Shown here piece after piece: positions 1 to 32,000 of a stretch of 32,000 nt of DNA (its first letter is position 1; the number at the start of each line of letters is the position of its first letter). The notes under the pieces are model-generated. The model was not told where the DNA came from. It saw only the letters and a list, made by a program, of their open reading frames with translations, and searched no databases. Made by a program: the position numbers and the translations under genes. Location of the stretch: positions 60,001 to 92,000 of the forward strand of contig NC_022359.1 of assembly GCF_000354175.2 (NCBI RefSeq), read 5' to 3'. Origin of the DNA: Vibrio alginolyticus NBRC 15630 = ATCC 17749. GTDB lineage: Bacteria > Pseudomonadota > Gammaproteobacteria > Enterobacterales > Vibrionaceae.

Positions 1-1154
1 CATTCACGCATCGCTTTACCATCTGGTCGCCATTTGGTTTTCAAACTCACTGCGGTTTCAAAGCCTGCGTCGGTCAATCGAGCATGGATACGATCCACCG
101 CGCCACCATTCCAACCGTAACTACCGAATGCAGCGGCTTTCTTCGCTTTAAAGCGCAGACCGGTAATTTCTTCTAGCATGCCTGCGATCTTCGGCATCAT
201 GACGTTATTCATGGTAGAAGAACCAACCAAGATGCCTTTTGAGCGGAATACGTTGGCGAGAATTTCATTCTTATCATGCTTAGAGACATTAAAGACTTTG
301 ACCGCCACACCAGGATCGACATCGTGAATGCCTTGCGCGATTGCATCGGCCATCATTCGAGTGTTGTTTGACATTGAATCGTAGAAAATCGTAATGCGAT
401 CTTCTTGATAATTGTCTGCCCATGCTAAGTATTGCTCGATGATTTGAACCGGATTATCGCGCCATACAATACCGTGTGACGTGGCGATCATGTCGACAGG
501 CAAATTGAAGCTCAGCACTTCTTTGATTTTTGCGGTTACCAAGCTGCTGAATGGCGTTAAGATATTTGAGTAGTAACGCAAACACTGTTCCATCAACTCA
601 TTTTGATCCACTTCATCATTGAACAGACGTTCATCGCAATAGTGCTGACCAAATGCGTCATTGCTGAATAACACTGCATCGCCCGTTAGGTAAGTCATCA
701 TGCTGTCTGGCCAATGCAGCATCGGTGCTTCCACGAAGACTAATTGCTTACCGTTACCAATATCGATACTGTCGCCCGTTTTTACGGTTTTGAAGTTCCA
801 CTCAGGATGGTGGTGATGACCCACAATCGAATCAATCGCCGCTTCTGTACAGTAAATTGGTGTGTTCGGAATTTTCTCCATCAATGCCGACAATGCACCT
901 GAGTGATCTTCTTCTGCATGGTTTACCACGATAAAGTCGATAGACTTAAGGTCGATTTCCATCTCTAAATTTTGGATGAATTGTTGACTGAATCGATGAT
1001 CGACCGTATCAATCAATACGGTTTTCTCTTCACGAATTAGATAACTGTTGTAGCTGGTACCTTTTGTCATTTTGTATTCTGTACCGTGGAAGTCTTGAAC
1101 TTCCCAATCGCGTTGACCTACCCAGTGGATGTTGTTTTTTACGTGAATTGTCAT
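1..1154 (-). CDS. norV: Anaerobic nitric oxide reductase flavorubredoxin NorV, N-terminal ~384 codons (C-terminal part lies beyond the window start)
   Basis: Absent from the ORF track because it runs off the edge. The reverse complement from 1154 reads [88 protein letters not shown]. This closely parallels the E. coli NorV N-terminus as I recall it ([28 protein letters not shown]...NHAEEDHAGAL), including the di-iron H-x-E-x-D-H motif. It is divergent from norR and has a sigma54 promoter upstream. Confidence 0.9.
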
Positions 1155-1203
1155 AATTACTACCTTGAATGACGGGATAAACAAAAATAATTTCTTCTTG
1201 TAT

Positions 1204-1219
1204 TGCACTGGGCGTGCCA
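1204..1219 (-). promoter_or_regulatory. Sigma54 (-24/-12) promoter of norV
   Basis: The reverse complement of 1204..1219 is TGGCACGCCCAGTGCA. This matches TGGCAC-N5-TTGCA with correct GG/GC spacing and one mismatch. It lies ~50 nt upstream of the norV ATG and downstream of the NorR sites. Confidence 0.65.
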
Positions 1220-1237
1220 ACTTATAATTGCCATATA

Positions 1238-1250
1238 TTTCAATAGCTTA
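1238..1250. promoter_or_regulatory. Possible IHF site between the NorR enhancer sites and the sigma54 promoter
   Basis: TTTCAATAGCTTA resembles WATCAANNNNTTR with one mismatch. The position fits the known IHF-assisted looping at norV-type promoters. The match is weak. Confidence 0.25.
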
Positions 1251-1273
1251 ATTGAAACCCAACTTTAATGACT

Positions 1274-1328
1274 GTCATTGAGACACAGTTGAAAATTGTC
1301 ATTTAGACACTACAATAGTCATATTGAC
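1274..1328. promoter_or_regulatory. Three NorR enhancer binding sites (GT-N7-AC)
   Basis: GTCATTGAGAC (1274..1284), GTCATTTAGAC (1298..1308) and GTCATATTGAC (1318..1328). All three fit the published NorR GT-N7-AC consensus and share GTCAT...GAC. There are three sites, as in the E. coli norR-norV intergenic region. Confidence 0.75.
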
Positions 1329-1344
1329 ACAATCGGTATTGGCT

Positions 1345-2877
1345 ATGACTTCTTTAATCGCGCAATGGCTACACATCACGCAAGACCTTAACTCGGCGCT
1401 CACTCAACAAGCTCGCTTTGACACGTTATTAACCACGATTCGAGAGGTATTGAAGTGTGACTCTTCTGCCCTTCTTTTGTATGAAGACCAGCACTTTAAA
1501 CCTTTAGCGATCAATGGATTGGCGAAAGAGGTCCTTGGACGCCGTTTCTCCATTGAGCAGCACCCAAGATTAGAAGCCATTGCCCGAGCAGGCGATATCG
1601 TGCGCTTTCCCTCCGACAGCGACTTACCTGATCCATACGATGGCTTGATTCCAAACCACGATGACAAACTGCATGTCCATTCTTGCATTGGTTTGCCTTT
1701 GCTGATCGACGATCAACTGATTGGTGCTATTACGATTGACGCCTTCGACCCCAACCAATTTGATGGGCTACGCAACCAAGAGTTACGTTTTGTCAGCGCG
1801 TTGGCAGCAGGTGGCCTACACACTGCACTCCTACTAGAACAACTAGAGACACAAGCGAGCCTGCCACGTGATTCTTACGCCGAGAAGCGCACCTTAAGTA
1901 ACGAAATCATTGGCAACTCTCAGGGTATGAAGAATCTTCAAGAGCAGATTGATGCAGTCGCCGATACGGAATTGTCTGTGCTGGTGATGGGAGAAACGGG
2001 CGTAGGTAAAGAGTTGGTTGCTAGCGCTATTCACCATCGTTCTAGCCGCTCTAGCAATACTTTGGTTTACCTCAACTGTGCGGCGCTGCCGGAGTCAGTC
2101 GCGGAAAGCGAGTTGTTCGGCCATATCAAAGGCGCATTCACAGGCGCAATCAGTAATCGTAAGGGTAAGTTCGAACAAGCCGACGGCGGCACACTGTTTT
2201 TGGATGAAGTCGGCGAACTGTCGTTAGAGCTGCAAGCCAAGTTACTTCGAGCTCTACAATACGGCGACATTCAACGTGTGGGTGATGACCGTCATATTCG
2301 AGTCAACACACGCATTGTCGCCGCCACTAACCGCATATTGCATGAAGAAGTGACTGCTGGTCGCTTCCGAGCCGACTTGTATCATCGTTTAAGTGTCTTC
2401 CCGCTTCATGTTCCACCTCTTCGTGAACGTGAAGACGATGTGGTATTACTCGCAGGCTTTTTCGCCGAACGCTTAAGAAGCAAATTGGGATTAAACAGCA
2501 TTCGTTTGTCTCCTGCTTTGGTGCTGGCACTTAAAGACTATTCATGGCCAGGCAACGTGCGAGAGCTTGAACATGTCATTAAACGTGCTGGTGTTTTGGC
2601 AAAGGCGCGTACTCACGCCATGGACATTGAGTTAGTTGAGCAAGATTTTGATATTCGAACGCCGAATCAGAACATCAAGAACGTTGAAAAAACGGAACAA
2701 AAATCTCGGCTTGAGCTACCAGAAGGCGGATTAAAGCCTGCCACAGACGCCTTCCAAAAAGCGATGATTGTTCGAGCTCTGGAAAAAAACCAAGGCAACT
2801 GGGCAGCAACGGCACGTCAGCTTGAATTAGATAACGGCAATTTGCACCGATTAGCAAAACGGCTGGGGATAAAATAG
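1345..2877 (+). CDS. norR: Sigma54-dependent NO-responsive transcriptional activator NorR (GAF + AAA+ + HTH)
   Basis: The GAF region ([31 protein letters not shown]) is near-identical to recalled E. coli NorR. The AAA+ domain has Walker A GETGVGKE, the sigma54-contact GAFTGA motif and ESELFGH. The C-terminal HTH is [12 protein letters not shown]. The ATG at 1345 places RFDTLLTT at the same residue index as RFQRLITT in E. coli NorR. The track's TTG at 1324 sits inside NorR site 3. Confidence 0.93.
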
Positions 2878-2942
2878 ACACTAACGAATATCACCTAATA
2901 TGGCATATTCATCGCCAAATAAAGAGCCGATGCCCAACCGCT

Positions 2943-2974
2943 CACTCAGCCCACTATAAGTAGTGAGCTGAGTG
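2943..2974. repeat. Imperfect 14-bp-stem hairpin downstream of norR, at the edge of the AT-rich islet
   Basis: CACTCAGCCCACTA-taag-TAGTGAGCTGAGTG gives 13 of 14 pairs with a 4-nt loop. No T-tract follows, so it is not a canonical intrinsic terminator. Confidence 0.45.
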
Positions 2975-3275
2975 CTCAGATAGAATAGCCACCTAAGTTT
3001 GACGGTATTTTCTTCTAAATTTTATTGTCTTGAACCACCTCACAGATTTAATAACCCTTAACAATAAACACAATAATAGTTAAGGTATTTTTATGAGCCA
3101 GATCTAATAAAATTAAATATATAGTATTTATTTTAAGAATCTAAACTTTCAAAGTTCATCATAATAAATACAACCTCTATGTATACACTTTACCTTCAAA
3201 AAACATCAAAATATAATCCCTTCGATAAAAACACTTAAATGAATTTAACTGTATAAAAGTGAGGAGAATAAAAAT

Positions 3276-3794
3276 ATGGGATATGGGGCGACAGTATATT
3301 CATTAGATACTGAAAAGGTTTTTAACGTACTAAAGAATGAGCGTAATCCAGAGCTAGAAAAAGCCATCATGGAAAGGTGTCAAGACTCCTTTAAAGTGAT
3401 TAATGAAATGCTGGAAAGTAGTGGCGAAAGCATCCGAGCTGAAGAGCTTCTTATGCAAATGTTGTCTGAAGAGATAAAATACAGTCACTTGGGTTACGCC
3501 TATGCTTACTTGCTTGAAGCTATATGTAAGATAACTGGTTATTACTTATCCAATAACTCTTGGTATCCTTGCGATGTAAACGATTTCTGCGATATTCCAT
3601 TCACTAATACCGATTATCCTATAAAATTCCCATTCCCTGACGATTTCCCTGTTGTTTTTATGATAAAAAATCAAGATATTCACCAAGATAACGTTGACTT
3701 CGGAGGCTTATCAGAGCAACAAATATCTGAAGTCAAGAGCTGGTACACTCATGCAGTCGTAAACAATCGTGATTTGGTATTATTTTATTATTAA
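3276..3794 (+). CDS. Hypothetical protein, 172 aa, orphan gene in the AT-rich islet
   Basis: Good Shine-Dalgarno (GAGGAG at 3261..3266, 9 nt before the ATG). It is the only long ORF in the islet, has AT-rich codon usage, and two hairpins follow immediately. I see no confident family. The N-terminus (MGYGATVYSLDTEKVFNVL...P) and the hydrophobic C-terminal strand faintly recall the YfbM/DUF1877 family, unverified. Confidence 0.6.
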   Translation: MGYGATVYSLDTEKVFNVLKNERNPELEKAIMERCQDSFKVINEMLESSGESIRAEELLMQMLSEEIKYSHLGYAYAYLLEAICKITGYYLSNNSWYPCDVNDFCDIPFTNTDYPIKFPFPDDFPVVFMIKNQDIHQDNVDFGGLSEQQISEVKSWYTHAVVNNRDLVLFYY

Positions 3795-3828
3795 TTTTAA
3801 CTATTAATAAATTATCCAATAGTTAAAA
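3795..3828 (+). terminator. Hairpin 1 directly after the orphan gene stop codon
   Basis: TTTTAACTATT-12 nt-AATAGTTAAAA is a perfect 11-bp stem starting 1 nt after the TAA (3792..3794). It is AT-only apart from one C:G pair, so function is uncertain. Confidence 0.35.
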
Positions 3829-3844
3829 TAACAATAGAATATTA

Positions 3845-3879
3845 ATAAAACTCTAGCTTATATTAAGATAGAGTTTTAT
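3845..3879 (+). terminator. Hairpin 2 after the orphan gene
   Basis: ATAAAACTCTA-13 nt-TAGAGTTTTAT is a perfect 11-bp stem followed by a T-rich stretch (CTATTT). Confidence 0.4.
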
Positions 3880-4061
3880 CTATTTAACTGAATTTTATAA
3901 TTTTAAAAACATTATATTTCACACCTAATTTATAGACTCTGTGTATAGTGTGTTCAGAGGCAATGTGAACTCATAGGATCAAAATCAAGTTCTAATTTTT
4001 AGAAGAAAAACCGATCTGCTTGTGTCAAAATGCGCCATCCCAACCAAAAAGTCTTAATGTA

Positions 4062-4712
4062 ATGAACTACCAAGCTGCTATTTTTGATATGGATGGTTTG
4101 CTCCTTGATACTGAGCGCGTCTGTATGCATATTTTCCAAGAAGCATGTGAAGCCCAGAACCTACCCTTCTATAAAGATGTTTACCTTTCAATCATTGGTC
4201 GCAATGCAGCGGGCATTGAAGTGATTTTTCGTAAAGCTTATGGGGATGATCTTGACCGCTTACACCAAGAGTGGCGCGACCGTTACGACGCTGTGGTTAA
4301 GCACCAAGCGATACCGGTAAAAGAAGGGGTGATTGAGCTGCTTGAGTGGTTGAAAGGCCAAGGATTGCCAATTGCAGTCGCCACTTCTACAGCAAAAGAA
4401 GTGGCACAGAAGAAGTTGGAATTAGCGGGCCTAAGCAAGTATTTCGACAACTTAACGACGGGCTGTGAAGTGTCACACGGCAAACCTGATCCAGAGATCT
4501 ACCTGCTTGCAGCAAGTCGTCTAAGCGTAGATCCAATCAAATGTCTCGCCTTTGAAGATTCAAATAATGGCGTGCGTGCTGCGGTAGCAGCGAACATGAT
4601 CACTTATCAAATCCCTGATTTGGTTGAGCCTTGTGACGAAATAAAGCAATTAGGCCATACTGTCGCACCTTCACTGCATGATGTGTTGCACACGTTAAAG
4701 CAAACTCGCTAG
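4062..4712 (+). CDS. HAD-superfamily hydrolase (beta-phosphoglucomutase / sugar-phosphatase subfamily IA)
   Basis: HAD motif I is FDMDGLLLDTE, motif II is ATST, and motifs III/IV are GKPDPEIY and FEDSNNG. The in-frame ATG at 4062 (MNYQAAIFDMDG) is more plausible than the track's TTG at 4020. Confidence 0.85.
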   Translation: MNYQAAIFDMDGLLLDTERVCMHIFQEACEAQNLPFYKDVYLSIIGRNAAGIEVIFRKAYGDDLDRLHQEWRDRYDAVVKHQAIPVKEGVIELLEWLKGQGLPIAVATSTAKEVAQKKLELAGLSKYFDNLTTGCEVSHGKPDPEIYLLAASRLSVDPIKCLAFEDSNNGVRAAVAANMITYQIPDLVEPCDEIKQLGHTVAPSLHDVLHTLKQTR

Positions 4713-4734
4713 GTTTACTTGTCGTCTGTTCTAT

Positions 4735-4766
4735 AGAAGCTCAGCAATTTAGCTGAGCTTCTTTCT
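4735..4766 (+). terminator. Rho-independent terminator of the HAD gene
   Basis: AGAAGCTCAGC-aattta-GCTGAGCTTCT is an 11-bp perfect stem followed by TTCT. Confidence 0.7.
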
Positions 4767-5047
4767 CGAAACCTCTCCAATACCTTAAAACCAAACGATT
4801 CTTCCACCCGTTTAGCGAGATTAATTTCACCTTAACTCTGGTTCATCACGATTTTTGATTTAACTCACGCAATCGCATGAAATAAGGTATTTGAGTGATC
4901 AAATAGCGGAACTGACCAGTACAAGCTTGCAACAAAACGTCAATATACCGATTGAAGCACGTTTTTGGAGTGAAAATTGGCTGATAATGAGAACTATTGG
5001 ATAAGATCAATCCAAGTCAGCCTAAAATACAAAATGGAGAGTGTTAT

Positions 5048-5500
5048 ATGTCTTTACGTTTATTAGCAACAACCTTCGCATTAGTCGGAATGAGCTTTGG
5101 TGCCCAAGCCAGTGCCGAGTGTGAAGTGTCATTAGATGCTAACGATATGATGCAGTTTTCTACTAAAACATTGAGCGTACCAGCCACTTGTAAAGAGGTA
5201 AAACTGACGCTGAATCACACAGGTAAGATGCCAGCGCAATCGATGGGTCACAACGTGGTCATCTCTGACACAGCCAACCTACAAGCAGTCGGTACTGATG
5301 GCATGGCAGCTGGAGCAGAAAATAACTACGTAAAACCAAACGATGATCGCGTCTACGCTCACACAAAAGTAATTGGTGGCGGTGAAAGCACCAGCATTAC
5401 GTTCAGTACTGAGAAAATGAAAGCCGGCGGTGACTATTCATTCTTCTGTTCGTTCCCGGGTCACTGGGCAATCATGCAGGGTAAATTTGAGCTAAAATAA
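5048..5500 (+). CDS. azu: Azurin (type 1 blue copper protein) precursor
   Basis: Signal peptide MSLRLLATTFALVGMSFGAQA, followed by a mature AECEVSLDANDMMQF. The copper ligand context is MGHNVV...FFCSFPGHWAIMQGK (His, Cys, His, Met). It is colinear with recalled P. aeruginosa azurin (AECSVDIQGNDQMQF...FFCTFPGHSALMKG). A GGAGA RBS lies 8 nt before the ATG at 5048. Confidence 0.93.
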   Translation: MSLRLLATTFALVGMSFGAQASAECEVSLDANDMMQFSTKTLSVPATCKEVKLTLNHTGKMPAQSMGHNVVISDTANLQAVGTDGMAAGAENNYVKPNDDRVYAHTKVIGGGESTSITFSTEKMKAGGDYSFFCSFPGHWAIMQGKFELK

Positions 5501-5534
5501 AAGATTTAGCCAAGCCAAAAGAAGACTCATTATA

Positions 5535-5557
5535 GGGAAGCCAAGGCTTCCCTTTTT
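5535..5557 (+). terminator. Rho-independent terminator of azurin
   Basis: GGGAAGCCAAGGCTTCCC hairpin followed by TTTTT. Confidence 0.75.
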
Positions 5558-5725
5558 GATAGATAAAATAGCAATTGAGAAGGTCTAACACGTCTGGAAA
5601 CGTGACCAAGAAACATAGCAAGTAAGAAACCCTTGCTCCATTGAGATTAAGTTCTTTTACGAAAACTCATGGGTAAAAATCGGATTTTTATTTTGCCTTT
5701 CCGTAACACTACTAAATGATAAAAG

Positions 5726-6076
5726 TCATTCAATACCATGTAACTCTTTCCAGTTTCCTGGATGAACCACATAGCCGAACAGAGCATGCCCACCATAAAC
5801 CAATTCAGTTCCTTCCGGTATCCACAGCATCTGACCTGGGTGCACAAAATGTGTTTCACCATTTGCGGTCAGCTCGAAACAGCCTTCAATCACGAAAATA
5901 ACTTCATCATAAAGCACTGTCCAAGCCACTTTAGCGCCTTCCCATTTAGCAAAGCCTACGCCAATGTTTGGTGAAATTTCTGGGCTTAACGCCCTGGCAA
6001 CATACGCCATTCCCGGCGTATCACCACGAACATTGAAATCTAGACTTTTACTATCAACAAGTTTGACTTGCTTCAT
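5726..6076 (-). CDS. Small cupin-fold protein (EutQ/DUF861-like), last gene of the operon
   Basis: 116 aa with a cupin beta-barrel pattern (YDEVIFVIEGCFELTANGETHFVHPGQMLWIPEGTELVY). It lacks the HxH...E...H metal ligands of catalytic cupins. It has a 4-nt ATGA overlap with the upstream FAD oxidoreductase. Confidence 0.7.
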   Translation of the reverse strand: MKQVKLVDSKSLDFNVRGDTPGMAYVARALSPEISPNIGVGFAKWEGAKVAWTVLYDEVIFVIEGCFELTANGETHFVHPGQMLWIPEGTELVYGGHALFGYVVHPGNWKELHGIE

Positions 6077-7389
6077 AATTCACTCCGGCTTTGCCATTTT
6101 GCTAATTGGATACGCGTTTTTACTCCCAAACCTAAAAAAGGCTCTGGCGGATTCAAACAAGGCATTCCTGTCACTTGCTGTATGTCATCCAATGATTTAG
6201 ATGTCGCACCAACGACATAGTCAGCTAACAGTGTTCCAGAAATGGTTCCCCACGCAGCACCAACACCATTGTCACAAGCGCTGGCATAAACACCTTCATC
6301 TAATTGACCGAAAAAGTTAGTAAAGTTACGAGAGATGGCATACACCCCACCCCATGTGTGAGTAAATGGTACGTCGGCCAGCTCGGGATAACGCGCCAGA
6401 AAGACCTGACGATGATCTTCGCGAATTTGTTCTCTGGCTTTATCGTTCATGCTTGAGCCATATTTCGGCACGTGTTTGTAAGTATTGCGGATCAAAATAC
6501 GTCGATCGGCGGTCATACGTAACGTCGTTCCCGCATGATCAGCTGGAGTTAACCCCCAATTCAGCTCACCTCCGTATCGTTGCATTTCTGCGTCGGTCAA
6601 TGGACGCGTCCAGCTTGCAAACGTCATCACTGGAAGTAGTCTGTTTTTAAGATAACCAAACTCCCGAGTAAAAATGCTGGTCCCAAGCAGCAGTTCAGGG
6701 GTTTCAACAGAGCCACTATCTCCATGTAATACCCAGCAACCGTTTTCTTTACTGAGCTTGCGGATTGGCGAGTTCTCTAACACCTCGACGTTCTCTGGAA
6801 GGCTTTCCCCTAGTCCACGCACCAAAGCAGCAGGTTGCATTAAATAACCACCTGGCGTGTAAATTGCGCGGCTGTAGTAGTTGGTTCCCAAGACTTTCGC
6901 CAGCTCACTGCCATTAACATGGAAGTATGGTTCGCTAAGGTCTTTCATTAGGTGTTCAAAGTGATCGAGATATGCTTCACCGCGCGCCCCTACGGCTCCT
7001 TGATATTTGCCCTTTGCTGACCACTGACAAGAAATACTGTGCTTCGACACTAAAGTGTCTAGCTGAGCAATCGCAGAACGGTTGAGCGACAATAACTTTT
7101 GTTTGTGCTCAGGGTCGGGATGCTCAAGTGAAAACTTATGAGGCAAATCGATAACAAAGCCCGAATTTCTTCCTGAAGCCCCTTGGCCGATACGTTGCGC
7201 ATCAATCAGTATAATTCGTGCATTAGGCATAAGTTCAGCTAAACGTCTTGCCATAGCTAGGCCTGCGAAACCGGCACCTAACACGGCATAGTCAGCACTT
7301 TGTTTACCTTTTAACGCCGATTTTTCTGGAATACTTGGCAACGCATGGTACCAACCACACGTCACGTCATCATTGGGTAAATGAATCAT
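6073..7389 (-). CDS. FAD-dependent oxidoreductase, DAO family (PuuB/OrdL-like amine oxidoreductase)
   Basis: Dinucleotide fold DYAVLGAGFAGLAMARRL followed by RIGQGASGRNSGF. This mirrors the recalled E. coli PuuB motif (RIGFGASGRNGG). Length is 438 aa. Confidence 0.85.
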   Translation of the reverse strand: MIHLPNDDVTCGWYHALPSIPEKSALKGKQSADYAVLGAGFAGLAMARRLAELMPNARIILIDAQRIGQGASGRNSGFVIDLPHKFSLEHPDPEHKQKLLSLNRSAIAQLDTLVSKHSISCQWSAKGKYQGAVGARGEAYLDHFEHLMKDLSEPYFHVNGSELAKVLGTNYYSRAIYTPGGYLMQPAALVRGLGESLPENVEVLENSPIRKLSKENGCWVLHGDSGSVETPELLLGTSIFTREFGYLKNRLLPVMTFASWTRPLTDAEMQRYGGELNWGLTPADHAGTTLRMTADRRILIRNTYKHVPKYGSSMNDKAREQIREDHRQVFLARYPELADVPFTHTWGGVYAISRNFTNFFGQLDEGVYASACDNGVGAAWGTISGTLLADYVVGATSKSLDDIQQVTGMPCLNPPEPFLGLGVKTRIQLAKWQSRSEL

Positions 7390-7401
7390 CTTTTTTCTCC
7401 G

Positions 7402-8838
7402 CTACGCTGCTGACAGTTTCAATGACAATTGATCTAGCCAAGGGCCGCGTAATGACTGTACTTTTCTTCCTAGCAACGCAAAACCGAGCATTGCTCCTTC
7501 TGGTGAATAAAACGCAGCGGTCAATTCATCTGCTTGGTTCTCGATGTACCATTGTCCCTGTTCTTCAGCGGCTACCGAGAAAATCGTGAGTGGAAGAATC
7601 GGCGTTTTTACAATCACTGGAGTTGGTGTTAACGAGATAGGGGCGACATCGCCTAGCAAGCTTTTCGCTACAGAAGGGATCATTTGATTAATCGGTGCAA
7701 TATAGGGCTGCCAACCTTGCTCAGTTTCAACACAATCACCTAGCGAGTAAATATTCTCATCACTCGTCTGGCCGAATTGATTCACTTTAATGCCGCGGCC
7801 CACTTCGAGCCCTGCTTGCTCAGCCAGAGAAACATTTGGCTTGAGCCCAACCGCGCTCAGCACTAGATCTGCTTCAATCTGCTTGCCACTGTTTAGATGT
7901 AAAACCGCACTGGATTCGGACCTTGGTTCGATTCTGGTGATACTGTCTTGTAGAGCCCATTGCACGCCTCGATCGGCAAGTGCGCTTTGTAATGATTCAC
8001 CCAACTGTTGCGGGATCAAACGCTCCATTGGCCATTGACCCACCCCGATAACTGTTACTTCATAACCGCTTTCGATCAGATCATTTGCGAACTCACAGCC
8101 AATTAAGCCATCACCTAGGATCGCGATGCGCTTTTTGTCTTGCAGCTCCGCTCTGAAACGGCGGTAGTCAACTAAGTCGTTCACACTCATAACCCAAGAG
8201 CGATCGCCCTCAATTGGGATTTCAATCGGTGATGCACCTGTTGCCAGTACCAAGCGGCTGTAGGCGTATTTACCGATGGAGGTATGTAGCGTTGAATTGG
8301 CACGATCGATCTGTTCAACACGCGTATGCGGGTAAACGCGGATATTGAGACGGCTTTCCCACTCCAACGCGCTTTCACTTTGCAGCGCGTCGCCGTCTTT
8401 GTTCATGACCAACGCATTAGACAAAGCTGGTTTGCTGTACAGAGCGCCATCATCAGCGGTAAAGACGGTGATCGGAACCGTCTCAGATTGCGCTCTAAGT
8501 GCCGCCGCCAACTGGTAACCACTGTGGCCACTACCGATGATAACGATAGGGTCATTTGAGAATACAGGTTGAGTAACTTCAGATGGAAGAGGCTGAGCCG
8601 TATTTGGCTGAACAGACGCTTCTACCGACACCGAAGACACCGCTGCAACCTCTTCTAGTGGCGCATCATCGGTAATTTCGATCATTTCAAAATCGGCCTT
8701 ACCCACTAAACAGTCAGGACATAACCAGTCATCCGGTACATCTTCCCATGCTGTTCCTGGTGCAATGCCATCGGATGGCCAACCTTGTGCTTCATCATAG
8801 ATTAAGCCGCAAATAATACAGAGCCACTTTCTCATCAC
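7402..8838 (-). CDS. Rubredoxin domain fused to a NorW/rubredoxin-reductase-like FAD/NAD(P)H oxidoreductase
   Basis: The N-terminal rubredoxin has two Cys pairs (CIICGLIYDE...WLCPDCLVGK). A ~40-aa Ser/Val/Pro-rich linker follows. The reductase part has IVIIGSGHSGYQLA (FAD), IAILGDGLIGCEFA (NAD(P)H) and YSLGDC motifs. It is colinear with recalled E. coli NorW (IVIIGSGFAARQL...LVLATGAS...GGGLIGSELA...ALGDCAE). Confidence 0.85.
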   Translation of the reverse strand: MMRKWLCIICGLIYDEAQGWPSDGIAPGTAWEDVPDDWLCPDCLVGKADFEMIEITDDAPLEEVAAVSSVSVEASVQPNTAQPLPSEVTQPVFSNDPIVIIGSGHSGYQLAAALRAQSETVPITVFTADDGALYSKPALSNALVMNKDGDALQSESALEWESRLNIRVYPHTRVEQIDRANSTLHTSIGKYAYSRLVLATGASPIEIPIEGDRSWVMSVNDLVDYRRFRAELQDKKRIAILGDGLIGCEFANDLIESGYEVTVIGVGQWPMERLIPQQLGESLQSALADRGVQWALQDSITRIEPRSESSAVLHLNSGKQIEADLVLSAVGLKPNVSLAEQAGLEVGRGIKVNQFGQTSDENIYSLGDCVETEQGWQPYIAPINQMIPSVAKSLLGDVAPISLTPTPVIVKTPILPLTIFSVAAEEQGQWYIENQADELTAAFYSPEGAMLGFALLGRKVQSLRGPWLDQLSLKLSAA

Positions 8839-8977
8839 TTATACTCCAACTACCTTGTTCAGAATTTCCGTGTTTACAAACCGCTGTCAGATTTGTTGTG
8901 ATTCCATCAACCTCGCCCTAGCTTGTGGTCTGAAATCCAAGCCGGTACGAGGTGATGAAAATACAGTTACACGGTAG

Positions 8978-10414
8978 CTATACGTTGCTGTCTTGCTGCA
9001 AACGAATGGCAATATTGCGTGTCTGGACGTAGCTATAAATCGCTTCTTGTCCTTTTTCTCGCCCAAACCCGGACAAGCCCACGCCACCAAATGGTGTTTC
9101 GATGCCACCAGCAAACCATTCATTGATGAACACTTGTCCACCACGCAGTTGCTGTGCCACACGCAATGTTTGGTTTAGGCTTTCACCAAAGACACCAGCG
9201 ACCAGGCCAAAATCGGTGCCATTCGCGATTTCAACGGCCTCTTGCTCGGTTTCAAACGGTGTAATTACCAGTACAGGACCAAACACTTCTTCTTGAGCAA
9301 TACGCATATCTGGTGAGGCTTCAATCACCGTAGGTGCCACAAAGTAACCCGACAAATCAGGGGCGTATCCACCCGTTAGGATTTTCGCGCCGTCGGCTTT
9401 TGCTTGTTCTATCATTTCAAGCACGCGCGCTTGTTGATCAGCCGATACCAACGGTGTTATATCCGGCTGGCTTTCGCCTTGGCCAATGGTTAGGCTTTTT
9501 GCCATTTCCACAACCGCCGCTTTTACTTCTTCATAACGCTCTTTTTGAATCAGCAAACGAGACATTGCCGAACAAACTTGACCAGCGTTAAAGAAAATAC
9601 CGACTTGAACGCTTTGTAAAAGCGTTTCGAGACTCACATCTTTCAGTGCGATAGCGGCCGATTTACCACCCAGCTCCATCACAGATGGTGTGGCGCGTTG
9701 CGCTGAATCTTTCAGTATGCGTTGGCCGGTCGGCACAGAACCTGTAAAGACAATTTGATCAACGTCTTGATGCTGCACCAAGTGGCTGCCAACGACTGAG
9801 CCTTTGCCACATAGCAAGTTAATCGTGCCTTTTGGGAAGCCCGCTTTTTCAATCGCTTTAATCAACAACGTCATAGCGAGTGGGGAAATCTCTGGCGATT
9901 TGATCACCACTGCGTTACCAGCAGCTAATGCAGGAGCTAATGAGCGTGCACAAATAGAAACTGGGAAATTCCACGGCACAATCTGCACTGACACACCAAA
10001 CGGCACATATTGGGTGAAATCGACATAATCTTTACCCAACGGAATTGACGAGCCTTCCAGCTTGTCGGCCATGCCAGCGTAGTATTCGAAGTAACGTGCC
10101 GATTCTAAAAACTCATCTTTGGCATCTTGCAAAGATTTCCCATTTTCACGGCAGGCAACTAACCCACCTTCATCAACCATTTCACGAATAGCCGCGGCGG
10201 CTTTTAACATCCACTCGGTTCTGACGGCTGGACGAACGTCCGAAAGAAGACCTTGATTGACCACTCGACGTGCCGCTGCCATTGCGCGATCTGCATCGGT
10301 GATAGTGGATTCTGCAATCGTCGCATACGCTTCGGCTGTGCCAGGGTTCATGACGGTCAGCGCTTGCTCTGAATCGCACCACTCACCATCAATATAATTA
10401 AGGTAATGCATCAT
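8978..10414 (-). CDS. NAD(P)+-dependent aldehyde dehydrogenase
   Basis: 478 aa. ALDH hallmarks are present: VMELGGKSA (catalytic Glu), FFNAGQVCSAMSRL (catalytic Cys) and EEVFGPV. The start lies 1 nt after the Rieske gene stop, implying translational coupling. Confidence 0.9.
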   Translation of the reverse strand: MMHYLNYIDGEWCDSEQALTVMNPGTAEAYATIAESTITDADRAMAAARRVVNQGLLSDVRPAVRTEWMLKAAAAIREMVDEGGLVACRENGKSLQDAKDEFLESARYFEYYAGMADKLEGSSIPLGKDYVDFTQYVPFGVSVQIVPWNFPVSICARSLAPALAAGNAVVIKSPEISPLAMTLLIKAIEKAGFPKGTINLLCGKGSVVGSHLVQHQDVDQIVFTGSVPTGQRILKDSAQRATPSVMELGGKSAAIALKDVSLETLLQSVQVGIFFNAGQVCSAMSRLLIQKERYEEVKAAVVEMAKSLTIGQGESQPDITPLVSADQQARVLEMIEQAKADGAKILTGGYAPDLSGYFVAPTVIEASPDMRIAQEEVFGPVLVITPFETEQEAVEIANGTDFGLVAGVFGESLNQTLRVAQQLRGGQVFINEWFAGGIETPFGGVGLSGFGREKGQEAIYSYVQTRNIAIRLQQDSNV

Positions 10415-10415
10415 A

Positions 10416-11603
10416 TTACTGCTCCAGTGCCGCTTTCACTTGCTTTGCCAACCAGGTTTGGAAGAAATGCGTCGGAACATCCATTTCTGGTGAGAACACA
10501 CCACCACCAAAGCCAGGTGAGTAACGACCTTCCTGCATACCTTCGACCGCTCCAATATCTTCGCCGAATACGACTCGCCATGACTCAACGGTAGCAGTAC
10601 GGCACGCAGCGAACTCATCTTTCGTTGCTTCATCACCCACATAGAAAACACGTAGGTGCTCAACACTCTTATTCGCAGTGATTGGTTCAATCATCATCGC
10701 AAAGGCATGATCGGCTTGAATACCAAGCAACACGTTTGGAAAGAGTGCAACATATTCTGCATGACGCAGTTTATCTTCTGGCCAGCTTGGAAATTTAGGT
10801 AAGTGTGTTCCTGCAGTATCAGAGAGGTTGTATGCGAGACTACCTTGGCCAGCAAAACGCTCTGCAAACATGATGTTGTAGTGATCCTCTAGGCGAGAAT
10901 AACTGTTCAAACTCGGATGCACCCAAGGTAAGTGGTAAGCTTCACAGTAGTTTTCTACGGCAAGCTTCCAGTTACTTTTCACTTCTATCTCTAAGTTGCC
11001 ACCCATGTTCACGCGGCGAAGAAGCCCTAATCCTTCTTCACCTAAGAATTGCTGCCAACGTTGCTCTAGCGGCGCGATATGCTCTTCAAAGCTTTCTGCT
11101 TTGCCCGATAAGTTGACGAATACCATGTCCATCCAAACGGCTGAACGAAGTGGCTTAAGGCCATGCTTTTCACACTTAAATCGGTCATCTTTGTGTTTTG
11201 CGATACCACCGATGTGTGGTGTGCCTTTTAGATTGCCGTCAAGATCGTACGTCCATGAATGGTAAGGACAGCGAATCATGCCTTGAACTTCGCCTGCCTC
11301 ATGAACCAGCTTCATACCTCGGTGGCTACACACGTTGTGGAAGACTTGGACTTCACCTTGACGATTTCTCATCATGAGTAGTGGAAGATTCATGAAATCA
11401 AGTGGCATTACATAACCATTTTTAAGCAGGTCTGATGCAAAACCAATGCATACCCAAGTGTTACCAAACACCTGATCACGCTCAAAAGTAAAATACTCTT
11501 CGCTGGTGTAGGCCTGATTCGGCATTCCTGTTGCTTCACTGATTGGGTTCAGTACATTATCAACAAGTTCAACAGGAATAATGGTTTGGTTGACATTGCT
11601 CAT
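10416..11603 (-). CDS. Rieske [2Fe-2S] non-heme-iron oxygenase alpha subunit (choline-monooxygenase-like / CntA-GbcA-type class), first gene of the operon
   Basis: Rieske motif CSHRG-x16-CPYHSW. Mononuclear iron motif ENYCEAYHLPWVH (E-x3-E-x2-H-x4-H). 395 aa, with a GGAGA RBS 7 nt upstream of the ATG. No beta subunit gene is present. Confidence 0.9.
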   Translation of the reverse strand: MSNVNQTIIPVELVDNVLNPISEATGMPNQAYTSEEYFTFERDQVFGNTWVCIGFASDLLKNGYVMPLDFMNLPLLMMRNRQGEVQVFHNVCSHRGMKLVHEAGEVQGMIRCPYHSWTYDLDGNLKGTPHIGGIAKHKDDRFKCEKHGLKPLRSAVWMDMVFVNLSGKAESFEEHIAPLEQRWQQFLGEEGLGLLRRVNMGGNLEIEVKSNWKLAVENYCEAYHLPWVHPSLNSYSRLEDHYNIMFAERFAGQGSLAYNLSDTAGTHLPKFPSWPEDKLRHAEYVALFPNVLLGIQADHAFAMMIEPITANKSVEHLRVFYVGDEATKDEFAACRTATVESWRVVFGEDIGAVEGMQEGRYSPGFGGGVFSPEMDVPTHFFQTWLAKQVKAALEQ

Positions 11604-11791
11604 ATTCTTATCTCCGAGAGTCGAGTTGCATCCAGTGCGTACAACATCGTGTTGTGTTAGTGGAGATGATTTTGATTAACAACCCGGCAACAAACAAACG
11701 ACTTTTTCGCCGGGCTTGGATGAGTTTTTGTCATTCATGCATTGATCTTGAACAAAAAACAACCTTTTAATTAACAATGATCTTCTTGTCA

Positions 11792-11825
11792 TGATTAATA
11801 CTCATTAACCGATGAGTATTAATCA
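11792..11825. promoter_or_regulatory. Perfect 14-bp inverted repeat (candidate operator) in the divergent promoter region
   Basis: TGATTAATACTCAT-taaccg-ATGAGTATTAATCA has all 14 positions complementary. It lies 97 bp upstream of the BCCT ATG and 189 bp upstream of the Rieske ATG. No T-tract follows on either strand. Confidence 0.45.
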
Positions 11826-11921
11826 GTTGAAACACAAAAGCCCTCTCTCTACTCTCTTTCAAAAATTAACAATAACGCAACAAACAATAACGCTAAAACA
11901 AACGCACTGTGAGGGATGCCT

Positions 11922-13658
11922 ATGAGAGCAACATCTGGGATATTGAAAGGACTCAATCCGACTGTGACTATCGCATCAAAGATCGTCGTTATCGGTTTTG
12001 TACTTTTCTGCGCCATTCTCGCCAACCAAGCGGGCCAATACTTCGAAACGATTTCCGGCATTTTGCTGCAGAATATGAAGTGGTTTTACATCGGACTTGT
12101 TTCACTCGTTGTCGGTTTTCTTCTTTACCTTATGGTTAGTCGATATGGACATATTCGTTTGAGTAAAGATGACGAAAAACCAGAGTTTAGTTATTTGTCT
12201 TGGGTATCCATGCTTTTTTCCGGAGGCATGGGGATAGGCTTGATTTTCTGGTCGGTCGCCGAACCGATGTGGCATTACGCTGACAACCCATTTACTCAAG
12301 GCCTGACCAATGAAGCCGCAACAACATCAATGAAACTGACATTCTTTCACTGGGGTCTACATCCTTGGTCTGTCTTTATCATTGTTGCACTCGCATTAGC
12401 TTACTTTTCCTACCGTAAAGATCTGCCTTTTACCCTACGCTCTATCTTGTACCCTTTGATTGGTGATCGTATTTATGGGCCTATCGGACACACGGTTGAT
12501 ATCCTAACCGTCGCGGTGACTGCTTTCGGTATCTCTCAAACCTTGGGGATGGGAGTTATCCAAATAAACTCTGGTTTGAATCAAGCCTTTGGTCTAGATA
12601 TTAGTTTGGGGATTCAACTCTTTATTATCGTTTCCCTTTGTACTTGTGCGGTTGCGTCGGTGCTATCTGGTGTAGGAAAAGGTATTCGCCGTTTATCAGA
12701 ATGGAACATGCTGCTCTCACTCGCACTCGTGCTAGTCGTACTTTACATTGGTCCAACTCGCTATATCTTAAATACGCTACTCGAAAGCACGGGGCTTTAT
12801 GCACAAAACATTGTCGGTATGAGCTTATGGAGCGATGCACAGAATGACTCTGGCTGGCAAAACTGGTGGACGGCTTATTACTGGCCTTGGTGGATGACTT
12901 GGGCACCTTTCGTTGGCATGTTTGTGGCTCGTATCTCTAAAGGGCGCACAATACGTGAGCTTATCGGTGGTGCTCTCATCGTACCTACGCTGATCACGTT
13001 TTTATGGATTTCAGTATTTGGTGGCGCAGCGTTAAAGGTAGAGCAAGACGCTCGTGTTGCTCATCAAGAGCAAGTCACTGCGGCACAAGAAGCCAAACAA
13101 ACACCACCTGCGGATTTTTCTGGCGGCCCGATTCTTGAAGCGACTAAAGCCGATACGACACGCGCTTTGTTTACGCTATTCGACAATCTAGATACAGGTA
13201 TGTTTGGTAAACTACTTAGCGTACTTGCGTGTTTATTACTCGGTACTTATTTCATTACCTCCGCTGACTCGGGTACCTTGGTTCTATGTACCCTCGATGC
13301 CGCTGGGCACAGTGAGCCTCCTACCTCTATACGCGTATTGTGGGGGATCATGATCGCAGCCATTGCGGGAGTACTTCTATACGCAGGAGGGTTAAAAGCA
13401 ATGCAAACGGCCTCCATTATTGCCGGTTTCCCTATCGCCATTTTTATCGCGGTGATGAGCTTAACGCTGTTTCATAGTATTCGACGCGAACCTAAGCCAT
13501 GGGCAATGCTTCCTGAACATGTTCACCCAGAACAAGAGAAACTTGATGGTCCTGTTGAACCGCTTGTTGAAAGCAAAACTGTGGCTTCCGAGCCTATCGC
13601 TTCAAGATCCTCGCTGAAAGATGATTCCACACTCAATCAGGGACCAGTACTAAGTTAG
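11922..13658 (+). CDS. BCCT-family (betaine/carnitine/choline) transporter
   Basis: Twelve-TM profile with BCCT signature regions (WVSMLFSGGMGIGLIFWSVAEP; WTAYYWPWWMTWAPFVGMFVARISKGRTIRE). It has a hydrophilic ~60-aa C-terminal tail. The GAGGG RBS at 11911..11915 favours the ATG at 11922 over the ATG at 11916. Confidence 0.9.
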   Translation: MRATSGILKGLNPTVTIASKIVVIGFVLFCAILANQAGQYFETISGILLQNMKWFYIGLVSLVVGFLLYLMVSRYGHIRLSKDDEKPEFSYLSWVSMLFSGGMGIGLIFWSVAEPMWHYADNPFTQGLTNEAATTSMKLTFFHWGLHPWSVFIIVALALAYFSYRKDLPFTLRSILYPLIGDRIYGPIGHTVDILTVAVTAFGISQTLGMGVIQINSGLNQAFGLDISLGIQLFIIVSLCTCAVASVLSGVGKGIRRLSEWNMLLSLALVLVVLYIGPTRYILNTLLESTGLYAQNIVGMSLWSDAQNDSGWQNWWTAYYWPWWMTWAPFVGMFVARISKGRTIRELIGGALIVPTLITFLWISVFGGAALKVEQDARVAHQEQVTAAQEAKQTPPADFSGGPILEATKADTTRALFTLFDNLDTGMFGKLLSVLACLLLGTYFITSADSGTLVLCTLDAAGHSEPPTSIRVLWGIMIAAIAGVLLYAGGLKAMQTASIIAGFPIAIFIAVMSLTLFHSIRREPKPWAMLPEHVHPEQEKLDGPVEPLVESKTVASEPIASRSSLKDDSTLNQGPVLS

Positions 13659-13680
13659 TGCGTCGTTTCATCAATCAATT

Positions 13681-13712
13681 AAAAAAGCGGGAACTGATAT
13701 TCCCGCTTTTTT
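13681..13712. terminator. Bidirectional rho-independent terminator after the BCCT gene
   Basis: AAAAAA-GCGGGAA-ctgata-TTCCCGC-TTTTTT. A-run and T-run flanks make it usable from both strands. Confidence 0.8.
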
Positions 13713-13776
13713 AACATTACCATGTGCCGTCCTAAATAAGGTTGACACTTTCCACCCCCCAAAATTGGAGAGTGTT

Positions 13777-14169
13777 ATGAAATCAACAACTAAAAGAACT
13801 CAGCGCGATTACTCCCTCGCTTTTAAACTCACTGTAGTTGATGAGGTTGAAAAAGGAAGCCTCACTTACAAACAAGCCCAAGAGAAGTATGGCATCCAAG
13901 GTTGCTCTACGGTTTTGGTTTGGCTTCGTAAGCATGGTCGACTAGATTGGTCTAAAGGGACACCTAACTTTATGTCCAAAGGAGACTCTATGACCGAGTT
14001 CAATTCACCTCCTACACCAGAGCAACGTATTAAAGAGCTTGAAAAGCAGCTCGAAGATGCTCAACTCAAAGCCGACTTCTTTGAAGCTGTCGTGAACGTT
14101 ATGGAACGTGACTATGGTGTTAGAGTGACAAAAAAGCACAAAGAAGCGTTGTCCAAGAGAAAACCATAG
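13777..14169 (+). CDS. IS3-family transposase OrfA (HTH + leucine-zipper region)
   Basis: MKSTTKRTQRDYSLAFKLTVVDEVEKG... is a typical IS3 OrfA HTH. The coiled-coil segment is IKELEKQLEDAQLKADFFEAV. The ATG at 13777 is preceded by GGAGAG. The track's TTG at 13765 is unlikely. Confidence 0.88.
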   Translation: MKSTTKRTQRDYSLAFKLTVVDEVEKGSLTYKQAQEKYGIQGCSTVLVWLRKHGRLDWSKGTPNFMSKGDSMTEFNSPPTPEQRIKELEKQLEDAQLKADFFEAVVNVMERDYGVRVTKKHKEALSKRKP

Positions 14170-14174
14170 TAGGT

Positions 14175-14981
14175 TTGAGCGTTACGAAGTTTTGTCAGTT
14201 AGTACAAATCTCTCGCCAAGCTTATTATAAGCAATGCCAAACTCAATCTCGTTGTGAACATCATGAGCATACTGTCATTGGCTTTGTCCGTGAAGTCAGG
14301 CTGAAGCAGCCACGCATTGGCACGCGTAAACTGAAGTTCTTAGCAGCAACAAAGGGCATTCAAATAGGTCGCGATAAGCTCTTTGAACTTCTCAGAAAGC
14401 ATCGGCTGTTAGTGAGAGCAAGACGAGCCTATCACCGAACGACTGACAGCCGTCATCGATTTTTCTGTCACCCAAACAAAGTGAAAGATGGGCTGACACC
14501 AACGAAGCCAGAACAACTGTGGGTTGCTGATATTACTTACTTGCCAACTCAAAATGGAGAGAGTTATCTCAGCTTGGTTACAGACGCTTATTCAAGGAAG
14601 ATTGTTGGTTTTTATGTGGATGACAACATGAAAACTCAATCAGTTAAGCGGGCATTTATCTCAGCTCTCAGGCAACGGCAGAGTGAAGAAAAGCTAATAC
14701 ACCACTCAGATAGAGGTTCACAATACTGTTCGAAGGAATATCAAGATATCCATAAGAAACATAGAGTGACTTGCTCAATGACTGACGGGTATGACTGTTA
14801 TCAGAATGCTTTAGCTGAGCGTGTAAATGGGATACTCAAAATGGAGCTCTTGCTGAAGAAACCGAAAGATCTGAAAGAAGCAAGGACGATGGTAGCAGAG
14901 TCCGTAGATATCTATAATCAAATGAGGCCTCATACGGCTTTAAAATACAAAACGCCCGATGAAGTACATCGAGCGTTTTAG
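14175..14981 (+). CDS. IS3-family transposase OrfB (DDE / rve integrase core), expected to be made as an OrfAB fusion by -1 frameshifting
   Basis: DDE-type core: WVADITY (D), HHSDRGSQY (D) and NALAERVNGILK (E). The -1 frame is open from the slippery site at 14130..14136 through to 14175, with no stop codon. Confidence 0.88.
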   Translation: MSVTKFCQLVQISRQAYYKQCQTQSRCEHHEHTVIGFVREVRLKQPRIGTRKLKFLAATKGIQIGRDKLFELLRKHRLLVRARRAYHRTTDSRHRFFCHPNKVKDGLTPTKPEQLWVADITYLPTQNGESYLSLVTDAYSRKIVGFYVDDNMKTQSVKRAFISALRQRQSEEKLIHHSDRGSQYCSKEYQDIHKKHRVTCSMTDGYDCYQNALAERVNGILKMELLLKKPKDLKEARTMVAESVDIYNQMRPHTALKYKTPDEVHRAF

Positions 14982-15045
14982 TTAAAAAGTGTCAACCCAT
15001 ATCAGGACGGGTCACCAAACTCTGTTATTGTCTCTGCTTATTGAT

Positions 15046-15972
15046 TTAAGCTAAGCCTCGATCACCTACCTCATCTGGCAACTGATGCAAAAGCCATTCT
15101 CTAAAACGTTTGACGCTGGCTGGGATTAAACCTCTATTTTTAGGTTCAAGCATAGAAAAATTGGAAGGTGTTGAAAGCACGTGTTCGACTGGCCTAACTA
15201 AAGCACCGCTTTGTAAATAGTCGTCCACTAATGACCCCCAGGCTAACGCGATGCCCTGACCATTAATTGCCGCTTGTAACAGCATTGGATAGTTATTGAT
15301 GTTCATGCGATTACGAGGCGAAATATTTGGCAATCCTACACTCGCAAACCACTGCTCCCAATTCACCCAATCTCTTTGAGACTCTTCCAGATAGAGTAAC
15401 GTTTTATTGAAGATTTCTTCTGGCTCACTAGGCTGGCCGATTTTCTCTAGATAAAGCGGGCTACACACAGGGAATACTTCTTCTGAGAATAGCGTTGTCA
15501 CGTCCATTTCCGCAGGTGGAGTGCGACAATAAAACAAGGCGATATCGCAATCTAATCGGCGTAAGTCCAACACATTATCTGAGGCCAATATCCTTATATC
15601 GATGTCATCATGTTCATTTTGAAATTGGGCAACCTTAGGCAACAACCACAAGGCTGCCATTGCATTTGTCGTCGCAACCGTGATCTTTTGTTCGCCCTGC
15701 CACTTCTTCACTTCACCCGTGATTTGAGCAATATCGAGCAAAGATTGGCTGACAGCTTGATAATATTGAAGACCTGTAGGCGTTAAATTAATGCTTCGAT
15801 TGGCTCGCGTGAACATAGCCTTGCCTAAGTATTCTTCTAATTGTCTAATTTGGCGACTGATAGCACCTTGGGTCACGTTTAGCTCGTCAGCGGCTAACGT
15901 AAAACTCAAGTGCCGCGCCGACGCTTCAAACGCAACGAGGCTATTTAAAGGAGGGAGGGGTTTGATTTTCAT
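15046..15972 (-). CDS. LysR-family transcriptional regulator (GcvA/AmpR-like subgroup)
   Basis: The N-terminal wHTH is LNSLVAFEASARHLSFTLAADELNVTQGAISRQIRQLEEYLG. A periplasmic-binding-protein type 2 effector domain follows. Length is 308 aa. Confidence 0.9.
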   Translation of the reverse strand: MKIKPLPPLNSLVAFEASARHLSFTLAADELNVTQGAISRQIRQLEEYLGKAMFTRANRSINLTPTGLQYYQAVSQSLLDIAQITGEVKKWQGEQKITVATTNAMAALWLLPKVAQFQNEHDDIDIRILASDNVLDLRRLDCDIALFYCRTPPAEMDVTTLFSEEVFPVCSPLYLEKIGQPSEPEEIFNKTLLYLEESQRDWVNWEQWFASVGLPNISPRNRMNINNYPMLLQAAINGQGIALAWGSLVDDYLQSGALVRPVEHVLSTPSNFSMLEPKNRGLIPASVKRFREWLLHQLPDEVGDRGLA

Positions 15973-16158
15973 GTATCTTCCAGTAAGGCAGTATTGTAAT
16001 TATTTTTATTCCCGGCAATCTTATGTTGCACGTGGATAATGCCATTCTGGACAACACCTCAAAAACGACAATTTATAAATGATAAAAAATAGAGATGAAT
16101 CATAAATTGTTGTGAGAGAGACTGCCGTATACAGTTTCGTGGCTACAACGAGCACAAA

Positions 16159-16182
16159 AAGAGGAGCAGTTACTCCTCTTTT
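16159..16182 (-). terminator. Rho-independent terminator of ktrAB (usable on both strands)
   Basis: AAGAGGAG-cagtta-CTCCTCTT is flanked by an A5 run on one side and a T-run on the other. It lies 38 nt downstream of the ktrB stop on the minus strand. Confidence 0.7.
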
Positions 16183-16219
16183 GCCTAGCCTTTTGCTCAC
16201 TTTCTTCGAGTTAGCCCAT

Positions 16220-17584
16220 CTACCCTATTGCCAGTTTAGTACTCGCGTAACGCGCTTTTTTCTTTCTTGGACTGGCTAAGAAGTACGCTAATGTAAGAGG
16301 CCCTAATCGTCCCATAAACATCATGAAGATGATCACTAACTCACCCGGTTCGGACAAACTGCCCGTTAAGCCTCGCGATAACCCAACCGTACCCAGTGCC
16401 GAGACCGCTTCGAACATAATATCTAACATAGACGCTTTCTCTGTCAGTAACAGCGTGAATATGGCAAACCAAGTCACCCCCACCGAGATCAGAGTCAGCG
16501 CCAATGCCTTGCTGATGGTCTCTTTGGGAATCTCGCGTTGAAAGGCATAGGTTGCTTCATCGCGACGCAAATAGCTGTAAGTTGCCAAGACCAATACCAT
16601 AAATGTCACAACTTTAATGCCACTTGCCGTACTCAATGAACCACCGCCGATAAACATCAACACCAGAATGATCGCCGTTGTGGCATCTTCCAACTGATCG
16701 ATAGCTAAAGTATTGAACCCCGCCGTTCTTGGCGTCACCGCTTGAAACCACGATGCCCACCATTTCCCTGCTTCGCTCAAAGGGGCAAGCGTGTTGGGGT
16801 TGTCATATTCAATCAGGTAAATCGCGATAAGTGCCACCACGTTAATGGTCACCGTGCCTAAGATCATCATTCGACTGTAAACGGTGAGTCGGTGCCAACG
16901 GCGATTGCGTTTTAAGTCAATCCAAACCGAGAAGCCTAAACCACCAATAATGAACAAACTGGTAATGGTGAAGTTAACGATCGGGTCGTCCACGTAAGGC
17001 ATTAAGCTATCGGCACTCAACGCAAAACCTGCATTGTTAAACGCACTGATGGTGTAGAAGAAACCATGGAACAAACTGGTTTCCCAGCCCAGCTCTTCAC
17101 TCCAATAAACGCTCAAAATAGTGAAACCAATAAGTTCAACGAGCAGAGCGAACATCAATACAGATTTAGCAGTGGCAATGAGTGTCGATGAATCAGTCTG
17201 GTTGAACGCCTCTCTCGCGACTGCTCGCTCCAAAAAGCCAATTTTTCCGCCCAGAGCCAGCAAGGTCACGATAGCAAACGTCATCAAACCTAGGCCACCA
17301 CATTGAATCAGGAAAGCAATAACCACTTGCCCAAAAGGCGTAAACGCCGTGCCCGTGTCCACCACAACTAATCCCGTCACCGTAATGGCCGATGTTGCTG
17401 TAAACAGGCTTTGAATCCAAGTGATGGGCTCTGTGGTGGCAATCGGCAGTTTGAGTAAGACCGTGCCGAGCATGATCAAGCACGCAAAGCTGAGGCTAAG
17501 TATTAATGGCGGTGCGCCCAACAATTTTTTGCCCGCTTTGGGTTTTCGCTCGATTGGGATAACAGAGGGATGCCACAAAACCAT
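16220..17584 (-). CDS. ktrB: Potassium uptake protein KtrB (TrkH/KtrB family membrane subunit)
   Basis: 454 aa polytopic protein with repeated M1-P-M2 selectivity-filter-like segments (TVTGL, CGGLG, NNAGF, GGGSLSTASGIK, VGLSRG). It follows ktrA with a 1-nt gap. Confidence 0.9.
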   Translation of the reverse strand: MVLWHPSVIPIERKPKAGKKLLGAPPLILSLSFACLIMLGTVLLKLPIATTEPITWIQSLFTATSAITVTGLVVVDTGTAFTPFGQVVIAFLIQCGGLGLMTFAIVTLLALGGKIGFLERAVAREAFNQTDSSTLIATAKSVLMFALLVELIGFTILSVYWSEELGWETSLFHGFFYTISAFNNAGFALSADSLMPYVDDPIVNFTITSLFIIGGLGFSVWIDLKRNRRWHRLTVYSRMMILGTVTINVVALIAIYLIEYDNPNTLAPLSEAGKWWASWFQAVTPRTAGFNTLAIDQLEDATTAIILVLMFIGGGSLSTASGIKVVTFMVLVLATYSYLRRDEATYAFQREIPKETISKALALTLISVGVTWFAIFTLLLTEKASMLDIMFEAVSALGTVGLSRGLTGSLSEPGELVIIFMMFMGRLGPLTLAYFLASPRKKKARYASTKLAIG

Positions 17585-17585
17585 G

Positions 17586-18239
17586 TTACACCAACCTTGG
17601 AGCGACGTATTTCAGCTCAGCGCGACTACCGCAAAGCAACAGCGTGTCGAACTCATTAAGCACAAACTCATCATTGATATTGGTGTAGACGGCTTCTTCG
17701 CGCTTCACCAAGATAGGCTGAATGTTGTAACTGCCTCGGCTGATCAACTTAGAAAGCGGCGTATCGTGCAGATTGGATTTAACGTGGATTTCCACCACAT
17801 ACAAACCATGCCCCATTTCCAAATAGTTGTTCACCATCGGATAGTTGAGTGCCTGCGCGACTCTTACGCCCATCTCCTCTTCCGGATGAATAATGCGTTG
17901 TACACCAAGCTTAGACACGATGGTGTGGTGTGCTTTGGTGCTCGCTTTGACCCAAATAGATTTCACACCCAGATTTTTCAGCGCCAGCGTACACAACAAA
18001 CTGGCTTGCATGTCTTCGCCAATCGCCACCAACACCACATCACTGTTCGCTAACGCTAACTCTCTGAGTGCACCTTCGTCTGTTGCGTCACATATGACCG
18101 CTTGCGTTAACTCTTCGACGTATTTTTCGACGATTTTCGGGTCGCTATCCACCCCCGTTACGGTGTGTCCAAGATGAATAAGTTCTAAGCTGGCGGCAAC
18201 GCCAAATCGCCCTAGACCAATTACTGTAAAGTGAGCCAT
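17586..18239 (-). CDS. ktrA: Potassium uptake protein KtrA (RCK/TrkA-N + TrkA-C peripheral subunit)
   Basis: The N-terminal Rossmann motif is FTVIGLGRFGVAASLEL. Size is 217 aa, with a C-terminal TrkA-C-like region. It is paired with ktrB. Confidence 0.9.
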   Translation of the reverse strand: MAHFTVIGLGRFGVAASLELIHLGHTVTGVDSDPKIVEKYVEELTQAVICDATDEGALRELALANSDVVLVAIGEDMQASLLCTLALKNLGVKSIWVKASTKAHHTIVSKLGVQRIIHPEEEMGVRVAQALNYPMVNNYLEMGHGLYVVEIHVKSNLHDTPLSKLISRGSYNIQPILVKREEAVYTNINDEFVLNEFDTLLLCGSRAELKYVAPRLV

Positions 18240-18297
18240 ATCAATACCTAACTGTGTTTTATGTATAGAAAATGCTAATGCGTTAAGGGTTAGACTG

Positions 18298-18316
18298 ATT
18301 TTCCGTCACGGAAAAT
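18298..18316. promoter_or_regulatory. Perfect 19-bp palindrome between the response-regulator gene and ktrA
   Basis: ATTTTCCGT-c-ACGGAAAAT has 9-bp arms and lies 59 to 77 bp upstream of the ktrA ATG. No U-tract follows on the minus strand, so an operator is as plausible as a terminator. Confidence 0.3.
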
Positions 18317-18390
18317 AGGCAACACGAATCCTGTTCGAGTGCCGATAACCAGCACTAAACCTTGGCATTAACGTTGATTAAATTTGAAAT

Positions 18391-19089
18391 TTAGTGGTGC
18401 TTGGACGCCTCAAGCACTAAACGATAACCCAGCCCCGGCTCGGTTTTTAATAGCCGCTGTTCGTCAGCACTATCGTTCAGTTTTTTGCGTAGTTGACTCA
18501 CTAACACACGTAAGTAGTGAGTATCTTCGACATGACTTTTTCCCCAAATCACCGCTAGCAAATGAGTTTGCTCAATGAGTTTTCCCGGCTTGAGAATCAA
18601 CTGTTCAATGAAAGAAAACTCTTTCTTGGTGAGTGGAATTTCCCTCTGATCCAACCAAAATTGGTGAGTACTTTTGATGATTTTGACTCGGCCAGCCACC
18701 AGCTCATCAGCGACGGTTTGCTCATCCACCAAATCTCGAACCAGCACTTTGATGCGCGCGATGAGCTCTTTTACGCCAAAAGGCTTGCTCAAGTAATCAT
18801 TCGCGCCCGCTTCTAAAAGGCGGATTTTTTCCTCTTCTTGATCGCGAGCTGTCAGCACTAGCACTGGCGTTTTATACGTCTGACGAAGCGTAGTGAGAAA
18901 CTCCTTCCCATCGCCGTCGGGCAAGCCTAAATCTAGCAGAATGACGTGCGGCGAATGTGCTTCGAAACACGCTTTGGCTTCTGCAATGGTACTCGCGCCA
19001 ATGTAATCAAACCCTTCAGCAGACAGCGAAATTCGAATAAAGGTATGAATGCGAGGCTCATCGTCCACGACTAAAACTTTGTAACTCAC
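18391..19089 (-). CDS. OmpR/PhoB-family response regulator (KdpE-like)
   Basis: The receiver domain has VVDDE, LLDLGLPDGDG and SKPF. The C-terminal winged-helix domain is GYRL. A GTG start overlaps the kinase stop (GTGA). Confidence 0.9.
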   Translation of the reverse strand: MSYKVLVVDDEPRIHTFIRISLSAEGFDYIGASTIAEAKACFEAHSPHVILLDLGLPDGDGKEFLTTLRQTYKTPVLVLTARDQEEEKIRLLEAGANDYLSKPFGVKELIARIKVLVRDLVDEQTVADELVAGRVKIIKSTHQFWLDQREIPLTKKEFSFIEQLILKPGKLIEQTHLLAVIWGKSHVEDTHYLRVLVSQLRKKLNDSADEQRLLKTEPGLGYRLVLEASKHH

Positions 19090-20204
19090 GCCTGCTCTGC
19101 TCCTTGATTGAGTGGAAGTAGAATGCGGATCAGCGTCCCTTCTGATACTGGCATAGATTGAATCTCTCCTTGGTGTGCGATGATGATGCCTTTGGCAACC
19201 GCGAGTCCCATTCCGGTGCCTGAATCGGCCGATTTGTTGTTCGCGCCGGAATAGAAAAGGTTGAATATTTTTTCCGCATCTTCAGCTTTGATGCCAATCC
19301 CCATGTCCCGAACATCAATCACGCACGACAAAGCCTGCTTAGAAAGTGAAACCTCAACAGATTCATTCTCTGGTGAAAATCGCATGGCATTATCCAGCAC
19401 ATTAAAAATCGCTTGTTCGATGAGCGAACGACTTACTGATAAATAACCAACGGAATCATCCATATTCATGGAAACTTTCTCGGTGTAATTCGGCAAACGA
19501 GAAACCGCATCCCGCACAATATCTGCAATCAGCTCATCTTTTTTGGTAATTTTTAATGTGCCATGCTGGAGCTTAGTCGCCTGTAAAAGGTTCTCGATAT
19601 ATTGGTGCAAACGGTGGCTTTCTGAAGTCGCACTGTCGAGCAATTCTTTGCGCTCTAAGTCATTGAGCTTGGGCATGTACTCGTTGAGTGTGGTCAATGT
19701 TCCAATAATGGTTGCCAGCGGCGTGCGTAGGTCATGGGACACCGATAGCAGGATGCTGTTTTGCAGCTTGGTTTGTTTTAACTCTCCCTGCTGGCGACGA
19801 TAAAGATCCGCAAAGGTGCTGGTGATAAATGCCACCACCATAAACACGACTAAATTAAAAATGTCTTCCGGACGAAACATCTGCAAAGAGTAACGAGGCG
19901 TCGTGAAAAAGAAGTTGAAGCTCAACGCTTCGATCACCGCCGCTGCATAAGCGAATCGCGAGTTGCATTGAAACGCCACTACCACGACCGCTAACTGTAA
20001 AATCAGCAGGACTGCGGCTGTAGAGCCAAACAGTTGGTCTAACAGCCATGAGACGACAACCGCACCAACAATCACGGTAGTAGAAAAGAGAAAGGTGTTA
20101 TCTCGCCATTGAACAAACATAAAATACATCAACCAAAATTCGATGTAGAAAACTTTAGCAAAAGCCCATTCGGAGTTCGCGTAAAAAAAGCGTAAAAAAT
20201 TCAA
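19086..20204 (-). CDS. Sensor histidine kinase, KdpD C-terminal-type (DUF4118-like membrane domain + HisKA + HATPase), lacking the KdpD N-terminal sensor/Usp domains
   Basis: Four hydrophobic helices end in FNFFFTTPRYSL, the KdpD membrane-domain signature. The H-box is SHDLRTPLATI, the N-box is NVLDNAMRFS, and the G-boxes are DMGIGI and GTGMGLAV. It is only 372 aa. Confidence 0.85.
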   Translation of the reverse strand: MNFLRFFYANSEWAFAKVFYIEFWLMYFMFVQWRDNTFLFSTTVIVGAVVVSWLLDQLFGSTAAVLLILQLAVVVVAFQCNSRFAYAAAVIEALSFNFFFTTPRYSLQMFRPEDIFNLVVFMVVAFITSTFADLYRRQQGELKQTKLQNSILLSVSHDLRTPLATIIGTLTTLNEYMPKLNDLERKELLDSATSESHRLHQYIENLLQATKLQHGTLKITKKDELIADIVRDAVSRLPNYTEKVSMNMDDSVGYLSVSRSLIEQAIFNVLDNAMRFSPENESVEVSLSKQALSCVIDVRDMGIGIKAEDAEKIFNLFYSGANNKSADSGTGMGLAVAKGIIIAHQGEIQSMPVSEGTLIRILLPLNQGAEQA

Positions 20205-20314
20205 TAACGACAGTGAGTTATAAACATAATCATCATTAAGTTGGCCTAACTCAATGAATAATCACAAGTTAACGTTGTCCATTAACGCCTACTTACTCGG
20301 TATAAACGACAGAC

Positions 20315-20341
20315 ACAAAAAAGAGGAGCATTTGCTCCTCT
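20315..20341 (-). terminator. Rho-independent terminator of the ABC half-transporter gene
   Basis: AGAGGAGC-attt-GCTCCTCT, with TTTTTT following on the minus strand. It lies 17 nt after the stop codon. Confidence 0.75.
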
Positions 20342-20357
20342 TTCGTGTAGCGTCATA

Positions 20358-22211
20358 TTAGATGACTTGCAGTTGAGCATCACCTTGCTCAGACAAAAAT
20401 CCGCCGGTTTGATGCTTCCACAACTGAGCGTAAACACCACCCAATTGCAGCAGCTCGTAATGCGAGCCTTGCTCAATGATTTTGCCGTCATCCATTACAA
20501 TCAAACGATCCATCGCGGCAATCGTTGATAAACGGTGAGCAATCGCAATCACTGTTTTTCCTTCCATCAGAACTTCAAGGTTTTCTTGAATTGCCGATTC
20601 TACTTCTGAATCAAGTGCAGACGTTGCTTCATCCATGATCAAAATTGGCGCGTTTTTCAGCAGAACGCGAGCAATCGCCACACGTTGACGCTGACCACCA
20701 GACAGCTTCACACCGCGTTCACCCACTTCAACGTCATAGCCAACGTTACCTTGCTCGTCTCGTAGAGATTGAATGAAATCATGAGCATGTGCTTTCTCAG
20801 CAGCTGCGATAACGGCATCCATTGAAGCATCTGGATCACCGTAAAGAATGTTCTCTTTAATTGAGCGATGTAGCAAAGAGGTGTCTTGCGTGATCATACC
20901 GATGTGTTGGCGAAGCGACTCTTGTTCAACTTGAGAAATGTCCTGTCCATCAATACAAATCTTACCGCTATTTACGTCGTAAAAGCGCAGCAACAAGTTG
21001 ACCAACGTGGATTTACCTGCCCCAGAGCGACCGACAATGCCGACTTTTTCGCCCGGTTTGATAGTCAGATTCAAGTTCTCAAATACTGCCTTCTCATCAC
21101 TGTAGTTAAAACCTACGTGATCAAAGCAGATCTCACCTTGAGAGATTTGCAAAGGCTTAGCATTTGGTACGTCTTTCACTTCAACATCGTTTGAAATCGT
21201 ATTAATACCGTCTACTACTGTACCGATGTTTTCAAACAGTGCGCTAACTTCCCACATGATCCACTTCGACATACCTTGTACGCGCAACGCAATACTGATG
21301 GCAATCGCAATAGCACCAATTGTTACAGCGTGATCTAGCCATAGATAAACCGAAATGGCACTAATAGACATCAGCAGCAAATAGTTGATGGCATCCACAC
21401 TAAACAGTAAACAAGTCACCATGCGCATTTGGCGGTAAACCGTCACCAAAAATTGCTTCATGCTGCTTTCTGCGTATTCCAACTCTCGTTGCGAGTGTGC
21501 GAATAGCTTTACGGTAGATATGTTGGTGTAAGAATCGACAATGCGCCCAGTCATTACAGAACGAGCATCCGCTTGCTCTGTCGCTACTTGTTTCATTTTA
21601 GGGATAAAGTAGAACTGGATAACCGCGTACATTCCTATCCAAATCACAATAGGTAACATTAGCAAACCATCGGCTTCGCCCATCATCCAGAGCATCGAAA
21701 GAAAATAAACGCTGATATAAACCAGTACATCCACCAGCTTCATGACCGTTTCTCGTACCGCTAACGCACTTTGCATCACTTTGGTCGCAACTCGGCCTGC
21801 AAAGTCACGCTGGAAAAATCCAACCGCTTGTTTTAGCAAGTAACGGTGAATCAACCAACGGATAGACATCGGGTAGTTACCCAATAACGTTTGGTGCATC
21901 ACCATTGAGTGGACAAAACCGAGAGCTGGCATCACAACCGCCACTAAGAACAGCATCATTAGCATGCGATCACCCTGGTCTTGCCAGAATGTTGCGCGTT
22001 CTTGATTAGAGAGAATATCGACGAGCTCGCCCATATAACGCAACAGCGTCACCTCAGTAATGGCAATAAGCGCACTGAACACAGCCATAACGAGTAAAGG
22101 GGCTTCAAAGCCACGAGTGTAAAAACGACAAAAGCCAAATAGCGTCTTCGGTGGCTTTTCGGTTTCCATCTGGGGAAAGGGTTGGGTCAGTTTTTCAAAC
22201 CAATTGAACAT
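20358..22211 (-). CDS. ABC transporter, fused permease/ATPase half-transporter (exporter-type fold)
   Basis: The six-TM N-terminal domain is followed by an NBD with Walker A GRSGAGKST, signature LSGGQRQR and Walker B ILIMDEATSALD. The probable start is the ATG at 22211 (MFNWFEKLTQPF...). The track's extension to 22439 crosses the intergenic region and the fhuA-like start. Confidence 0.88.
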   Translation of the reverse strand: MFNWFEKLTQPFPQMETEKPPKTLFGFCRFYTRGFEAPLLVMAVFSALIAITEVTLLRYMGELVDILSNQERATFWQDQGDRMLMMLFLVAVVMPALGFVHSMVMHQTLLGNYPMSIRWLIHRYLLKQAVGFFQRDFAGRVATKVMQSALAVRETVMKLVDVLVYISVYFLSMLWMMGEADGLLMLPIVIWIGMYAVIQFYFIPKMKQVATEQADARSVMTGRIVDSYTNISTVKLFAHSQRELEYAESSMKQFLVTVYRQMRMVTCLLFSVDAINYLLLMSISAISVYLWLDHAVTIGAIAIAISIALRVQGMSKWIMWEVSALFENIGTVVDGINTISNDVEVKDVPNAKPLQISQGEICFDHVGFNYSDEKAVFENLNLTIKPGEKVGIVGRSGAGKSTLVNLLLRFYDVNSGKICIDGQDISQVEQESLRQHIGMITQDTSLLHRSIKENILYGDPDASMDAVIAAAEKAHAHDFIQSLRDEQGNVGYDVEVGERGVKLSGGQRQRVAIARVLLKNAPILIMDEATSALDSEVESAIQENLEVLMEGKTVIAIAHRLSTIAAMDRLIVMDDGKIIEQGSHYELLQLGGVYAQLWKHQTGGFLSEQGDAQLQVI

Positions 22212-22300
22212 AACAATGACTTTAGGTACCGCGAATGAATTTGCGAACGTTTTACTATCTTTTGATACAAAAGTCAGTAAAATACCGAAACAAAAGCTCA

Positions 22301-22344
22301 AATGATAATAATTACAATTAAGCTTAGCGTTAATCATAATTATC
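22301..22344. promoter_or_regulatory. Fur boxes in the divergent promoter region
   Basis: AATGATAATAATTACAATT (22301..22319) matches the 19-bp Fur consensus AATGATAATNATTATCATT at about 17 positions. A second partial box, TAATCATAATTATC, is at 22331..22344. The first box ends 38 bp upstream of the receptor ATG. Confidence 0.7.
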
Positions 22345-22356
22345 GGGAATAGATTT

Positions 22357-24459
22357 ATGCAAAAGAATAACTCACTGACCATCGCTATCCGCAACGCGTT
22401 GGTTTGTGCTTTAGCACCTACAGCAGTGGTTGCATTCACAGCACAAGCTCAAGAAGACGTCGTACAAGATGACGTGATTGCCATGGAGACCATAACGGTC
22501 ACCGCGCAAGCACTTAAAGTAGAAACCCCGGCAGCAGAAACGCCGCGCAGCGTATCTATCATTTCTGAAGATGAACTTCGTGTTCGTGCACCGAAAAAAC
22601 TAGATGAAGCATTACGCTACACATCTGGTGTAACCGCTCAGCCTTATGGCGCAGACAACGACACTGATTGGTTCAAAGTTCGTGGATTTGATGCAGCGAC
22701 TTACCTAAACGGCAACCGTCTATTCCGCGATGGTTACTACACATGGTTGGTCGAACCTTACGGCCTAGAAAGTGTAGAAGTGGTTAAAGGCCCATCGGCT
22801 ATTCTGTTTGGTGAATCGGCACCAGGCGGTATCGTGAATGCGGTGCAGAAAAAACCAACGTTTACGCCTCAAGGCGAAGTAAAAGTCGAAGTTGGCAACA
22901 ACCAACACCAATCCGTAGGTTTTGACATTGCTGACGAAGCAAACGACGCAGGCACTGTGCGCTATCGTTTGGTTGGCTTGATGACAAGCCAAGATGGTGA
23001 ACTGGACGGCACAAATAACGAGCGTTTCTACCTAGCGCCAAGTGTCGAGTTCGACATTTCTGACCGTACAATGCTGACCGTTTTGGCAACTTACCTTCAT
23101 GATGACGGTGTACCAACTAACCCATTCTTCCCGGCAGCAGGTACTCTGATTGGTTCTAACTTTGGCAAAATCGATCCTTCGACTAACCTTGGTCAGCCAA
23201 ACTACGATAAATACGAACGCACGCAGTTTTCTCTAGGTTACTTACTAGAGCACGACATCAATGACACGTGGTCACTCTCGCAAAACCTCAACTACGGTTC
23301 GAATGAGTTGTACTTGCGCAGCTCTTACGCGTTCTCAAACAACGATCCAGCGAAAGAAGAGTTAACGCAAGGCATCGTATTCCGTGACGGAAAAAACCAG
23401 AGCATCACGTTCGATAACAATGCTGTCGGCAACTGGATGACAGACAACGCAGAGCACACAGTGCTTATCGGTATGGATCTGCAATTCCACAAAACCGATG
23501 GCGACGAGCAAGACAACTATGCATTTGGCACTATCAACCCGTGGAACCCAGTTTACGGCAACTTCACCCCTCTTGATCCTGCCAACAACGTGAAACGTGA
23601 GATTGAGAAATCTCAAGCAAGTCTCTATTCACAATACCAATTGAAACTGCATGAACAGTGGATTGGTAACATCGGTGCTCGTTACGACTGGGTGAAAACA
23701 GAAAACTCTGGCAAAGGCGCTACCGTTGATCAAAGTGAATCTCGTGATGATGGTCAGCTCTCTCTAAGTGCGGGTGTGATGTACCTTGCAAACAATGGCC
23801 TGTCACCTTACGTAAACTACTCTCAGTCGTTTGAAGTGATCAGCACTATTGATGCGGCAACCAATGAACTTTACAAACCGCTGGAAGGCGAGCAAGTAGA
23901 AGTGGGTGTAAAGTATGAGCCAAGCTTTATGGATGGCTTTATCAACCTTGCATGGTTCGACATCACGCAAAAGAACGCGTTGGTCACTAACCCATCAACA
24001 TGGATTGCGACACAAACAGGTGAAGTGACATCTCAAGGTGTTGAGCTAGAAAGCACGGCGCAGCTAACCGACGATCTAAAACTGATGGCAAGCTACACCT
24101 ACACTAAAGCGAAAACAGATGAGAGCTTTGGCCAAGGTAAAAAACAAGCCGCACTTATTCCTGAGCACCAAGCGTCTGCATGGGTAGACTACAGTGCCTA
24201 CAGCCTGATTCCAGGCCTCAATATCGGTACTGGTGTGCGCTACGTAGGTGAGTCAAAAGATAACCCTAAGAGCTCGAACCTAACGGTTCCTTCTGTCACT
24301 CTTTGGGATGCGTCAGTCACTTACGACATCACTTCACAGTGGCAAGCACAGCTAAACGTGAACAACATCCTAGATAAAGAGTTTGTTTCAGGTTGCGATT
24401 ACTGGTGTTACTACGGCCAGTCTCGCTCTGTTATGCTAAACGCAAACTACCGCTGGTAA
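22357..24459 (+). CDS. fhuA: TonB-dependent hydroxamate-siderophore outer-membrane receptor (FhuA-like)
   Basis: It has a signal peptide ending AQA, a TonB-box-like ETITVTA, and a plug domain (VEVVKGPSAILFGESAPGGIVN). The C-terminal barrel ends GCDYWCYYGQSRSVMLNANYRW, compared with recalled E. coli FhuA SCFNTYGCFWGAERQVVATATFRF. It is followed by fhuCDB. Substrate specificity is not determinable from sequence. Confidence 0.8.
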   Translation: MQKNNSLTIAIRNALVCALAPTAVVAFTAQAQEDVVQDDVIAMETITVTAQALKVETPAAETPRSVSIISEDELRVRAPKKLDEALRYTSGVTAQPYGADNDTDWFKVRGFDAATYLNGNRLFRDGYYTWLVEPYGLESVEVVKGPSAILFGESAPGGIVNAVQKKPTFTPQGEVKVEVGNNQHQSVGFDIADEANDAGTVRYRLVGLMTSQDGELDGTNNERFYLAPSVEFDISDRTMLTVLATYLHDDGVPTNPFFPAAGTLIGSNFGKIDPSTNLGQPNYDKYERTQFSLGYLLEHDINDTWSLSQNLNYGSNELYLRSSYAFSNNDPAKEELTQGIVFRDGKNQSITFDNNAVGNWMTDNAEHTVLIGMDLQFHKTDGDEQDNYAFGTINPWNPVYGNFTPLDPANNVKREIEKSQASLYSQYQLKLHEQWIGNIGARYDWVKTENSGKGATVDQSESRDDGQLSLSAGVMYLANNGLSPYVNYSQSFEVISTIDAATNELYKPLEGEQVEVGVKYEPSFMDGFINLAWFDITQKNALVTNPSTWIATQTGEVTSQGVELESTAQLTDDLKLMASYTYTKAKTDESFGQGKKQAALIPEHQASAWVDYSAYSLIPGLNIGTGVRYVGESKDNPKSSNLTVPSVTLWDASVTYDITSQWQAQLNVNNILDKEFVSGCDYWCYYGQSRSVMLNANYRW

Positions 24460-24470
24460 TTGTACTTCTA

Positions 24471-24496
24471 CTCCCCTCTATTGAGGGGAGTTTTCT
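24471..24496 (+). terminator. Intra-operon hairpin/attenuator between the receptor gene and fhuC
   Basis: CTCCCCTC-tatt-GAGGGGAG followed by TTTTCT. It starts 12 nt after the receptor stop and ends 15 nt before the fhuC ATG. Confidence 0.6.
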
Positions 24497-24510
24497 CCTA
24501 AGAGCCATCC

Positions 24511-25296
24511 ATGTTTCAACTGTCTAATATTCAGATCGTGCGAGGTGGACGTCAGATCCTCGGCATCGAACAACTTAACATCCCAACAAATGAGCTAACG
24601 GTCGTTTTAGGCCATAACGGTTCAGGTAAGTCGACACTGGTGAACCTGCTTTCTGGTCAAATGCCACCAGATAAAGGCACGGTAACACTAAACGATACTT
24701 CCCTTTCATCACTCAAAACCAAAGAGTTGGCAAAACAGATCGCCTATTTGCCACAAAAGCTGCCCTCTTCGGCTGGTTTAACGGTAGAAGAGCTAGTGCG
24801 CTTAGGTCGCTTTCCGTGGCGTGGGGCACTTGGTCGTTGGAAAGCTGAAGACAAACAGATCATCACGCAGGCTATGGAACGAACAGGGGTTACACCTTTT
24901 GCTCAAGCTTTGGCGGATGACTTATCGGGCGGCGAGCGCCAACGTGCTTGGGTGTCTATGCTACTGGCTCAACAATCGCCAATTTTAATTCTCGATGAGC
25001 CAACCTCGGCGCTCGATGTTCACCATCAGTTTCAACTAATGGCGCTGCTGGCAGAACTGAATCGAACCGAGAATGTAGGCATTATCGTGATCCTGCACGA
25101 TCTGAACTTAGCACTGCGCTACGCCACCCACATTGTTGCGCTCAAAAAAGGTAAGATTGCCTTTGAAGGCAACGCCGACATGTTGTTAGACGAGGCACGC
25201 CTTTCTAAACTATATGAGTCACCAATTAAGCTGATTGAACACCCAAGCCCGGCTAACACATTAGCGAGCCAAAAGGTGGCTGTTGTATGCGCATAA
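24511..25296 (+). CDS. fhuC: Iron(III)-hydroxamate ABC transporter ATP-binding protein
   Basis: Walker A GHNGSGKST, signature LSGGERQR, Walker B ILILDEPTSALD. Its position in a receptor-C-D-B operon supports the call. Confidence 0.88.
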   Translation: MFQLSNIQIVRGGRQILGIEQLNIPTNELTVVLGHNGSGKSTLVNLLSGQMPPDKGTVTLNDTSLSSLKTKELAKQIAYLPQKLPSSAGLTVEELVRLGRFPWRGALGRWKAEDKQIITQAMERTGVTPFAQALADDLSGGERQRAWVSMLLAQQSPILILDEPTSALDVHHQFQLMALLAELNRTENVGIIVILHDLNLALRYATHIVALKKGKIAFEGNADMLLDEARLSKLYESPIKLIEHPSPANTLASQKVAVVCA

Positions 25297-26216
25297 TAGC
25301 TCGTTTACTTACTGTGGTTACACAATCTGCTTTTCTCCTCGCATTTTTTATGACCAATGCACATGCAGTCATCACCGTTACCGATGAATATGGCGAGCAT
25401 AGTTTTGAGCAAGCGCCTCAACGCGTTGTAGCCTTAAACTGGGACATCTTAGAACAAGTTTTGGCGCTAAACGTAGAACCAATCGCAGCCCCAAATTTAC
25501 CAGGCTACCGCCAATGGGTCGTCAATCCAACTGCACCAGAGTCAATTGAAGATATTGGAACCCGAGCAGAACCCAACTTAGAAAAAATAGCCAGTTTGAA
25601 ACCAGATGTCATCCTTGCTGCGTCTCCACAGCAAGACTTGATTCCGTTACTCAAACAAATTGCTCCGGTAATCTATTTACCTAATTTTTCTGAAAATGAG
25701 GCCGCAGCTGAAACGGCCATTCGTCACTTTCGTACGCTCAGCAAGCTATTCAATAAAGAGGCACTTGCTGAACAGAAACTGGCAGAATTAGATGCTTCAT
25801 TTGCGCAGATGCGCCAGCGAATTCGCCACTATTACTCTTCTCCACTCAGCGTTCTTGTGATGCGATTTTCAACTCCGAATACTGTATTACTTGCAACCGA
25901 AAACTCCACCACTGACTACGTGGTTAGAAAACTGGGATTACAGGCTCCAATTAAAGAGGACCCACGAGCGTGGGGAGTAAAGCAAGATCGAATCAATCGG
26001 CTTCAGGGCCTTCAAAACAGCTACGTTCTCTACGTACAACCTTTCCCAGAAGAACGAAAACTGAAAGAGTCGCCACTTTGGCAAGCGATGCCGTTTGTGA
26101 AAAAGCAGCGGGTAAATTCAGTCAGAGCAGTGTGGGCGTATGGCGGTGCCATGTCTTTGCAATACACCGCTGAAGCGATTACCGACAGTCTAATAGAGTT
26201 GGCACCAGAACAATGA
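25287..26216 (+). CDS. fhuD: Iron(III)-hydroxamate ABC transporter periplasmic binding protein
   Basis: It has a signal peptide (…FFMTNAHA) and class III binding-protein features (RVVALNWDILEQVLALNVEPIA; PDVILAA). It overlaps the fhuC end by 10 nt and the fhuB start by 4 nt. Confidence 0.82.
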   Translation: MRIIARLLTVVTQSAFLLAFFMTNAHAVITVTDEYGEHSFEQAPQRVVALNWDILEQVLALNVEPIAAPNLPGYRQWVVNPTAPESIEDIGTRAEPNLEKIASLKPDVILAASPQQDLIPLLKQIAPVIYLPNFSENEAAAETAIRHFRTLSKLFNKEALAEQKLAELDASFAQMRQRIRHYYSSPLSVLVMRFSTPNTVLLATENSTTDYVVRKLGLQAPIKEDPRAWGVKQDRINRLQGLQNSYVLYVQPFPEERKLKESPLWQAMPFVKKQRVNSVRAVWAYGGAMSLQYTAEAITDSLIELAPEQ

Positions 26217-28180
26217 GAACGAAACATTATATTGGTTATCTGGCGCTGATTACGTTACTTAGCGTCTTTAGCCTACAAATTGATACTAATTTATCACTTT
26301 TCGAACAATGGCAATTATTAACAAAACCAGAGGTAGCAACCGAGTTTCGTGATGTATTCTTTACGCAAGCGCAACTTCCTAGGTTAAGTATGACCCTGCT
26401 TGTTGGTGCCATGTTTGGTCTCACCGGCAGCTTAATGCAGCAATTAACGCAGAATAACCTCACCTCGCCGTTGACTCTTGGCACCTCTTCTGGTGCTTGG
26501 CTTGCATTAGTCGTGGTAAACATTTGGTTCGTCGATTGGGTCGCCGATTACTCTGCATTAGCCGCAATGTTTGGGGCTTTAGTGGCGTTTGGCCTGATCG
26601 TATCAATTGCCGGTGTGCGTAATATGACAGGTTTGCCGTTGGTCGTTTCGGGGATGGTGATCAATATCTTGCTCGGTTCTATCGCCACAGCCATTATTAT
26701 TTTAAACGCCCAGTTCGCACAGAATATTTTTATGTGGGGAGCAGGAGACCTCTCTCAATACAGCTGGGATTGGTTTGAGTGGTTATTGCCTCGCTGCGCT
26801 ATCGCAATCGTAATTTTGATCGTCGCACCACGTATTCTGACCTTAATGAAACTAGGACAAGAAGGCGCAGCAGCCCGAGGCTTAGCGGTATTACCCGCGT
26901 TTGGTGCGTTAATGGTGATGGGTATTTGGCTGGTATCTGCCTCCATCACCGCAGTTGGTATTATCAGCTTCATCGGATTACTGACACCCAATATTGCCAG
27001 AGCGATGGGGGCAAGAACACCGCGCGACGAATTGATCAGCAGCATGCTTTTGGGCGCAATGCTACTAATCATCACAGACTCTGCCGCTATCTCGCTGAGC
27101 TTATGGTTAGAGGAAACCATTCCTAGCGGTGTAGCGGCTGCAGCTATTGGCGCTCCCGCTTTAATTTGGTTTACTCGTAAAAAGCTGACGGCAACCGATC
27201 AACTTAACCTTTCAATGAGCCAAGGAAAAACGGCGCTTTCTAAACGCGCGGTATGCAGCATTGCGCTATTCAGTCTGGTTGGGATTCTAGCTTACTCATT
27301 CGTTACCCATGGTATAAACGGAATTCAATGGTCTGTGCCAGGTGAGTTCCAATGGCAATTGCGTTGGCCGCGAATGTTAACCGCACTTTCTGTCGGTATT
27401 GCGCTATCCGTTGCCGGAATCATTTTGCAACGCATTGTTTATAACCCTCTGGCAAGTCCCGATATTCTCGGTGTGTCTTCCGGAGCCACGTTTGCCATTA
27501 TAACGACAGGAGTCATCGCTGGGTCGCTTCTCTCCGCATTTAGCTGGGGTATCGCTTTTTTCGGAAGTATGTCCGTATTGATGTTATTGCTGATTATCGG
27601 TAAACGAAGCCATTTTAATCCATCTAACTTCGTGTTGTCCGGCATCGCACTAACGGCACTATTAGAAGCCCTCGTTCAATTTTCGCTAGCTCAAGGTTCT
27701 GGTGACAGTTACAAAATTTTATTGTGGCTAACTGGTTCTATTTATCGAGTCACAGCCGACACCGCACTGATGCTATTTTTGGCCATAATAGTTCTGCTTG
27801 CCGCTGTATTCTCGATTTCTCGTTGGCTAACACTAATTTCCATCGGGCGACAATTCTCAAATGCACGAGGGCTTAACCCTACCGTAGCCAATACGCTTAT
27901 GCTCACCATCGTTGCTTTGTTATGCGCCTTTTCTACCGCTACAGTTGGTCCAATATCTTTTGTTGGCTTGGTAGCTCCCCATATGGCGATGATGTTAGGA
28001 GCAAGAAAAGTGAAAGAGCAACTGTGTGTCGGTGCCTTAATTGGCGCAACCCTAATGTTGTGGGCAGATTGGCTAGGACAAATCGCTATTTATCCAAGTC
28101 AGGTCGCAGCTGGCACGTTGGTCGCTATTATAGGCAGCACTTACTTCCTATTTTTAATGCTGAAGAGTAAATTCAGCTAA
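26213..28180 (+). CDS. fhuB: Iron(III)-hydroxamate ABC transporter permease, internally duplicated FhuB type
   Basis: 655 aa comprising two FecCD-type halves. Each half carries the conserved TSPLTLGTSSGA / ASPDILGVSSGA motif. This is the fused architecture characteristic of FhuB. Confidence 0.88.
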   Translation: MRTKHYIGYLALITLLSVFSLQIDTNLSLFEQWQLLTKPEVATEFRDVFFTQAQLPRLSMTLLVGAMFGLTGSLMQQLTQNNLTSPLTLGTSSGAWLALVVVNIWFVDWVADYSALAAMFGALVAFGLIVSIAGVRNMTGLPLVVSGMVINILLGSIATAIIILNAQFAQNIFMWGAGDLSQYSWDWFEWLLPRCAIAIVILIVAPRILTLMKLGQEGAAARGLAVLPAFGALMVMGIWLVSASITAVGIISFIGLLTPNIARAMGARTPRDELISSMLLGAMLLIITDSAAISLSLWLEETIPSGVAAAAIGAPALIWFTRKKLTATDQLNLSMSQGKTALSKRAVCSIALFSLVGILAYSFVTHGINGIQWSVPGEFQWQLRWPRMLTALSVGIALSVAGIILQRIVYNPLASPDILGVSSGATFAIITTGVIAGSLLSAFSWGIAFFGSMSVLMLLLIIGKRSHFNPSNFVLSGIALTALLEALVQFSLAQGSGDSYKILLWLTGSIYRVTADTALMLFLAIIVLLAAVFSISRWLTLISIGRQFSNARGLNPTVANTLMLTIVALLCAFSTATVGPISFVGLVAPHMAMMLGARKVKEQLCVGALIGATLMLWADWLGQIAIYPSQVAAGTLVAIIGSTYFLFLMLKSKFS

Positions 28181-28222
28181 GTTGGGAATATTGTTACAGC
28201 CTAAAAATACGCTAAGAAAAAC

Positions 28223-28250
28223 AAACCCCGCTATTTTGATAGCGGGGTTT
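28223..28250. terminator. Bidirectional terminator between convergent fhuB and the MscS-family gene
   Basis: AAACCCCGCTAT-tttg-ATAGCGGGGTTT is a perfect 12-bp stem. Confidence 0.8.
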
Positions 28251-28275
28251 GAAATTAAAGGCGAAGTACGATGCT

Positions 28276-29124
28276 CTATTCTTCTCGCACTACAGGAAAA
28301 CGTTGCTCATAAAGTTCCATAAAGTCCTTACGAATTAAGTGCTCTAAGTGGTTCGCTTTATCGGTTGGGCAGAAAATCATCACGTGCAGAATTTGTTCAC
28401 CATTAATGTTACTAGAAATATGCATATGTGGCTCAGAACCAGGAAGGTCAACACCGGCATGTTTTTCAATCATCGCATTGTAACGATGTGCAACATCAGC
28501 AAAGTAACTGCAATGTTCTTCAATTTTATCAGTTAAAATCGGTAACAGTGGATACAAATTGACGAAGTCTTTCACCACTACAGAAAAGTTGTGGTAAACG
28601 TACCGCTTCATGAAGTTGAGGTTCTTTACTGGATAGGTAAAGAACATACTATTAGGCAATGTCGCTGTTTTGCCGGTGTAATGATATTGCCCGTGATGCA
28701 GGTCGATCTCTTGAATCACCGTCGCCATCATATTGTGCTCAATCACTTCACCGCATAACTTCCCGACCTCAATCCAGTCCCCAACGCGAAAAGAACGTGA
28801 ACTTGCTCTTTGAATCGAACCCGTAAAACACAAAATGATTTCTTTGGATGCCACTACAATGGCAACGGCAATCGCCGTTACACTCAGAGCAAACTCGTTA
28901 ATTTCTGATTGCCATAAAATAAATAAAATCAGTAATGTAACAGCAAAGGTGCCATTTTTAGTTCTGGACATCCAACTACGCTGATCTTCTGAGAGAAAAG
29001 CGTGATCACCACGAATCATCGATAAAATTGCACGACGAATTAACCACATAATCGCAAAGATCAGTGCGGTAAAAATCAATTTATGAGTGAGAAGAAAATC
29101 GACAACTAACTGCACTTTCTCCAT
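28276..29124 (-). CDS. Mechanosensitive ion channel family protein (MscS-like)
   Basis: Three N-terminal TM helices are followed by the MscS beta-domain signature FRVGDWIEVGKLCGEVIEHNMMATVIQEID. Length is 282 aa. Confidence 0.85.
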   Translation of the reverse strand: MEKVQLVVDFLLTHKLIFTALIFAIMWLIRRAILSMIRGDHAFLSEDQRSWMSRTKNGTFAVTLLILFILWQSEINEFALSVTAIAVAIVVASKEIILCFTGSIQRASSRSFRVGDWIEVGKLCGEVIEHNMMATVIQEIDLHHGQYHYTGKTATLPNSMFFTYPVKNLNFMKRYVYHNFSVVVKDFVNLYPLLPILTDKIEEHCSYFADVAHRYNAMIEKHAGVDLPGSEPHMHISSNINGEQILHVMIFCPTDKANHLEHLIRKDFMELYEQRFPVVREE

Positions 29125-29219
29125 TCCACGGCTCCCTCGAATAAAAATACGGCCCAGTAACAGCTAACGATAACAAATTATTTTGTCTGTTGTCCGTGCT
29201 CACTCAAGTCTTTTTGAAA

Positions 29220-30560
29220 TTACTCCTCTCTGAAGGCGCGATTCATGCTTTCTGTAATTGGCTTTATTAGGTAGCTCAATGGCGTTCGTGGCTCAGATAA
29301 AATAAGCACTTCGGCATTCATGCCTGAGGTTAAACGATGTTTTGTCACATCTTCCGGTGAAATTGCAATTCTAGCGAGATAAAAATCTTCTTGGTTTTCT
29401 TGCGAGAGCTTATCGGCAGAAATCGTCAGCACAGTACCGTCTAAAGGTGCCAACGTCCGTGCATTCAGAGCGGTCAGACGAACATGCGCTTGCTGGCCTG
29501 GATTCACTAAATCAATATCCTGAGGATTAACACGAGCCTCGACTAACAACTTATCGTCTTGCGGGACCAGTTCTAGTAACGTTTCACCCGAGCCAATCAC
29601 ACCTTTTTCGGTAAACACTTGCATGTTGACTACGCGACCAGAAATAGGTGCGTTGATCGTTGTTCTTGCGACAATATCTTGAGCGGAGCGATATTCTTCC
29701 CGAATTGCGACAATTTCCGTTTTGGTATTTCGTAGTTCCTCGACAATCTCATTCAGCCTTTCAAGCTTCAACTCTTCAATTTGAGCTAGGTTCTCATCTA
29801 ACCTTTTTCTAACGGTGAGCGACTGCCTATCTAACTGGCTTAAGGTACTTCTCACCTCCGCTGCTAAGCGCTTGAGTTGAAGTAAAGTAGATTTTCCCGA
29901 GAAACCTTTTTGCACCAAGGCTTGGTTGCTGTCTATTTCTTCAGCAATAAAGTTGAGCCGTTCCGTCTCAATCACTTTGGTTTGCTGAAGGTTTTCAAGC
30001 TCTAAGTTTGCTCCAGAAATACTCTGCTCAATGATACTCAGTTTACTATCAAAGAATCGCTTTCTCGCTTCAAAGATCTTGTTTTGAACCAGTTGTGCTT
30101 CTTGTACGATATCGACACGGGGAATGCTTTCAAGATCATCAGACCATACAATCGTTGGAAGCTCATCAAGCTCCGCACTTAAACGGTTTTCCTTTGCTAG
30201 AGTATGGATAAAACGACCACTTAACGAATCCAACTTAGCCATAGCTTGACGCTTAGAAAGTTGAATTAATAACTGACCTTTTTCGACTAAATCCCCTTCC
30301 TGTACATATAGCTTTTCAATAATACCGCCTTCTAAATGCTGAATTTCTTGTCGCTTAGTGAGAACAGACAAATCACCATAAGCAATCGCTGCACTTTCTA
30401 ATTTGGCTGTTGCAGCCCAGTAGCCAAGGCCTCCAAGAAAAACACTTAAGGTCACCACACCAAGTAAAATTGGTTTTCGAAAGCTTAGTCTCGCTTTGGG
30501 GCTAAAACGGTATACGATCTCGGTAGAACTCTGATTAACGGTTGGCAGTTGATTGCTCAT
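29220..30560 (-). CDS. HlyD-family type I secretion periplasmic adaptor (membrane fusion protein)
   Basis: It has an N-terminal anchor (ILLGVVTLSVFLGGLGYWAA), a long coiled-coil centre and a C-terminal beta-barrel region (GMNAEVLI). It overlaps the upstream ABC gene by 26 nt. Confidence 0.88.
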   Translation of the reverse strand: MSNQLPTVNQSSTEIVYRFSPKARLSFRKPILLGVVTLSVFLGGLGYWAATAKLESAAIAYGDLSVLTKRQEIQHLEGGIIEKLYVQEGDLVEKGQLLIQLSKRQAMAKLDSLSGRFIHTLAKENRLSAELDELPTIVWSDDLESIPRVDIVQEAQLVQNKIFEARKRFFDSKLSIIEQSISGANLELENLQQTKVIETERLNFIAEEIDSNQALVQKGFSGKSTLLQLKRLAAEVRSTLSQLDRQSLTVRKRLDENLAQIEELKLERLNEIVEELRNTKTEIVAIREEYRSAQDIVARTTINAPISGRVVNMQVFTEKGVIGSGETLLELVPQDDKLLVEARVNPQDIDLVNPGQQAHVRLTALNARTLAPLDGTVLTISADKLSQENQEDFYLARIAISPEDVTKHRLTSGMNAEVLILSEPRTPLSYLIKPITESMNRAFREE

Positions 30561-32000
30561 TTCTTACCCTTGGGATATCTGTTCTGTCTTCGCCCATCAA
30601 ACGTTTTAATACTTCATCTTTAGCGCCGTATAACTTGACTCGGCCGTCAGCCAAATACAACAGCCTATCCATTTGTCGTAACGTACTCGGATTGTGGGCA
30701 ATGACGATAATCGTTGTACTCTGTGCTTTTAAATGGGCAATCAAACGTTGATACGCAGCCTCTCCCTCACCATCGAGGTTGGCATTCGCTTCATCGAAAA
30801 TCACAATAGATGGGTCGCCATAAACGGCTCTTGCAAGAGCGATTCTCTGCCTTTCCCCCCCAGATAAACCACGGCCATTTTCACCAATAATGCAATCATA
30901 GCCTTTGTTTTTCTTGAGTATTAATTCATGACATCCTGCTAGTTGAGCCGCCTTGATGACTTTAGCGGGGTCTTCTTCTTTAAAGCGCGCGATGTTCTCT
31001 CGAATTGTGCCAGGAAATAACTCCACCTCTTGAGCGAGATACCCAAAATGCACGCCGCGATCTTCAGATGCCCATACGGAGACTTCCATTCCATCAAGAG
31101 TCACTTTACCCGCTAATGGCTTAACCGTACCTAATAACAGCCGAGCAAACGTCGATTTACCCGTACCAGAAGGGCCAATCACCCCAACAGCAACACCCGG
31201 AGGAATCGATAAGCTGATCGATGAGAGCACTGGTTCGGTTGCTCCAGGATGGCGATAGGCCAGTCCGGTAAGCTCATAGTGTCCTTTTGGTTTAGGCAGT
31301 GGCATATCTGATTCATCTTGGCGCACGATCGCATCGATTTCTTTCAACCTTTTATAGGCGCCTTTAGCAGACATCGCGCTTCGCCACGTGCCTATCGCCT
31401 GCTCCATCGGCGATAATGCCCGACTCATTAATATGGAGCTCGCGATCATCGCCCCTGCCGTTATCTCATGTTGGATAACTAACCATGCACCACCTCCCAG
31501 TAAAAATATCTGTAATGAGCCACGCACAAACTTAGAAAAGTTAGCCATGTAGATAGACTTACCTGCAACTCGCTCTTCAAGCACATTCACTTCGCTCACG
31601 CGCGACTGCCACTTCTCTAAAAATGCATTCATCATCCCCATTGCGAGAATTGAATTGGAGTTTTGCGTGGCTAATTCTGCGTTGTTGATATGAGAAATCG
31701 CTCTGACTTCGCTCTCTTGCATTGTTTTACGCGTCATTAGCTCATTAAGTAGACCTAGGCTAAACAATACGATAGATCCAAGTAACGCGATGTGACCTAG
31801 TATCGGGTGCAATAAATACACAAATAAAATAAATAGCGGTGTCCAGGGCGCATCCAACAGTGGATAAGGTGCTTGACTGCTCAAAAAGCTTTTGATGTTC
31901 TGAATGTCTCTCAGAGTTTGCGAGGTATAACTCTTCCCAGTATGTGATTGATATTGAATCGTGCGCTTGAGCATGAAAGCGGAGAGTTTTGTGTCCATCC
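30535..32000 (-). CDS. Type I secretion system ABC permease/ATPase (PrtD/LapB-like), 5' end outside the window
   Basis: The TM domain is followed by an NBD with Walker A GPSGTGKST, signature LSGGERQRIALARA and Walker B IVIFDEANANLD. The reading frame is open to the window edge, so the Met at 31998 is not the true start. Confidence 0.88.
   Translation of the reverse strand, partial: MDTKLSAFMLKRTIQYQSHTGKSYTSQTLRDIQNIKSFLSSQAPYPLLDAPWTPLFILFVYLLHPILGHIALLGSIVLFSLGLLNELMTRKTMQESEVRAISHINNAELATQNSNSILAMGMMNAFLEKWQSRVSEVNVLEERVAGKSIYMANFSKFVRGSLQIFLLGGGAWLVIQHEITAGAMIASSILMSRALSPMEQAIGTWRSAMSAKGAYKRLKEIDAIVRQDESDMPLPKPKGHYELTGLAYRHPGATEPVLSSISLSIPPGVAVGVIGPSGTGKSTFARLLLGTVKPLAGKVTLDGMEVSVWASEDRGVHFGYLAQEVELFPGTIRENIARFKEEDPAKVIKAAQLAGCHELILKKNKGYDCIIGENGRGLSGGERQRIALARAVYGDPSIVIFDEANANLDGEGEAAYQRLIAHLKAQSTTIIVIAHNPSTLRQMDRLLYLADGRVKLYGAKDEVLKRLMGEDRTDIPRVRNEQSTANR

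Follow-up and report, generated by a model that had tools for sequence, protein, structure and literature searches.

Vibrio alginolyticus carries an operon that brings together a Rieske oxygenase, an aldehyde dehydrogenase (ALDH), a rubredoxin-fused reductase, an FAD oxidase and a cupin, and the question raised by this locus is which compound such a set of enzymes might act upon. In the 32,000-nt stretch of V. alginolyticus DNA that we studied (hereafter the window), all six genes described in an earlier note, i.e. the five of the operon and that of a BCCT transporter, are present at the positions it gave (Table 1). The minus-strand operon read from the sequence at that time is borne out gene for gene: the start of the cupin gene overlaps the stop of the FAD oxidase gene by 4 nt, the FAD oxidase and reductase genes are separated by 12 nt, the gap between the reductase and ALDH genes measures 139 nt, and the ALDH and Rieske genes lie 1 nt apart. 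Pfam confirmed each of the domain calls. The remark that the gene set is unlike any characterised pathway also stands, since no gene reaches a curated equivalog cut-off in NCBIfam, and a search of the full-text literature returned neither a description of the cluster nor a characterised match; the operon fits no published pathway. Rfam families gave zero matches across the whole window.

Table 1. Positions, in the window, of the operon genes and of the features that surround them.
Feature	Position	Strand	Basis
EutQ-like single-domain cupin, 116 aa	5726-6076	-	Pfam EutQ
DAO-family FAD-dependent amine/amino-acid oxidoreductase, 438 aa	6073-7389	-	Pfam DAO
Rubredoxin + NADH:rubredoxin-reductase-type flavoprotein fusion	7402-8838	-	Pfam
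Intercistronic spacer with strong stem-loop, ALDH/reductase junction	8839-8977	-	RNA fold
NAD(P)-dependent ALDH, 478 aa	8978-10414	-	Pfam Aldedh
Rieske non-haem-iron oxygenase alpha subunit, 395 aa	10416-11603	-	Pfam Rieske + Ring_hydroxyl_A
Divergent control region, Rieske/BCCT	11604-11915	.	Perfect 14-nt inverted repeat
BCCT-family transporter, 580 aa	11916-13658	+	Pfam BCCT
IS3-family insertion sequence	13723-15014	+	IS3 transposase model, inverted repeats
GcvA-like LysR-type regulator, 308 aa	15046-15972	-	NF008352

The arrangement is more than chance, because dozens of genera share this gene order. The succession of Rieske, ALDH, rubredoxin-fused reductase, FAD oxidase and cupin genes is kept across Gamma- and Betaproteobacteria, and is complete in about 46 of the 60 closest loci, which span Vibrio, Oceanimonas, Pseudoalteromonas, Acinetobacter, Psychrobacter, Halomonas, Pseudomonas, Thauera, Cupriavidus and Paraburkholderia. 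Its most constant part is the Rieske-ALDH pair (61/80 loci). The operon is usually accompanied by a transporter, of the BCCT or MFS type, and by a LysR regulator: in most close relatives a BCCT gene is oriented divergently from the Rieske gene, and 54 of the 60 closest loci have a LysR homologue adjacent to the BCCT or the Rieske gene. The anticipated co-conservation with both genes thus holds in many genera, with the qualification that the BCCT gene is not universal, being replaced by an MFS transporter in some Pseudomonas lineages. Loci that lack the FAD oxidase and the cupin have another DAO enzyme or SoxBDA-like genes in their place, next to the Rieske, ALDH and reductase genes, which suggests that an amine still awaits oxidation after the ALDH step. 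Sarcosine-oxidase-like genes adjoin the operon in some related genomes.

The Rieske protein, which has no beta subunit, has CntA (6y8j, E 5.3e-36) as its nearest relative in the PDB. According to the alignment, its residues Y219, E221, H224, H229 and D349 correspond to Y203, E205, H208, H213 and D323 of CntA; the metal ligands and the bridging Glu are retained in the family, and the pi-cation position of CntA Y203 is occupied by Tyr, or by Phe in a few of the 90 related loci. An aromatic residue at this position marks group Va (CntA, choline monooxygenases and OxyBAC), whereas the N-demethylases of group Vb have Asn (PMC7948474). With CntA as the best solved relative and the pi-cation residue present, the proposed placement among quaternary-amine oxygenases finds support. 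The carnitine-binding residues Y225, N270 and Y295 of CntA are not kept, their counterparts being H241, G294 and L317, in a pocket mapping that is uncertain because the alignment of the catalytic domain with CntA is weak. The tabulated catalytic-domain positions are nearly invariant in the 90 related loci, which argues for a single substrate class. By its sequence, the protein is assigned to the quaternary-amine group as a "bacterial CMO-like" oxygenase. Its family members are annotated at JGI as choline monooxygenase (CMO); the bacterial CMO-like proteins are described as functionally uncharacterised close homologues of plant CMO, in which the choline-binding residues proposed for true CMOs are not kept (PMC6157903).

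In the ALDH (Pfam Aldedh, E 7e-148), the motif PWN[FY]P is accompanied by Arg at +7 in 60 of the 60 orthologues that carry it. This invariant residue, Arg157, lies in the substrate channel, at a position where BADHs have Trp, and where SSADH and AldA have Arg. The best NCBIfam match of the protein is BADH (409.6 bits, below the cut-off of 668.6); however, Arg157 in place of Trp argues against the conversion of choline to betaine, a meaning that depends on the comparison with the residues of other ALDHs. Of the precedents listed in the earlier note, plant CMO with BADH is for this reason the least apt.

The rubredoxin-based electron partner postulated previously is confirmed by the domains of the reductase, in which Pfam identifies Rubredoxin (residues 4-50), Pyr_redox_2 (98-373) and Rbx_binding (401-471), and by the CxxC...CxxC cysteines of the rubredoxin, kept in 63/63 orthologues. 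The ATG at 8835 is the likelier start, because a 477-aa protein is called in other strains. Against the NorW model the protein scores 308.5 bits (cut-off 392). The operon contains no further ferredoxin or reductase gene, and we presume, from the gene context only, that the fusion is the electron donor to the Rieske oxygenase, a role for rubredoxin of which we know no precedent. AlkG/AlkT, RubA/RubB and NorW likewise comprise rubredoxin, Pyr_redox_2 and a rubredoxin-binding C-terminal domain, whereas in V. alginolyticus the rubredoxin and the reductase are fused in one chain, which gene context ties to a Rieske oxygenase instead of an AlkB hydroxylase or flavorubredoxin. The spacer that precedes the reductase gene has an RNA fold of -49.1 kcal/mol (z = -3.36, with 0 of 200 shuffles folding as well) and contains no T-run terminator; at the same junction in other genera, inspection of the alignment by eye reveals unrelated inverted repeats.

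Among the NCBIfam models, the FAD oxidase (Pfam DAO, E 6.9e-43) best matches those of the L-pipecolate oxidase AmaA (116 bits, cut-off 600) and of a putative aminophosphonate oxidoreductase (105 bits). A single-sequence search returned no PDB relative, and a profile search detected glycine oxidase at 4e-11. The top folds for its AF2 model (glycine oxidase, DMGDH, the Proteus L-amino-acid deaminase and sarcosine oxidases) are only indicative, because the model is poor (pLDDT 66.3, TM about 0.5). The protein belongs to the amine/amino-acid oxidase fold and represents a distinct DAO subfamily; the label "PuuB-like" holds as a family-level resemblance only. The cupin (Pfam EutQ, E 4.6e-15; NCBIfam EutQ 55 bits, cut-off 193) is indeed ligand-less, as had been suggested: neither an invariant His nor any conserved metal ligand is seen among 14 orthologues. 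Its AF2 model (pLDDT 88.8) has EutQ structures (2pyt, 4axo) as top folds, and a database search returned 166 homologues, with at least 56% identity among the matches listed.

The BCCT protein (Pfam BCCT, E 1.6e-175) scores 557.8 bits against the betaine BCCT model of NCBIfam (cut-off 650) and 435 bits against BetT (cut-off 695), and is presumed to import the substrate of the module. A hairpin with T-runs lies 3' of its gene (13679-13714). The control region across which it diverges from the operon measures 312 bp, or the 318 bp originally reported if the second BCCT ATG is used, which agrees with the length of 578 aa annotated for this protein in other strains. At 11792-11825 the region contains a perfect 14-nt inverted repeat, TGATTAATACTCAT-N6-ATGAGTATTAATCA, as a candidate regulator-binding site. 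Six other V. alginolyticus assemblies have this repeat in identical form; in other genera, different dyads occur upstream of the Rieske gene, at a distance of about 110-125 nt. The nearby LysR protein, presumed to regulate the module, proved to be GcvA-like as stated (288.1 bits against the GcvA subfamily NF008352, cut-off 288) and scores 251 bits against the choline-sulfate regulator TIGR03418 (cut-off 324.8). Between the BCCT and LysR genes we observed an IS3-family element that the earlier note does not mention. Its orfA and orfB match the IS3 transposase model, and it has 25-nt inverted repeats; the TG..CA ends and the 3-bp CCA target duplication were defined by comparison with the uninterrupted locus L081. 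The element is missing from five of the six other V. alginolyticus strains sampled and lies outside the module.

From the gene content, co-conservation, cofactor motifs and residue patterns found in these sequences we infer the chemistry and the substrate as follows. The operon may encode a self-contained module that depends on O2 and NADH and degrades a carboxylate-bearing quaternary-ammonium compound, most likely an amino-acid-type betaine; as a whole, this pathway model is a tentative one. The BCCT protein would import the substrate, and the LysR protein would switch on the divergent promoters. Electrons from NADH would pass through the FAD of the reductase and its own rubredoxin domain to the Rieske cluster and on to the mononuclear iron of the oxygenase, whose Tyr219 would hold the onium group while a non-methyl carbon beside the nitrogen is hydroxylated. 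The C-N bond would then break to yield an aldehyde, the ALDH would oxidise this carboxy-aldehyde to the acid, with Arg157 binding the carboxylate, and the DAO-type flavoprotein with its cupin partner would oxidise the remaining amino or methylamino group to give a 2-oxo acid. As candidate substrates we would prefer the cyclic imino-acid betaines (proline betaine, pipecolate betaine), whose rings would open to N,N-dimethyl-glutamate semialdehyde or N,N-dimethyl-aminoadipate semialdehyde, with 2-oxoglutarate or 2-oxoadipate plus dimethylamine as the end products. The second candidate is N6-trimethyl-lysine, which would be split into trimethylamine and allysine, the latter proceeding via 2-aminoadipate to 2-oxoadipate.

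This choice of substrates is a guess based on the gene neighbourhoods of other genomes. HglS (678 bits, cut-off 550) is encoded downstream of the operon, on the same strand, in P. syringae and P. jessenii, and in the latter YdiJ follows further downstream; HglS and YdiJ convert 2-oxoadipate to 2-oxoglutarate. Only two loci, both distant, have enolase-superfamily genes (cis-3-hydroxyproline-dehydratase family) at the flank of the Rieske gene, and the HglS linkage is restricted to one Pseudomonas subclade; the window contains neither gene. These linkages point to 2-oxoadipate and to proline derivatives, and we also count for the model the fold of the FAD oxidase and AmaA as its best family match. 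The model does not account for DddP-like lyase genes (14/80 loci) and MttB-like genes (7 loci), and it gives the cupin no defined function.

Among known systems, the CAR cluster of Acinetobacter baumannii, with CntAB and a malic-semialdehyde dehydrogenase, is alike in its alpha-only Rieske protein with an aromatic pi-cation residue, adjacent ALDH, BCCT transporter and LysR regulator. However, CntB is of the FMN/[2Fe-2S] type, whereas the reductase of V. alginolyticus is a rubredoxin-fused flavoprotein of the glutathione-reductase type, and the operon adds a flavin amine oxidase and a cupin and lacks a malate dehydrogenase. Psychrobacter copies have been noted only as an incomplete carnitine cluster (PMC6514802). 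The lysine/pipecolate route of Pseudomonas (AmaA/AmaB/HglS/YdiJ) shares the combination of a DAO-type oxidase and an ALDH, which in P. syringae and P. jessenii are followed by HglS and, in the latter, by YdiJ; however, by its best matches the V. alginolyticus ALDH is not AmaB-type, and HglS is absent from most loci.

Serial N-demethylation, in which the Rieske enzyme would remove one betaine methyl group in the manner of GbcA or Stc2, the flavoprotein would take off the others or oxidise the ring, and the ALDH would act last or detoxify formaldehyde, recalls GbcAB/BmoAB and Stc2/HpbB1C1, where a Rieske enzyme also acts on quaternary amines before flavin-dependent amine oxidation. Distant members of the family have SoxBDA-like, DAO, MttB-like and, in several loci, GbdR-like genes beside them, as in glycine-betaine clusters, and the AmaA-like FAD oxidase with the ALDH mirrors the pipecolate route feeding HglS, as in the AmaA/AmaB gene layout of P. 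putida. We nonetheless consider it unlikely, given the Asn of group Vb where the Rieske family has Tyr or, rarely, Phe, and the GbcA model that gives 128 bits (cut-off 670) over the N-terminal part only; the alignment with Stc2 covers mainly the N-terminal half of the protein (query residues 28-233), and the tight, most-conserved Rieske-ALDH pair fits an aldehyde made directly by the oxygenase. Alternatively, the Rieske enzyme could split choline into trimethylamine and glycolaldehyde, the ALDH would produce glycolate, and either this acid or the amine would be the substrate of the flavoprotein. AldA, a glycolaldehyde and lactaldehyde dehydrogenase, has Arg at the position of Arg157, the BCCT protein resembles betaine/choline transporters, and GbdR-like regulators lie near several loci. 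The JGI annotation and CMO-like homology (PMC6157903) agree with this scheme, as does yeast CMO-like Cmo1, thought to yield these very products (PMC5816127). Yet it offers no obvious function for the conserved flavoprotein and cupin and no explanation for the HglS/YdiJ and enolase linkage, and the proposed choline-binding residues are reported not to be kept in bacterial CMO-like proteins (PMC6157903), which makes it quite improbable.

A plant-type route, from choline to betaine aldehyde by the Rieske enzyme and on to glycine betaine by the ALDH, for osmoprotection or catabolic entry, is very hard to reconcile with an ALDH so far below the BADH cut-off, whose invariant Arg157 should repel a cationic aldehyde. 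Moreover, its quaternary product is not a possible substrate of a flavin amine oxidase, the operon has no ferredoxin partner, and vibrios already possess betIBA (PMC7876524). What recommends it is BADH as the best match of the ALDH, the choline monooxygenase annotation of family members, and the gene row of locus L074 (MttB-like, Rieske, ALDH, SoxBDAG-like and DAO), which reads like choline to glycine. We would give as little credence to sulfonium catabolism, with DMSP or a relative cleaved or oxidised by the Rieske enzyme and malonate semialdehyde oxidised by the ALDH. The BCCT, LysR and ALDH genes do recall the Halomonas ddd cluster, and the DddP-like M24 genes of the 14 loci are found no more than 10 kb from the Rieske gene, at many different places; in one case such a gene is part of the operon, as is an AcuI-like reductase. 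The copy from Oceanimonas exceeds the DddP threshold (629.5 bits, cut-off 600). However, most linked copies tested reach only 371-422 bits, the window has no DddP-like gene, the flavin amine oxidase is given no role, the ALDH does not belong to the CoA-acylating malonate-semialdehyde type, and soil-dwelling Pseudomonas, Cupriavidus and Paraburkholderia commonly have members of the Rieske family.

The betaine-degrading module that we favour is in keeping with the broader proposal of the earlier note, namely that a zwitterionic or quaternary amine is imported and oxidatively cleaved or demethylated and the resulting aldehyde oxidised, which is supported by the co-conservation, the kinship with CntA and the pi-cation residue. 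Most likely, then, V. alginolyticus takes up a quaternary-ammonium nutrient and breaks it down oxidatively by means of an operon that is found in hundreds of bacterial species.

The five minus-strand genes for a Rieske oxygenase, an aldehyde dehydrogenase (ALDH), a rubredoxin-fused reductase, an FAD oxidase and a cupin form a widely conserved, real operon, which works like the CntAB, GbcAB and Stc2 pathways yet belongs to none of them. The gene layout was taken from a six-frame ORF listing of the window and the domains were assigned by Pfam. The listing reproduces exactly the gene order and spacings reported in the earlier note, and Pfam agrees with every domain assignment made there, including the Rieske oxygenase without a beta subunit, in which the Rieske and Ring_hydroxyl_A domains are found. 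The divergent BCCT transporter gene likewise lies across a control region, slightly shorter than the 318 bp claimed, and the GcvA-like LysR gene said to lie nearby was located. None of the operon genes reaches an NCBIfam equivalog cut-off (the best models are GbcA for the Rieske protein, BADH for the ALDH, NorW for the reductase, AmaA for the flavoprotein and EutQ for the cupin), and no published description of the cluster was found in full-text searches, which upholds the view that the gene set is not any characterised pathway. The only mention found concerns the Psychrobacter copies (loci L008 and L009), which have been called an incomplete carnitine module (PMC6514802). Another study defined "bacterial CMO-like" proteins, closely homologous to plant choline monooxygenase and of unknown substrate (PMC6157903). 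V. alginolyticus proteins match the flavoprotein at 99% identity, and an index of the assembly collection has the exact Rieske sequence in 390 blocks.

Features of the operon and its surroundings (window positions)
Feature	Position	Strand	Remarks and source
Cupin	5726-6076	-	ORF listing, Pfam EutQ
FAD oxidoreductase, 438 aa, DAO family	6073-7389	-	4-nt overlap with cupin; ORF listing, Pfam
Reductase, 478 aa, Rubredoxin + Pyr_redox_2 + Rbx_binding	7402-8838	-	12-nt gap; ORF listing, Pfam
ALDH	8978-10414	-	139-nt gap; ORF listing
Rieske alpha subunit, Rieske + Ring_hydroxyl_A	10416-11603	-	1-nt gap; ORF listing, Pfam
BCCT transporter	11916-13658	+	312-bp region from Rieske gene; ORF listing
IS3-family element	13723-15014		orfA 13765-14169, orfB 14175-14981; TG..CA ends, 25-nt inverted repeats
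GcvA-like LysR gene	15046-15972		

A scan of a one-genome-per-species collection returned at least 599 stretches that encode a relative of the Rieske protein; the best 80 of these loci served for the study of gene neighbourhoods. The five genes stand in the same order, from Rieske through ALDH, reductase and FAD oxidase to cupin, in Oceanimonas, Zobellella, Pseudoalteromonas, Acinetobacter, Psychrobacter, Halomonas and Colwellia, as well as in many Pseudomonas, Thauera and its relatives, Cupriavidus and Paraburkholderia; copies of the operon are also found in Enterobacter and Rahnella. Next to the five genes there is usually a BCCT gene, together with a LysR homologue. The arrangement is not due to chance. 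The most constant part is the Rieske-ALDH pair, retained in 61 of the 80 loci, while the FAD oxidase and the cupin are present in about 46 of these best 80 of at least 599. Nearly all loci combine a Rieske oxygenase predicted to bind an onium group, an ALDH presumably acting on a carboxy-aldehyde and some flavin amine oxidase.

The electron-transfer partner, which had been described as rubredoxin-based, is indeed so according to its Pfam domains and its cysteines: all three domains of the rubredoxin/rubredoxin-reductase pair are found in one chain, and the CxxC...CxxC motif of the Fe(Cys)4 site is kept in 63 of 63 orthologues. This fusion is the sole redox partner in the operon, which contains no FMN/[2Fe-2S] reductase of the CntB type. 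To our knowledge, a rubredoxin-fused reductase has no precedent as the partner of a Rieske oxygenase, and the predicted role of the fused protein as electron donor would be new for these enzymes. Since its best family match is NorW (308.5 bits against an NCBIfam cut-off of 392), automatic annotation could confuse it with the NorV/NorR system. A NorR regulator gene is located at 1324-2877, near the window start, with norV (flavorubredoxin) just beyond it in other strains. Between the NorR and HAD-phosphatase genes, the ORF 3276-3794 encodes a 172-aa DUF7691 protein in a low-G+C stretch (30% at 3001-4000, compared to about 45% elsewhere in the window).

The closest solved structure to the Rieske protein is the carnitine monooxygenase CntA (E 5.3e-36). 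The CSHRG and CPYH motifs (CxH...CxxH) are present; the iron-site residues H224, H229 and D349 and the bridging E221 align with H208, H213, D323 and E205 of CntA and are invariant in the related loci. Y219 aligns with Y203 of CntA, which makes the pi-cation contact to the quaternary nitrogen and marks the group Va enzymes (CntA, choline monooxygenase, OxyBAC), whereas the group Vb demethylases GbcA and Stc2 have Asn at this position (PMC7948474). According to the alignment and the related loci, the group Vb Asn is absent, and every related locus has Tyr or, in a few cases, Phe. The GbcA/BmoA equivalog NF058607 is also not reached by the Rieske protein, which scores 128.4 bits over residues 16-240 only (cut-off 670). 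The operon enzyme shares with CntA the Rieske and iron motifs and the aromatic residue, and differs from it in the carnitine-binding residues: Y225, N270 and Y295 are not kept but correspond to H241, G294 and L317 in a phmmer alignment that is weak in this region, so that the mapping is approximate. The pocket was mapped solely via this CntA alignment, and the substitutions make carnitine an unlikely substrate. The carnitine (CntA/CntB) pathway was rejected on the mismatch of both the binding residues and the type of reductase. The tabulated catalytic-domain positions are almost constant over 90 related loci (52 to 100% identity), which suggests a single substrate class for the whole family of Rieske proteins.

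The ALDH contains the motif PWNFPVSICAR, whose Arg157 does not vary among the 60 orthologues with this motif. Betaine-aldehyde dehydrogenases (BADH) carry Trp at the equivalent position, seven residues after PWN(Y/F)P, and succinate-semialdehyde dehydrogenases and AldA carry Arg. The BADH-type Trp is absent from the substrate channel, where Arg157 stands instead; from this it would follow that the aldehyde substrate bears a carboxylate or is at least non-cationic. The ALDH does not reach the BADH equivalog (TIGR01804, 409.6 bits against 668.6; PRK13252, 381 against 593). The operon does not match the Puu pathway either: a PuuB oxidase together with a glutamine-synthetase-like PuuA and a PuuD hydrolase is not found in it or among its conserved neighbours, and PuuC scores 294.7 bits (cut-off 850).

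The best model for the flavoprotein is AmaA (L-pipecolate oxidase, NF050086), which it does not reach (116.2 bits, cut-off 600). No close solved relative of it was found, and a profile search retrieved glycine oxidase. Its AlphaFold model is mediocre (pLDDT 66.3, TM about 0.5) and poor in the substrate domain, so the fold matches to glycine oxidase, dimethylglycine dehydrogenase, the Proteus L-amino-acid deaminase and sarcosine oxidases are indicative only. The cupin has an EutQ-like fold and, as the earlier note had it, is ligand-less, with neither a conserved His nor any other conserved metal ligand. It does not reach the EutQ equivalog (55 bits, cut-off 193), only its C-terminal cupin part aligns, and there are no eut genes near it. 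The homologue search with the cupin gave 166 proteins, with identities of 56% or more in the matches listed; these were operon orthologues only, and no other genomic contexts were revealed.

Variation of the neighbourhood offers further indications. In P. syringae and P. jessenii the cupin gene is followed on the same strand by HglS (678 bits, cut-off 550; L087:15920-17314 and L093:15940-17334), and where the BCCT gene would be expected there are genes for an MFS transporter and a Cupin_7 protein; further downstream in P. jessenii lies YdiJ, a D-2-hydroxyglutarate dehydrogenase (L093:19613-21218). Together, HglS and YdiJ lead from 2-oxoadipate to 2-oxoglutarate. Arhodomonas keeps the Rieske, ALDH and reductase genes, but the FAD oxidase and the cupin give way to a GbdR-like regulator, a different DAO enzyme and SoxB/D/A-like genes; Sox-like or DAO genes flank more distant family members too. 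Genes of the MttB superfamily flank seven loci, and enolase-superfamily genes of the cis-3-hydroxyproline-dehydratase family flank two. The window has neither a DddP-like nor an HglS gene, nor is any Sox-like or enolase-type gene among its annotated neighbours.

Every chemical step of the model that we propose is inferred. On the simplest reading, the Rieske oxygenase would hydroxylate a non-methyl carbon beside the quaternary nitrogen, so that the C-N bond breaks; the ALDH would oxidise the aldehyde formed by this cleavage, and the flavoprotein would remove the remaining amine. We advance this general mechanism, read from the sequences, tentatively and with somewhat less than even confidence. 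It competes with serial N-demethylation, against which stand the group Va aromatic residue in the Rieske protein and the tight pairing of the Rieske and ALDH genes. A plant-like conversion of choline to betaine conflicts with Arg157 of the ALDH and is downgraded for that reason. In another rival, along the lines proposed for yeast Cmo1 (PMC5816127), choline would be split into trimethylamine and glycolaldehyde; this would leave the flavoprotein idle. The DMSP route was prompted by DddP-like M24 genes (DMSP-lyase family), which occur no more than 10 kb away from the Rieske gene, in varied positions, in 14 of the 80 loci (e.g. L001:5344-6690 and L025:12697-13989); one copy in P. oligotrophica is located inside the operon, adjoining an AcuI-like reductase. 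Of the copies scored, the Oceanimonas one passes the DddP cut-off and three others fall below it. Without a lyase in the window, and with no part for the amine oxidase to play, the DMSP reading is downgraded; the Halomonas-type ddd cluster was rejected on the same absence of a DMSP lyase from the window. The trigonelline tgn cluster of Acinetobacter baylyi was also rejected, since its first enzyme, TgnAB, is a flavin-dependent two-component oxygenase and is not known to be a Rieske protein.

Within the mechanism of cleavage beside the onium nitrogen, two substrate classes would use every gene of the operon. Cyclic imino-acid betaines (proline or pipecolate betaine) are possible, if somewhat unlikely, substrates: opening of the ring would give N,N-dimethyl-glutamate or N,N-dimethyl-aminoadipate, with dimethylamine and either 2-oxoglutarate or 2-oxoadipate as the end products. 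The Sox-like, enolase and HglS neighbours agree with this class. N6-trimethyl-lysine, which we regard as somewhat less likely still, would be cleaved to trimethylamine and allysine, followed by 2-aminoadipate and 2-oxoadipate; it agrees with HglS/YdiJ and with chemistry of the CntA kind, whereas the Sox-like and enolase neighbours do not fit it. In our view it is rather doubtful that the operon specifies a hitherto unknown aerobic pathway, in which a lysine- or proline-derived quaternary amine would be cleaved by the first Rieske oxygenase known to draw electrons from a rubredoxin-fused reductase.

Positions 11792-11825, in the control region between the divergent genes, form a perfect inverted repeat of 14 nt with a 6-nt spacer (TGATTAATACTCAT / ATGAGTATTAATCA). 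Other V. alginolyticus strains have it unchanged, and it represents a candidate regulator site; in other genera, different dyads, with cores of ATGA/TCAT, lie about 110-125 nt upstream of the Rieske gene. The ALDH-reductase spacer (8839-8977, 139 nt) forms a long hairpin (-49.1 kcal/mol, z -3.36) without a T-run, which may tune expression of the downstream genes. Unrelated inverted repeats are seen by eye in the alignment at the same junction in Pseudoalteromonas, Oceanimonas and Enterobacter. Just 3' of the BCCT stop, a perfect 15-nt inverted repeat with A- and T-runs (13679-13714) looks like a bidirectional terminator. A promoter scan was uninformative, giving fewer consensus sites than in shuffled sequence, and there is no match to Rfam families in the window. 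Eight nucleotides beyond the terminator-like repeat, between it and the LysR gene, is inserted the IS3-family element, overlooked in the earlier note and flanked by a target duplication of 3 bp (CCA). Of six other V. alginolyticus assemblies sampled, one (L083, CP014044.1) has the element; in the remaining five, about 93 nt separate the LysR gene from the BCCT gene. Two Enterobacter loci (L089 and L090, both at 7364-7786) carry a Y1-transposase (IS200-like) gene at the same junction, so that mobile elements have hit this spot independently in two genera.

Among the major osmolytes and nutrients are quaternary amines such as betaines, choline, carnitine and trimethyl-lysine, and their breakdown determines the bacterial release of trimethylamine and dimethylamine in the sea, soil and gut. 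If trimethyl-lysine is the substrate, the operon would be the missing bacterial system that makes trimethylamine from this compound. The rubredoxin-fused reductase would constitute a new electron-transfer class among Rieske oxygenases. The question is open to direct experiment, given the conserved regulators and transporters and the culturable hosts (Vibrio alginolyticus, Pseudomonas, Acinetobacter). With relatives of the Rieske gene in so many species, naming the substrate would improve the annotation of genes that are now labelled "aromatic ring-hydroxylating dioxygenase" and "EutQ" in many genomes.
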